This document shows positions 1-64,000 of a DNA stretch of 64,000 bases, piece after piece (the first letter of the stretch is position 1; each line of letters opens with the position of its first letter). Below the pieces are notes generated by a model, which was not told the origin of the DNA, made no database searches, and saw only the letters and a program-made list of their open reading frames with translations. Both the position numbers and the translations under genes were made by a program. Origin of the DNA: a virus (Duplodnaviria > Caudoviricetes); the IMG/VR virus record IMGVR_UViG_3300032007_000001; one strand, written 5' to 3'.

Positions 1-2
1 TT

Positions 3-230
3 GGAACACAGATGACAAAGGGCAATAACTATATCTTCGCTGCAACTTCAACAAGTGTTACACCAGAACCTGAAACAAAAGTTTGCATGATTACAGTCAA
101 TCCAATGACTAAGGACATTGCATTTGCAGATTTGCTCGCAGCAAAACATGATGTTATGTCACTTGGTTATGCATTTACTTGGTTGAAACGCGGTACATCC
201 TTTGGTGCACCTCTTGGCGAATGGCCATGA
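3..230 (+). CDS. C-terminal part of a gene entering from the left edge; ends in PLGEWP motif
   Basis: Frame open to window edge; C-terminus APLGEWP shared with next two ORFs. Confidence 0.6.
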   Translation, partial: GTQMTKGNNYIFAATSTSVTPEPETKVCMITVNPMTKDIAFADLLAAKHDVMSLGYAFTWLKRGTSFGAPLGEWP

Positions 231-243
231 TAGGAGAAACATT

Positions 244-417
244 ATGTCTGATATTCAAGAATATAACCAAATTGACATTGAAAACGATTCATTGACTGTT
301 GTAAGAGCAAAGATTGAAGCAATTGCAAAATCTCTTCGTAATCGCGCAGCAAACAACAGTAATGAATCAGAAGAAATCAATAATATGCTTAGTAAACCGC
401 TTGGTGAATGGCCTTAA
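244..417 (+). CDS. small protein, paralog of 434..715
   Basis: AGGAG RBS before ATG 244; shares EYNQIDIxNDSL..AKIEA.AK.LR.RA and KPLGEW with next ORF. Confidence 0.7.
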   Translation: MSDIQEYNQIDIENDSLTVVRAKIEAIAKSLRNRAANNSNESEEINNMLSKPLGEWP

Positions 418-433
418 TTAAAGGAGAATAATT

Positions 434-715
434 ATGGCAAATATTCCAGAGTATAATCAAATTGATATTGATAACGATTCACTAGTAGTAATTACGGCTA
501 AAATAGAAGCACTTGCCAAAGCACTTCGTCAACGCGCTGAAAAGACTACTAATGAAAAAGAAAAATCATATCTAAAAACAATTCTTTCAAAACCATTGAT
601 TCAATTAAGTCCTGAAGCTAAAGGCGAAGTAATTGAGCCAGTAGAACCAATTCAAAAAGAAGAAATTCTTGGAAATCCTGGGTCAGTACTTGGAAAACCA
701 CTTGCAGAATGGTAA
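434..715 (+). CDS. small protein, paralog of 244..417
   Basis: AAGGAG RBS; paralogy. Confidence 0.75.
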   Translation: MANIPEYNQIDIDNDSLVVITAKIEALAKALRQRAEKTTNEKEKSYLKTILSKPLIQLSPEAKGEVIEPVEPIQKEEILGNPGSVLGKPLAEW

Positions 716-722
716 TTTTAAG

Positions 723-752
723 AAAGCCGGTATAAACTATGCCGGCTTTTTT
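723..752 (+). terminator. intrinsic terminator
   Basis: AAAGCCGG-loop-CCGGCTTTTTT. Confidence 0.7.
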
Positions 753-792
753 ATTTTTCTAATAGAAAATTAATTGAATGGGAGAAAAGACT

Positions 793-1314
793 ATGAATAT
801 CATAAAAAACAGATTACAAAAATTAGCAGAAAATAAATTTTCGTATAAATTTGCTTCTAATTGGGTATATTGGGTAGAAGGATTTGATAAGATGGAAGAA
901 GAACTACCAGAATATTGGTCAGAATTTTATAGAGAAGCAAAAGAATTTGTAGAAAATGACTTTAATTCTTTTAAGAATGAATTTGTAGAAATAGCACAAA
1001 GAGATATACCAAGCATTATTGATTTAGCCTTTACATTAAAGCAAGACGATGCTATTATGACTGTAACGTATAACGAAGAACCAACCGATGATATATTGGA
1101 AAAAACAAAAAATTGGATAGAAGGACAATATAGTGACGGTTGGGGAGAAGGATTAGAACAAAATGCTTTTTCCACTTATGAAGATGAAGATGAAATGGAT
1201 TATGAAGATGAAGAAACTGGTGAAACATATACAGAATATGAACCAGTACAACGAAATATTTCTGTAAAATTACATCCTTTTGAACAAAAATTTTCGATAA
1301 ATGTCTTAAAATAA
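793..1314 (+). CDS. acidic protein with KxA-type leader (MNIIKNRLQKLA)
   Basis: GGAG RBS before ATG 793; GQYSDGWGEG motif; acidic. Confidence 0.75.
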   Translation: MNIIKNRLQKLAENKFSYKFASNWVYWVEGFDKMEEELPEYWSEFYREAKEFVENDFNSFKNEFVEIAQRDIPSIIDLAFTLKQDDAIMTVTYNEEPTDDILEKTKNWIEGQYSDGWGEGLEQNAFSTYEDEDEMDYEDEETGETYTEYEPVQRNISVKLHPFEQKFSINVLK

Positions 1315-1349
1315 TAAAAGAGAAGTCATAATGACTTCTCTTAATTTTT

Positions 1350-1426
1350 TGGCAGAGGCGGTAGGAGTCGGACCTACGAATATTCGGGTCAAAGCCGAAC
1401 GTGTTCAACCACTTCACCACGCCCCT
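1350..1426 (-). tRNA. tRNA-Gln(TTG)
   Basis: Cloverleaf, anticodon loop CT-TTG-AC, encoded CCA. Confidence 0.9.
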
Positions 1427-1466
1427 ATTTTAAGTATGCAATTTGTATAAATGTTTTGTTTTTAAT

Positions 1467-1543
1467 TGGAGCGTACAGTTGGATTTGAACCAACGAATAA
1501 CGGTTTTGCAGACCGTGCCCTTAGACCACTTGGGTATGTACGC
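1467..1543 (-). tRNA. tRNA-Cys(GCA)
   Basis: Cloverleaf, loop CT-GCA-AA, CCA end. Confidence 0.92.
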
Positions 1544-1545
1544 AT

Positions 1546-1623
1546 TGGCTCCCGAGGTAGGACTCGAACCTACGACCTACGGTTTAACAGACCGTTGCTA
1601 ACCACCAGCTGAGCTACTCGGGA
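1546..1623 (-). tRNA. tRNA-Asn(GTT)
   Basis: Cloverleaf, loop CT-GTT-AA, CCA end. Confidence 0.92.
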
Positions 1624-1628
1624 ATATT

Positions 1629-1714
1629 TGGTTGGTCGGGTAGGATTTGAACCTACGAAGGATTACTCCGCGTGATTTACAGTCACGATGCTTTAACCAC
1701 TTGCATACCGGCCA
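1629..1714 (-). tRNA. tRNA-Tyr(GTA)
   Basis: Cloverleaf with long variable arm, loop CT-GTA-AA, CCA end. Confidence 0.9.
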
Positions 1715-1747
1715 TTATATTTTTTAATACTTTATCAAACAATAGAT

Positions 1748-1776
1748 ATTATATCATGTTTCAATAAATTTGTAAA
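1748..1776 (-). promoter_or_regulatory. sigma70/A-like promoter for tRNA cluster
   Basis: TTTACA-N17-TATAAT with TG extension. Confidence 0.7.
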
Positions 1777-1792
1777 TATTTTTTTATGAAAA

Positions 1793-2065
1793 TCAAAGAC
1801 CAAATGTTGTTATAATTATTTTTTTGCTATTAAAAATTTTTTTTATGATTTCATCTTCAAAAGAATATGTCCAATGTTTATTATTTTTTCTAAAGTGTCT
1901 CTTCAATTCTTTTTTATCAAACATTTTGCACGGTTCGAATAAAAAATTAGTTGTATTATCCATAAAAAATGCTATTTGATAATTCATTACAACAAGATAG
2001 CAATCTAAATAAAATTTTATACCATGTATTTCAAATGTATGATAATACTTCATTTTTATTCTCAT
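1793..2065 (-). CDS. small Gly-X-terminal family protein
   Basis: ends TFGL; ATGA overlap. Confidence 0.7.
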   Translation of the reverse strand: MRIKMKYYHTFEIHGIKFYLDCYLVVMNYQIAFFMDNTTNFLFEPCKMFDKKELKRHFRKNNKHWTYSFEDEIIKKIFNSKKIIITTFGL

Positions 2066-2310
2066 AATCCAATCTTTTCCAATAAAACACCCTTAAATAT
2101 TGAAATGGCGAAGTCACTATTATCTGGATTTAGTTCTTCTATATATCCATCTTGACTTGTTGAAAATGAAAAATTATCATAATTAAAAATTATTTCTACT
2201 TTTTTGTTATTTACATAAACCATACCGCCTATAATGCGTTTTTGCCTCGTATAAAATTCATAAAAATTAAAATTCATTATGTCATATGGCATATCAATAT
2301 CCCACTTCAA
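2062..2310 (-). CDS. small Gly-X-terminal family protein (start may be 2292)
   Basis: ends KIGL. Confidence 0.65.
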   Translation of the reverse strand: MKWDIDMPYDIMNFNFYEFYTRQKRIIGGMVYVNNKKVEIIFNYDNFSFSTSQDGYIEELNPDNSDFAISIFKGVLLEKIGL

Positions 2311-2530
2311 TCATAAAATATTTTTTTCTATCTTCTACAACAAGAGCGCATGGACCAACAAATCTATAACTACTAAAATAATCAAAAATCTCGTCAAAGA
2401 TTGTATCTTTTTCTAATGCACGACATAAATCTTTTGATGATTTTGGATAAACGTTAAGAGCTAATCTATTTAATTGTTTATTTTGAGTTAAAATAAAATC
2501 AATATATGATTGGTAGCTTATAATCTTCAT
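2294..2530 (-). CDS. small Gly-X-terminal family protein
   Basis: ends EVGY; ATGA-coupled to upstream gene. Confidence 0.65.
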   Translation of the reverse strand: MKIISYQSYIDFILTQNKQLNRLALNVYPKSSKDLCRALEKDTIFDEIFDYFSSYRFVGPCALVVEDRKKYFMIEVGY

Positions 2531-2883
2531 GTAATTTTCCATTCTCCGTCTGGACGCATTTTCGCTAAAGCTAAAAGTTGATTTAATGCTCGTTTCGCAT
2601 TGCCTTCTGTAGCATTCCAATAATTGGAATCCACATTATCTTTAAGTTTATTGATAGCACTTTGAAGAATTGGAATTGAATCAACAGCCGACATACCTTC
2701 AATTTTATGAATTCCGTCTTTACCCATCACTTTTTGGAAAATACTGCTATAATTATATGTAATATTTAACCACATTTCTTTCGTACCACCAACAACATAT
2801 GTCCCACCGGTCATGAGATGCTCTGTAGTGGTCTCTAACACTTCTTTTGTTACTGGGTCAATAAGATACATGTCGTAACTCAT
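2527..2883 (-). CDS. conserved phage hypothetical protein
   Basis: AGGAG RBS; MSYD...NITYNY...YW.ATEGNA pattern recalled from phage hypotheticals. Confidence 0.8.
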   Translation of the reverse strand: MSYDMYLIDPVTKEVLETTTEHLMTGGTYVVGGTKEMWLNITYNYSSIFQKVMGKDGIHKIEGMSAVDSIPILQSAINKLKDNVDSNYWNATEGNAKRALNQLLALAKMRPDGEWKIT

Positions 2884-2901
2884 AATGCATTCTCCTTTCC
2901 C

Positions 2902-3258
2902 TTATAGCCCTATTCTTTGGATTAAATTTAATCTTTTATAAAAATTCTTAACAACTTCTATAATTGCATTTTTTTCTTCATTAGTAAAGTAATCTTTTAT
3001 AGTTTTTAAGATATATTTTTTTGTAAAAATATCATATTCATCTAATGTTTCGCAATATTCTTTCCCATTACATTTTACAATCAAATCACTTGTATAAATT
3101 TTCCTAAGTGCTATACCAAATGTATTGATACGCATTGTTCTCAATATACCTAAGTTAATTATTACAAGTATATTTCTATTTTCGCGAATAACGTAACTTC
3201 CAGTAAATTGTCCATGATTACTGGAGAATGATTTTTCTTGTACTTTATAGTCCATCAT
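2902..3258 (-). CDS. small Gly-X-terminal family protein
   Basis: ends RIGL. Confidence 0.7.
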   Translation of the reverse strand: MMDYKVQEKSFSSNHGQFTGSYVIRENRNILVIINLGILRTMRINTFGIALRKIYTSDLIVKCNGKEYCETLDEYDIFTKKYILKTIKDYFTNEEKNAIIEVVKNFYKRLNLIQRIGL

Positions 3259-3529
3259 GCAAAACCTTTTTATAAAATGATTGACGAATGATTTTATCTA
3301 TCCATTTATAATATCTAGCAAAGACTATCTTTCTTTTTAGATTCATTCTTTGAGATATTCTTTTCATATCATTAAAGTAGTCGTTATTGTATCTTATGAC
3401 AATAGTTTCTCTAAAAGAATCGTTTAAGATAAAAACTGCATAAATTTTATTAAATTCATATTTTTCGCTGAGCAATAGATTTATTTTCAATTGTATGTCA
3501 TTGTTTTTCAAAGAAAAAATTTCTTTCAT
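3245..3529 (-). CDS. small Gly-X-terminal family protein
   Basis: ends HDGL; ATGA overlap. Confidence 0.7.
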   Translation of the reverse strand: MKEIFSLKNNDIQLKINLLLSEKYEFNKIYAVFILNDSFRETIVIRYNNDYFNDMKRISQRMNLKRKIVFARYYKWIDKIIRQSFYKKVLHDGL

Positions 3530-3849
3530 AATCCGTTAACTCCAATAAAATTATTGTAGTATTTATGCAAAATATCTATAATTTCTTTATTCGAATTTAT
3601 GAGGTATCTTTGTGCTATTGGGTCTAAATTTGAATTTTTGATTTCAATGAATAGATATTGTGATAAGAAATTTATGAAATTTGGAAACAAAATAAATGTA
3701 AAGATAGCATTGTATTGATAAGAATGACCATCATGATATGGCACATAAGTTGTTACTTGCATATATATTTTATCTATTGATGGGTCGAAACTGTTTTTAA
3801 GTCTTAGAAAAATAGTTTTATTGATATTTTCGCTGACTTCAAATTCCAT
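3526..3849 (-). CDS. small Gly-X-terminal family protein
   Basis: ends VNGL; GGTGA RBS. Confidence 0.7.
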   Translation of the reverse strand: MEFEVSENINKTIFLRLKNSFDPSIDKIYMQVTTYVPYHDGHSYQYNAIFTFILFPNFINFLSQYLFIEIKNSNLDPIAQRYLINSNKEIIDILHKYYNNFIGVNGL

Positions 3850-3865
3850 AAAAATCACCAAATAC

Positions 3866-3894
3866 ATTGTACCATAAATTCAAAATAATGTAAA
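3866..3894 (-). promoter_or_regulatory. early-type promoter
   Basis: TTTACA-N17-TACAAT with TG extension. Confidence 0.65.
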
Positions 3895-3927
3895 TAAAAA
3901 AGAGGTTAAAAACCTCTTTTTAAATTA

Positions 3928-4421
3928 TTAAAGTCTATCAAAAATATTATTTACAATATCGTCTACAAGATACTTTTTCAAACTTGATAAATCATAATTT
4001 GTATTTATATATTTTAATATTTTTTCTTTTACAATATTTTCGTTTCTGTTTGTTTTATATATTTTTTTACAATCTTTTAAAATTTTGTCTTCATTATAAT
4101 TAATTTCATGAAGAGAATTTGCTGTATCTATATCCATATAACAATCACAATTTTCTACATCATTAAACGGAACATACATCATTGTTACTATTTCTCTATC
4201 ATCTTTATTATATTTATCATCTTCTTTTTCATCATTGTCTGGCCATTCAAGGATATCATCATCATAACTATAGTCACTGTCATCATAATCGTTTTCTATG
4301 TCGCATATTTCTCCGTAATCATTTATATAACATTCTCTTTCTTCCATAGAAGAAGTATCAAATCCAGTATAATATCAACTCTTGCTATTTTCTTTCTAAG
4401 TCTTTTTGTTATTGCATTCAT
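3928..4421 (-). pseudogene. acidic KxA-leader protein with 1-nt frameshift near 4372 (body ORF 3928..4347)
   Basis: GAGG RBS + ATG 4421 gives MNAITKRLRKKIA, out of frame with acidic body by one base. Confidence 0.55.
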
Positions 4422-4524
4422 TTGTTTTTACCTCACTTAATTAATCAATTTTAATATATATAAACATTCCATATAAAAAAATTACAAAAATAAAAAGCGA
4501 AGCGTTTGCTTCGCTGTAATTTTC

Positions 4525-4888
4525 TGGTGGAGATGAGGAGAATCGAACTCCTGTCCGAAACAAGACTTCAAATGGGTCATTACCGCTGCTAGCTGGCTTA
4601 TCGCACCAGTATACGTATAAAAGAAAGGGGGATTTGATGAAAATGGTTTTCTTAATTCTTAAGAAAAGTCCAAAGAAATAGTGGGAATTATCTGAAACCC
4701 AGTAGCGGCTTCTCCACAGTCTTACTGGGGGCTGGTAAAGCGTGGCAGACTTACGCCGGCATTACCTTACGCAGCGATGGCAACATAATCGTTGTCAGTT
4801 ATTTTTTTGAAACGTTTTTTAGGATTCAGTTTCTTCATCCCGCGGAACCTCAAATGATTTCTCATCCCGTCGAAACCATTGCATCCCC
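4525..4888 (-). ncRNA. ssrA: tmRNA; tag (A)DNDYVAIAA* at 4796..4767
   Basis: 5' GGGGATGCAATGGTTTCGAC, 3' T-arm GGAGTTCGATTCTCC..CCACCA; TAACT-GAC resume context; tag ends AA-stop. Confidence 0.93.
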
Positions 4889-4957
4889 AATATTCAATTT
4901 TATGTATTTACAACATAATATATGTTTGTGTTGAAGTAATAACCATTTTTAAGTAAA

Positions 4958-5092
4958 GAGGAAGAGACATTGGTTTTGATGATTTTCACAGGAAGAATGA
5001 ACTTGAACCAATGTCTCTACTCCAATAACGAAGGCTTTTAGCGAGGTTGTAAATATACAAAGGAGGCTGCAAAATACAGAGAGGCCTCGCTT
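4958..5092 (-). ncRNA. candidate two-hairpin small RNA upstream of tmRNA
   Basis: Stems AGCGAGG/CCTCGCT and AGAGACATTGGTT/AACCAATGTCTCT, no ORF, downstream of promoter. Confidence 0.4.
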
Positions 5093-5105
5093 CAAGCTTG
5101 AAGAT

Positions 5106-5134
5106 ATTATACCATAGAATTTCTAAAAAGTAAA
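5106..5134 (-). promoter_or_regulatory. promoter for sRNA/tmRNA region
   Basis: TTTACT-N17-TATAAT with TG extension. Confidence 0.65.
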
Positions 5135-5143
5135 TAACTTTAG

Positions 5144-6094
5144 TTATACAATTTTTGAAGCACAAAGACCATCACACGTTTCTGTAAAATTAGAACATTT
5201 ATAACACGGTGTTTTTTGAAAATTATTTTGCATATATTGATTATATCTTTCTTTTAATACTTTTATAAGAATTTTTGGATTTCTAAAATCGAAAACATTA
5301 TCTACTTTAATAAATTTTGAAGATGAACACCAAACAACAGAATTATCAACTAAAATATCGAGAGGCGGTACTTTCTTATAACAGCATATGGTACTAAACT
5401 TAATTTTATTTTTATATTTTGTGGTAAATAATTTAATGGTTTCTTGTTTTACTTCGCATTCATTGATTGAACAATCAAACCCAAATGTTGTTTCTGGATA
5501 AACATCTAATATTTTTTCCATAAAATATACAACATCATTGCCGCTATCGTGCTTAAAATCATATTTAATCTTAAAATTTGGAGTCATCGGAGCAACCCTT
5601 ACATTAATATATTCTCTATTTAAGATTCTTATTGTATTTAATATTCTATCTATAGATTTATCTATATCATCCTTATTTGGAAGCAATGTTGTTCCTATAC
5701 TCATATAAAAATTATTTGGAATGCGACTCACATTTTCTTCAAATTGTTTTTTTTGTGAATCGTTATAATCACAATTAATTAACATTCCGCTAATGATGCT
5801 TAAATTTTTTAAGAAAATATCTATTTTATCTGATGAAACATTAAAATTTGTAAGAAACCCAATTGATTTATTATTTTCATTAAATACATCAAATAATCCT
5901 TGTAAATCAGAATACAAAAGCGGTTCTCCACCAAAAACTTTTATATTTTTCATTTTTGGAGCCCATTTAAGTATTTTGTCTATATTTTCTAGAGTCATTT
6001 CTCGTTTAGGTATCTTATCATTTGACAAATACCATTCTTTTTGAAAACAGAATTCACATCTTCTATTGCATTCATTTGTAATTGATATATTCAT
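5144..6094 (-). CDS. radical SAM protein with Cys-rich (SPASM-like) C-terminus
   Basis: CNRRCEFC, GGEPLL, CxxC..CxGxC tail. Confidence 0.88.
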   Translation of the reverse strand: MNISITNECNRRCEFCFQKEWYLSNDKIPKREMTLENIDKILKWAPKMKNIKVFGGEPLLYSDLQGLFDVFNENNKSIGFLTNFNVSSDKIDIFLKNLSIISGMLINCDYNDSQKKQFEENVSRIPNNFYMSIGTTLLPNKDDIDKSIDRILNTIRILNREYINVRVAPMTPNFKIKYDFKHDSGNDVVYFMEKILDVYPETTFGFDCSINECEVKQETIKLFTTKYKNKIKFSTICCYKKVPPLDILVDNSVVWCSSSKFIKVDNVFDFRNPKILIKVLKERYNQYMQNNFQKTPCYKCSNFTETCDGLCASKIV

Positions 6095-6237
6095 TATTTC
6101 ACTTCTTTCTTTTTTCAATTTATCTTATTCAAAGTGTACTTTTATTTTAATTTATGATAGAATAATCATGCTAAAAGAATTTTTCCAAGATTAATTGGAT
6201 GGGATTAATTTCTCATCCAATTTTTCTTTTTATAAAG

Positions 6238-6275
6238 GAAAAGAGATGAGTAGTGTGGGTTACTCATCTCTTTTC
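6238..6275 (-). terminator. bidirectional hairpin terminator after intron-containing tRNA
   Basis: GAAAAGAGATGAGTA/TACTCATCTCTTTTC inverted repeat. Confidence 0.65.
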
Positions 6276-6304
6276 TATATATAGAGGAGGTATAGTGATG
6301 TCAA

Positions 6305-6777
6305 TGGTACACATGAATGGAGTTGAACCATTGTCACTGGTTTATCGTACCACACATGGTTATGATTTCCCATGCCGTTTATTATGCCCATCCTTGGACG
6401 AAACGTTGTGGTCTGGAACATGTCTTCACCATATTTTTCAATTGCAATAATAAGCAAGCCTATCATTACACAAAAAACTTAGGTGGCTGGTATATGTTCT
6501 CTACACATTTACCAAAATCTTACTAAAATTGCAGATGTTATATATGCCATTAAAATACGTTGTAGTATCTTTTTGCATATCATCTATGGTGCAAATTAGT
6601 ATTTGGATTTAGCACGGCATACCCTAACTCTCTGCCGATTTAGCCAGCATTCACTTAAACCGTTTCCAATCTAAGTGCTCCCGTTCTCACGGATAAGACA
6701 TCGTAACCATAGTAGGATTACTAGACTTATATTAGGAAATTTTAAGACCAGCGCACTCACCGTTGTGCTACATGTGC
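6305..6777 (-). tRNA. tRNA-Ile(TAT) interrupted by a group I intron; exons 6777..6744 and 6345..6305
   Basis: Joined exons fold into a full cloverleaf GCACATG..CTGGT-CTTATAA-ACCAG..CATGTGTACCA. Confidence 0.82.
6346..6743 (-). mobile_element. group I intron (about 398 nt, no homing endonuclease ORF)
   Basis: P3 GCTGG/CCAGC, P7 GAACA/TGTTC in GTAGAGAACA and GAAGACATGTTCCAGAC, 5' exon ends in U, intron ends in G. Confidence 0.82.
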
Positions 6778-6815
6778 GTTACAAATTATAATAAACAGAA
6801 AAATGGTTTTTGTTT

Positions 6816-7115
6816 TTAATTTCTTGGATAAATACAAATACTTAAATAATTTTTAGTTTCTTCGACAGTCCATGTATTTGGAAATTTATTTTTTAAGATT
6901 TCGCTGTCACTTTTGAAAACAATTGATTTAACATCATCATTGAATTTTAGCTTAAATCCTTGTATCTTAAAAAATTGGTCAAGGAATGTTTTAACTGGCA
7001 TTATCGTTATCATTAATGTTTTACCGTCCAATCCAAAAGATACGTTGCTACAAAATATGACATTACACAACACATAAAAACAGCCAATAAAAAGTAACAA
7101 AACATAAGTTTGCAA
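6816..7115 (-). CDS. hypothetical protein
   Basis: ORF co-oriented with neighbours; start uncertain. Confidence 0.5.
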   Translation of the reverse strand: MQTYVLLLFIGCFYVLCNVIFCSNVSFGLDGKTLMITIMPVKTFLDQFFKIQGFKLKFNDDVKSIVFKSDSEILKNKFPNTWTVEETKNYLSICIYPRN

Positions 7116-7159
7116 TAACTTATAAATTCCTTATAAGAAAAATCATCAAAAAAATTCAT

Positions 7160-7423
7160 CTACCTCACCACTTCAAAATATTGTTTCTGAAAGTCTTCTT
7201 TTATATTGAAAGAAGCGGCATTCAATGCCTTGACAAGGCTTTTATCGGTTTTTATATTTAAGTCAATATGTTTATTACCTTCTTTTATTTCAGCATTCTT
7301 GCCGTCTGCCAGAAGGCCAGAATACTTTCCAATCAATTGCTGAAGAGTACCTGTAACATATTTTCTAACATCGTTTTCTCTTACTTCTATAGTGAAAATT
7401 CTTTTATTATTCAAATCAATCAC
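7160..7423 (-). CDS. hypothetical phage protein
   Basis: ORF with RBS. Confidence 0.7.
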   Translation of the reverse strand: MIDLNNKRIFTIEVRENDVRKYVTGTLQQLIGKYSGLLADGKNAEIKEGNKHIDLNIKTDKSLVKALNAASFNIKEDFQKQYFEVVR

Positions 7424-7466
7424 CCTTTATCTATTTTATCAAAAAAATTAGTCAAAGTACAATTGA

Positions 7467-7742
7467 TTATTTTACCCAATAATTAATTTTGATGGTTTCT
7501 CCTACATACAAGATAAATCCTTCTTTTTCTCTTTTTGCTAAAAAAGGATTGATTTCAACAATACCATATTCGAATTCTTTTAATTCTCTTTTTGAATACG
7601 TATTTTTTTCCATGAATTCCTGTGCAATCGTACTTAATGTATCTCCATCTTGCACATCATACATTTCTGTAATCAATTGATATGCGTGACATATGTTACT
7701 AACAGCTAAGCAAATAAACAATACAAATACTTTTTTCCACAT
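7467..7742 (-). CDS. secreted LysM-domain protein
   Basis: Signal peptide; YDVQDGDTLSTIA..INP..LYVGETIKI LysM pattern. Confidence 0.8.
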   Translation of the reverse strand: MWKKVFVLFICLAVSNICHAYQLITEMYDVQDGDTLSTIAQEFMEKNTYSKRELKEFEYGIVEINPFLAKREKEGFILYVGETIKINYWVK

Positions 7743-7864
7743 TTGAAATTCCCCCTTATAGACATAGTAACATGTATTTAGAAGAATGTAAATAATGTAT
7801 TGCAAAATAATTATTTGTAATGTTTTTTATAAAATAAAAAAAAATACAAAAAGAAGGTAAAAAT

Positions 7865-8725
7865 GTGTTAATTAAACATATGAAAGAAAGAAATAAATTA
7901 ACGCTCGAACAGTATCTTAAAAAAATTAATAATATTGTTAATGTACAAACATCTCTCATGAAAATTTCATTAAATATATCAGATGATTGCAATATGAAAT
8001 GTAAAATATGTCCAAGAGGAAATGGATATATACACAAAAATAATTTACCAATGTTTATGTCATTAGATACTGTAAAATTATTTGCTTCACAACTTGGTAA
8101 AGACTGCAAAACAATATTAATTTTAGCTGGAATGGGTGAACCGACATTACATCCGCAATTAAAAGAAATAATCAATATATTACATACATATTGTCCAAAA
8201 TGTAAAATAAATATGACAACAAATGGATTAAATTTGACAGATGATATTATAAATATAAATGCATTAAATGTTATAGTAATCAGTGCATATAGTCAAAAAT
8301 TATTAAATGAATATATACAAAAATACGAACATATTGAAAAAATCATATTACAACCAATGTTTGAAGGAAATTATTTTAAGGAAATTAATAATAGAGCTAA
8401 TAATAGTTACTATGTATCTGAAGAAAAAATTCCAAATAATTCGCCATGCAATTTACCTTTTTGTAATTTAACATTAGACTTAAATGGAGACATATTACCG
8501 TGTTGTTTAGATTTTCAAAGAATAAGTGTTATGGGAAATATTTATAAACAAAACATTTATAATATTTGGGAAAACAATTTTAAGAATTTGAGGTTTGCTC
8601 ATATTCACAAAAATAGAAAAGAAAATAAACTGTGTTGTCAATGTGACGTAATCGGAATGAAAGAATCAAATATAAATAGATTTTTTAACTTTTGGAAAAA
8701 TTATTATGAAAAAAAAGAGGCCTAA
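7865..8725 (+). CDS. radical SAM protein with SPASM/Twitch domain
   Basis: CNMKCKIC, GMGEPTLHP, TTNG, C..PF..GDILPCC..GNI..CxxC. Confidence 0.9.
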   Translation: MLIKHMKERNKLTLEQYLKKINNIVNVQTSLMKISLNISDDCNMKCKICPRGNGYIHKNNLPMFMSLDTVKLFASQLGKDCKTILILAGMGEPTLHPQLKEIINILHTYCPKCKINMTTNGLNLTDDIININALNVIVISAYSQKLLNEYIQKYEHIEKIILQPMFEGNYFKEINNRANNSYYVSEEKIPNNSPCNLPFCNLTLDLNGDILPCCLDFQRISVMGNIYKQNIYNIWENNFKNLRFAHIHKNRKENKLCCQCDVIGMKESNINRFFNFWKNYYEKKEA

Positions 8726-8734
8726 TGGCCTCTT

Positions 8735-9061
8735 TTATGCATTTGAATCAAATGTTGATTGTCTTATTGCTTCTAACGTAGCATTTTTTGTATATGATAT
8801 TTTGTTTACAAAACTTTCTACTGTTTTTTCTACATCTCTCATTTTTTCTGCAGTAGCCTGTTGACCAAGTTGATCTGCTTTTTCATTGCTTTGCTGGAAT
8901 ACAGAAGAACCAGCTTTCGTTTCATTACCAAAATTGCTTACACTTAAATCTTCTTTTACTTCATTAGATACTTTTTTCGTTACTTGAAATCCTTGTAAAT
9001 CAGTATCATGAGCAATTGAATTAAGTCCTACATTTCCAACTAACATATTAATCGCCTCCAT
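8735..9061 (-). CDS. hypothetical protein
   Basis: ORF converging on terminator at about 8714-8735. Confidence 0.65.
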   Translation of the reverse strand: MEAINMLVGNVGLNSIAHDTDLQGFQVTKKVSNEVKEDLSVSNFGNETKAGSSVFQQSNEKADQLGQQATAEKMRDVEKTVESFVNKISYTKNATLEAIRQSTFDSNA

Positions 9062-9127
9062 GCTTATTTGTAACTAAATATATTGTATGTAAAAAATAAA
9101 AACATGTAAGCAATTTTAGTTTACAGA

Positions 9128-9448
9128 TTAAAAACCATAATTTTTCAATATAAATGGTGCTAACTCTCTATTTATTATATCTTTTATTTTTTCCCAATTA
9201 TGCAATATGCATTGATGTTTATTTTCTGCCAATATTTGTTTTTTTATAGTAAAAAATAAATCATCAAAATTAAAAGTACTTAAAACATTATAAAACATTA
9301 TATTTGTTTCTAATACATATTTTGAGAATTCTAAAAAAAGAAATTTTACGCACAACTGATTGCTCAATTCCATATAAACAATTTGTATATATTTTAAATT
9401 TAATCCTTTATATTCATAATCATTTTTTATTTCAATCGTTTTGAACAT
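9128..9448 (-). CDS. small Gly-X-terminal family protein
   Basis: ends NYGF. Confidence 0.7.
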   Translation of the reverse strand: MFKTIEIKNDYEYKGLNLKYIQIVYMELSNQLCVKFLFLEFSKYVLETNIMFYNVLSTFNFDDLFFTIKKQILAENKHQCILHNWEKIKDIINRELAPFILKNYGF

Positions 9449-9457
9449 TTTATATCC

Positions 9458-9835
9458 TCAATATCCAAATTCTTTTGCTAATAATTTTCTAAAAATATCT
9501 ATTCCTATCATTAAATCTGTAATTGGAACATTTGATTGTTGTTGATAAAATTCCATTTTTAAGTCTTTAATATTAAAAGTATAAGCATGTCTAAAAGATT
9601 TTTCCAATACATCATTAACATTTATTAACTGAAACATACCAATCATATCATTAGTAACAATATGTTTTACATAACAATAAATTGAAATGTAACGTTTTAG
9701 TATATGAGAAACGACTGGTTCTTCTATATAAACAATCAAAAATTGAAATTCATAAATATGATTTACAAAAACATACTTTTTTTCTTTTTTGTTTTTTAAT
9801 ATTTTTAACATGAAATCAAACACGTCATACACCAA
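9458..9835 (-). CDS. small Gly-X-terminal family protein
   Basis: ends EFGY. Confidence 0.7.
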   Translation of the reverse strand: MVYDVFDFMLKILKNKKEKKYVFVNHIYEFQFLIVYIEEPVVSHILKRYISIYCYVKHIVTNDMIGMFQLINVNDVLEKSFRHAYTFNIKDLKMEFYQQQSNVPITDLMIGIDIFRKLLAKEFGY

Positions 9836-10157
9836 TTTTCAATAAAAGTATATTTTTTAATTCTTTCAAAACATCTAAAAATTTTTCAAAATCTATTTCT
9901 GCTAATTCTTGTTTATCATGGTCTGGAGATTGATACATATATAAAATATCGTTTTGTTTTAATGAATCTTCAAGCAAATGTTTATAAAGCTTAAATACAG
10001 AAATATTTTCTTGCATATAGTCGTTCACACATATATATTCTGCATAAACCAATTCGTCTTTATCTACGTTGTATTCTAATGAAAAAGTCGATTTTAAGTA
10101 CTTAAAATCGACTTTAATTTCAAATGCTGGAGTAAAACCAGAAATTGATATTATCAT
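9825..10157 (-). CDS. small Gly-X-terminal family protein
   Basis: ends KIGV. Confidence 0.7.
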   Translation of the reverse strand: MIISISGFTPAFEIKVDFKYLKSTFSLEYNVDKDELVYAEYICVNDYMQENISVFKLYKHLLEDSLKQNDILYMYQSPDHDKQELAEIDFEKFLDVLKELKNILLLKIGV

Positions 10158-10159
10158 TT

Positions 10160-11359
10160 TTATCCTTTCAATTCGACCAATGCATAGATAGTAACCTGTG
10201 CAGGGTCATATACTATATATTCATTATTAATAAGGTCAGCACCTTTATGTGCAAATACGCTATCATAATGTCCCATATCTTCCAATTTCTTCTTGTTCAA
10301 ATTATAACACGAAGAATCGTGTTTGTAAATATTCTTATATTTTCCAACCCTTACAGAAAATACAGCCATAAAAGCATTATTAGAATTTCCTCTTGCCCAA
10401 TAGCTCCCATTTGCAGAAGTATATCCATAACTTTTTTTAGCTCTATCAGCGAAATAAACACCTGTTCCAAACATAGCACCACATGTTGTTACTCCAGAAG
10501 GCCTGATAAGCATTCCATTCTTAAGAATCGAAAGCCAATTTTCGTTTCTGCTGCCGTGCCAAAACTTCATTTCAGTACGATGCAAATCATTAATTTGTTT
10601 TTTACTATCTTTTGCATAACGGTCTTGTGTAGATTTATTTTCAACGTACCAGCAATTTACATACTTATCTTTAATATCTCCAAGCATTGAAATAACTTCG
10701 TCTTTCAATGCTTTATCACATTCTTTCATTGTAATGCCAAGAGAGTCGAGAATTGAATCGTTGTTAGAAATAGGAGTAGAAGTATTCATATAAACCTTGG
10801 TTGACATAACATCAAGAAGGTCTGATTCGCGTTTCAAAATCTTTGCAAAATCATTTGTGCTTTCAGCAAGATAATACTGTACCTTTTTCATTTTACGAGG
10901 AATAATGGAAAACAAATCGATAAGTGCAGTATTAAAAGTATTTACATTGTATTTTTTCAAATCAGCCATTTCGTCCAATATCGTTCTCGCTTCATCTACC
11001 ATGGCCTGAGTGACTTGATTATCCTTTACCTTATAGTTATCAACCAATGTCTTGTTTGCATATCCTTGAAGGCGGAAAATAACATCTGCAATGGACTTAG
11101 ATTTGATATCAGCAAATGTATTGCTAACCGAAACGTTGTCTACCAAATCTTCAATGAGATGAGATTTGTCAACGTATCCTTTTTTGATTTTGGAACGATA
11201 AATCTTGTCCCATTCATTGATAGGCTTAGAAAGAGTTGTACAAGTTGCACCAATACGACCATATTTAATTGTAAATGTATTTCCATTCGGAATCATATCA
11301 TAAAATTTGTTATGATTATCAGCAGATACAAACACCAAATGTACAGGTTTCATTATCAT
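10160..11359 (-). CDS. WGR-domain poly(ADP-ribose) polymerase-like ADP-ribosyltransferase
   Basis: WGR-like HNKFY..YGRIG..KKGY; helical domain (IIPR); catalytic WHGS, GAMFGTGVYFA, KSYGY, NEYIVYDPAQ (H-Y-E). Confidence 0.92.
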   Translation of the reverse strand: MIMKPVHLVFVSADNHNKFYDMIPNGNTFTIKYGRIGATCTTLSKPINEWDKIYRSKIKKGYVDKSHLIEDLVDNVSVSNTFADIKSKSIADVIFRLQGYANKTLVDNYKVKDNQVTQAMVDEARTILDEMADLKKYNVNTFNTALIDLFSIIPRKMKKVQYYLAESTNDFAKILKRESDLLDVMSTKVYMNTSTPISNNDSILDSLGITMKECDKALKDEVISMLGDIKDKYVNCWYVENKSTQDRYAKDSKKQINDLHRTEMKFWHGSRNENWLSILKNGMLIRPSGVTTCGAMFGTGVYFADRAKKSYGYTSANGSYWARGNSNNAFMAVFSVRVGKYKNIYKHDSSCYNLNKKKLEDMGHYDSVFAHKGADLINNEYIVYDPAQVTIYALVELKG

Positions 11360-11381
11360 ACAACTCCTTTCGTTTGATATA

Positions 11382-11410
11382 ATTATACCATAAAACTCAA
11401 AAAATGTAAA
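11382..11410 (-). promoter_or_regulatory. early-type promoter for PARP operon
   Basis: TTTACA-N17-TATAAT, TG extension. Confidence 0.7.
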
Positions 11411-11459
11411 TAGTTTTTATACAAAAAAGAAGCCATAATTGGCTTCTTTTTATAACATT

Positions 11460-11765
11460 TTATTCTCCAATCATTACTTTACATTCTTTTGTTCTTAAAA
11501 GTTTATATAAACAATTGTATACTTTCGTTGATGCAAATTCTATCATTAAATCATTTATCCCTTCTTTTGTAAAATCAAAATTTTTATGAAAATGGAAAAT
11601 AAAATCTCTTTCATTTAAGTATAAGTACTCAATTTGCAAATGCACATTACAATCCATATTTTTACGATGTAAAGCTATCATAACATGATATTTTCCATCT
11701 TCAAAATTTTCAGAAATTTTCAATAATTTTGTTTTTCTTGAAATATTAAACGTTGTTATTTTCAT
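11460..11765 (-). CDS. small Gly-X-terminal family protein
   Basis: ends MIGE. Confidence 0.7.
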   Translation of the reverse strand: MKITTFNISRKTKLLKISENFEDGKYHVMIALHRKNMDCNVHLQIEYLYLNERDFIFHFHKNFDFTKEGINDLMIEFASTKVYNCLYKLLRTKECKVMIGE

Positions 11766-12082
11766 AATCCAATTCTCTTTAGTGCTTTTTCACAAAGAAA
11801 GTTCTTCACATTTTTTACAACGTTACTAAATTTGTTATTTATTAGATACATTTCAAATCCATATCTACTATAATCACAATATATTAATGCTCTTTTTACT
11901 TCCATTTTTATTCTTTTATCGTTATCTATATCATATACGTTCAAAGATATTTTTCCAGAAGTTTTATTGCTTTTATTCATATTCGAAAAAGCTTCATATG
12001 CAAAAAAATCATCATATACATATTTGTTTTCATAATATTTACATTTCATTGTAAAATCTTTTTCTACAAATTTCGTGCTCAT
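11762..12082 (-). CDS. small Gly-X-terminal family protein
   Basis: ends RIGL; ATGA overlap. Confidence 0.7.
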   Translation of the reverse strand: MSTKFVEKDFTMKCKYYENKYVYDDFFAYEAFSNMNKSNKTSGKISLNVYDIDNDKRIKMEVKRALIYCDYSRYGFEMYLINNKFSNVVKNVKNFLCEKALKRIGL

Positions 12083-12357
12083 ATTTTTTCCTCATCAATA
12101 TAAAATTTTTCATTTTTTTGAAATACTTTCCTATCTTTAAGTTGTTGCGGCTTTTCAATAATCAAATCATAATCCGTTCCAAAATCGTGATTTTCACAAT
12201 AAATAGCCATGCAATCCAATGGACCATCATTTGATTTTTTATATGAACTGTGTGTTTCTTTGCCAGATTTTCCAATTTGATGAATAACGCTATACTGCAT
12301 TAATCTATCAGTATAAAGTTTTCCACCGCATACAGGACATTTATTAAGAAGAATCAT
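12079..12357 (-). CDS. zinc-ribbon-like hypothetical protein
   Basis: CPVCGG..C..H; AAGGAG RBS. Confidence 0.7.
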   Translation of the reverse strand: MILLNKCPVCGGKLYTDRLMQYSVIHQIGKSGKETHSSYKKSNDGPLDCMAIYCENHDFGTDYDLIIEKPQQLKDRKVFQKNEKFYIDEEKI

Positions 12358-12451
12358 AATATTCGTCTCCTTATATTTTTTGTAATTATACCATAAAAAC
12401 AAATATGTGTAAATAATTTTATACAAAAATAGAGAGGATTTAATCCTCTCT

Positions 12452-12754
12452 TTATAGTCCAGTTATAACTATATACTTTTCCAATGGATATAGACATTTC
12501 ATATTTTTTACAATATCTTTCATTATCTTTTCTTTTTCAAAACCAATAAATTTTTCGTTATAACATTTTATAAATTTATTTTCATCAAATGTTTTGTTCC
12601 AATAATCTATTAATGAACAATCCAAAGCAAAACCTTCACCAGACGAAATATTCAAATGCAAATCAAAAATCCAAGAAAAATCTCTTAAAGTAAAAAACGT
12701 ATCTCTTCCATTGATTTTACATTCTTTGAAAAGTATAAGCATTATAATCCACAA
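12452..12754 (-). CDS. Gly-X-terminal family, FYPL subfamily
   Basis: ends LYPLEKYIVITGL. Confidence 0.7.
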   Translation of the reverse strand: MWIIMLILFKECKINGRDTFFTLRDFSWIFDLHLNISSGEGFALDCSLIDYWNKTFDENKFIKCYNEKFIGFEKEKIMKDIVKNMKCLYPLEKYIVITGL

Positions 12755-13080
12755 ACCTTTAATGCGACGTTATTTACCAAAAAATCAGTTATGATTTTCG
12801 AAACATCAAAAACGCAATTTCCTCTAATTTCATTTAATAAATCTCTATTGTGTTTTTTAAGTGAAAATGTATCAAACAATAAAAAACTTTTTGTGATTCT
12901 ATTATTCAATTCGTTTTTTTTCCAATTCATTACATGTGAAATGTGTATAACATGATTTATTTTTCTTTTATCTTTTAATGATTTTATAGTATAAAACAAA
13001 CTTTCATTATATATTGTTTCGTTTGTAAATATCATTTTTATTTTCATATTTTTAAGCGTATCAGTTTTTTTGAATTTCAT
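12742..13080 (-). CDS. small Gly-X-terminal family protein
   Basis: ends VCGL. Confidence 0.7.
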   Translation of the reverse strand: MKFKKTDTLKNMKIKMIFTNETIYNESLFYTIKSLKDKRKINHVIHISHVMNWKKNELNNRITKSFLLFDTFSLKKHNRDLLNEIRGNCVFDVSKIITDFLVNNVALKVCGL

Positions 13081-13689
13081 TTACAAACATCCTCTTATTA
13101 TATGTCTATCAAACAAATTTCCAAATTGTTTTTTGTTAAACAAATTTTTTGACATTGTATATAGTGTCTTTTCATTTACACACAAAGGAATATAACGATA
13201 ATCTTTATTAATCAATGCTTTGATATATTCGTCTTTTATATTGAATCGATTTCTATTATACATATAAAAATGAACTTCAGATGTCTGTATAAAAAAATAC
13301 ATACGTTCGAAATACCAAAAATTGTCTCTATTTAATATATCTTCCAATGTATGTGTTTTCCAAAACAAATCTATTATTTTTTCATTGCAAAATCCAATAT
13401 TTATTTTATTATTATCTACCCATTCATCATAATACATACATAATCTTATAGCTTGACGTGGATTATACCACCATGAACGCACTTTCCCATTTTTCTTTAC
13501 AATCATATAATCTATATCAATTCCATGAAGTATTGACAATCGAACTATAGACGTATTGTTTACATATTTTGTAAGTCTCCATACTTTTAAGTCTATATAT
13601 TTCCCAGATTTATAGCCAAGATTATTTAAGTATTTTTTTACTTGTTCTGAAGTATATAATTGTTTTTCATTAACATCTATATAATTCAT
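13081..13689 (-). CDS. hypothetical protein
   Basis: 202 aa ORF in operon. Confidence 0.7.
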   Translation of the reverse strand: MNYIDVNEKQLYTSEQVKKYLNNLGYKSGKYIDLKVWRLTKYVNNTSIVRLSILHGIDIDYMIVKKNGKVRSWWYNPRQAIRLCMYYDEWVDNNKINIGFCNEKIIDLFWKTHTLEDILNRDNFWYFERMYFFIQTSEVHFYMYNRNRFNIKDEYIKALINKDYRYIPLCVNEKTLYTMSKNLFNKKQFGNLFDRHIIRGCL

Positions 13690-13698
13690 TCAATTTCC

Positions 13699-13917
13699 TC
13701 ACAATCCATATTTTAATGTAAACTTTTTGAATCTCTTAGAATGTCTTAAATATCTTATTGCATAAAATGTTTTGCAAGAAGTAAAACTTTTTTCAATGAT
13801 TTGGTACTGATATTTTGTAGCTAAACTATCTATATACCAATAATCATATTTTGTCCAATGTTCTTTTCTATTCAATGTTTCAATGGCTTCACTTAAAATC
13901 ATTTTATCACAACCCAT
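13699..13917 (-). CDS. small Gly-X-terminal family protein
   Basis: ends KYGL. Confidence 0.65.
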   Translation of the reverse strand: MGCDKMILSEAIETLNRKEHWTKYDYWYIDSLATKYQYQIIEKSFTSCKTFYAIRYLRHSKRFKKFTLKYGL

Positions 13918-14059
13918 TATTCAATAAAAATTTACAAATTCTTTTTTTTCTTTTCAGTGTTTTCATATTGCTTTTTGTATTTCTAAATTTTCTACACATT
14001 GAAAAAGCATTTTCAAATTCAAATACCTTCATATTCATAATGAACTTTAACGTTTTCAT
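13907..14059 (-). CDS. 50-aa Gly-X-terminal family protein (not in ORF track)
   Basis: GAGG RBS; MKTLKF...LLNNGL*. Confidence 0.55.
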   Translation of the reverse strand: MKTLKFIMNMKVFEFENAFSMCRKFRNTKSNMKTLKRKKRICKFLLNNGL

Positions 14060-14240
14060 ATTTTATCCTCTAAATGAATAACACATTGGAAACAATACAA
14101 AAATGAACAAAAACAAATAGAACATCGATATGCAAACAATCTCAGCTATTTTGTCATTCATTTTATGTTCTCCATACATTTTTATTTGATTATACCATAA
14201 TTCGAAATTCATGTAAAAAAATTTTTATAAATCAAATATC

Positions 14241-14341
14241 GAAAAAACTTCAAATTTTTATCTCGTGATGTGAGGGTCATTAGTACATTTTTCTGGATAA
14301 AATCAATGTTTTTTTCGTGCGTCACAAAACTGCACGCTGAA
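14241..14341. repeat. dispersed non-coding element, copy 1 (copy 2 at 32055..32153)
   Basis: CTCGTG.TGTG.G.G.CATTAGT and exact AAAACTGCACGCTGAA with conserved spacing. Confidence 0.6.
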
Positions 14342-14344
14342 AGT

Positions 14345-14378
14345 AGAAAAGCCATGACATCCTTGTCATGGCTTTTCT
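14345..14378 (-). terminator. terminator after TerD-like gene
   Basis: 15-bp perfect inverted repeat AGAAAAGCCATGACA/TGTCATGGCTTTTCT. Confidence 0.7.
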
Positions 14379-14420
14379 GACGCTATCACAAACCCCTTGC
14401 AGAAAGGTGCGTGACCAAAA

Positions 14421-16325
14421 TTATTTAATAAAATCCAAGAAAATATCTTTAGTTACTTGTTTTGGGTCAAGTACTATATCCCATTCTTCGTCATCTTCTT
14501 TTTCAAATTTAGCTCCGGCCATCTTAAGAACATCATTTAACTTAAGACAACTATTTACCATAGTACGCATAGCCGAATTTGCATATTTTGCTTTTTCTCC
14601 ATACGATGCAGCAATTGATTTACTAATAGAAGAAGATGAGAAATAGAATACTTTCTTTTCTGGGGCAGATACATCTAAGAATCCAAGACTCATACCATTC
14701 TTTTCTATATAATTATCAATGCAGAACTTCATTGTATGAGAATCAATAAGATAGTTTTTGTCTACTCTATCTTTTTCACATTCATCAACGATAAACTTAA
14801 AGTCTACGTGATGTGGTCCGCTATAAATATTAAGAGTGAATGAAATAAGTTCATCATCAACGACGTTATCATTAAGATAATAAGCTTCAGTAGCACCATT
14901 AGGAGCTGGTGCGTCAGTCATATCTCCAGTAAATAATACTTCTCTATTATTACGTTCGTTTTTATAATTGGACCCATAATTATACCATGATACATCATAT
15001 TTTTCAGACTTCATATGCAAATCTAAGTCTGTACGATATCCATTAGTATTTAGCCAATGAACACCAAGTACAACAGTAGGAGGCAATATTATAGAAGAAT
15101 TGAAAGGAATATTATTCCAAAACATCTTTTCAGATGTAGGCATAGCATAAACAAAATTATTCGGAATAAAAATCTTCTTTCCTTCTACATTCTTACGAAC
15201 AGTATCAACGATATTCTTCATAATGACATGAAGCACATCATCACTCACGTTAAAGTCATTTTTATATTCTTCTACATAAGCCAACCCATTCCTTATAAGA
15301 TAAATGATATGTTCTGGGTCATTCCTACGGAAAAGAATACTGTTTGCAAGAGAAATGCGTTTGAAAATTGTAACGTTTTCAAGTTCTTTCTCAAGTTCGT
15401 TAATATCAACATCCTTATGCGTTACGATATCAAGAATTTTTTCTTTCTTCGGCTTATGGTATTTGTCTGCAATACGATTAATCTGATTAATAAAAGTGCA
15501 GAATTGACGATTCCCATTAGCACTATGCTTAAAAGCAAGGAAAATCTTTTTATAGCGATGGAAAATAGAAGCGAGTTTTGTAATCTTTATCTTATAGAAA
15601 TCATCAAAATTAACGTTTGCACTATAAGAAATAGCTCTAAAAGTAGCATCGTTTTGAATAAGCATGGTGCTTTTAGTAGCCTTATAAACCTCATACTTCA
15701 AAAATTCCTCTGCATTTTGAGGAACAGTATTATAGTAGTCATACATCTTGAGACGCATTTCTTTATTTTTAACATTGTCAACGTCTCTACTAAAATCAAT
15801 TTTATTATAGTTGATAATTGTAAATAACTCTTCGACTGTTTTGCTATTCAATGCCATACCAGAATAAAGCATTTTACGAACACGTTCTTCTATATTCTCG
15901 TTTGAGATATAATTAATGATAGTTACTTGAAAAGGAGAATCGTCTTCTGGCAATTGAAGCACTTCATTTGGGATATAAACACTATCTTTATCATAAATAC
16001 CAAGACTTTCAAACCCATAGGTTGTAAAATAATGAAGAATCTGGTCGCGAATCCATTCTTCTACTGATTTATCGGCTACAGAATGAAAAGATTTGTAGAA
16101 ACCATTATTAAGCGCTTCCAAATCATAGCCATACATATCAATCACAGATGATTTAATATCATCTTTTGAATTAATATCAAAATGACTATATGCTTCGTCA
16201 GTAATGAATACACCATTTGAAATTTCATCATGTTTTATGTTGGAAATATCCATTTTGCCAAGGTGTGGGATTGCTTTAAAAAGATGGAGTACTGCTTTGA
16301 AATATTCTTGAGTTTTGGTATTCAT
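14421..16325 (-). CDS. large helical (possible ROT/TROVE-like) protein with C-terminal TerD-like domain
   Basis: C-terminal GVHW..DLDLH..W..FTGDMTDAP..GATE..NIYSG TerD-like motifs; long helical N-part; AGGAG RBS before ATG 16325. Confidence 0.72.
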   Translation of the reverse strand: MNTKTQEYFKAVLHLFKAIPHLGKMDISNIKHDEISNGVFITDEAYSHFDINSKDDIKSSVIDMYGYDLEALNNGFYKSFHSVADKSVEEWIRDQILHYFTTYGFESLGIYDKDSVYIPNEVLQLPEDDSPFQVTIINYISNENIEERVRKMLYSGMALNSKTVEELFTIINYNKIDFSRDVDNVKNKEMRLKMYDYYNTVPQNAEEFLKYEVYKATKSTMLIQNDATFRAISYSANVNFDDFYKIKITKLASIFHRYKKIFLAFKHSANGNRQFCTFINQINRIADKYHKPKKEKILDIVTHKDVDINELEKELENVTIFKRISLANSILFRRNDPEHIIYLIRNGLAYVEEYKNDFNVSDDVLHVIMKNIVDTVRKNVEGKKIFIPNNFVYAMPTSEKMFWNNIPFNSSIILPPTVVLGVHWLNTNGYRTDLDLHMKSEKYDVSWYNYGSNYKNERNNREVLFTGDMTDAPAPNGATEAYYLNDNVVDDELISFTLNIYSGPHHVDFKFIVDECEKDRVDKNYLIDSHTMKFCIDNYIEKNGMSLGFLDVSAPEKKVFYFSSSSISKSIAASYGEKAKYANSAMRTMVNSCLKLNDVLKMAGAKFEKEDDEEWDIVLDPKQVTKDIFLDFIK

Positions 16326-16352
16326 AATTGACATTCTCCTTTCAAAAACGAG

Positions 16353-16388
16353 AAAACAAAAAGCTATCATTTCTTGAAAACGATAGCC
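16353..16388 (-). terminator. intrinsic terminator between RNA array and TerD-like gene
   Basis: GCTATC/GATAGC stem followed by T-rich tract on minus strand. Confidence 0.55.
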
Positions 16389-16402
16389 CAACATTCATTT
16401 AA

Positions 16403-16786
16403 GTATTTGCGAAAAGTAAATAACCCTATTGAAAAGGAACTCTCTATGCAAATACATTAATAACAATTAGGCGAGAAGTAAAAACATAATCTTTATTAAG
16501 CTTATAATGTACAGGAACCCCTTATGCCTAAAATGCCTTTAAGATGCGAGAAGTAAATCACTGTTTTCAAATAACTTGCGAAAAGGAACTTCTTATGCAT
16601 CTGTAAATATACTATTTGAAAAAAACATTTTTGTTTTTAACATTTCATATAAATTATAATATGATTTCATAGAAAGTAAATACTTTTTTATAATACAAAC
16701 AAAAACAAAGCGAGAAGTAAAATCATCTGTTGTATGCGCCATTGCTGGCGCATGTAGTAATAAAAAGGAACTTCTTATGCTTTGTT
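16403..16786 (-). ncRNA. array of four structured RNA units (16403-16455, 16467-16531, 16542-16602, 16704-16786)
   Basis: Conserved GCAUAAGAAGUUCCU..variable..UUUACUUCUCGC; unit-specific complementary closing stems; G-U wobbles only on minus strand. Confidence 0.7.
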
Positions 16787-16798
16787 AATTAAAAAATA

Positions 16799-17554
16799 TT
16801 ATTTCAAATCATAAAAATCTATATTATTTCTTAAATATGAAAGTATTTCTAATCGTAAGAAATTATCTGGGTTTTCGAATGAAAAATATTCTCTGCCTTG
16901 TAATTTATAATGATGTACGTAATTATCAAAATAAATTAAGTCTAATGGGTAAATTTTTGATGAATCTTTAAGTAATTTTTTACAATCTTTATAATTCTTA
17001 AAATCAAACCAATGTAATGGACATAATGTTCTATCTTTATAATTACAGCTGCTATTTACAAGCAATACATAATTATATTTTTTAGGTAATTCTTTCAATA
17101 ATGAAATTTGTCTATTATATCTATAATCCAATACTATATAATCATAACAGCTTAAATCCAAATTAAAAATATCTTCATGATGCAATAATCTTGTTATAGA
17201 AAGTGTTAAAATAATATCATCATATTTTGTTTTTAATTGTTTTGCTAATGTATCATCATTTATTGTAAATCTTTTGAATTCTAAACTATAATATTTTTGT
17301 ATAATTTCCTTGCTACAATTTTTTTGAATTAATATTTCTATTGGAAAATGTTTTTTTACTTCATTTAATAAATATAAATATTCATCAAAATCGTGTGAAA
17401 AATTGCCATCTTCAACTCTAGTATTTATTCCATCTCGTATATAAGATGGCGTATATATGCATTCTATATTTTCTTTTCTTTTTGAGAAGAAATCAATAAA
17501 CTTTTTGTTTGTTTCTTCATTAATTGGCATATATGGTATTTCAAATTTTTTCAT
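16799..17554 (-). CDS. peptidase U32-like (Fe-S) protein, divergent
   Basis: LSIT, LLVNSSC..C..H and KLQGRE motifs reminiscent of U32 family. Confidence 0.6.
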   Translation of the reverse strand: MKKFEIPYMPINEETNKKFIDFFSKRKENIECIYTPSYIRDGINTRVEDGNFSHDFDEYLYLLNEVKKHFPIEILIQKNCSKEIIQKYYSLEFKRFTINDDTLAKQLKTKYDDIILTLSITRLLHHEDIFNLDLSCYDYIVLDYRYNRQISLLKELPKKYNYVLLVNSSCNYKDRTLCPLHWFDFKNYKDCKKLLKDSSKIYPLDLIYFDNYVHHYKLQGREYFSFENPDNFLRLEILSYLRNNIDFYDLK

Positions 17555-17632
17555 ATATTTATCACCATATATATATTATTTTGTACAAAAAAAATTTTTT
17601 TTGATATAATTAATTGAAGGTGGTGACAAAAT

Positions 17633-17896
17633 ATGCAAGAAATTGATTCGAGTTATTTTAAGGATTTGCATTCAAATGCTTTTTTGCGTTTACAAGGGAA
17701 AGAACAAGAAGAAAAAATAAAAGATATACAAAGACAATTCAAAAATTATTTGAAGAAAAAATGTAATCTGAATGACAAACAATTTGAGATTCTTTATAAA
17801 TATAGCAAGGCATCAAGCTATAAAACATTCGAAAATAATTTTATAAAGTATATGCAAATTTATAAAGAAGTAAAAGAAAATGAAAAAGTTGATTGA
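17633..17896 (+). CDS. hypothetical protein
   Basis: GGTGG RBS, upstream TATAAT. Confidence 0.7.
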   Translation: MQEIDSSYFKDLHSNAFLRLQGKEQEEKIKDIQRQFKNYLKKKCNLNDKQFEILYKYSKASSYKTFENNFIKYMQIYKEVKENEKVD

Positions 17897-17984
17897 TAAA
17901 TTTCAATCAACTTTTTTAATTATGCTAAACAAAAAAAATTGGTTCTTCACTTTTAATTAGAATAACTAAAGTGAGGTATCAACA

Positions 17985-18896
17985 ATGAATAAAGAAACTA
18001 TTGAACGAATTAGGACAAACCAAGAAGAACAAAAAAAGAGAATTATTTATTGGAAGAAACATTGTTTTGAAACAATCGAAACACTTACAAATCTATTAAA
18101 AGAAAATTACAATGTTTTCAAAAATATGTTAGACTCTCAAAGTCTACGTACAAATAAAAAACAATTTAATAAACTCAGTAGCGTCATGCCATTAGAAACG
18201 TTTGACGATTTTACTGAGTTTTTATATTTGAAATGTGAAAAAGCCGGCAAAATGAAAAAACATAAATATGGGGGATATTCCTATATTTTGTATAATGATG
18301 ATTTGTATTTTCTTAATATTATGAACGGAGATATTAGAATAACACAATTTGGTCTTGTATCGTCAATACCGGAAGAAGACAATGATTTTGTTCCATTCAA
18401 TATAAAAGAATATGGATTGGATTCATTGGAAGATTTAATATTCAAAGGCGAATTAAATAAAGCGTTAGACAATATTTGTTATAAATATGATATTAAAGTA
18501 ACAATCAATAAAGAACTGGACCCAGAAGAATATTACGTAACAGAACATGCTGTAACGCACAATATGACAGATAAAAACGATGCACATGGACTAAAAAGAA
18601 TATGTCTTTTATATTTAAGCCATGGATTTGCAATAACACAAAAACCAATATTCTGCAATCTTTCTCATAGATTAAAAGCTTGGGAACGAGCCATACAAAA
18701 TATGACATATGATGGTTTTCATTATTCAAATAAATCAAGAGATAGAATTTTCCTAAAAGATTCAATAGTAAAGGTATTTATAAATCAAGATATAATGACT
18801 TTCATAAGAAGAGAAAATGGATTGTTTGAAACACCAAAGAAAAATATAAAAATAGAAAAAGGACACGGTGCAGTCCATGTAGAAACAATCGAATAA
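17985..18896 (+). CDS. hypothetical protein
   Basis: 303 aa ORF, GAGG RBS, downstream terminator. Confidence 0.8.
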   Translation: MNKETIERIRTNQEEQKKRIIYWKKHCFETIETLTNLLKENYNVFKNMLDSQSLRTNKKQFNKLSSVMPLETFDDFTEFLYLKCEKAGKMKKHKYGGYSYILYNDDLYFLNIMNGDIRITQFGLVSSIPEEDNDFVPFNIKEYGLDSLEDLIFKGELNKALDNICYKYDIKVTINKELDPEEYYVTEHAVTHNMTDKNDAHGLKRICLLYLSHGFAITQKPIFCNLSHRLKAWERAIQNMTYDGFHYSNKSRDRIFLKDSIVKVFINQDIMTFIRRENGLFETPKKNIKIEKGHGAVHVETIE

Positions 18897-18927
18897 CAAA
18901 AGGAGAGGCTAAAAAGCCTCTTTTTTA

Positions 18928-18956
18928 TTTACACGATTTTCAAAATGTATTATAAT
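18928..18956 (+). promoter_or_regulatory. early-type promoter
   Basis: TTTACA-N17-TATAAT. Confidence 0.65.
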
Positions 18957-18968
18957 TGAAAAAAACAT

Positions 18969-19313
18969 TTGGAGAAAACTATGACAATATCTCATGATAA
19001 AATTGATTTTTATGATATTTATAGAAACGATTACATGTTGTTTGGATTATTGCATTGTGTACAAATTACATTTGTAAAAAAAGATAATCAAACAAAATCT
19101 TTTATTTCTATTGTAGTATATGGGAATGATGAAATAGCTGAAATTAGAAATAAAAATAAAGACTGGTGTTTCGAATTGCTTAAAGAAGATGAAATTTTAG
19201 TAGATATAAAAAGCGAAAACAAGGAAACACCAATATACGATGTTGAAACATTAATACATGACATGACTAATTTTTCATTAAAAGATAATATCAAATATAT
19301 AGCAGGATTTTAG
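18969..19313 (+). CDS. small Gly-X-terminal family protein (start likely 18981)
   Basis: ends IAGF. Confidence 0.7.
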   Translation: MEKTMTISHDKIDFYDIYRNDYMLFGLLHCVQITFVKKDNQTKSFISIVVYGNDEIAEIRNKNKDWCFELLKEDEILVDIKSENKETPIYDVETLIHDMTNFSLKDNIKYIAGF

Positions 19314-19315
19314 TC

Positions 19316-19606
19316 ATGAAAAAGTTAGAAGAATTCTATACTTTTGAATTTATCAATTCTCATTTCAAAATTATAGTAAACATGACATTGCGAAATGATG
19401 AGCTTGTGTTTTTATATAATTGCGATTTGGTGTTTCCATATGATAGATACTCTACAATTGATGATATTCTTCAAGAAATTCATATGACTGCGTGTGAAGG
19501 AAGAATGAAAGAAGATACTAGACAATTCTTAAATAGATATGCACCAAGACTTCTTAAATATATAAATATTTATATGAAACAACAAAAAAAGATATATGGG
19601 GTATGA
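19316..19606 (+). CDS. small Gly-X-terminal family protein
   Basis: ends IYGV. Confidence 0.7.
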   Translation: MKKLEEFYTFEFINSHFKIIVNMTLRNDELVFLYNCDLVFPYDRYSTIDDILQEIHMTACEGRMKEDTRQFLNRYAPRLLKYINIYMKQQKKIYGV

Positions 19607-19877
19607 CATGTCAAACCAAACGCTTTTTATTAATGTAGAACATCATTTATTTATATTACAATTTATGTTAAGAGCTAATCAATGCCAAAATATATACCAA
19701 AATGTATATATGTATTTTCTTCCAGACGTTTTTATTACAGAAAAATTTTTGAGAGAATCATTAAGAGATTTTAGAGAATATAAAGAAACATTTAACGTGT
19801 TATGTAATTTTGAAAATTATTTATTAAATAAAATCAATTGTGAAATAAAAAAATCAATGAAGTGGTATGGATTATGA
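19596..19877 (+). CDS. small Gly-X-terminal family protein
   Basis: ends WYGL. Confidence 0.7.
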   Translation: MGYDMSNQTLFINVEHHLFILQFMLRANQCQNIYQNVYMYFLPDVFITEKFLRESLRDFREYKETFNVLCNFENYLLNKINCEIKKSMKWYGL

Positions 19878-20170
19878 GAGTAGTGAGATATACTTTTCCA
19901 GGGTCTAAATATGAAAGTTTTACCACCAGAGTCGGAGAACTGGAAATAGATGGTTACGTTAAAAACAACAAAATAAAACTATTTGTATCTGATTGGATAG
20001 ATTGTAAAAAATATGTATTAACTTCTCCAACTCACATGAATGAAAATTTCATGGAACATAAAAAACTTTTTGATTATGAACGCTTGCAACTCCCAAACAA
20101 AAAAATAAAAGAATATGAAAAGTGTGTTAATGAATTTATAAATGGAATGGCTATTTATTATGGGTTATGA
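19862..20170 (+). CDS. small Gly-X-terminal family protein
   Basis: ends YYGL. Confidence 0.7.
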   Translation: MVWIMRVVRYTFPGSKYESFTTRVGELEIDGYVKNNKIKLFVSDWIDCKKYVLTSPTHMNENFMEHKKLFDYERLQLPNKKIKEYEKCVNEFINGMAIYYGL

Positions 20171-20475
20171 AAATGATTAGAAAAACAAATAATAGTTACG
20201 TAGAAAAAATTTCATATGAAGACAATAAAATTACAATTTTCATTTCTACAATTATGAAAAATTCATTTTCTATAGAATTAACTAACATAAAAGGAAATGC
20301 AAAACAAAAGAAATTATATCTAATGGATGCTCCTTTTATGGAAATGATAAATTTGGATAAACACAACAAAACACTTTCAATTATTCCAATAAATTTAAGC
20401 AACAAAACATTAAAAACATATAACGATTTAATTAACAACGCAATCAAAAAATTATCTATATATTACGGATTATGA
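20167..20475 (+). CDS. small Gly-X-terminal family protein
   Basis: ends KLSIYYGL. Confidence 0.7.
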   Translation: MKMIRKTNNSYVEKISYEDNKITIFISTIMKNSFSIELTNIKGNAKQKKLYLMDAPFMEMINLDKHNKTLSIIPINLSNKTLKTYNDLINNAIKKLSIYYGL

Positions 20476-20487
20476 GGAGATGTATGC

Positions 20488-20781
20488 ATGCTAGAATCAA
20501 TTCAAAAAATTAAAAACTATCAATTGTATTCGTTTATGGAGCAAATTAATGAAAAATTTTTTAGCGTATCTTTTGCAGTATTTGATTCCGGTTCTATACG
20601 CGTTAACATTTCACAATATAAATCTCTATATAAAAAGCATCTATTAAAATCAATCAATTTCACATCAGAAAATTTCACTAACTTAATTTCTATAAAAGAT
20701 TCAATGTTTGAAGGTAATGAATTCGATATTAAAATTGCTTTTGAAAACGCATTGGAAGAATTTTTGGAGTTAAAAAAATGA
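20488..20781 (+). CDS. hypothetical protein
   Basis: GAGGAG RBS. Confidence 0.7.
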   Translation: MLESIQKIKNYQLYSFMEQINEKFFSVSFAVFDSGSIRVNISQYKSLYKKHLLKSINFTSENFTNLISIKDSMFEGNEFDIKIAFENALEEFLELKK

Positions 20782-21071
20782 TTTTAAGAAAAATTATAGA
20801 CGGGAACAATTACACAATAGCATTATATGATTTTTATTATGAAAATGCTTTATGTTTCTATATAGAAAGAAAAAATGCTCATTTTGTAATGGTACAAACA
20901 TCTCCACAAAAACACGATACTTTAATTGATAAAACAAATTTATCTAACTTTATATATAAACAGTTATTAAATCAAGAATTGGGAGTATTCACTGGATTTG
21001 AAAAGGATTTAGCCAATGACTTGGCTTCTTTTTATCCATTAACAAAATATATAATAAAAATAGGACTTTAA
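20778..21071 (+). CDS. Gly-X-terminal family, FYPL subfamily
   Basis: ends FYPLTKYIIKIGL. Confidence 0.72.
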   Translation: MILRKIIDGNNYTIALYDFYYENALCFYIERKNAHFVMVQTSPQKHDTLIDKTNLSNFIYKQLLNQELGVFTGFEKDLANDLASFYPLTKYIIKIGL

Positions 21072-21118
21072 GAAAATAAAAAAAGGCCACACATAAAAAT
21101 GTGTGGCCTTTTTTTGTG

Positions 21119-21349
21119 TTATTCTGGATAAATAAAACCAAACCGTTTTTCTGCTTCTACCTTTGCTTTGTCAAAAGACATATAAGCCTCACCATACGTT
21201 TCCTCTACTATCGGAGAATCAGGATTCAGCATATCTGTGATAATATATCCTGCCCATCCGGCCTCAATTTTTATTTTTTGGTTGTTATGACAAAATATCC
21301 CAGTTTTCTCGATTTGGTCTTTTACTTTTTGGTAATTACCAGGAATCAC
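21119..21349 (-). CDS. hypothetical protein
   Basis: GGAGG RBS. Confidence 0.7.
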   Translation of the reverse strand: MIPGNYQKVKDQIEKTGIFCHNNQKIKIEAGWAGYIITDMLNPDSPIVEETYGEAYMSFDKAKVEAEKRFGFIYPE

Positions 21350-21372
21350 AAATATACCTCCTCTTCAATCGT

Positions 21373-21558
21373 TTATTGGATTTCTACAAGTTCATATTCT
21401 GGTTTGATATACGTGCGACCGGAAAACATCTGAATCTCATAACCATTCCCATCCGCAGGATTAGGCATGAGTTCTGCCGGAATAACACTATTGATTTTAC
21501 CGAGAATATGTGTTGTAATAATACGAACTACTTGACCAGGCAAAAACATACATTTCAC
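21373..21558 (-). CDS. small SH3/KOW-like hypothetical protein
   Basis: PGQVVRI..GKI..YEIQ pattern; GGAGG RBS; promoter 21575..21603. Confidence 0.6.
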   Translation of the reverse strand: MKCMFLPGQVVRIITTHILGKINSVIPAELMPNPADGNGYEIQMFSGRTYIKPEYELVEIQ

Positions 21559-21622
21559 CTCCTTTCATGGTTATATTATACCATAAATCGAGGAAAATGT
21601 AAATAGTTTTGTGCAATTTTAT

Positions 21623-21943
21623 TCAAAGGCCAACCGTATTTTTACAAAAATTTTCAGAAAAAAAAATTAGTTGGTTTTCTATAAAATCATAATCTTTACA
21701 ACTTGAACGCGAAATATTTTTATTGTTAAGAGAAGACATGACATTAACGATAATATGTTTTTTATTATTTGTATTTTGATATTTATTAAAAAAATCAAAC
21801 GTTGCATTCCCAGAAATCATTTTATCATTAAAAATAATTGTATAGTACAATACAAAAATATTATTGTAACGCGCTTGATTGCGAATTCTTCCAGAAAGAA
21901 TAATCTCAAGATTTTTTGATTTTATTGTTTTTCCAACATACAT
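21623..21943 (-). CDS. small Gly-X-terminal family protein
   Basis: ends TVGL. Confidence 0.7.
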   Translation of the reverse strand: MYVGKTIKSKNLEIILSGRIRNQARYNNIFVLYYTIIFNDKMISGNATFDFFNKYQNTNNKKHIIVNVMSSLNNKNISRSSCKDYDFIENQLIFFSENFCKNTVGL

Positions 21944-21962
21944 AATTATTTCCCCTTATCTA

Positions 21963-22256
21963 TCATAATCCACTTTCTTTTACAAGCGCTTTTACAAAAG
22001 TCAACAACACCCCTTTTGTAATTGGATGTTGTTGTGATATGGCATTAATTGAAAAATCCTTTTCATGTATCCTGTCTAAAACCATATCAGAAATATCAAA
22101 ACGGTCACAAACTCTAGAAAAATCAATTGATTTATGATTTTTAGGAATTCTAAAAACAGAAATAACGATGCTTCTATTGAATGTATCGAAAAAAAATGTA
22201 TAAATATATTTTTTTGATTTTACGCCGTAAACCTTTCCATTGTGTTTGATATACAT
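21963..22256 (-). CDS. small Gly-X-terminal family protein
   Basis: ends ESGL; paralog of 22556 and 22841. Confidence 0.7.
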   Translation of the reverse strand: MYIKHNGKVYGVKSKKYIYTFFFDTFNRSIVISVFRIPKNHKSIDFSRVCDRFDISDMVLDRIHEKDFSINAISQQHPITKGVLLTFVKALVKESGL

Positions 22257-22266
22257 ATTTTCTCCT

Positions 22267-22566
22267 TTACAGCCCATAACATTTTTTACAAACAATCTTA
22301 TAAAAATCATATAAGGAATTTATAAGAAACGTTCTATCATATTTATGGTTTTTCGCTTCATGTGCAATAATGCTAAAAACTGTATTTTTTATTTGCTGAA
22401 AATTGCAAACGATAAAATTTACATAAAAAGAATCCGCAATCCTTTCATCCTCATATACAAACGTATAAAAAAACGTTTCATCTATATAAGACAAATACAA
22501 AGATGAAATGTTATCTCTATAAACATAAGAAAGATTGCATCCACCGGTTCTCATGTTATTCTCCAT
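22267..22566 (-). CDS. small Gly-X-terminal family protein
   Basis: ends CYGL. Confidence 0.68.
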   Translation of the reverse strand: MENNMRTGGCNLSYVYRDNISSLYLSYIDETFFYTFVYEDERIADSFYVNFIVCNFQQIKNTVFSIIAHEAKNHKYDRTFLINSLYDFYKIVCKKCYGL

Positions 22567-22837
22567 TATATAATGTCAATTTATTTCTAAATTTTACAAA
22601 AATATCTTTTTTGATTGGATGACTTTTAGCTATATAAGAAAATGAATAATTTTGCATATTTATGCAATCCAATATTTTCGTTGAAATTATAAACGTATCA
22701 ATCAACAATTTACATCTTTTTGTAATATCATAAATATTTATATCAAAACAATCCAAATTTGGCAAATATGAAAACACGTACATACGTTGTTTGTTCTTGA
22801 TGTATATTATTTTTTTTGCAAAATCTTTTATGTACAT
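22556..22837 (-). CDS. small Gly-X-terminal family protein
   Basis: ends YNGE. Confidence 0.7.
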   Translation of the reverse strand: MYIKDFAKKIIYIKNKQRMYVFSYLPNLDCFDINIYDITKRCKLLIDTFIISTKILDCINMQNYSFSYIAKSHPIKKDIFVKFRNKLTLYNGE

Positions 22838-22840
22838 GAT

Positions 22841-23176
22841 TCACAACCCGCTTTCGATACGAAGCATGTTTTGAAATTTCATAAAGATATTTTTCTTAAC
22901 CGATAAGACATTTTCCATTTCTTTTATATTAAGTTTTTTTATATGACCAAGAAAAAAAACTGGCACTTTTGCATTTTCTTTATTTATATAATTGAAATAC
23001 CAAATTGGTATTTCAAAATGAGAAACATGCTCAAGAAAAAAATAATTGGACAAATTGCTTTTGCATAATTTGCTAATATTAACAACAACACTATTTGTTG
23101 CTATACTGAAACCGAACGAATAAGAATAATTATTTTCTTTTATTGAATATCTCTTTCCCCATTTTGTAATATACAT
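22841..23176 (-). CDS. small Gly-X-terminal family protein
   Basis: ends ESGL. Confidence 0.7.
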   Translation of the reverse strand: MYITKWGKRYSIKENNYSYSFGFSIATNSVVVNISKLCKSNLSNYFFLEHVSHFEIPIWYFNYINKENAKVPVFFLGHIKKLNIKEMENVLSVKKNIFMKFQNMLRIESGL

Positions 23177-23177
23177 T

Positions 23178-23486
23178 TCAAAAACCACTTTCAAATTTAA
23201 TATTATTTATAAGTTTCTTAAAAATATTTTTTTCAGTACGACAAATAGTTTCGATTTTTTTCATTTCAAATTTATTTTTTGAATGAATTACAATATGGAC
23301 ATCATTATTTGATATAATATATGTATGTTTATGCGTGCGATTTATTACGACATCATTATCCTTATCAATATCATAAATAACTATAATAATAGCATTTGCG
23401 TTATAAAAGCCAAAATGATATTCTTTATTTCTTTGCTGAACTATATGTAGTTTTTCTCTGCCTAATATATATTCGTACATAATCAA
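23178..23486 (-). CDS. small Gly-X-terminal family protein
   Basis: ends ESGF. Confidence 0.7.
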   Translation of the reverse strand: MIMYEYILGREKLHIVQQRNKEYHFGFYNANAIIIVIYDIDKDNDVVINRTHKHTYIISNNDVHIVIHSKNKFEMKKIETICRTEKNIFKKLINNIKFESGF

Positions 23487-23743
23487 ATCAACGGGAAAGA
23501 ACCCGCTCTCTCCTTATCAAGTGCCGCAATCATGATACGAGATGCACGAACGGCGCATTCATTTCTATCATCTGTATATTCTTTATTTGCCATTTCGCGA
23601 AGAAATGCAACGCAAAGCCTTACAAGAGATTGCTGCGTAGTTGGGTGGTCGTTGGCAAGATACTTTGCGAATACTTTATCTTTGCATCCGAAACTATCTG
23701 CATACAATGACATTGCTTTTGTAATTTCTTTTTCGCTATACAT
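23483..23743 (-). CDS. conserved phage hypothetical protein
   Basis: HPTTQQS..DDRN motif; AGGAG RBS. Confidence 0.75.
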   Translation of the reverse strand: MYSEKEITKAMSLYADSFGCKDKVFAKYLANDHPTTQQSLVRLCVAFLREMANKEYTDDRNECAVRASRIMIAALDKERAGSFPLI

Positions 23744-23760
23744 AGTTATTCTCCTTTCAC

Positions 23761-24180
23761 TTAACGACCAAACCTTTTACGACTTTCCATTTCCATTCTA
23801 ATTTTCTTTCTTCTATTAAGTCGTTCTATTTTTTCCAATAATTCTCTATCTTTTTCTGAATAGTGGTTTCTTTGTTTTGGATAATAAAAAACATCAAAAA
23901 TACTGTAACTATAAAGATGTATTTTTCCTTGTTCTTTTCTTACAACGACTGGTTTTATATCGTTATACCAATCAGTAAATCCAACGACAAAAAATTCGTC
24001 ATCTTTCATTGAATTAAGTTGTTTACGACGTTTCTTGAAAAAATCTTCTATTCTTTTTTCATTGATGCTATGGATAAAATGCATTTCTGTATTTTCCCAT
24101 TGCTTTTTGAGCCAATTTTCTTCTGCTATCTCTTCAAGAAATTCATTTCCATCTACAAATTCAAAATTTTCCATAATCAT
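23761..24180 (-). CDS. hypothetical protein
   Basis: ORF in operon. Confidence 0.7.
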   Translation of the reverse strand: MIMENFEFVDGNEFLEEIAEENWLKKQWENTEMHFIHSINEKRIEDFFKKRRKQLNSMKDDEFFVVGFTDWYNDIKPVVVRKEQGKIHLYSYSIFDVFYYPKQRNHYSEKDRELLEKIERLNRRKKIRMEMESRKRFGR

Positions 24181-24319
24181 ACACCTTAACCTTTTTACGA
24201 TTATAGATTTTTTTACTTTGCTTAACGCGGGTTACGGGGGAGAATCCCCAAACAACTCTTTTTGAGACGTCTGCCTCGCGTTTTGCTTTTTTTGATTTTT
24301 TACTATACGAAACAAACAT
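24161..24319 (-). CDS. small basic protein
   Basis: GGAGG RBS; WG..PVTRVKQSKKIYNRKK. Confidence 0.7.
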   Translation of the reverse strand: MFVSYSKKSKKAKREADVSKRVVWGFSPVTRVKQSKKIYNRKKVKVYDYGKF

Positions 24320-24332
24320 CTCTTTTTCCTCC

Positions 24333-24677
24333 TTAATAAGTTCTTGCACAAATGGGATTGCTCGTCAGCACCGCCATTTTACGAATTGCAACAACGTCCT
24401 TGAGCATTCTTCTTCCTTTAGCATAATCAACACCATCAATCGACATAACGAATCCATACGTATACATCGACGGGAAAAACTCGAAAAAGCGATGAAATGC
24501 TTCGTAATCGCTGACATTGCTATCGTCCCAAGAATACACCTTCACTCTCGGCATTTCGTCGCCAATCCTAACATTTGCTGCCATAACATTTGCCTTGTCA
24601 AAAAATCCACTCCAATGATTCTTATTCATGCATTCGTATTCATCTTCGTTCCTGATTACAAGCTTAGCCACAAACAT
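24333..24677 (-). CDS. hypothetical protein
   Basis: GAGGAGG RBS. Confidence 0.75.
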   Translation of the reverse strand: MFVAKLVIRNEDEYECMNKNHWSGFFDKANVMAANVRIGDEMPRVKVYSWDDSNVSDYEAFHRFFEFFPSMYTYGFVMSIDGVDYAKGRRMLKDVVAIRKMAVLTSNPICARTY

Positions 24678-24690
24678 TTTCCGTTCCTCC

Positions 24691-25227
24691 TCAATTATTT
24701 TTGTAGTAAATGCTTTCGCAAAGGTAATTCAAAACATAAAGGAGATTCCTTGTTACGAAAGTATTGTACAAATATTTCTTCATTCCATACGGCATCTTCA
24801 CAGTGATTCGCTTGTCACCTTCATGAAGCGTTTTATTATATTCTTTTTTATCTTCATTTTCAATACCATGATTGTAAATGATGTTGTGCATATTGATATT
24901 GTCAAATTTGATTTCAAAAGGTTTGTTTTTATATTCACCAATTACTGTGAAAACAAATCCAGAAGTATATTCTCCAGTCGTTTCAGCCGAAATTGTCTGA
25001 ATCTTTACATCATCATTTTTATAGAATATATTACTCAACGTAATGAACGTACCAGCTTTTTCGATGCCTTTGCCATCACTATGCAAAATACAAACATCGC
25101 AAGAGATATCTTTGCCTTCATCACTAGTTACGTACTCTCTGAACTTTCCAATGATTCCACAGCGAGGAAGTTCACCAACATATTCGTTGTACAACTTCTT
25201 ACTATACTTGAACGCTTTGCTAATCAT
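24691..25227 (-). CDS. hypothetical protein
   Basis: AAGGAGG RBS; promoter 25257..25285. Confidence 0.75.
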   Translation of the reverse strand: MISKAFKYSKKLYNEYVGELPRCGIIGKFREYVTSDEGKDISCDVCILHSDGKGIEKAGTFITLSNIFYKNDDVKIQTISAETTGEYTSGFVFTVIGEYKNKPFEIKFDNINMHNIIYNHGIENEDKKEYNKTLHEGDKRITVKMPYGMKKYLYNTFVTRNLLYVLNYLCESIYYKNN

Positions 25228-25356
25228 ATATTCTAGCCTCCTTTTATCTTAATGCTATTATACCACAAATCATTAAAAATGTAAATAACTTTTAACATAA
25301 AATTTTTAAGAAAAATAAAGATATATCTTATATAGAAAAAAGATAGGAGATGCACT

Positions 25357-26481
25357 ATGAACGTTATAACAAAAAATTTAATAGCATCTTTGCACAAAAC
25401 AGCTATGAATGACGAAACATATTTCGATTCATTGAAAACAACAAACAAAGAAAATGAATTATCTATAGGAGAACTGGTAGACGAAGTCATAGAAAACTCC
25501 TATAACGACTGTGGATTTAATTTAACAGAAAAGTTTTTCAATAAATATGACAATACAAATAACGATAAAATTGATTACGAACAATTCATAGCAAATACAA
25601 AAGCTTACTTCAAAAAATCAAAAAAGAACATAATAGAAAAATTCGTAAAAATATATATAGATATGTATGACGAAAAAGACAAAAACGTTATAAAATCTAT
25701 GAAAAACTATCTAAACAGAAATTTCGAAGTAATAACGGAAAGAGTCGTTAATTATCAAGTTCCAGACTTATATGCATTAAAGAATCTAATCAACGACAAT
25801 ACAGACAAAGATTACGAAAAAATCAAAGACAAAGTCAAAAAAGCATATGATGATGTAAAAAAGATTTTAGAAAAAGAAATGCCAGACTTGCAGCTTGCGA
25901 AATTAAAAGATAGCGATATCACCATATTAGAAGACGATAGTTATGGAGAATCGAATAGCTACATAGAAGATGGAGAAACTCACTGTACTATTGCCATTGG
26001 CCGTTCGCTTTTGTCTCGTGGCGAAAGCGTACTTATGAATACCATATACCATGAATTATGCCATTGTATTGTAGGACAAGGCGAAGAAGCTGACAAAGCT
26101 TGGGAAGACGGAAAATTCAAAAATAAAGAAGACGATTATCAAGACATGGCCCATAGCGATAAGATATGGAAAGACGTATCAAAACTGATTTCTGATAAAA
26201 CCGGCTATGACATACAACAAAATGCCGCCGAATATGAAAATAAAACAAAGAAATTAAATCATAATCATGAAGCTTCCATAGTATGCTATAACTGTGGTTG
26301 GTTTGATATATATGAAACGTTTGATGATGACTGCGAAAAAGCAGAAAACAATAACTTCTCTTGTCCTGAATGTCATTCATCCGATACAAAAATCATATAT
26401 CCAAATGAAAATGAATTAGCTATTATTGATGATGCTATAGCACATGCAAACTTAAAAAAATCGGGGAAATTGGAGATGTAA
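25357..26481 (+). CDS. SprT-like zinc metalloprotease with C-terminal zinc ribbon and KxA-type leader
   Basis: HELCH..H..W motif; CYNCG..CPECHS; leader MNVITKNLIASLHKTA. Confidence 0.75.
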   Translation: MNVITKNLIASLHKTAMNDETYFDSLKTTNKENELSIGELVDEVIENSYNDCGFNLTEKFFNKYDNTNNDKIDYEQFIANTKAYFKKSKKNIIEKFVKIYIDMYDEKDKNVIKSMKNYLNRNFEVITERVVNYQVPDLYALKNLINDNTDKDYEKIKDKVKKAYDDVKKILEKEMPDLQLAKLKDSDITILEDDSYGESNSYIEDGETHCTIAIGRSLLSRGESVLMNTIYHELCHCIVGQGEEADKAWEDGKFKNKEDDYQDMAHSDKIWKDVSKLISDKTGYDIQQNAAEYENKTKKLNHNHEASIVCYNCGWFDIYETFDDDCEKAENNNFSCPECHSSDTKIIYPNENELAIIDDAIAHANLKKSGKLEM

Positions 26482-26485
26482 TTAT

Positions 26486-26689
26486 ATGAAAAGATTAATC
26501 AAAGCTGAAAAAACATTTGAATTACTTGATTTACTAAAGAACGCCAATTCTCAAATCAAAGAAGTCCAAAACGAATTAAGAAAGAACAGCAATTACGATT
26601 TTAGCCAAGAACTGAAAGACTTGAATCGCGTAAGAGACAATCTATATATAATTTTTGTCAATATCAAAGAAAAAATAGAAGAGGCATAA
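26486..26689 (+). CDS. MKRLIKA-leader protein
   Basis: GGAG RBS; leader motif. Confidence 0.72.
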   Translation: MKRLIKAEKTFELLDLLKNANSQIKEVQNELRKNSNYDFSQELKDLNRVRDNLYIIFVNIKEKIEEA

Positions 26690-26690
26690 T

Positions 26691-27080
26691 ATGAAACGTC
26701 TTATCAAAGCAGAACGATTAAACGACAATCTTGAGGTCTTGCATTTCAATTTGTGGTTTACTGTCATAGAAGAAGATTCCAGCAAATACAATCATAATGA
26801 TATGAATAATGCTGTTTCAAATACTTGGCTTACAAAACATGACATCGAACGTTTCCTAAAACATTTTGAGAAAAATGATGTGCCAGTAAAAAATATTGAA
26901 ATAACTTCTATCAATAATGATGAAATAACATTTGATGTTATATGTGAAATTGGAAAGGTCGAAACAGATTTTTTGGTTAATAAATTCAATTATTATTACG
27001 ATGGCACACAAACACAAAATTTTGGCACTACAGATGAATGTGTAGCAGTATTTGATGAAGTTATATGTTCTTCAAAATAA
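26691..27080 (+). CDS. MKRLIKA-leader acidic protein
   Basis: GAGG RBS; leader motif. Confidence 0.75.
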   Translation: MKRLIKAERLNDNLEVLHFNLWFTVIEEDSSKYNHNDMNNAVSNTWLTKHDIERFLKHFEKNDVPVKNIEITSINNDEITFDVICEIGKVETDFLVNKFNYYYDGTQTQNFGTTDECVAVFDEVICSSK

Positions 27081-27104
27081 AGAAAGCACCCAATGGGGTG
27101 CTTT

Positions 27105-27818
27105 TTATTCGTATATATTTTTTGATTTTTTGCTGTCAACATATTGAAATACTGGTCTAAAATTATATGTAAAATTATAATACAATATAACTTTATTCCA
27201 TGTGTTCCAATGTCCTTCACTTATATATGATTCTATTGAATTACTACTTTGTTGTTTTATTTTTTCATCTTCAAATGATGAGTTAATATTTTTTGTGTTT
27301 ATTGCCGAATAAGCCGCACCACCGCCATACATTCCAACAGCTGATTGCGTCTTAAATGTCAGGTCATTAAAAAATCTATGAGACGAATTTGAAGATTTGT
27401 TATTTTGTATATGCTCTCCTTGTGCTGTAAATGTATAAGTCCACGTGCCACTCTTATCTGTTGGTGTAATAAATATTGTAATAAACGAATCTTGCTGAAA
27501 AGATGTAAAACCATATCCTTTATTCATTACGCCTATACCAACAGAATTATCATAATGCCATACATTAATATTTGCCGCTGTAATGGACCCACCCAATGTT
27601 CCAGTTTTTATATTTTTTTCGTATTCATCATTTGACATTATTCTAACAGATATTAAAGACATTAAATTTTTATTATTTTCATCATTTTCAATTGATATAT
27701 TTTCAAGAAGAAATGCTTTCAATGTTTCCAAATCTTCTAGCGTACTTGCGTTTTGTATGTCATCATATTCTTTTTCTGTAAGATTCTTTGAAGATAGTTT
27801 ATATGACAAAATATTCAC
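27105..27818 (-). CDS. FRPVFQY family variable protein (CLec-like frame)
   Basis: VRIMSNDEY..GSIT..NVWHY..FRPVFQYVDSKKSKNIY. Confidence 0.8.
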   Translation of the reverse strand: MNILSYKLSSKNLTEKEYDDIQNASTLEDLETLKAFLLENISIENDENNKNLMSLISVRIMSNDEYEKNIKTGTLGGSITAANINVWHYDNSVGIGVMNKGYGFTSFQQDSFITIFITPTDKSGTWTYTFTAQGEHIQNNKSSNSSHRFFNDLTFKTQSAVGMYGGGAAYSAINTKNINSSFEDEKIKQQSSNSIESYISEGHWNTWNKVILYYNFTYNFRPVFQYVDSKKSKNIYE

Positions 27819-27893
27819 CTCTAAAAACCATAGCTATTATTAAAATAAATCTAAAAAATCAAAAAATAAAAGAGAGGATTGATTCCTCTCTTT

Positions 27894-28202
27894 TTAATAT
27901 CCGTAATATTTCTTATATATAAAATGATAAAAGTCACTCAGGTACACTTCAACGTCACTCAAACACTTGTTTTTTATCTCTTCTTTTATGTCATCTATAC
28001 TTTCGTTTATGTTATTCAATATCCTTCGTTTCAATTTCAAGAAATTATAATCATGAAATAAATCAACTTCAATGTTGCTACCGGCGTGTTTGGATAACTG
28101 ATAATTCAAGAAAAATGTATAGGAAAAAATCCTAATATTACCATAATATGAAGTAATAAAAAAATATACTGTCATATTATTATTTTTATATATCTTTTCC
28201 AT
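27894..28202 (-). CDS. small Gly-X-terminal family protein
   Basis: ends YYGY. Confidence 0.7.
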   Translation of the reverse strand: MEKIYKNNNMTVYFFITSYYGNIRIFSYTFFLNYQLSKHAGSNIEVDLFHDYNFLKLKRRILNNINESIDDIKEEIKNKCLSDVEVYLSDFYHFIYKKYYGY

Positions 28203-28205
28203 GAA

Positions 28206-28370
28206 TCAATACCCAAAATCTTTCAAAAACATTTTCCTTAGCCTTACATATATTCCGCTATCGTTCTTCTTACACGTTTCTTCGAATACTTTGTCTATCG
28301 TTATGTTCGTATAAGCAAAAAACCCAAACCAACAGACAAAGTACTCTACTGACTTTTCTCTATTCGTCAT
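28206..28370 (-). CDS. 54-aa Gly-X-terminal family protein (not in ORF track)
   Basis: MTNREK...LKDFGY*. Confidence 0.55.
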   Translation of the reverse strand: MTNREKSVEYFVCWFGFFAYTNITIDKVFEETCKKNDSGIYVRLRKMFLKDFGY

Positions 28371-29019
28371 AATCTTCCTCTATATCATCTTGTATATACT
28401 TCTTCGTTTCTATATTGAAGCATGTAATTTTCCCCTTGTACCGATAACTACCAGTGTCCAGCATATATATATTATTCTTCAATATCAATGGCTTATTATA
28501 ATCCTCTTCCAAGCATTGCGTAGACGTATGCCCAACTACGATTATGTCCTCTCCTTCGTAATTAGCAAAGAAGCTTTCTCTTATCCATAGCAAATCTTCT
28601 TTTATCTGTTTGTCCAATCCATAAAAAGGATTTATCCCAGCATGGACAAATATATACTTCCCAATCCTATACCATAACGGCAAATTCTCTACCCATTCTA
28701 TTAGTTCATCAAACTCTCCTCGCGGCAATTTATCTAATTGTTTTTTAGTCGTATCAAATCCATTGTAAGTCCAAGTATTGTCAAGGCCTTTATAAAAATT
28801 TATCATCATATCTTCATGATTGCCCATCAATGCTATTACATTACTGTATTTCTCTGTCAATTCCTTGACATACTTCAAACATTCAATAGATTTTTCTCCA
28901 CGGTCTATATAATCACCCAAAAATATCAAATAATCTTTTTCAAAATCTATCTTGACTTTTCCCATTAAAGACATCAGTTTATCATACATTCCATGTATAT
29001 CGCCAATAGCATATATCAT
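28360..29019 (-). CDS. Ser/Thr protein phosphatase (metallophosphoesterase)
   Basis: GDIHG, GDYIDRG, GNHE, HAG, GHT, DTG motifs. Confidence 0.92.
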   Translation of the reverse strand: MIYAIGDIHGMYDKLMSLMGKVKIDFEKDYLIFLGDYIDRGEKSIECLKYVKELTEKYSNVIALMGNHEDMMINFYKGLDNTWTYNGFDTTKKQLDKLPRGEFDELIEWVENLPLWYRIGKYIFVHAGINPFYGLDKQIKEDLLWIRESFFANYEGEDIIVVGHTSTQCLEEDYNKPLILKNNIYMLDTGSYRYKGKITCFNIETKKYIQDDIEEDYDE

Positions 29020-29108
29020 TTCTACCACCTCTAAATTCAATTATATATTCAAATAAAAACTTTGTAAATACTTTTATTTTGTTTATATAAACTACCACAG
29101 CGAGGTAT

Positions 29109-29789
29109 ATGCCTATGTCTATCGATACAGTGAAGGAATCACTAAGCAACTTGGTATCTTCTGGAGAAATCAATAACAAAACGCAAGAAGAACTGAGTGA
29201 TATCTTATACAATTTTTATTTATCATTAAAATATAGTAATGAACATCAAAACAATAATTCTGTTATTGTTAGGACTTTATCAAACGATGAATACAGTAAA
29301 TATTTAATGAACAGCACATTCGGTGGGTCAATTGTCATGAAAGATGAGAACGTATTCCACTTCTGTGACAAAGACGGCGCATCCACTCTTTTGTATTATC
29401 TAAACAAAGATTATACTGCGCATGATAATAAATTATATAATAACCCAAATATTTATAAAAGATATACATATGGTACTGGCGGTAATTGGTTTTTTGGTCA
29501 TTTTGTATTTATATACGAATTAAAGTTAAATAACAAAAACAACAACTGCACATTAAGAAAAACAAAAAAATCTGTTTTGGATATTTTTGACGCACCTTCA
29601 ACTTATAATAAACTTGACATTGAAAGTTCACGCGAAGTTAATAAAAATTTTACTGGATATTTTAATCAAAGAACACCAAAATTCAGCAATTTGTCAGTTG
29701 ACCCACGTTATACATGCGATATATTGTCTGGGTTTAGGCCAATTTTTCAATATCTTGACAACAAAAAATCAACCAATATTTTTAGTTAA
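29109..29789 (+). CDS. FRPVFQY family variable protein
   Basis: VRTLSNDEY..GGSI..NVFHF..GFRPIFQYLDNKKSTNIFS. Confidence 0.8.
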   Translation: MPMSIDTVKESLSNLVSSGEINNKTQEELSDILYNFYLSLKYSNEHQNNNSVIVRTLSNDEYSKYLMNSTFGGSIVMKDENVFHFCDKDGASTLLYYLNKDYTAHDNKLYNNPNIYKRYTYGTGGNWFFGHFVFIYELKLNNKNNNCTLRKTKKSVLDIFDAPSTYNKLDIESSREVNKNFTGYFNQRTPKFSNLSVDPRYTCDILSGFRPIFQYLDNKKSTNIFS

Positions 29790-29849
29790 GATTATTTCAA
29801 CAATCAATTTTATTCTTAAAATAGTAAAACAGAAACGGAGATATACATC

Positions 29850-30131
29850 ATGAAACATCTAATCAAAAAAGCAAATAAAAATTTACTCTATACTTTTTCC
29901 ACCAATGACGGAAAATTCAAAGATAAAAACGATGCAATCAATTATATCGAAAAATTAGACAAACCATGCGTTTATACATATGGATTGGAATATAAACATC
30001 CAACTACTCATAGAGTTCCAGTTACAAAAGAAGAAGCAATAGAAAAAATAAAAAACAACAGCTTGGTGGATATAACTGAAGAAACTGATGTCATTCATAT
30101 CAATGCTTATAGCAGCAATGATATGTACTAA
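29850..30131 (+). CDS. MKHLIKKA-leader protein
   Basis: GGAG RBS; leader motif. Confidence 0.75.
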   Translation: MKHLIKKANKNLLYTFSTNDGKFKDKNDAINYIEKLDKPCVYTYGLEYKHPTTHRVPVTKEEAIEKIKNNSLVDITEETDVIHINAYSSNDMY

Positions 30132-30156
30132 AAAAGAGAGGATTATATCCTCTCTT

Positions 30157-30426
30157 TTAATATGTTATCTTTTTTTTATTCATAGCGTGTTTCATGCATA
30201 CTTTTACTATATCATATACCATTTCTATATCGCTATTCCCAATAGGAATAACGTTCTCTTCATCTGGAAAATAAATCTCTATATTTTTTTTCTCATCATC
30301 ACAATTAATATAAATAATATCACTACATTCTTTTGTATTCTCCATAACGCTTTCCATTAAATCGCAAATATACTTTTTTTTATCTCCAGACATTTTAATA
30401 CCAACTTCCATATATTTATAATCCAA
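30157..30426 (-). CDS. hypothetical protein, paralog of 31331..31564
   Basis: ICDL.E.V..NT.ECSDIIYI..MVYDIVKVCM.HA shared. Confidence 0.7.
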   Translation of the reverse strand: MDYKYMEVGIKMSGDKKKYICDLMESVMENTKECSDIIYINCDDEKKNIEIYFPDEENVIPIGNSDIEMVYDIVKVCMKHAMNKKKITY

Positions 30427-30730
30427 TTACAACCTTCTGAACTTGTTTTGAAAACAATACTAAACAATCATATATATATTCTTTGTTTTTAATAATTTCA
30501 ACGTTACAATCACTACAAGCAATCTTTCTTAAATTATCAATATACGAAGCATTATATTTTCCAAACTGCAAAAATATATCTATCCAAAAATTATCATTTT
30601 TTATAATAAAAAAATTTTTCTCTATAGTATATCATATCGTCAATATATACGCATTTTATCGATATATTGTTTTTCTTATATATCTTTCTCATTATCTATG
30701 TCTCCTAATTTGTTCTTCCTTTTTTCAATT

Positions 30731-31060
30731 TCATGCTCCACTTATCAATATATTCTTATCAAACATTGCATTAATTGCTTTTACTATCCGTCCTACAAGC
30801 ATTTTCTCATTCTCATAAAAAAATGGAACGCTATACAAATAATCATATATGAAATTATTATTCCTATTCAATTTTATCATCCAATACTTATCATCAAAAA
30901 TAAAAGCAACTTTCTTATCTTCTCTCTCTTTTACAAAAGTAATAATAACATTAATATATGTCAAATCTTTGTTTGATTGAATCGTAAAACCACTAGCATT
31001 CCAAATTTTTGAATCTTCTTCGATTTCTAATTTGTAATGACATATTTTGTCATATTCCAT
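30731..31060 (-). CDS. small Gly-X-terminal family protein
   Basis: ends ISGA. Confidence 0.68.
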   Translation of the reverse strand: MEYDKICHYKLEIEEDSKIWNASGFTIQSNKDLTYINVIITFVKEREDKKVAFIFDDKYWMIKLNRNNNFIYDYLYSVPFFYENEKMLVGRIVKAINAMFDKNILISGA

Positions 31061-31076
31061 AATTTATCTCCAAAAA

Positions 31077-31334
31077 TCATAATCCTATTTTCACTATATA
31101 CTTATCTAACGGATAAAAAGATTTTACTACATCCAATATATCTATTCTTTCTAAAATACAATCTACATGCCCAATCAAATGATTCTTAAAATATTCTTTG
31201 TCAAAATTTTTTAAGTCTTCAGTAATAAAATAAGAATAGTTTTCATCATAATAAATAGCAAACATCAATGGATATTTATAAAAATTATGCAAAGATACAC
31301 AATATTCTTTCGTTTTTACGCGTCCAAGAATCAT
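31077..31334 (-). CDS. Gly-X-terminal family, FYPL subfamily
   Basis: ends FYPLDKYIVKIGL; ATGA overlap. Confidence 0.72.
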   Translation of the reverse strand: MILGRVKTKEYCVSLHNFYKYPLMFAIYYDENYSYFITEDLKNFDKEYFKNHLIGHVDCILERIDILDVVKSFYPLDKYIVKIGL

Positions 31335-31564
31335 AAGCTCGTCTTCCCTTTTACAACAGCATGATTCATGCATACTTTCACAATATCATATACCATGTCA
31401 ATCTCACTTTTTCCAGCGGCTACTGTTATTTGGTATTCTCCAGAAAACATAACTTCAGCACAGTCATTTTTTTCATCATAACATATATAAATAATATCAC
31501 TACATTCATTTGTATTTGCTATAACAGTTTCTAATAAATCACAAATATTATTTTTACTACTCAT
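31331..31564 (-). CDS. hypothetical protein, paralog of 30157..30426
   Basis: paralogy; AGGAG RBS. Confidence 0.72.
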   Translation of the reverse strand: MSSKNNICDLLETVIANTNECSDIIYICYDEKNDCAEVMFSGEYQITVAAGKSEIDMVYDIVKVCMNHAVVKGKTSL

Positions 31565-31597
31565 ATTTTTTATTTCTCCTATACAATAAAAGAGAGA

Positions 31598-31831
31598 CTA
31601 ACATCTCTCTTCAATCAAATACTCGTACTCCGTCATAAAAAATCTTCCAACTTTGCTACAATCTTTCAATAATGTGCCAGTATCATCAGTTTCATTATCC
31701 CAATCTATATCCTCTCCAAAAGCATCTTCAATAGCTTCGTTCATTTTCTCTTCTGCTTTTTCTCTATTTTTGCAAACACTGATATTTGTATCATAATCAT
31801 CACAATAGGTCTTGTAAATCAATAAAAACAT
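31598..31831 (-). CDS. small acidic hypothetical protein
   Basis: GGAG RBS. Confidence 0.65.
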   Translation of the reverse strand: MFLLIYKTYCDDYDTNISVCKNREKAEEKMNEAIEDAFGEDIDWDNETDDTGTLLKDCSKVGRFFMTEYEYLIEERC

Positions 31832-31861
31832 CCTTTATACTCCCTTTCTTTATTTTTCTCT

Positions 31862-32078
31862 AAATTTTTTCAGTTTTCTATATATGCTCTAGAAAAAACC
31901 TTATTTTTTTATCTCGAAATTTTTTCGGTTTTACTATTTCTATCTGGAAAAACCCTAATTTTTTCTCGTGAAATTTTTTCAGTTTTACTCTATTCTTCTA
32001 GAAAAACCCTATTTTTTTCTCGTGAAATTTTTACCATTTTACTCTATTCTTCTAGAAAAACCCTAATTTTTTCTCGTG
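31862..32078. repeat. four imperfect about 54-bp tandem repeats
   Basis: unit AAATTTTTTCAGTTTTACTCTATTCTTCTAGAAAAACCCTATTTTTTTCTCGTG. Confidence 0.85.
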
Positions 32079-32291
32079 TTGTGTGAGCCATTAGTTCGCC
32101 CTCGAGGGCCATTTTTAGGCTTTTTTTGAACAGCTGAAAAACTGCACGCTGAAGCTATACAAATAGTCATTTCAACATGCAATTTTATCGTACTTAATCA
32201 TCTGTTGGCATATGTTCCCAGAACCAGTCTTCAAATTCTTCATCTGTCATATCAATTAATTCTTTTTCTTCATCCATAATAACACCTCCTA

Positions 32292-32567
32292 TTAAACATC
32301 AATATAATTAGTCATCTCGTGAGGGCCATCTTTGAAATTGAAGACCATAGGATTGATAGTGATGATATTGTTAATCATCTTAATGAAAAAACATACTTCA
32401 TTATTGTTCTTATCAATAAAATCCGCAGTACAAGTATCACCATTTACCCAATCTTCAAATTCCTCATGGTATTTTTCAGCCCAAATAGAGATATAGTCTC
32501 TGGAAACGGTATTGGTTTTGTCATCGACCTTCATAGTCCAATTACTTGAGCCAATTTGATAGAACAT
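32292..32567 (-). CDS. hypothetical protein
   Basis: AAGGAG RBS. Confidence 0.7.
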   Translation of the reverse strand: MFYQIGSSNWTMKVDDKTNTVSRDYISIWAEKYHEEFEDWVNGDTCTADFIDKNNNEVCFFIKMINNIITINPMVFNFKDGPHEMTNYIDV

Positions 32568-32578
32568 TTTTATCTCCT

Positions 32579-32899
32579 TTATTGCTTATGTTCGATAATC
32601 TTGACAGTACCTTCAATGATGCCAAAGCTGCTGTCTTCTTTGTATTCATATTCTTCTGCGTCTTCGTTGTTTTTCATTTTGCGAGTCAGAATCCAAAGAG
32701 AATTGTCGGTTTTCCAACTAATATTGACCAGTTTGCGATTTGGTTCGAGATTGACAGTAATAGTACCGCCAACTTCACGAGCGATAGGATTGAATGTAGA
32801 TGTATGATTTCCAGCGACATTGAAAGCAAATGTGGCAATTCCAAAAGCGATTGCAATGATAATGAAAATACTGGCAACCTTAAAGATATTTTTATTCAT
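32579..32899 (-). CDS. membrane-anchored conserved phage protein
   Basis: N-terminal TM; GGT.TV.L.PN.KLVN..WK..SLW.LTR motif. Confidence 0.75.
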   Translation of the reverse strand: MNKNIFKVASIFIIIAIAFGIATFAFNVAGNHTSTFNPIAREVGGTITVNLEPNRKLVNISWKTDNSLWILTRKMKNNEDAEEYEYKEDSSFGIIEGTVKIIEHKQ

Positions 32900-32912
32900 T
32901 TTTTTCTCTCCT

Positions 32913-33233
32913 TTACAGTCTGATTTTTCTTCCGGAAATGACATCAACGATAGTAGTGTTAGTACCGAATGCAGCTCGCATTTCAAAAAGCTCTTCTTCA
33001 GAAGGAGGCTGCCAATTCTCGCGGTACTCTTCCAGAGATTTGTCTACATACTCTTCGCGAGCCTTGCGATGTTTTTTCATATCTATCTTATAACCTAATT
33101 CAATAGCTTCTTCAGCAGTATCATTAGGAGCAATATTGCCGGATTTCTTCCAGTACAGAACACCATTGCGAATATCGCCATCTTCGCGAAGTGCATTTTT
33201 CAACCACTCTTTTTCAAATTTCGTCATTGCCAT
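32913..33233 (-). CDS. hypothetical protein
   Basis: GAGGAGG RBS; promoter 33258..33286. Confidence 0.75.
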   Translation of the reverse strand: MAMTKFEKEWLKNALREDGDIRNGVLYWKKSGNIAPNDTAEEAIELGYKIDMKKHRKAREEYVDKSLEEYRENWQPPSEEELFEMRAAFGTNTTIVDVISGRKIRL

Positions 33234-33358
33234 TTTCCTTACCTCCTCTATGGTTAGATTATACCATAAATTAAGGAAAATGTAAATAGTTTTATGCAAT
33301 ATTTTAAGAAAAAATTTTTGTATTTTTGATATAGAAGATAAAAACGAGGTAATAGATT

Positions 33359-34057
33359 ATGATATTATCACAAAATGAATTGGAGCAAATTAGAAACGCA
33401 TCTTCTTTGGAAGAAGTACGGAACTTTATTTTTTCTTCAGTAGAAAACAACGAAAATGATATTACTGGTGACATTGTTAATATTGGGATATTGAGCAGGA
33501 AAGAGTATATCAAATATATATGCAATGATACGTTAGACGGGTCTATAACGAAAAAAAACGCTAGCGTATGGAATTACTATAATGGTAAATATGGAAGTGC
33601 CTATTATGAAGAAATGCAGTATCATTATAATCCCTTAAAAAAAGGAGTACAAGTAAATTCCCTAATGGGGAAAATCACACCGTATCATAGTTTGGAAGAA
33701 TTAACTTCCGATGGATATATAAGCGCAAGAGATTCAAGGACAGACATTTATACGTATACATTTGAAGCATTTAATGATAATATAAATAATAAAACATTTT
33801 CAAATACTGAAAACGAAAACGTAGTGTTTGAATTTTGGGGTGGATATGGCGGAGATATAACCTGGTATGATTATAAAAAAGTAGAAATAGAATATCAAAT
33901 CGATAAAACGTTTACAACGTCAACGCAAAACGTTACTATTAAGAAGCGATATGGTGGGGAGAATGGTTGTTATTATGGAAAAGTTATTTTTTGTTGTTCT
34001 TTTAGACCAATCTTTCGTTATGTAGATAATAGAAAAAGTAAAGATATTTTTAAGTAA
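33359..34057 (+). CDS. FRPVFQY family variable protein
   Basis: IGILSRKEYIKYI..LDGSIT..VWNY..FRPIFRYVDNRKSKDIFK. Confidence 0.8.
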   Translation: MILSQNELEQIRNASSLEEVRNFIFSSVENNENDITGDIVNIGILSRKEYIKYICNDTLDGSITKKNASVWNYYNGKYGSAYYEEMQYHYNPLKKGVQVNSLMGKITPYHSLEELTSDGYISARDSRTDIYTYTFEAFNDNINNKTFSNTENENVVFEFWGGYGGDITWYDYKKVEIEYQIDKTFTTSTQNVTIKKRYGGENGCYYGKVIFCCSFRPIFRYVDNRKSKDIFK

Positions 34058-34122
34058 AAAAGAGACCTTATGGTCTCTTTTTCAAAGTGATAAAAATGTC
34101 TCAATTGTTTGGTAATATTTGC

Positions 34123-34347
34123 TTATTTAAAAGATTGTAGTTCTTCCATGACATGCCAAAGTGTATATCCGTAATTGATTAATCCTTCCCAATTGCAATA
34201 TCTGTCAAATACATCCTCTGGCGAAAGAGACATAATATAGTCGTCTCTACTGGTGTCATCTTCTTCTAATCCAAGATTCTGACGTACATTTTTCATGATT
34301 CTATCAGAATACGTTTCTTGAGCCGTTTTTTGCATTAGATGTTTCAT
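34123..34347 (-). CDS. MKHLMQKTA-leader protein
   Basis: GGAG RBS; leader motif. Confidence 0.72.
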   Translation of the reverse strand: MKHLMQKTAQETYSDRIMKNVRQNLGLEEDDTSRDDYIMSLSPEDVFDRYCNWEGLINYGYTLWHVMEELQSFK

Positions 34348-34360
34348 ACTTATTCTCCCA

Positions 34361-34780
34361 TTAAAAATTATAGTAATTGAACCATGTAACATCAGGGTCC
34401 AAGATTTTATTGACTTTTTCTATAATGTTTTCGTATTTTTCATATTCATCGACAGCTTTTATTCTTTCTTCGCCTTTTAGCGATGCCCAGTTTCCGCCAG
34501 GAAGCTTTTTACATAAATCCTTAAATAACTCCCTTGTAGATACGAATCGCTTTTTCAATTCTTCCCAGTCTTGGTCGTAAAAGCCATCGTCAGTATCGAA
34601 CTTATTCTGTAGCTCGTCAACTTCTTCCATTCTTTTGTAAATCTTCTTTGTCTTTTTTAAGATATCCGATTTTGTAAATTCCTCTACAGAGTTTGGCTTA
34701 TCGTTCATAGCGGAATCAAATTCGTCTATACATTTTTGTGTTTTGTCACTGACTGATGCTAGTTTACGCAAACGTTTCAT
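34361..34780 (-). CDS. MKRLRKLA-leader acidic protein
   Basis: AAGGAG RBS; leader motif. Confidence 0.75.
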   Translation of the reverse strand: MKRLRKLASVSDKTQKCIDEFDSAMNDKPNSVEEFTKSDILKKTKKIYKRMEEVDELQNKFDTDDGFYDQDWEELKKRFVSTRELFKDLCKKLPGGNWASLKGEERIKAVDEYEKYENIIEKVNKILDPDVTWFNYYNF

Positions 34781-34871
34781 ATCCTATCTCCTTATTTATT
34801 TATTATATTTATACATTTACTCATTTTTTATATAACGAAAGAGCATCTTACGATGCTCTTGTTTTTTAATT

Positions 34872-34948
34872 TGGTGGACCCTCACGGACTCGAACCGCGG
34901 ACTACCTGTTTATGAGACAGGTGTTCTAACCAACTGAACTAAGGGTCC
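34872..34948 (-). tRNA. tRNA with CAT anticodon (likely Ile2/lysidine type, possibly Met)
   Basis: Cloverleaf, loop CT-CAT-AA, GGACCCT acceptor stem resembling Bacillota Ile2. Confidence 0.88.
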
Positions 34949-34991
34949 ATATTTATATATTATTTTTTATTAACAACAACTGCATATAAAT

Positions 34992-35110
34992 TATGCGGAC
35001 AGGGATTTACACCCTGTATGGTTGCTCTCTAACTGGGACCACAGTAACGAGTACGTCCGTACTTGTGACAACCGCCGGCACGCTGCGTCTACTTATTCCG
35101 CCACCGCATG
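34992..35110 (-). ncRNA. tRNA-like RNA with expanded anticodon domain and no CCA
   Basis: ATGCGG/CCGCAT stem, Leu-type D-arm GCGGAATAAGTAGACGC, T-like arm ACAGGG-TGTAAAT-CCCTGT. Confidence 0.6.
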
Positions 35111-35120
35111 AATTTTTTTA

Positions 35121-35196
35121 TGGAGTGAACGACGAAACTTGAATTAGTGACTCCTAACTTTGAAGGATAGTATTCTACCAACTGAGCTAAAGGCCC
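35121..35196 (-). pseudogene. degenerate/chimeric tRNA
   Basis: Intact D-arm AGCTCAGTTGGTAGA and CCA but acceptor, anticodon and T stems do not pair. Confidence 0.55.
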
Positions 35197-35236
35197 TTTA
35201 TAAAGTTATTATATAACAAAATCAATGCTTTGTAAA

Positions 35237-35527
35237 TTAGTCAAAAATCAATTCCTTTTTCTTTCCATTCATTCCTCGTAATTGATTCTTTATCCACGGC
35301 AATGCCTTTTCTTTGAAAAATTTTTTATATATCCTTTTCACCTGCAGACCATTGTAAGTAAACGTGTCAATCAAGCCATCTTCCAATAGCTTGATTTCAT
35401 CCAACGCACGTGAAGATATATATTGAACTTTATCGGGATTCATGACTACTATGATATCAACGATATTCCTATCGTCAATATGTATGTATATGTCATTGCC
35501 ATCTATGTTTGTATTTCTATACAGCAT
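35237..35527 (-). CDS. hypothetical protein
   Basis: RBS; promoter 35547..35575. Confidence 0.7.
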   Translation of the reverse strand: MLYRNTNIDGNDIYIHIDDRNIVDIIVVMNPDKVQYISSRALDEIKLLEDGLIDTFTYNGLQVKRIYKKFFKEKALPWIKNQLRGMNGKKKELIFD

Positions 35528-35931
35528 CTATCATCACCCAGGTATTATTATACCACAAAATCAAAAATGTGTAAATAGAAATTTTACAAAACACGAAAAA
35601 CCTCATTTAAGAGGCCTGATTTCATAACATTTTCAAATAAGCCGTTTATATCAAATATATACTTCCTTTACATTCATCTCCCTGCTTGGCTTTACATCAG
35701 CTTCAGCTATAAGCCTACTTGTGCTAGAATACCAACGTATCAGTGAATGTATTTTTCATATATTTTTTCCATAAACCTACTACTTTTTGAATCTATAGAA
35801 TCTCGTTTGCTTCACCAAATGGAAATATGGCAAAAGGAAAAAATATCTTCAAAAAATAATAGTCGCTTTGTAATTAAAATATCATATTTCATATATATAA
35901 TAATAGAAATAATAAATGAGAGGTAAAAAAT

Positions 35932-36144
35932 ATGAAGCATTTAATTAAACAAGCAACTTTATTGGACGAATTTATGACTTATCATGAAGATTATGACAAT
36001 TATTCAAAACATATAAATAACTTCAAAAAGATGTACAAAGTATTAGATAAATATATGAAATCTCCAGATGAAAATGTAAGTGACGCTTTTGAAAGAGCTC
36101 CAGAAGATGAACAAAAATATATGGTAGATTTAATTAGACCATAA
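35932..36144 (+). CDS. MKHLIKQA-leader protein
   Basis: GAGG RBS; leader motif. Confidence 0.72.
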   Translation: MKHLIKQATLLDEFMTYHEDYDNYSKHINNFKKMYKVLDKYMKSPDENVSDAFERAPEDEQKYMVDLIRP

Positions 36145-36353
36145 AAAGAGGAACTTAATTGTTCCTCTTTTATTTTCATTATTCGAAGTTTTCTGGGGCC
36201 AATTTTTATTCACATAGCTTTACCTCACAAATACTATCGCGAGCTCCTCGCGCAAATCACTTAAATATTCATATTTTATATACAATTATGATAGTGTCAA
36301 TTTGTGAAGCTCGCGCAGTAAGCGCGAGGTGAGGGACACCTAATTGTACGCTA

Positions 36354-36523
36354 TTTTTATAGTAGTTTTTTCTATTTAGTACACTGTTTATAGTAGTTGT
36401 TTTTATAGTAGTTTTTTCTATTTAGTACACTGTTTATAGTAGTTGTTTTTATAGTAGTTTTTTCTATTTAGTACACTGTTTATAGTAGTTGTTTTTATAG
36501 TAGTTTTTTTATAGTAGTTTTTA
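36354..36523. repeat. three exact 46-bp tandem repeats plus partial copies (core TATAGTAGTT x8)
   Basis: unit TTTTTATAGTAGTTTTTTCTATTTAGTACACTGTTTATAGTAGTTG. Confidence 0.9.
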
Positions 36524-36832
36524 TATATTAAATTTATTTAATTTTACATTTGTTAAAGATTTGATATTTGAAGATATTGCAAACAAAGGAAAGTACGTAA
36601 AAACCTTATGATATATAATAATTTTAAAAAGTTGTTGCTGGTGTTTAGATTTTTAAGTTGACAAAAATATTGATATATATGTAAATTTTAGCCATTGCGA
36701 GAGTAACTATAAGAGATATAGAGGAAATAAAAATATATAACATATTTTATACCATAAGAAAAATAAAGAAGATTATAATAGAAATGTAGAAAGGTATAAT
36801 ATAAATAGATTAAATGATTGAGGAGATAAGAT

Positions 36833-37171
36833 ATGAAATATTTAATTAAGAAAGCAGAATCGAAATTCCAATATACAATTGATAGATTGGAAGAGATTGC
36901 AGAAAAGTATGGGTATAAAAAAGTAGAAGATGTTGATACGATAGCGTTTGAGTTGGAAGGCATAGACATAGACATTACTGTCGATGATGAGACCAAGACG
37001 TACAGCAGCGTTGTATTGGGCTTTGGTGGAGATTTAGACGAAAATCAAGATGTTATGTATCTCGAAGCTGGAGTGGAAGTAGACGGAATATATTATTACT
37101 TTGAGCCGCAGAGCATTAAAGAGATAGAGGATTTTGTAAAGAATCCTGCATCTGTGAATTTTGAAGGGTGA
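36833..37171 (+). CDS. MKYLIKKA-leader acidic protein
   Basis: GAGGAG RBS; leader motif. Confidence 0.75.
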   Translation: MKYLIKKAESKFQYTIDRLEEIAEKYGYKKVEDVDTIAFELEGIDIDITVDDETKTYSSVVLGFGGDLDENQDVMYLEAGVEVDGIYYYFEPQSIKEIEDFVKNPASVNFEG

Positions 37172-37175
37172 AAGT

Positions 37176-37559
37176 ATGAGACATTTAATTAAGAAAGCTG
37201 AGAAGCTGAGCACGGAAGAGATAAGGAATATGACAGACGATGAAGTCATAAAGTTATATAAGGAATTAAGTAAGAAAGGTATGACGATAGACTTCATTTG
37301 TGATGTATCTGATGGATATACAATACCGGTAGACGAGATATTCTTTGAAAATCTTGGAGACTGGAGAACGGATATAGATTCGGAGTATAGCCCGTTGAAT
37401 TATGGTTTTGATCCAGATGAAGCCGAAGGATGGGAGTACTATACATTTGATGATGATTTTAGTCCTGGGCATTATCCGAAACCTGCCACAAAAGAGCAGT
37501 GCGGAGAATTTTTGAGAAGCTGCGCTGAAGAAATGGAAGAATATATGGAGGAACTGTAA
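37176..37559 (+). CDS. MRHLIKKA-leader acidic protein
   Basis: leader motif; RBS. Confidence 0.75.
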   Translation: MRHLIKKAEKLSTEEIRNMTDDEVIKLYKELSKKGMTIDFICDVSDGYTIPVDEIFFENLGDWRTDIDSEYSPLNYGFDPDEAEGWEYYTFDDDFSPGHYPKPATKEQCGEFLRSCAEEMEEYMEEL

Positions 37560-37574
37560 AAGTTCCTCTTTTTA

Positions 37575-37603
37575 TTTACAAAAAAATTAATGTATGGTAT
37601 AAT
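37575..37603 (+). promoter_or_regulatory. early-type promoter for 8-gene Gly-X operon
   Basis: TTTACA-N17-TATAAT, TG extension. Confidence 0.7.
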
Positions 37604-37874
37604 TTCATTGGTGATAGCAATGTTAATGATGTATGCTAAAGAACATATAGAAGTAAGATATAAATATTTTTCAATAGAATATGTGATAGAAACAAATAAT
37701 GTACCGATACATATGTTTTTCAAAATAGGAGAATTGAGTAGCATTGAAAATTTTTTACATAGGATTTCGCATTTTACTTCAATGAAGGAAGATATGTTAA
37801 AACCGTATGCTAAGTTTTTTGTAAATTACTTTAATGAAGTAATGAAGAAAAGTTATGTGAGGTATGGGTTATGA
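37590..37874 (+). CDS. small Gly-X-terminal family protein (true start about 37620-37630)
   Basis: ends NEVMKKSYVRYGL. Confidence 0.7.
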   Translation: MYGIISLVIAMLMMYAKEHIEVRYKYFSIEYVIETNNVPIHMFFKIGELSSIENFLHRISHFTSMKEDMLKPYAKFFVNYFNEVMKKSYVRYGL

Positions 37875-38122
37875 ATAAAGAAGACATAGAAGTGAGGTAC
37901 GGAAAATTTTATATAGAATTTATATTGAATACCGGTTATGTACCGACGCTTATACCTTTTAATGTGGGGAAATTGATAAATAACAAGGACTTTGAAAAAA
38001 AGATATTCTTGCTTTTTTCATTTGAGATTAAGAAAAGAGAGCAATTTCTTAAGAATAAAAAAATTTTAATTGAATATATGAATGAAGTAATGAAGAAAAG
38101 CTATGTCAGGTACGGGTTATGA
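37871..38122 (+). CDS. small Gly-X-terminal family protein, paralog of previous
   Basis: identical C-terminus NEVMKKSYVRYGL. Confidence 0.72.
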   Translation: MNKEDIEVRYGKFYIEFILNTGYVPTLIPFNVGKLINNKDFEKKIFLLFSFEIKKREQFLKNKKILIEYMNEVMKKSYVRYGL

Positions 38123-38400
38123 AGAATTATTATATTTGCAAAAAAAATTTTGAAGTGATGTTTTGCTATGGGTCGTTAACAAAGTGGTTCAAGGTGTACA
38201 TCAAAGATTTTTCCAATGACAATTTTGCAGTAGTGGAATTGAGTGACGAGAAGTACATGTTCGAAGACGCTGAGAATCATTATTTTGTATCGAGCATAGA
38301 TAAGAATACATTGACGATGAGGAAGTTCATTGAAGAAAATATGGAAAAAATGTTTGACGAATACCAATGCAAACGATTGAAGTATATATATGGCTTGTAG
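38119..38400 (+). CDS. small Gly-X-terminal family protein
   Basis: ends IYGL. Confidence 0.7.
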   Translation: MKNYYICKKNFEVMFCYGSLTKWFKVYIKDFSNDNFAVVELSDEKYMFEDAENHYFVSSIDKNTLTMRKFIEENMEKMFDEYQCKRLKYIYGL

Positions 38401-38409
38401 GAGAATGTA

Positions 38410-38685
38410 ATGAATTTGAGAAAATATATTAAAACGAAATATAGCATACGCTTAAAGGACTTTTATAATCGTCATAGTCTTGTATTTGAGATTCATTACT
38501 CGAATACTTGGTGGTATTTTGAGCCTAAGAATATGGAAATGTTTGACAAAGATGATTTTGATACGAATACATTTGTAAGTGGATATATTAAGTTGCTTGA
38601 AGATTGTGACATATATGAAGATATAGTGAAAAGTATAAAAACATTTTATCCATTGTGGAGATATGTAAAGAGGATAGGGTTATGA
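38410..38685 (+). CDS. Gly-X-terminal family, FYPL subfamily
   Basis: ends FYPLWRYVKRIGL. Confidence 0.72.
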   Translation: MNLRKYIKTKYSIRLKDFYNRHSLVFEIHYSNTWWYFEPKNMEMFDKDDFDTNTFVSGYIKLLEDCDIYEDIVKSIKTFYPLWRYVKRIGL

Positions 38686-38960
38686 CAATCAAAGAATACA
38701 AGTGTAAAGCATTTACACTGAAGCTATGTGATTTTGATAGGGATAGAGAGATATACTTTAGATTGTCAGTGGAATGTGGTGGAAAGTGGAAAACCGACTA
38801 TATATTCGATACGCATAATTTCGGGATAGATAGGCTAGACAAGAAAAGATTTTTGAAGGCGATAGAGAAGCATAATATCAATCTGAACATAAAGGAATTG
38901 ACAGAAGCTATATATGATTTCTATCCATTCAGCCAGTATATAAGGATAATCGGGCTATGA
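38682..38960 (+). CDS. Gly-X-terminal family, FYPL subfamily
   Basis: ends FYPFSQYIRIIGL; ATGA overlap. Confidence 0.72.
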   Translation: MTIKEYKCKAFTLKLCDFDRDREIYFRLSVECGGKWKTDYIFDTHNFGIDRLDKKRFLKAIEKHNINLNIKELTEAIYDFYPFSQYIRIIGL

Positions 38961-39238
38961 TTATGAAGAAGTACATCGATGAAGAATTTGTCTTGGAGCT
39001 ATGCGATTTCAGTAATGCTTATCGCATGGATAAGTTGGATACGTTTTTTCACGTATTTGACAAAGAATGTAATGGTAACTATATATTCGAAGCTCGTAAA
39101 TTTGGGGTCAAAGAATTTGATGAAAAAAAATTCTTGGAAGTCATGAGAAAAAAAGATATGAAAATGGATATACATAAATTGATAGAAGTGATGAAGACTT
39201 TTTATCCATTGAATTATGTCAGGAGCATGGGATTATGA
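38957..39238 (+). CDS. Gly-X-terminal family, FYPL subfamily
   Basis: ends FYPLNYVRSMGL. Confidence 0.72.
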   Translation: MIMKKYIDEEFVLELCDFSNAYRMDKLDTFFHVFDKECNGNYIFEARKFGVKEFDEKKFLEVMRKKDMKMDIHKLIEVMKTFYPLNYVRSMGL

Positions 39239-39516
39239 TAATTAAAGATTATTACGGAGAAAAATATTCTTTATGGTTATGCGATTTTGATATAAATAAA
39301 GAGATGTTTTTTCGTTTGTCTGTATATCCTAATGAAAATGGATGGGCAAAGCATTATATATTTGAGACTCGAAATTTAGGAATTAATAAATTAGATAGGG
39401 GAAAATTTAAGAAAACTATTGAAAAATATAATATTAAATTGGATGCAATTGAATTGATGAATATAATTGAAAAATTTTATCCATTCAATCAATATATAAA
39501 TGTGGTTGGGTTATGA
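39235..39516 (+). CDS. Gly-X-terminal family, FYPL subfamily
   Basis: ends FYPFNQYINVVGL. Confidence 0.72.
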   Translation: MIIKDYYGEKYSLWLCDFDINKEMFFRLSVYPNENGWAKHYIFETRNLGINKLDRGKFKKTIEKYNIKLDAIELMNIIEKFYPFNQYINVVGL

Positions 39517-39848
39517 ACTTAAAAGCATATATTTCGGAGAATAGAAAAACATATGAATATTTTTGGTTTGCTGGTGAAAAAAATGGATATGATATATATG
39601 TAACGATAACAATATCGAAAGATTTGAATACCAATATAAACGTTGATATATATAAGAATATTGAAGATTTTTGTTGTAAATTGAGAAGCATTAAAGAAGA
39701 TTTGTTTATGACTTATTCAAATATTTTTGATGATTTTATAACTAACCGGGAATATAGCTTAGAAAACGTAAAATATGAAGATGTTATATCTTTTGAGATA
39801 TTCATAAATGACTGCATAGAAAAATTAAGCATGTATTATGGATTATAA
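39513..39848 (+). CDS. small Gly-X-terminal family protein
   Basis: ends KLSMYYGL. Confidence 0.7.
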   Translation: MNLKAYISENRKTYEYFWFAGEKNGYDIYVTITISKDLNTNINVDIYKNIEDFCCKLRSIKEDLFMTYSNIFDDFITNREYSLENVKYEDVISFEIFINDCIEKLSMYYGL

Positions 39849-39885
39849 AAAAGAGGCTGATGCCTCTTTTTTATTTGAAAATATT

Positions 39886-40191
39886 TTAATCATTATATAT
39901 GATGACTTTGTAGTTTTTCAATTGAGGGTTTTCTTCTATCGTCTTTTGTGTTGGTACAAATTCATCATATAGGAATTCATTTTCGTTATTAACGATATGG
40001 TTGACGTATTTCCATTCTGTAGTGATATTTGTCCTGTCCGAAGTAATTGAAATAGTATGTGAAGCGTTTGGAATGTAGTCGCTGTCGTTTTCTACTAATG
40101 AATATTCACTGGTAAGTAGTTGTTTTGCTTTGTCAACGTTGAAGATAGAAGAAGATATGCCAGCTGTTCTGATTAAATGTTTTGTTCTCAT
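39886..40191 (-). CDS. KHLIRTA-leader protein
   Basis: MRTKHLIRTA leader. Confidence 0.68.
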   Translation of the reverse strand: MRTKHLIRTAGISSSIFNVDKAKQLLTSEYSLVENDSDYIPNASHTISITSDRTNITTEWKYVNHIVNNENEFLYDEFVPTQKTIEENPQLKNYKVIIYND

Positions 40192-40215
40192 TATTGCACC
40201 TACTTTTGTAAGTAT

Positions 40216-40974
40216 TTACTTAAAAATGTTCGTTGATTTATTGTTGTCTATATATTGAAAAGCTGGTCTAAAACAAATTGTATTATTAAATGTAAAATCA
40301 ACGTAATATTGATAAGCTGAATTATAGTTATATACTTTCCCGTTATATGAAGTTATTGTATCATTTTTAGAAAATGTTTTTATTGAATTCATATATTGAA
40401 TAAAATAATGATTTGAATATTTTTTCCCCCAATTTGTCATTTCAGAAGTATTTCTTCCGTTATAATGAGCTATAATCATTCTCAAATCTAAAGAGCAAAA
40501 CGTCGTACAAGTGTTAGTTGTTGTGCTTTCTGTAAGTTCGAAAAATGTATTCATATTAAAATTAGAACGTTTATTATTCCATGTATTTGTTTTGAAATAT
40601 AATTTGTTTTTATATTTATCCAGATCGATATTTTTTGTTTTTAATGCAGCAAATACATAATCTACCAATTCCGATTCAACGCCAGCTGCGTTTATATATA
40701 AATGTTGGAGCTGCATAAGACAACTGTCTTTTCCTTGACAAAAATGAAATATATTCTCAGAACGTTTTGTAACGGAATCATCAAAATTACTGTTTATTAT
40801 ATATTTTTCATATTCATTATTGCTTAAGATTCTAATGATAGCTAAACTGTCATTAGAAATATCGTTTTCTTCGTTTATTCTTAAAACATTTGTTAATTCT
40901 TCATTTGGTTTGATATATTCTATTAATTGATTATATTGTTCTTGAGTAAGATTTAATGTTGGCATATATCTCAC
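40216..40974 (-). CDS. FRPVFQY family variable protein
   Basis: IRILSNNEYEKYI..FHF..FRPAFQYIDNNKSTNIFK. Confidence 0.8.
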   Translation of the reverse strand: MRYMPTLNLTQEQYNQLIEYIKPNEELTNVLRINEENDISNDSLAIIRILSNNEYEKYIINSNFDDSVTKRSENIFHFCQGKDSCLMQLQHLYINAAGVESELVDYVFAALKTKNIDLDKYKNKLYFKTNTWNNKRSNFNMNTFFELTESTTTNTCTTFCSLDLRMIIAHYNGRNTSEMTNWGKKYSNHYFIQYMNSIKTFSKNDTITSYNGKVYNYNSAYQYYVDFTFNNTICFRPAFQYIDNNKSTNIFK

Positions 40975-41543
40975 CTATAGATATTTTCTGATTTGTTGTT
41001 GTCCATATAATTGAAGACTGGACGAAATCCTATGTTTATATTAAAAGTAAACGTTACTTGTCCGACATCAGAAGACCATACAACAGAATCGTTAATGTTT
41101 GTTTTTGCTTTTAATGAATTTGGAATATAATGTTTTTCAGTGCGCCAAGAAGCACTGTTTGCTTGATATTTCCAATCGAGAAACCAGCTTTTGCATCTTG
41201 GCATAAAATTTTGTTTTTCATTATTTTGAGTTAACATTATAATGTCATTTGTAGTAGAAGAATGATAAAAAACAGAATCTCGTAACACTGTAATGTTTTT
41301 ATTTCCTACAGTATCATTCCATACGTTTTTACTGTTTTTTGTAATTGACCCATTGCAATCTCCATTTTCTAAATATTTACTACTTTCCGCTAAAGACAAA
41401 ATTCTAATTAAAATAGTATCGGAATTTATATGTTTATTGTTTTGATTTTGTATGATTATATTTTTTAGTTGTTCTAATTCTTCTGATGTATAATTACTTG
41501 CTAAGTCATTATACGTATTTAACATTTTTTCATATGTAGACAT
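40971..41543 (-). CDS. FRPVFQY family variable protein
   Basis: IRILS..NGSIT..NVWN..GFRPVFNYMDNNKSENIY. Confidence 0.8.
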   Translation of the reverse strand: MSTYEKMLNTYNDLASNYTSEELEQLKNIIIQNQNNKHINSDTILIRILSLAESSKYLENGDCNGSITKNSKNVWNDTVGNKNITVLRDSVFYHSSTTNDIIMLTQNNEKQNFMPRCKSWFLDWKYQANSASWRTEKHYIPNSLKAKTNINDSVVWSSDVGQVTFTFNINIGFRPVFNYMDNNKSENIYR

Positions 41544-41560
41544 TTATATCACCTATTAAA

Positions 41561-41887
41561 TTAATATCCATATATTTTTATAAGATTTTCGAATAAGAAA
41601 TAATCTACATAGTTGGTTATTTCTTTTTTTAGCATGAGATATATGAAAGTATATTCTCTTTGTGAGAAGTGTAAATGACTTTTATTTTCAAATGTTGTGA
41701 TTACTAATTCCGGTGTATATTTTTTTAAGAGTTTTTGTTTTTGATGAAAATATGAAGTTGTAAATAATTGATATTTTAAGTGTACAGAAGAACACTTTAC
41801 ATTATTAATGTAAAGGTATAATTTAAGCGTTGATTTGGTGTAAATTGATTTGATAGTGTAATCTGTGGCAGTGTAAATATAGTTCAT
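41561..41887 (-). CDS. small Gly-X-terminal family protein
   Basis: ends IYGY. Confidence 0.7.
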   Translation of the reverse strand: MNYIYTATDYTIKSIYTKSTLKLYLYINNVKCSSVHLKYQLFTTSYFHQKQKLLKKYTPELVITTFENKSHLHFSQREYTFIYLMLKKEITNYVDYFLFENLIKIYGY

Positions 41888-41927
41888 GATATATCCTTAA
41901 AAGAAAAAGAAACTATGTAAGTTTCTT

Positions 41928-42671
41928 TTATTTGAAAATATTAATTGATTTGTTGTTGTCCATATATTGAAAAACCGGTCTGAAACAAGAATAATATGAA
42001 AAATATACTTGTACTCTGTGAGTGTTGCTATTGTGAGTTCCGACTGTTTCATATACATTTGAATTGTAGTAAGTATTTGATTTTGCTGTATAATTGGCAT
42101 TGGCGAGATTCATATACGAATAAAATGTTTTCCCCCAGTTCGATGAAAAATCATATGTACTTAAAAAACCTATCCAAAATTTTAGAGTTGGATAATTAAA
42201 TTTTAAGTCAAATGAATTATTTGTATTATTTTGGCATATATTGCAATATGTTGGTACATATGTTGTATAATAATATAAATAATATCTTCCACTTGGAGTT
42301 GAACTTGATACTGGAATTATATGTACTAAACTTAAATATTTATTTTCTACAACACTAGAAAAAAGTCTATTGATTTGGTTTGTTGGTATATTTTGTCCAT
42401 ATGATTGTCCTATATAAAATTTTTCTTGTATTATTACATTGTGCCAAACATTATCATCATTTGCGTTTATAGACCCATCTAACGTTTCATTTTTTATATA
42501 CTTAAAAAGTTCTTCTTCTGATAATACTCTAATTGAAAATTTATTGCTTAAATTGATATTTTCGTTAACTTCTTGAAGTAATGATGTAATGTCGTTTTTT
42601 GTTTCAGATGAAAGTTCTGACATTAATTTATTATATAATTCATTTGTTATTGGAGATTTTAATTGATACAT
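41928..42671 (-). CDS. FRPVFQY family variable protein
   Basis: IRVLSEEE..LDGSI..NVWHN..FRPVFQYMDNNKSINIFK. Confidence 0.8.
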   Translation of the reverse strand: MYQLKSPITNELYNKLMSELSSETKNDITSLLQEVNENINLSNKFSIRVLSEEELFKYIKNETLDGSINANDDNVWHNVIIQEKFYIGQSYGQNIPTNQINRLFSSVVENKYLSLVHIIPVSSSTPSGRYYLYYYTTYVPTYCNICQNNTNNSFDLKFNYPTLKFWIGFLSTYDFSSNWGKTFYSYMNLANANYTAKSNTYYNSNVYETVGTHNSNTHRVQVYFSYYSCFRPVFQYMDNNKSINIFK

Positions 42672-42730
42672 AATGTCACCCTTAATTTTATTTATTTATA
42701 AATAAATAAAACTATATTTGGGTGATATAA

Positions 42731-43399
42731 ATGAATGTAAATGAGAAATATAATGCGTTAATGAATGCTAAATCTGCAGAAGAAATGTGGCAGCTAAGAG
42801 AAAGTTTTTTAGAAAACAATAATGAAAATATCCTCGATAAGAATTTAATTAGTATTAGAATATTAAGCAATAATGAATATAATGATTTTATAGTAAGTGG
42901 AACATGCAATGGTTCTATTACAACGAATAATAACAACGTGTGGCATAATTCTATTAATCAAAACTATAAATTATCAAATGACCCAAACTCTGCAAATTCT
43001 TCAGACTCGCCAGGATATACGTCAAATGGGATAACGTATGTTGGACAGTATGGAATGAATGATGGTTCTTATAGATTATATAGAACGAGCGTTAATGGAA
43101 TATTTGAATTGCTTCAAAATAATACAAATAACTTATTTACAGTATTAGCTAATACCTCTTTGTCTGTTACTTGGTTTTCAAAAACAGGATATTCATGGGT
43201 ATATGGGTCATTCACCGATTCTTTAGAAAACAAATACAGCATTAATAAAACTAGCAATAGTGTTAAAATAAAAACAATGAATTTAGGATATACAAGCGGC
43301 CGTGGCAGTTCTATAGAAGCTATATGCTACGTTGTTTCTTCTTTTCGTCCTGCTTTTCAATATGTTGATAATAATAAATCTATAAATCTTTTTTCTTGA
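42731..43399 (+). CDS. FRPVFQY family variable protein
   Basis: IRILSNNEY..NGSIT..NVWHN..FRPAFQYVDNNKSINLFS. Confidence 0.8.
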   Translation: MNVNEKYNALMNAKSAEEMWQLRESFLENNNENILDKNLISIRILSNNEYNDFIVSGTCNGSITTNNNNVWHNSINQNYKLSNDPNSANSSDSPGYTSNGITYVGQYGMNDGSYRLYRTSVNGIFELLQNNTNNLFTVLANTSLSVTWFSKTGYSWVYGSFTDSLENKYSINKTSNSVKIKTMNLGYTSGRGSSIEAICYVVSSFRPAFQYVDNNKSINLFS

Positions 43400-43410
43400 G
43401 GTAAAATGAT

Positions 43411-44064
43411 ATGATGATAGATGAAAAATATAATTCTCTGTATAATGCAATAATAAATGCTAAATCGGCTGAAGAATTATGGCAATTAAGAGAAACATTA
43501 AAAGAAAATAATGATATTATTGATAGTTCAGATAAAATGTGTATCAGATGTTTTTCATATAATGAATATGAAAAACACTTAATGAATAGTTCATTAGATG
43601 GGTCAATCAATATTAAGGATGAAAATGTATTCCATTTTTGCGATACAAAAGGTGCATCTGGTCTTTTATATTATTATTCCAGTGAAGCTACTGCATACGA
43701 TAGTCGATTATATAATAATCCGAATATTGACAAAAGGTATGTGTCAGGCAACAGATATTTTGGTCACGTTGTGTTTATATATGAATTAATTTCTAATAAT
43801 ACAAATAATAATTGTATGTTAAGAAAAACAATGAAGTCTGTTTTAGATATTTTTTATGCTCATAGTGGAAGCCTTAAATATGGCAGAACAGATTTTGAAA
43901 TTTCTCGTGATGATAACAAAAAATCAACTGGATATCTTAATCAAAGAACACCCGCAATAAATGGGTTGGTAGAAGAAATTCGTTATACATATGATATATT
44001 ATTTTGTTTTAGACCAGTTTTTCAATATGTTGATAACAATAAGTCTACAAACATGTTTTCTTAA
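43411..44064 (+). CDS. FRPVFQY family variable protein
   Basis: N-term like 42731, interior like 29109; FRPVFQYVDNNKSTNMFS. Confidence 0.8.
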   Translation: MMIDEKYNSLYNAIINAKSAEELWQLRETLKENNDIIDSSDKMCIRCFSYNEYEKHLMNSSLDGSINIKDENVFHFCDTKGASGLLYYYSSEATAYDSRLYNNPNIDKRYVSGNRYFGHVVFIYELISNNTNNNCMLRKTMKSVLDIFYAHSGSLKYGRTDFEISRDDNKKSTGYLNQRTPAINGLVEEIRYTYDILFCFRPVFQYVDNNKSTNMFS

Positions 44065-44067
44065 AAA

Positions 44068-44346
44068 TTATAATCCACGTTCTTTTATAAAAGAAAGAAA
44101 CGTGGATTTTTTTATATGTGGGAGTAAGTCATAGATTTTTTTTTGAAATTCTCTTTCTATGGTTTGCGTTGGAGCAACTAGAGAACTTAAAGAAACATTA
44201 TATTGGATGAAATCTAAATAAGAATCATTTTTGTCGCATATAAAAATTTTCAAAATTGGAGCAGAAAAAATGATAGGGAAATTAAAAGAGTCAATATCAA
44301 TTTCAGTTTCATATAAATCCATTTCATCGTAAGTTAAATCTGTCAT
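44068..44346 (-). CDS. small Gly-X-terminal family protein
   Basis: ends ERGL. Confidence 0.7.
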   Translation of the reverse strand: MTDLTYDEMDLYETEIDIDSFNFPIIFSAPILKIFICDKNDSYLDFIQYNVSLSSLVAPTQTIEREFQKKIYDLLPHIKKSTFLSFIKERGL

Positions 44347-44597
44347 AGTCCATAATTCCTTATGTATTTTGAAATTGCTTTACGAAAGAAATAAGGTAAG
44401 AAATTTGAGCATTGCGTTTGAGTAACATTGCATTCATATAAATCATATTTGGGTTTACCAGCCAAACACGAATCAACGAATATATGATTTTCATCATATA
44501 CTGTAACTTTTATAATGAAATGTTCTGAAAAAATAATGTCTATGATTTCATGCAATGTATATAATTTGAATTTTACAAAATTTGGTTCTGAAATCAT
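44343..44597 (-). CDS. Gly-X-terminal family, LPYF subfamily
   Basis: FLPYF..NYGL. Confidence 0.7.
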   Translation of the reverse strand: MISEPNFVKFKLYTLHEIIDIIFSEHFIIKVTVYDENHIFVDSCLAGKPKYDLYECNVTQTQCSNFLPYFFRKAISKYIRNYGL

Positions 44598-44599
44598 TT

Positions 44600-44884
44600 T
44601 TATAAACCATTTCGTTTTGTAAAAGATTCTTTGGAAAAATCAATAATATCCTTTAAGTAATATTTAACAACATTTCTTTCGCAATTTTTAAGAAAATTGT
44701 TAGAAATACGATTTTCCTTAATGTAGTAAAATACATTGCCTTTGTAATATCCATTGGCGTTATGTATTAAGATTTCCATGACATCATGGAACCAAAATGT
44801 AGTAACGTATTCGTTTGTTTTTGTGGTTGTTTCTGTTCTTATTACGTCTGCATTGAGATAAGAAACCTTTTTTGTTTTTATCAT
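44600..44884 (-). CDS. small Gly-X-terminal family protein
   Basis: ends RNGL. Confidence 0.7.
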   Translation of the reverse strand: MIKTKKVSYLNADVIRTETTTKTNEYVTTFWFHDVMEILIHNANGYYKGNVFYYIKENRISNNFLKNCERNVVKYYLKDIIDFSKESFTKRNGL

Positions 44885-45159
44885 AGTCCATGCTCCAATG
44901 AATATATTTTTTTAGATTTATTTATGAAGTAAGGAAGAAAATTAATGAATTCCGAATCGGACATACAATCAAGATGCGTTCTTTCTTTTTCTCTACAATT
45001 ATATTGTAGAGTAATGATTTTTTTCTTGTTTTTCGATACGTAAATTCTTATTAAATCAAAACAAGAAAAAAATACATCAAAATTGTAAACGATTGAACCG
45101 CACATTGCGTTTGTTTTGAAATTGATATATTCATTTTTTAGTACTGTTTGTGTTCTCAT
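44881..45159 (-). CDS. Gly-X-terminal family, LPYF subfamily
   Basis: FLPYF..EHGL. Confidence 0.7.
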   Translation of the reverse strand: MRTQTVLKNEYINFKTNAMCGSIVYNFDVFFSCFDLIRIYVSKNKKKIITLQYNCREKERTHLDCMSDSEFINFLPYFINKSKKIYSLEHGL

Positions 45160-45410
45160 AATCCATTCTCTTTTAAGTACGCATTTTTTGATTTTTTAAT
45201 GAAATTACTCATTTGTTTTTTAATATAATTATGATATTGTAAGTTTTGCATTCTTTTAAGTTCTTTGTTTTTTATATCATAAACGCAACTGGCATATTCA
45301 TTGTATATGTTATTCATATCTATAGAAATAACATTAATGAATGAAAATGTAACGCGTATATTCCAATTGCCATCATTTATTTTGATACGAGAAAAATTGA
45401 TTGTCTTCAT
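45156..45410 (-). CDS. small Gly-X-terminal family protein
   Basis: ends ENGL. Confidence 0.7.
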   Translation of the reverse strand: MKTINFSRIKINDGNWNIRVTFSFINVISIDMNNIYNEYASCVYDIKNKELKRMQNLQYHNYIKKQMSNFIKKSKNAYLKENGL

Positions 45411-45637
45411 AATCCATGTTCCTTTATATATATCGGAATGATTTTTTTCATGAAATAAGGTAAGAATGCTTCATAATTTTCACCGCAACGAGTTATTTCT
45501 TGTGTTATCATATGATATCTCATTCCATAGCAATAAGCGTATTGATTAAAAAGGTTGATATGAATTTTTTCATCGAACATCATCATTCTGATTTTGTAGT
45601 ATAACGTATTTATTTCGCATTCCGAAAATGTTTTCAT
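45407..45637 (-). CDS. Gly-X-terminal family, LPYF subfamily
   Basis: FLPYF..EHGL. Confidence 0.7.
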   Translation of the reverse strand: MKTFSECEINTLYYKIRMMMFDEKIHINLFNQYAYCYGMRYHMITQEITRCGENYEAFLPYFMKKIIPIYIKEHGL

Positions 45638-45915
45638 AGACCATATACCTTTGCGTATTTTAATGATGATTTTTTTATGAAGTATGGCATAAAATCAGCG
45701 AAATATTTTTCTTCGTCTGTAGAGATTTCGCTTATAAATCCAGATAGTTTGTCTTGCAACGGAATAAAATAAATGATGTTTCCAACATTTCTGTCTTCAA
45801 TTGTGTTTTTGTTTTCATCAGTGATACGTACGTCAATAGTGTTATCAAAATGCCAACATAATGATAACTTATAATGATTTGTATAGATGACTGTTGTTGA
45901 ATAATCAATATCCAT
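45634..45915 (-). CDS. Gly-X-terminal family, LPYF subfamily
   Basis: FMPYF..VYGL. Confidence 0.7.
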   Translation of the reverse strand: MDIDYSTTVIYTNHYKLSLCWHFDNTIDVRITDENKNTIEDRNVGNIIYFIPLQDKLSGFISEISTDEEKYFADFMPYFIKKSSLKYAKVYGL

Positions 45916-46276
45916 ACTTATTTATCCATTCTTCTTTCAAATCAGTAATATATATTGATAAATCGATTGGTTTTTCTTTTGGTGGTGGAGAACAAAAATG
46001 ATTTTGTAGATTGGAATATATAGCACATGTTGGTTTGTCTGTCCATAATTTTTTATACGAAATCATATAAGTCAATGAATAAAAGAATTGAATATATGTT
46101 AAGGTCATAATGATTTTTTCTATATATATATTCGGTTCTTTTAATTTTATTGACAATTCATCTATGTGTTGGTCAAAATGTTTTAATGATGAATTCAATG
46201 AAAAAAGTTCTGCTTTTAACGCGAATTTCTTGCAGCTGTGTTTCGTTTGCATAATGAAAATCGAACTCCTTTCCAT
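45905..46276 (-). CDS. small Gly-X-terminal family protein
   Basis: ends KYGY. Confidence 0.68.
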   Translation of the reverse strand: MERSSIFIMQTKHSCKKFALKAELFSLNSSLKHFDQHIDELSIKLKEPNIYIEKIIMTLTYIQFFYSLTYMISYKKLWTDKPTCAIYSNLQNHFCSPPPKEKPIDLSIYITDLKEEWINKYGY

Positions 46277-46325
46277 GATATTCTACCATAGAACATAAAT
46301 AAAGTACATTAATTTTTATAAATTT

Positions 46326-46838
46326 ATGGTAGGAGGAATGTCTATGAGAGAATTGTCTGTGGTGAGAGAAGCTAGAAATTCTCATCCTTTCATTAATATA
46401 TGCTTCAATAAATTATTCAGGAAATACATTTTTCTTTCTTTTTCTGATTATAAGACACAGGTTTTGATATTTTCTGGAGATAGGATAAAAGTAAGAATAG
46501 AATTTTCACAAAAGACAATGTTAGCGAAAATCAAATTTTATATATCTGGAGATTTTGGCATTATGCAAAAAACTTATATGTTTGAAGTTGTTATAATGGA
46601 TGATATTGTGAAATGTATATCAATCAATAAAGAAAAAAAAGGAATTGTACAAAGTAAGATAAATAATAATTTATATAAAGAAATGATGAAATGGAAGAAA
46701 AAAGATTGTTTGATAAAAGATTTATATTGGGGATTAGGTGTGATAGAAAATCAAATCATTTATTGTTCAGATATTATTATAAAAGTTAAGAAAAGTATAG
46801 ATGCTTATAAAAATGATTTTTATAAAAAAGGATTTTAA
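46326..46838 (+). CDS. Gly-X-terminal family protein
   Basis: ends KKGF; AGGAGG RBS near 46331. Confidence 0.7.
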   Translation: MVGGMSMRELSVVREARNSHPFINICFNKLFRKYIFLSFSDYKTQVLIFSGDRIKVRIEFSQKTMLAKIKFYISGDFGIMQKTYMFEVVIMDDIVKCISINKEKKGIVQSKINNNLYKEMMKWKKKDCLIKDLYWGLGVIENQIIYCSDIIIKVKKSIDAYKNDFYKKGF

Positions 46839-46841
46839 CTA

Positions 46842-46870
46842 TTTACATATTTTTGATTTTGTGGTATAAT
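46842..46870 (+). promoter_or_regulatory. early-type promoter
   Basis: TTTACA-N17-TATAAT, TG extension. Confidence 0.7.
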
Positions 46871-46891
46871 CCATTGCGGAGGGCAAAGAAA

Positions 46892-47203
46892 ATGACTGCA
46901 TTCAAAGATATGGTAATGAAAGATACAGCTAAATATGCTAAAAAAATTGTTTTTAACGAATACGCTATGTACTTAAATGCGCGTTATGCATTAGGTCATG
47001 GCGTTTTTTTGCTGAATGTGACAAAGAATGAAAAATTATATGTATCGTTTTCAAATGAATATAAAATGAATGAGCGATTGAAAGCTTTGAAACAAAACAA
47101 TGAAAGAAAAATAAGCGACGAAGCGTTTGAAGTTTTGAAAAAAGAATATAAGATATTTGCAAGAGAATGTGAAGCAAACTTTCTGTCAAGGAGTGGATTT
47201 TGA
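46892..47203 (+). CDS. small Gly-X-terminal family protein
   Basis: GGAGG RBS; ends RSGF. Confidence 0.7.
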   Translation: MTAFKDMVMKDTAKYAKKIVFNEYAMYLNARYALGHGVFLLNVTKNEKLYVSFSNEYKMNERLKALKQNNERKISDEAFEVLKKEYKIFARECEANFLSRSGF

Positions 47204-57256: not shown

Positions 57257-57748
57257 ATGGCAGCTCCAGTAGTTAAATTTTATGACGAATCAGGTACAAA
57301 CGAAATCACCAGCTGGCCTCTCGGTGAAGTAGATGCAGGTAACGAAACAACTCATCTTAGATTTACCGTTTGGAACAACAAGGGTAATTCAGAAAGTGAT
57401 GTTTCTCACATGAAGAACGTTCGCATTACCACAGTTAACGAATCAGGTGGAGAAACAGGTGATGTTGTTCAGGGTAAATGGGTACATGTAAAGATTAATC
57501 CTCCAGCTAATGATACAAGTGAAGGCATTAGAGTTGGTGGTAACTCAATGGCTAACCAAGCTCAAGTTTGGGCAGCTGGTGTAGATTCTGCAACAGAAGG
57601 CTATATCATTAAAGGTACTAAAAACGATGGTATAAAGGCTCACTGCGCCGAAAACTATGCTTTAATTGAAGCATGGGTAGCTGTTCCAGCTAATGCTAAC
57701 GAAGGTGAAAAACCATTCATCGTTCGTGTTCCTTATTCTTACACTTAA
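57257..57748 (+). CDS. putative virion structural protein
   Basis: W.LG.VDAG..VWNN.G beta-rich pattern; high-expression codon bias; terminator follows. Confidence 0.65.
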   Translation: MAAPVVKFYDESGTNEITSWPLGEVDAGNETTHLRFTVWNNKGNSESDVSHMKNVRITTVNESGGETGDVVQGKWVHVKINPPANDTSEGIRVGGNSMANQAQVWAAGVDSATEGYIIKGTKNDGIKAHCAENYALIEAWVAVPANANEGEKPFIVRVPYSYT

Positions 57749-57819
57749 TTAATCAATTAAAAAAATTAAGAGCATCAATTATTGATGCTCTTTTTTTTTT
57801 TATTATAAAATAGGGAGGA

Positions 57820-58413
57820 ATGTTATCAATGAATGCTATAGAAAATAAACAATCTCCAATGTTTCCAAAACAAGATTATATATGGTATGCAATAGATAAT
57901 AATGATAAATATATATATGAATATGATAATGACTTAAAAGAAACCATGTTTGATTATTTAGATAAGACAAATATTAAACATTTTGGATTATTGGGAAATG
58001 GTCTAACTTTTTCTTTTGATAGAGAATCTGGAACGTTTTATATTAACAATAATCCTATTGATTTGGAAATTTTTATTGAAGATAAAAAATTGTCTTTTGT
58101 TGGAGAAAAAGACATCATACAATTTAAGATGGCTCATACTGATGGTGTTATAAAGAAAAATCAATTGCAAAGATATAGAAGAACAATTGATGGATTTTTT
58201 ATGGGCTATAAAATGAAGATTGATTTTGATAGGAAAGATTTATTTTTGCAAATAAATATAGGAATACCTGTCACTGGTGAGGATAGACGGCCATTTGTGG
58301 GCATCAAAATTACTTCTCCAATAGAAACTATTTGTAATGTAAAATTAAATAAGAAAGAGACTTCAATTGAATTAGAGAAAGATAAATCCAATTTTACAAA
58401 TATTTATTTTTGA
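57820..58413 (+). CDS. hypothetical phage protein
   Basis: GGGAGG RBS. Confidence 0.7.
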   Translation: MLSMNAIENKQSPMFPKQDYIWYAIDNNDKYIYEYDNDLKETMFDYLDKTNIKHFGLLGNGLTFSFDRESGTFYINNNPIDLEIFIEDKKLSFVGEKDIIQFKMAHTDGVIKKNQLQRYRRTIDGFFMGYKMKIDFDRKDLFLQINIGIPVTGEDRRPFVGIKITSPIETICNVKLNKKETSIELEKDKSNFTNIYF

Positions 58414-58498
58414 TTTAATGTATTTGTGTGATGAATGAATATTTACAAAATAATGGTATTAGTAAAGACTATATATTTATTATGGGTGATATATAATA

Positions 58499-59185
58499 AT
58501 GAAAGTATCTAAAGAATTATATAACTTCATACAGAATGCCAATGATTTACAAATTTTGAAAAATTCTATAGAAGAAGATATATCTACTGATTTAACTTAC
58601 GATAAAAAACATATAATTGTTAGAATATTATCTACTCAAGAATATGATAAATATATCAAAAATGAAACTTTAAATGGTAGTATATTAAACAAAAATATAA
58701 ATGTATGGCATTATGATGATACTCCCGGTGAACATGGAATATGCGGTGGTACTCAATCAGTAAACTTAGCAAATGCACTTAATCCAGACCCATCTATAAA
58801 AACGATAATTAATTTTATTACACAAAAAATTTCAAATACAATGAATAATTATTATGCAAGATACAATATTAATATAAATGCAGAATTATCATCTCAAAAT
58901 AGTAATAAATTGTGTAACTTTACATTAATTAGAGATACATTATTAAAATGTTATACTTGGGCGGCGACCAACTATTCATCTATGACTCCAAGTTCATTAT
59001 CAACAACCATAATATCTTGTCAATTAGATAAAAATTTGGCTATAACTGCATACAGTGCAGAATCAACTCGAACAAATTATTTGGGTGAACCATGTTTTAC
59101 TATAATTACAGCAAATATTAATCTTTCTTTTAGACCAGTTTTTAATTATGTAGATAATAATAAATCTAAAAATATTTATTGTTGA
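58499..59185 (+). CDS. FRPVFQY family variable protein
   Basis: VRILSTQEYDKYI..LNGSI..NVWHY..FRPVFNYVDNNKSKNIY. Confidence 0.8.
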   Translation: MKVSKELYNFIQNANDLQILKNSIEEDISTDLTYDKKHIIVRILSTQEYDKYIKNETLNGSILNKNINVWHYDDTPGEHGICGGTQSVNLANALNPDPSIKTIINFITQKISNTMNNYYARYNININAELSSQNSNKLCNFTLIRDTLLKCYTWAATNYSSMTPSSLSTTIISCQLDKNLAITAYSAESTRTNYLGEPCFTIITANINLSFRPVFNYVDNNKSKNIYC

Positions 59186-59194
59186 GTTGATAAT

Positions 59195-59905
59195 ATGAAA
59201 ATAATTAATTTAACAGATGAACAATATAATAATTTAATGAATTCAAATTCATTAGAAGAAATTAAAAGTTTATTATCTCAAAATAATGCAAACAGTAATA
59301 ATATTGTTGATGAGAATTTAATTTCTATTAGAGTTTTATCTAAAAATGAATATAATAAATTCATTGTGAACAGCACTTTGGACGGTGCAATAGTGCAATT
59401 TGATGTTGATTCTTGGCATTATAGTAAATGTTGTAGTGCATTAGAGACTATTTTTGTTATGACAGATTGGTATAATAATTCATCTAGTTTGGTTAATCCA
59501 TATATACCAGCAGATTTACTAAAATTAAATAGAATATCTATATATGGTCAAGGTGAATTTCGTAATTATAAAACATATAATTTTGGAAACAAAAACGGTG
59601 AGATTGTTAACGATAATAAATCATCTGTTTGTAATATTTTACCAAATTATAGTGCATATGTTGTATTATATGGACAAAGTCAATATACTGGTATAACATG
59701 CAAATATTTTTTAGTTGATGATAATAATTTATTAATAGATAAAAATATCACAAATAAAAATTTTACATTATCATCAAATATAATTTATTATCATAGGAAT
59801 AATGAAGCATCAGTTCAATTAGATATTTTATGTGATTTATTTGTTTGTTTTCGTCCTGTTTTTCAATATAAAGATAATGTAAAATCTGAAAACATTTTTA
59901 GTTGA
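59195..59905 (+). CDS. FRPVFQY family variable protein
   Basis: IRVLSKNEYNKFI..LDGAI..WHY..FRPVFQYKDNVKSENIFS. Confidence 0.8.
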   Translation: MKIINLTDEQYNNLMNSNSLEEIKSLLSQNNANSNNIVDENLISIRVLSKNEYNKFIVNSTLDGAIVQFDVDSWHYSKCCSALETIFVMTDWYNNSSSLVNPYIPADLLKLNRISIYGQGEFRNYKTYNFGNKNGEIVNDNKSSVCNILPNYSAYVVLYGQSQYTGITCKYFLVDDNNLLIDKNITNKNFTLSSNIIYYHRNNEASVQLDILCDLFVCFRPVFQYKDNVKSENIFS

Positions 59906-59957
59906 TAAGATTATTTAGATATAGAGATAAAAAAATTTTAAAAGTGAGGTAATTTAG

Positions 59958-60593
59958 ATGTCAGCACCTTTAACAACTGGTAAACTTTGTACAGCAACTA
60001 GCCAAATGGCTATTGGGGATATTATTAAATGCGTATATGAAGCTCCCACAGCCAATGTTGCTGGATATTTTTCTCAACTTGGTGTGTTGGAACCAAAAAT
60101 GAAAGTTATAAATATTTCAAAAAATGGTGAAAATGACCCAAATCCAACAGTTACAGAAAGTTATCAAACATATGCCGAACTTCCTACAACACCAGCAACT
60201 ACAGCTTCTGGATTTTTCTATTTATTAAAAGCAGATGATGGACTTCTTATCGCTGACCGTATGGTACAATCTCAAATTTCTTGGGAAGCTATCAATAAGA
60301 AAAATTATGTATATGGTGGATTGTTTGACATTGTAAATGCAGCTACTGAAAAAACAATTACAACTACAACAGTTACTCGTCCAACACAAGAAGGCGATAC
60401 GGCTGGAAGCCAAACAACAACAACAAATAAATTTGATGGTTCAGAACGTTCTGTTACAACATATACAATTACAACAGCAATTAATGCAGTACCTGTTTCA
60501 GAAGGCAGCGAAGAAACAACAAATATGACAACAATAACAACTGTAGAAACAACCATAGAATATGCTAAAGTTCATGAAAATGAAAACGAATAA
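59958..60593 (+). CDS. virion-associated protein carrying N-terminal half of CLec-like domain plus Thr-rich tail
   Basis: GDIIKC.Y..G.F..GFFY..LIADRMVQSQISWEAIN shared with 61528. Confidence 0.65.
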   Translation: MSAPLTTGKLCTATSQMAIGDIIKCVYEAPTANVAGYFSQLGVLEPKMKVINISKNGENDPNPTVTESYQTYAELPTTPATTASGFFYLLKADDGLLIADRMVQSQISWEAINKKNYVYGGLFDIVNAATEKTITTTTVTRPTQEGDTAGSQTTTTNKFDGSERSVTTYTITTAINAVPVSEGSEETTNMTTITTVETTIEYAKVHENENE

Positions 60594-60726
60594 TTAAAAA
60601 AAGATTGGATTTTTAAGTCCAATCTTTTTTATTTTGTTTATGGTGATAATATGAAACAAATTAATAAATCTACTTCTGATGAAATTTATAATCAAATAAA
60701 AATACTAATACATTGGGTGACTTAAA

Positions 60727-61446
60727 ATGATTAGTATTTCTCAAGAGTTATACAAACAATTAATTAATTCAAATTTAGAAGACAGCTTAAAAAATGAATT
60801 AGTTGCATTGCATAATGCAAATATTGAAACTTACGATAAAAATTTTATGTCTATAAGAATATTATCTCAAGAAGAATATAATAAATATATTATAGAAGGA
60901 ACATGTGACGGAAGCATAATTAAGAAAGATAAACAGGTATGGAATTATATAAATCATAAATATGGGTGGTTTTCAATTTATACTGGTTATACAGATATAT
61001 CAGAGTCTGAATACTTAAAATATGCTAATTCAACTGCTAATGTAAATAATAAATATTTACCAGAAGCAAAATATGATGAATTAATAAAACATGTATATGC
61101 TGGAAACTATTATAATGTTTATCCAGATTTCACATTATACGGTGAATTGATTATAGACAATACTAATGATAATTTTAGTATACATAGCTTTGATTATAAC
61201 CGTAAAATGGAAATCTTAGGTACAGATAATTATGGATATTTCAATAAGATATCAACATCAATATATGATATAAAACGACTTGTTAAAAAAACGCAGATGA
61301 AAATATCAACTTCACTTACTGCTGAATGTGGAATAAGTGGAAGAATACAAAGACCGCATGTACAAGCAACAATTAATCATTATTGTTGTTATCGTCCTGT
61401 TTTTCAATATGTAGATAATAACAAATCTCAAAATATTTTTAGTTGA
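60727..61446 (+). CDS. FRPVFQY family variable protein
   Basis: IRILSQEEYNKYI..DGSI..VWNY..YRPVFQYVDNNKSQNIFS. Confidence 0.8.
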   Translation: MISISQELYKQLINSNLEDSLKNELVALHNANIETYDKNFMSIRILSQEEYNKYIIEGTCDGSIIKKDKQVWNYINHKYGWFSIYTGYTDISESEYLKYANSTANVNNKYLPEAKYDELIKHVYAGNYYNVYPDFTLYGELIIDNTNDNFSIHSFDYNRKMEILGTDNYGYFNKISTSIYDIKRLVKKTQMKISTSLTAECGISGRIQRPHVQATINHYCCYRPVFQYVDNNKSQNIFS

Positions 61447-61527
61447 TGCATAAATTTATGTATCTTTTTTCTTTATTTATTTAATAGGTTAAATCTAAAT
61501 TATCTCAATACAATGAGGTGAAAATTT

Positions 61528-63351
61528 TTGAATACTACATCAGCAATTCCTATTATTTCCAATATTAAGAAGTTGCAACCAGGTAAAGCTATTAAGATGT
61601 CTTATGCAGCAGAATCTGGGAAATTTGGTACTTTTTCATTAGAAGTAAATACTAACGCAACCTTAATAGACCCAAGTAATGCGTCTGTTCCTGATGGGTA
61701 CTTTTATTTTGTATGCGTAGGTTATACAAATGATGGTAAACTTAAATTAGTAGCAGATAGAGTTATACAAACAAACATTTCTTGGGACACATTAAGTACA
61801 GCCGGATTATGTACGGCTGACGGTAAAGCAATAGCTTTAGACCAAAACAAATATGCTAATTGTCAGATTCGTGTTCCATTAGGTTCAAGCTCGGCAACAT
61901 TAGATTTAACCAACGAGAACGAAATGAACGAATGGGATGCAATAATATCTTCAGACAATGACATTAACAACGCTGTTCAAGGCGAGAGTGATTTCTGGAA
62001 TACTTCTGGTGTCAAAACTTGGATAGCAAATACTCCTATTGGCACTATGGCGAACCGTGTAACGCGCGGTTCAGATGTAGAAAGCAATGCTGTAACACAA
62101 ACAAACAAAGCTTCTACATATGTTGGTGCAGATGTTGGATTTAGACCAATTTTGATTGTACCGGATTTACTTGATACAGCTCCGTCTCCAACAGATTTAA
62201 CGTATCCAATATGCGAATTAGAATTAGCAAGAGTAGCAGCTGTTGCTAAACCAGGTCAAGCATTAAAATGTTTGTATACTGTTCTGAGTCCTGGTTCTGC
62301 CGGAGAATTCTATTCGTTAGGTGGAGCTGTTGGTGATGAAATTTCAGACCGTCCACCAGCTGATCCAAATGGAATATTCTATTTTGTTTGTGTTGGTTAT
62401 GAACCATCTGGTGCTTTGAAATTTGTAGCTGATAGAGTTATACAAAGCAGTATATCTTGGGAAGCTCTTAATACGGCCGGATTCTGTACTATGTCTGGTA
62501 AAGACGCTTCTGAATTGACTGGTATTGATGGAAGCTATATTCGATTAATGTCATCAAGTGTTGTTACAAATTCACAAAGTAAATTGTCTTCAGAATGGGA
62601 TGCAATTATCTTCAAAGATACTATTGGCAAAACAGATATTCCAACATCAAAGATTAACGATTGGAATTATTCAAAGACAAAAAGCTGGATGTTAGAAACT
62701 CCATCAATTACAGACGATTTAGGTAATGCTCCAGATATGTCTTATCGTATAGTTCGTGGTCAAGAAGATAAGAATTACGGCGCTGTTGTTAAACGTTCGT
62801 CTTCAAGCAGTTTTACGTCTTCAGCAATTGGATTTAGACCAGTATTGGTAGTTCCTGTTAATACACAAAATATTGCAATGGTAGAAGCAAGAATTACGCC
62901 AACGCACGTTTATAAACGCGATGCTGAAATGTATAACGAATTTATGCTTATAGATGAAGAAGCTACAATTGCAGACGTTACATTTGAATACTTCATTAAT
63001 GACGAGCCACTGTTTGATGAACCAATTCATCCATTGACAACAGAACTTAGAGTAACGATTCCTTATGAAAAACTTCAAAGCGGTAATAATATTGTTTCTA
63101 TAACAGCAAATTGCTTAGGAAAGAATAAGATATTCAAATATACTGTTGTTAAAGAAATTCCAGGTGATACTGTTCGTAAGAGAGAATATCCAGCTTATTC
63201 TGGCGGTTTTGAATTGAATGGTTTATCATTTAGTAACAACTCTGTAACTGGTGCGAAATTCGTTGATGATGTTAGTACCACAAGTGATGTTAGTACTATA
63301 AGTAAAGTAAGATTACCAGCTAAATTGCTAAAAATTGAGATAAAGGAGTGA
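61528..63351 (+). CDS. putative virion protein with two tandem CLec-fold-like domains
   Basis: Twice: FYFVCVGY..LK.VADRVIQ..ISW..L..EWDAII..WN..W..R..RG..GFRP.L.V. Confidence 0.7.
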   Translation: MNTTSAIPIISNIKKLQPGKAIKMSYAAESGKFGTFSLEVNTNATLIDPSNASVPDGYFYFVCVGYTNDGKLKLVADRVIQTNISWDTLSTAGLCTADGKAIALDQNKYANCQIRVPLGSSSATLDLTNENEMNEWDAIISSDNDINNAVQGESDFWNTSGVKTWIANTPIGTMANRVTRGSDVESNAVTQTNKASTYVGADVGFRPILIVPDLLDTAPSPTDLTYPICELELARVAAVAKPGQALKCLYTVLSPGSAGEFYSLGGAVGDEISDRPPADPNGIFYFVCVGYEPSGALKFVADRVIQSSISWEALNTAGFCTMSGKDASELTGIDGSYIRLMSSSVVTNSQSKLSSEWDAIIFKDTIGKTDIPTSKINDWNYSKTKSWMLETPSITDDLGNAPDMSYRIVRGQEDKNYGAVVKRSSSSSFTSSAIGFRPVLVVPVNTQNIAMVEARITPTHVYKRDAEMYNEFMLIDEEATIADVTFEYFINDEPLFDEPIHPLTTELRVTIPYEKLQSGNNIVSITANCLGKNKIFKYTVVKEIPGDTVRKREYPAYSGGFELNGLSFSNNSVTGAKFVDDVSTTSDVSTISKVRLPAKLLKIEIKE

Positions 63352-63358
63352 TAGCCAG

Positions 63359-64000
63359 ATGGAAAGAAGAATGTATGCTTTTAATAGTGGCAATGAATAT
63401 TATGTTCCAAATTCTACTGGCGAAACTCTGCGCATAGTTCCTGAAAATATTAAGGATATGTGGATGACACAAAGTCAATTAGAAGCATTAACAAGTAAAA
63501 CATTGAAACTTGTTGCTGGTATGGATTTGGTAATATATACAACAATTGAAGATGATGAATATACCGTAAGATTGAATAAATATGATGTTACAACTACAAC
63601 TGATGATACTCATATTTCAATGAAAGGTACTAAGTGTATCAACAAAGTCACAATGACAGGTTCATCATCCTGTAAAGCGATGTTTAGTTTTGACAATAGA
63701 CAACATTGGTATAATTTTGATACTGAAACAGGCGAATTCAAAAGAGCCAATTTGGGGAATATTCATGAAGAAGGTATTCCTATCACAACGGTTCAAAACA
63801 TAACATCCGCTCAATGGGACCAAATATTCACAAGAACATTTTTAGATTATGCTGTTTGCGTAGATGCTGGTGAGAAATTTACTGATATTACTGTAAATCT
63901 TCCTGGCAATACTCCTCCAGAAATAAGAAAATTGGAAATGGATATTCACGCAACGCATAGAGAGAATATTAATCTTGCTATTTTAGTAGAAGACCTCGAA
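63359..64000 (+). CDS. partial gene, putative virion protein (runs off window)
   Basis: AAGGAG RBS, ATG 63359 (MERRMYAF...), frame appears open to the end. Confidence 0.65.
   Translation, partial: MERRMYAFNSGNEYYVPNSTGETLRIVPENIKDMWMTQSQLEALTSKTLKLVAGMDLVIYTTIEDDEYTVRLNKYDVTTTTDDTHISMKGTKCINKVTMTGSSSCKAMFSFDNRQHWYNFDTETGEFKRANLGNIHEEGIPITTVQNITSAQWDQIFTRTFLDYAVCVDAGEKFTDITVNLPGNTPPEIRKLEMDIHATHRENINLAILVEDLE

What the first reader, a model, noticed from the sequence alone, without database searches (positions are those of the whole stretch)
14421..16786. Array of four variable-insert stem-loop RNAs upstream of a helical + TerD-like protein: candidate new phage ribonucleoprotein system
Seen: four units (16403-16455, 16467-16531, 16542-16602, 16704-16786) read on the minus strand GCAUAAGAAGUUCCU-[unique insert of about 11-41 nt]-UUUACUUCUCGC. 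Each is closed by a different but perfectly complementary outer stem (GTATTTGC/GCAAATAC, TTAGGC/GCCTAA, AGATGC/GCATCT, AACAAAGC/GCTTTGTT), i.e. covariation. Substitutions in the inner helix (AGGGGU/ACUUCU, GAGAGU/ACUUUU) stay paired via G-U only on the minus strand, which points to selection at RNA level. A constant AUA/C internal bulge is kept. A sigma-type promoter lies at 16653-16680 and a terminator-like hairpin at 16353-16388 separates the array from the gene. Knowledge: proteins with a large alpha-helical ROT/TROVE-like region fused to a C-terminal TerD domain (the Prok-RING_4-associated architecture) have been proposed to act in RNA-processing complexes, and Ro60/TROVE binds Y RNAs through a bulged helix. 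Inference: these are Y-RNA-like ligands, with a constant protein-binding helix and swappable loops (guides, decoys or adaptors), for the adjacent protein. Autoregulatory operator sites are an alternative.
Basis: partly seen in the sequence, partly recalled or inferred. Interest (0 to 1): 0.9.

Follow-up and report, generated by a model that had tools for sequence, protein, structure and literature searches.

The report
Y-like RNAs with TerD partner protein
A giant phage carries four small folded RNAs that share one conserved "handle", next to a gene for an uncharacterised helical-plus-TerD protein. The same RNA-protein pair recurs in about 150 phage and bacterial loci, often beside tRNA genes or the RNA ligase RtcB, so it looks like an undescribed counterpart of the Ro60/Y-RNA particle.

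Summary
Four minus-strand units (16786-16403) share the handle P1 / AUA-versus-C bulge / AGAAGU:ACUUCU helix / invariant GUUCCU, and each has a different loop. No Rfam family matches them.

A covariance model finds the same handle on the gene's strand, almost always just upstream, in 79 of 80 viral loci and 73 of 80 genome loci that encode homologs of the adjacent 634-aa protein. P2 is 99.5% paired, and 12 of 14 pairs show compensatory changes.

In 12-15 of the 80 viral loci, one unit carries a permuted tRNA-like module (T arm, closed acceptor hairpin, D arm). That is the layout of the bacterial Y RNA YrlA.

The protein has a TerD-fold C-terminal domain and a helical N-terminal domain with no detectable match to Ro60/TROVE. 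It is a RING-less relative of the MXAN_6230/SCO0854 family. Canonical Ro60 loci lack the handle.

RtcB sits beside the module in Chryseobacterium and in several unrelated lineages.

My best reading is a Ro60/Y-RNA-like ribonucleoprotein, analogous rather than demonstrably homologous, probably acting on tRNA damage or RNA surveillance. Binding and function have not been tested. This scan has already reported the same system on other genomes. I found no paper describing it.

The parts
16704..16786 (-). RNA unit 1: 8-bp P1, AUA/C bulge, AGAAGU:ACUUCU P2, and a 46-nt loop holding a GC-rich hairpin
   Evidence: MFE -28.8, z -6.8; 72.7 bits
16653..16680 (-). sigma-70-like promoter TTTACT-16-TATAAT between unit 1 and unit 2
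   Evidence: 10 of 12 matches; consensus match only
16542..16602 (-). RNA unit 2 (model span 16540-16604)
   Evidence: 67.7 bits
16467..16531 (-). RNA unit 3 (model span 16465-16533); P2 has two G-U pairs
   Evidence: 74.4 bits
16403..16455 (-). RNA unit 4; shortest loop (16 nt); P2 has two G-U pairs
   Evidence: 63 bits
16351..16389 (-). terminator-like hairpin (13 pairs) plus T-run, between the array and the gene
   Evidence: atypical for the family, where the last unit usually ends about 20 nt before the ATG
16335..16340 (-). Shine-Dalgarno sequence AGGAGA
   Evidence: read from the sequence
15177..16325 (-). N-terminal helical domain of the partner protein (about 383 aa), with no known fold relative outside its own family
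   Evidence: (pLDDT 91-92)
14568..15086 (-). TerD-fold beta-sandwich domain with conserved DLDL and SGD..E acidic motifs
   Evidence: Foldseek prob 1.00 to 3ibz, 2kxt, 2qng; Z 9.8 and 8.8
14421..14567 (-). C-terminal helices and stop codon of the same gene (whole gene 14421-16325, 634 aa)

Best explanation
The four units are genes for small stable RNAs of a large family that is not in Rfam.

Each RNA has two parts. The first is a constant 'handle': the 5' and 3' ends pair as P1, followed by GC, an A(U/A)A bulge opposite a single C, a 6-bp purine:pyrimidine helix P2, and the invariant GUUCCU(A/U)UU ... UUU internal loop. The second is an exchangeable loop module.

I infer that the handle is the binding site of the protein encoded next to it, which has a helical domain plus a TerD domain. 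Together they would form a ribonucleoprotein built on the plan of Ro60 with its Y RNAs. The protein holds the handle, and the loop module presents a second surface. In other loci that surface is a YrlA-type tRNA mimic; here it is four different short loops. It would recruit, or compete for, RNA-handling or tRNA-handling factors.

The repeated linkage to tRNA gene clusters and to the RNA ligase RtcB points to tRNA/RNA damage control or surveillance during infection. That could include countering host tRNA-cleaving defences.

In this phage, units 2-4 would be made from the promoter at 16680-16653. The hairpin at 16389-16361 would end most transcripts, giving more RNA than protein, and read-through would express the gene.

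What is shown: the RNA structure, its strand, its covariation, the RNA-gene linkage, the TerD fold, the tRNA-like modules and the RtcB linkage. What is inferred: binding, particle formation, the transcription scheme and the biological role.

The confidence of 0.65 is for the whole statement. That the RNAs are the partner of this protein I put at about 0.8, and the Ro/Y-like role in RNA repair or surveillance at about 0.5.
For: 1. Structure. P2 is 99.5-99.7% paired and 12 of 14 pairs show changes on both sides, in two data sets (49 and 132 distinct units). Slid controls give only 35-49% pairing. G-U pairs fix the strand.
2. Linkage starting from the RNA. A pattern scan of viral contigs found true copies, and in 13 loci a 570-660-aa homolog of the window protein lies beside them on the same strand.
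3. Linkage starting from the protein. 79 of 80 viral loci (211 units, all on the gene's strand) and 73 of 80 genome loci carry the handle, nearly always within 600 nt upstream. No protein neighbour is conserved; the most frequent one is in 7 of 80 loci.
4. Specificity. Nine canonical Ro60 loci have YrlA hits but no handle, with a best E of 0.52.
5. Modularity. 12-15 of the 80 viral loci have a unit with a T arm, a closed acceptor hairpin and a D arm. These score 35-50 bits on Rfam YrlA, the same range as YrlA next to true Ro60 in most of the Bacteroidia loci examined (36-47 bits). In L159, L074 and L058 the loop holds an unpermuted tRNA or tRNA-like sequence.
6. Context. In about 23 Chryseobacterium species the order is RtcB, three units, protein. 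RtcB is also adjacent in L214, L237, L134, L135 and the L009 group (L268 shows only a partial tblastn match at the locus edge). In cyanophages S-CRM01 and S-CBWM1 the gene sits inside the tRNA cluster, with units around it.
7. The protein family is large (2219 representatives at 50% identity) and folds with high confidence (pLDDT 92, pTM 0.91).
Against: - There is no direct evidence of binding or expression.
- The protein shows no detectable homology to Ro60 and has no recognised RNA-binding domain.
- The window's own units have no tRNA-like module, and this phage has neither RtcB nor a TROVE protein. The repair link is therefore borrowed from other loci.
- In most loci the last unit ends only about 20 nt before the start codon. 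That also fits a cis-regulatory role.
- The covariation counts come from alignments fitted to the model.
- Many loci are related to one another, so the counts overstate the number of independent events.
Confidence: 0.65

Rival explanations
1. The units are cis-acting operators. The protein, or a host factor, binds the repeated handles in its own 5' leader to control translation or termination of the gene, and the RNAs have no role in trans.
For: In 77 viral loci the last unit ends a median of 20 nt before the ATG, so a bound protein would sit on the ribosome-binding site. The units are almost always upstream and on the same strand. In the window, a terminator-like hairpin lies between the array and the gene.
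Against: - Arrays also lie downstream of the gene (L056, L160, L164, L145; S-CRM01), 1.1-1.7 kb away behind other genes (Phass-1), or among tRNA genes in contig fragments that show no copy of the gene (L063, L074/L058, L009).
- Up to 7 units occur per locus, and each array position keeps its own loop across related phages.
- tRNA-like payloads make no sense for an operator.
- In the window, unit 1 lies upstream of the promoter-like site that would drive units 2-4.
Autoregulation could still be a secondary function.
Confidence: 0.12
2. The handle is a processing or stabilising cassette. P1 and P2 clamp the ends of a payload RNA (a tRNA, a tRNA mimic or a short RNA) so that host RNases cut it out or spare it. 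The neighbouring protein is a maturation factor or nuclease, not a stable partner.
For: The payloads vary widely and include complete tRNA-like sequences. The units sit in tRNA clusters, where RNase P and RNase Z act. Stems that pair 5' and 3' flanks are classic processing sites (general knowledge of rRNA operons).
Against: A pure processing stem needs no invariant GUUCCU loop and no fixed bulge kept across very distant phages and bacteria. Some payloads are only about 16 nt long (window unit 4). The protein has no recognisable nuclease fold. The one-to-one linkage with this single protein family argues for a specific, lasting partner.
Confidence: 0.12
3. The repeats act at the DNA level, as recombination, replication or packaging sites, or as remnants of a small mobile element.
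For: They are imperfect palindromes that occur in tandem.
Against: - G-U pairs and compensatory changes keep the pairing on one strand only.
- All 211 viral hits are on the gene's strand.
- The genome holds no other copies.
- No recombinase or transposase is a conserved neighbour.
Confidence: 0.02

Closest known systems
Ro60 (Rsr, TROVE + vWA) with Y RNAs YrlA/YrlB. Examples: the Salmonella rsr-yrlBA-rtcBA operon; Rfam RF02553; phage versions such as Thermus phage phiLo (PMC4201824, PMC12135203)
   Same: - Several small RNAs are encoded right beside one protein gene.
- Each RNA pairs its 5' and 3' ends into a bulged stem with a conserved 5'-strand motif.
- The distal module is exchangeable and in some members is a permuted tRNA mimic (T arm, acceptor-like hairpin, D arm).
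- RtcB is repeatedly adjacent.
- The system occurs in large phages.
   Different: - The protein is not a detectable Ro60. It has no TROVE match, hhalign probability is under 1%, and fold Z is at most 5.
- The C-terminal domain is TerD, not vWA.
- The handle reads GC-AUA-AGAAGU-UCCU, not GNCGAA(N)G.
- The handle is absent from true Ro60 loci.
- Most units, including all four here, have no tRNA-like part.
- Chryseobacterium sp. KCF3-3 has both systems at separate loci.
MXAN_6230/SCO0854 family RING-domain proteins (NCBIfam NF041916; Pfam Prok-RING_4), found in Actinomycetota and Myxococcota; function unknown
   Same: The whole body of the phage protein superposes on a cluster of this family in the ESM Atlas (TM 0.75 over 607 residues). 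NF041916 matches 8 of 11 members in the TerD core (best E 3.4e-8).
   Different: The phage and Chryseobacterium proteins have no RING domain. Their scores (32 bits) are far below the family cut-off of 600 bits. I did not test whether the RING-bearing forms also have partner RNAs.
TerD (PF02342) tellurite-resistance / Ca2+-binding proteins (PDB 2kxt, 3ibz, 2qz7)
   Same: They share the beta-sandwich fold (Z 8.8-9.8; Foldseek prob 1.00), and the acidic DxD and GD..E motifs are kept.
   Different: Here TerD is one domain of a 634-aa protein, it falls below the Pfam threshold, and it is linked to RNAs rather than to the ter operon.
Type III toxin-antitoxin loci (ToxIN: RNA repeat array, terminator, toxin gene)
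   Same: In the window, the order is the same: an array of RNA repeats, then a terminator-like hairpin, then a protein gene.
   Different: ToxI repeats are near-identical 34-36-nt units without variable inserts, and ToxN is a small endoribonuclease (from my own knowledge). Here the loops differ, the protein is unrelated, and most family loci have no terminator.

Membership tests
Ro60 / TROVE proteins | TROVE domain detectable by sequence (Pfam PF05731) | tested here: not met
   No hit at E up to 10 in 11 family members. No TROVE protein anywhere in the phage genome. The same model does find true Ro60 in control genomes and in Chryseobacterium.
Ro60 / TROVE proteins | Profile-profile homology to canonical Ro60 | tested here: not met
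   hhalign of the 68- and 80-sequence family alignments against 9 canonical Ro60 proteins gives probability 0.9% and 0.5%. The profile against PDB sequences gives no hit.
Ro60 / TROVE proteins | HEAT-repeat ring fold | tested here: inconclusive
   For the N-terminal model: 1yvp_A Z 5.0 (63 residues) and 2nvo_A Z 4.7 (69 residues), both at model residues 296-382. For the full-length model: 1yvp_A Z 3.9 (254 residues, rmsd 7.9). None stands out from unrelated helical repeat proteins. I could not inspect the model coordinates.
Ro60 / TROVE proteins | C-terminal vWA domain with a MIDAS site | tested here: not met
   The C-terminal domain has the TerD fold.
Y RNA / YrlA (Rfam RF02553) | Score at or above the gathering threshold (69 bits) | tested here: not met
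   The window units give no hit at E up to 10. In the own genome the best hit is 20 bits, which is chance level. Long units in other loci score 35-50 bits, as do YrlA RNAs beside true Ro60 in most of the Bacteroidia loci examined (36-47 bits).
Y RNA / YrlA (Rfam RF02553) | 5'-strand Ro-binding motif GNCGAA(N)G (PMC4201824) | tested here: not met
   The handle consensus is GC-A(U/A)A-RRRRGU-UCCU.
Y RNA / YrlA (Rfam RF02553) | tRNA-like module in the order T arm, acceptor-like hairpin, D arm | tested here: not met
   Absent from the four window units. Present in 12-15 of 80 related viral loci. The family as a whole therefore includes YrlA-like members, but this array does not.
Y RNA / YrlA (Rfam RF02553) | Encoded next to, and bound by, its protein partner | tested here: inconclusive
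   Adjacency is met in 79 of 80 and 73 of 80 loci. Binding cannot be tested with these tools.
TerD domain | TerD beta-sandwich fold with acidic metal-binding motifs | tested here: met
   Foldseek prob 1.00 to 3ibz, 2kxt, 2qng and 2qz7. VIA-align Z 9.8 and 8.8 over model residues 416-588. D435, D437, D470 and E482 are invariant in 80 sequences. The Pfam TerD model itself does not match.
MXAN_6230/SCO0854 RING family (NF041916) | Full-length match above the cut-off, and a Prok-RING_4 domain | tested here: not met
   32 bits against a cut-off of 600, covering the TerD core only. No RING domain in Pfam. The body fold is shared (TM 0.75). The phage protein is a RING-less relative, not a member.
Type III toxin-antitoxin (ToxIN-like) | Near-identical short tandem repeats, plus a ToxN-type endoribonuclease | tested here: not met
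   The units differ in P1 and in the loop. The protein has no such domain.

The most novel reading that the evidence does not exclude
This is a widespread, so far undescribed class of ribonucleoprotein, found in large phages and in some bacteria. Its protein is unrelated to Ro60, or related beyond detection, yet it has arrived at the same design: a protein that grips a bulged terminal stem of several small RNAs, whose distal modules (tRNA mimics and others) engage the tRNA-processing and repair machinery. The TerD domain would add a Ca2+- or nucleotide-sensing input. In phages the particle would protect the tRNA pool from host tRNA-cleaving defences, or repair it.
Probability: 0.45. Interest if true: 0.9.

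Novelty: new variant of a known kind. Interest (0 to 1): 0.8.

Why it matters
Ro60/Y RNA is the only known particle of this design, and its bacterial function is still poorly understood.

A second system of the same design would show that the design is a general solution, not a quirk of one family. This one is far more common in phages (over 2000 protein clusters at 50% identity), has a different protein and a different RNA handle, and still carries the same tRNA-mimic payload and the same RtcB linkage.

It also assigns a likely partner and role to a large family of 'hypothetical' phage proteins, and to the uncharacterised SCO0854/MXAN_6230 RING proteins.

It would add a large RNA family to the catalogue. 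It flags small ORFs that appear mis-annotated over these RNAs, such as S-CRM01 g173c.

Finally, it offers cultured systems in which to test it: Chryseobacterium, and the cyanophages S-CRM01 and S-CBWM1.

Tried and rejected
- **Rfam.** At E up to 10 on the region, and at gathering thresholds on the whole window, no family covers the units.
- **Phage DNA search.** blastn of the region against GenBank phages found nothing.
- **First locus search.** The search for related loci with the single protein found nothing. The 11-sequence alignment worked.
- **Protein annotation.** Pfam, PHROGs, PADLOC and PDB-sequence searches of the protein gave nothing useful.
- **Spurious fold hits.** The Foldseek hits to clostridial neurotoxins are spurious (TM about 0.08, rmsd above 30 A).
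- **N-terminal domain.** It was folded alone and searched in pdb, pdb_via_wide and the atlas. There was no clear relative; the best Z was 6.0.
- **Guide idea.** The four loops have no match to the phage genome beyond what shuffled loops give (the first attempt, timed out). The host genome is unknown, so host targets were not tested.
- **Kink-turn, CRISPR-repeat or Racr mimic, retron, attC, small ribozymes.** I considered these from memory and dropped them, because the defining sequence features are absent and Rfam is silent.
- **The FRT look-alike (GAAGTTCCTAT).** This is a coincidence; there is no inverted partner.
- **Ktedonobacter locus L226.** The gene looks fragmented, so I did not use it.
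- **Complex prediction.** Not used, because it does not take RNA.
Full report
**Where the window lies.** The window is bases 1581-65580 of a 504,279-bp IMG/VR virus record, about 27% G+C. It is a giant phage with its own tRNAs and a tmRNA. The closest relatives of the protein studied here (38-41% identity) lie on contigs binned with rumen Selenomonadaceae. That is a hint about the host and nothing more.

**The observation.** On the minus strand, four units lie at 16786-16704, 16602-16542, 16531-16467 and 16455-16403. They all read: variable stem P1, GC, AUA, a six-base purine run ending in GU, UCCU, a variable loop of 16-46 nt, UUU, AC plus four pyrimidines, C, GC, and the complementary P1 strand.

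Each unit folds in this way on the minus strand. On the plus strand, units 3 and 4 lose the inner helix, because their G-U pairs become C-A mismatches. The halves of the motif occur nowhere else in the window, and a covariance model finds only these four units in the whole genome.

The promoter-like site (16680-16653) and the terminator-like hairpin (16389-16361) are both present. The gene downstream most likely starts at ATG 16325, behind AGGAGA, and ends at 14421 (634 aa). No Rfam family matches the units, even at E 10.

**It is a real, widespread RNA family.** A pattern scan of viral contigs gave mostly chance hits, but also true copies. In these the 5' half, the bulge and a complementary P1 are all present, although they were not part of the pattern.

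A first model built from the four units recovered 56 units in those loci. On 49 distinct units, 94.5% of cells are paired and 12 of 14 pairs change on both sides. With the partners slid by 1-3 columns, only 35-49% are paired. A second set of 132 distinct units, collected by starting from the protein, gives the same picture: P2 is 99.5% paired, and one pair is seen as AU 61, GC 26, UA 24 and CG 17.

The invariant positions are the GC/GC clamp, the A.A of the bulge, the single C opposite it, and GUUCCU. These alignments were fitted to the model, which favours the structure. The slid controls and the number of pair types still make chance implausible.

**The RNA travels with one protein.** Starting from the RNA: in 13 of the motif loci, a 570-660-aa homolog of the window protein lies beside the array on the same strand.

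Starting from the protein:
- 80 viral loci encoding homologs were fetched. 79 of them contain units, 1 to 7 per locus and 211 in total at E of 0.1 or less. All are on the gene's strand, and nearly all lie within 600 nt upstream.
- Of 80 loci from bacterial and archaeal genome assemblies, 73 contain units. Four of the seven without units have almost no upstream sequence.
- No other protein is a conserved neighbour. The commonest neighbours are in 7 of 80 loci and are ordinary replication and nucleotide-metabolism genes.
- Cultured examples exist. Synechococcus phage S-CRM01 g174 has about five units upstream and one downstream. S-CBWM1 gp22 has two units. The gut phage Phass-1 has an array 1.1-1.7 kb downstream. 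All three proteins are annotated as hypothetical.

**The handle is specific to this protein.** Nine loci with canonical Ro60 genes from Bacteroidia and one other phylum contain YrlA-type RNAs (36-71 bits) but no handle; the best E, with filters off, is 0.52. Chryseobacterium sp. KCF3-3 has both systems at different loci.

**The loop is a payload.** Most units are 47-90 nt long. In 12-15 of the 80 viral loci, one unit is 105-170 nt long and contains, in order, a T arm (GGUUCGAxUCC), a closed GC-rich hairpin and a D arm (UAGCUCA...UAGAGC). That is a tRNA permuted at the anticodon arm with its acceptor stem closed, which is exactly the layout described for YrlA (PMC4201824).

These units score 35-50 bits on Rfam YrlA, below its 69-bit threshold. 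Most of the YrlA RNAs next to true Ro60 in Bacteroidia score in the same range.

In L159, L074 and L058 the loop holds an unpermuted tRNA or a tRNA-like sequence with an abnormal anticodon loop. Related phages keep a distinct loop at each position of the array. The window's four loops are short, differ from one another, and have no match in the phage genome beyond chance.

**The protein.** The family is large: 2219 representatives at 50% identity, 1177 of them at E below 1e-30. It has no Pfam, PHROG, PADLOC or PDB-sequence match.

The AlphaFold model is confident (pLDDT 92.3, pTM 0.91). Residues 416-588 have the TerD fold (Foldseek prob 1.00; Z 9.8 and 8.8), with invariant acidic residues.

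The helical N-terminal 385 residues have no clear structural relative. The best Z is 6.0. Ro60 appears at Z 4.7-5.0 over about 65 residues, no better than unrelated repeat proteins. hhalign against nine true Ro60 proteins gives a probability below 1%.

The whole body superposes on the MXAN_6230/SCO0854 RING-domain family (TM 0.75 over 607 residues). The NCBIfam model of that family hits the TerD core of 8 of 11 members. The protein is therefore a RING-less relative of that uncharacterised family, and not a detectable Ro60.

**Context that points to function.** In about 23 Chryseobacterium species the order is RtcB, three units, protein. RtcB is also adjacent, on the same strand, in a Desulfobacterales MAG (L214), a Flavobacteriaceae MAG (L237) and three viral groups (L134, L135 and the L009 group). 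These RtcB sequences are only 24-36% identical to the Chryseobacterium one, except in L237 (70%), so the associations are at least partly independent. In Tenacibaculum (L268) only a partial tblastn match lies at the locus edge.

In cyanophages, and in several contig fragments, the gene or the units sit inside tRNA clusters. This parallels the Salmonella rsr-yrlBA-rtcBA operon (PMC4201824, PMC7790460). The window phage itself has neither RtcB nor a TROVE protein.

**How it most likely works.** The protein binds the handle, and the loop module provides a second interaction surface. Several paralogous RNAs would then give one protein several specificities, as Y RNAs do for Ro60. The link to tRNA genes, tRNA mimics and RtcB suggests tRNA/RNA damage control or surveillance during infection. 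All of this is inference from comparative data.

A cis role is not excluded. In 77 viral loci the last unit ends a median of 20 nt before the ATG, and a terminator there is rare (2 of 22 longer gaps). A bound protein could therefore also throttle its own translation. The window, with a 77-nt gap and a terminator-like hairpin, is atypical; there the hairpin may set a high RNA-to-protein ratio.

**Known or new.** I found no paper that describes this RNA family or its pairing with the protein. The two Aravind-group papers most likely to mention the domain architecture are not held.

This scan has reported the same system several times on other genomes, with the same reading. Those notes are not independent evidence, and I retrieved them only after reaching my own conclusion.

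I class this as a new variant of a known kind: a Ro60/Y-RNA-type particle with a different protein and a different handle.

Noticed in passing
L252:1156-4599 (Chryseobacterium sp. KCF3-3, NZ_AP035792.1): A chromosomal operon: RtcB, then three handle RNAs (2656-2705, 2712-2765, 2770-2829), then a 584-aa helical+TerD protein. It is conserved in about 23 Chryseobacterium species. The same genome also has a canonical Ro60 elsewhere (L278).
   Followed up: partly
L195:2791-2937 (S-CRM01 g173c) and L196:6175-6474 (Phass-1 WIC39680): Annotated small 'hypothetical protein' ORFs lie on top of handle RNA units (on the opposite strand in S-CRM01). They are probably mis-annotations. Window ORF 16593-16742 is the same kind of artefact.
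   Followed up: partly
L074:10782-10900, L058:4416-4541, L159:2634-2759: In these units the loop of the handle holds an unpermuted tRNA or tRNA-like sequence. ARAGORN calls two of them tRNA-??? with a 2-nt anticodon, and Rfam tRNA gives 56.8 bits in L159. This is a second way of displaying a tRNA-shaped payload, besides the YrlA-like permuted form.
   Followed up: partly
viral loci L112-L191: The last RNA unit ends a median of 20 nt before the start codon of the protein gene, and there is rarely a terminator between them. This suggests co-transcription and possibly autoregulation. The window locus (77-nt gap plus hairpin) is an exception.
   Followed up: partly
window 4525-4888, 1350-1714 and 34872-34948: The phage encodes a tmRNA (tag DNDYVAIAA), a cluster of four tRNAs (Gln, Cys, Asn, Tyr) and a tRNA-Met. 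The RNA array lies in a part of the genome that is rich in RNA genes.
   Followed up: no
L198-L202, L207 (rumen Selenomonadaceae / Quinella MAG contigs): These encode the closest relatives of the window protein (38-41% identity), each with handle units upstream. This hints that the megaphage infects rumen Selenomonadaceae, or that these contigs are phage DNA binned with them.
   Followed up: no
L226:2914-5846 (Ktedonobacter racemifer DSM 44963): The homolog here is split over three overlapping frames, so it is a possible pseudogene or carries an insertion. One handle unit is still present upstream (2636-2699).
   Followed up: no
G000:C1:373680-373771 (outside the window): This is the only other weak hit of the first RNA model in the genome (19.5 bits, E 0.19). 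It is probably chance.
   Followed up: no
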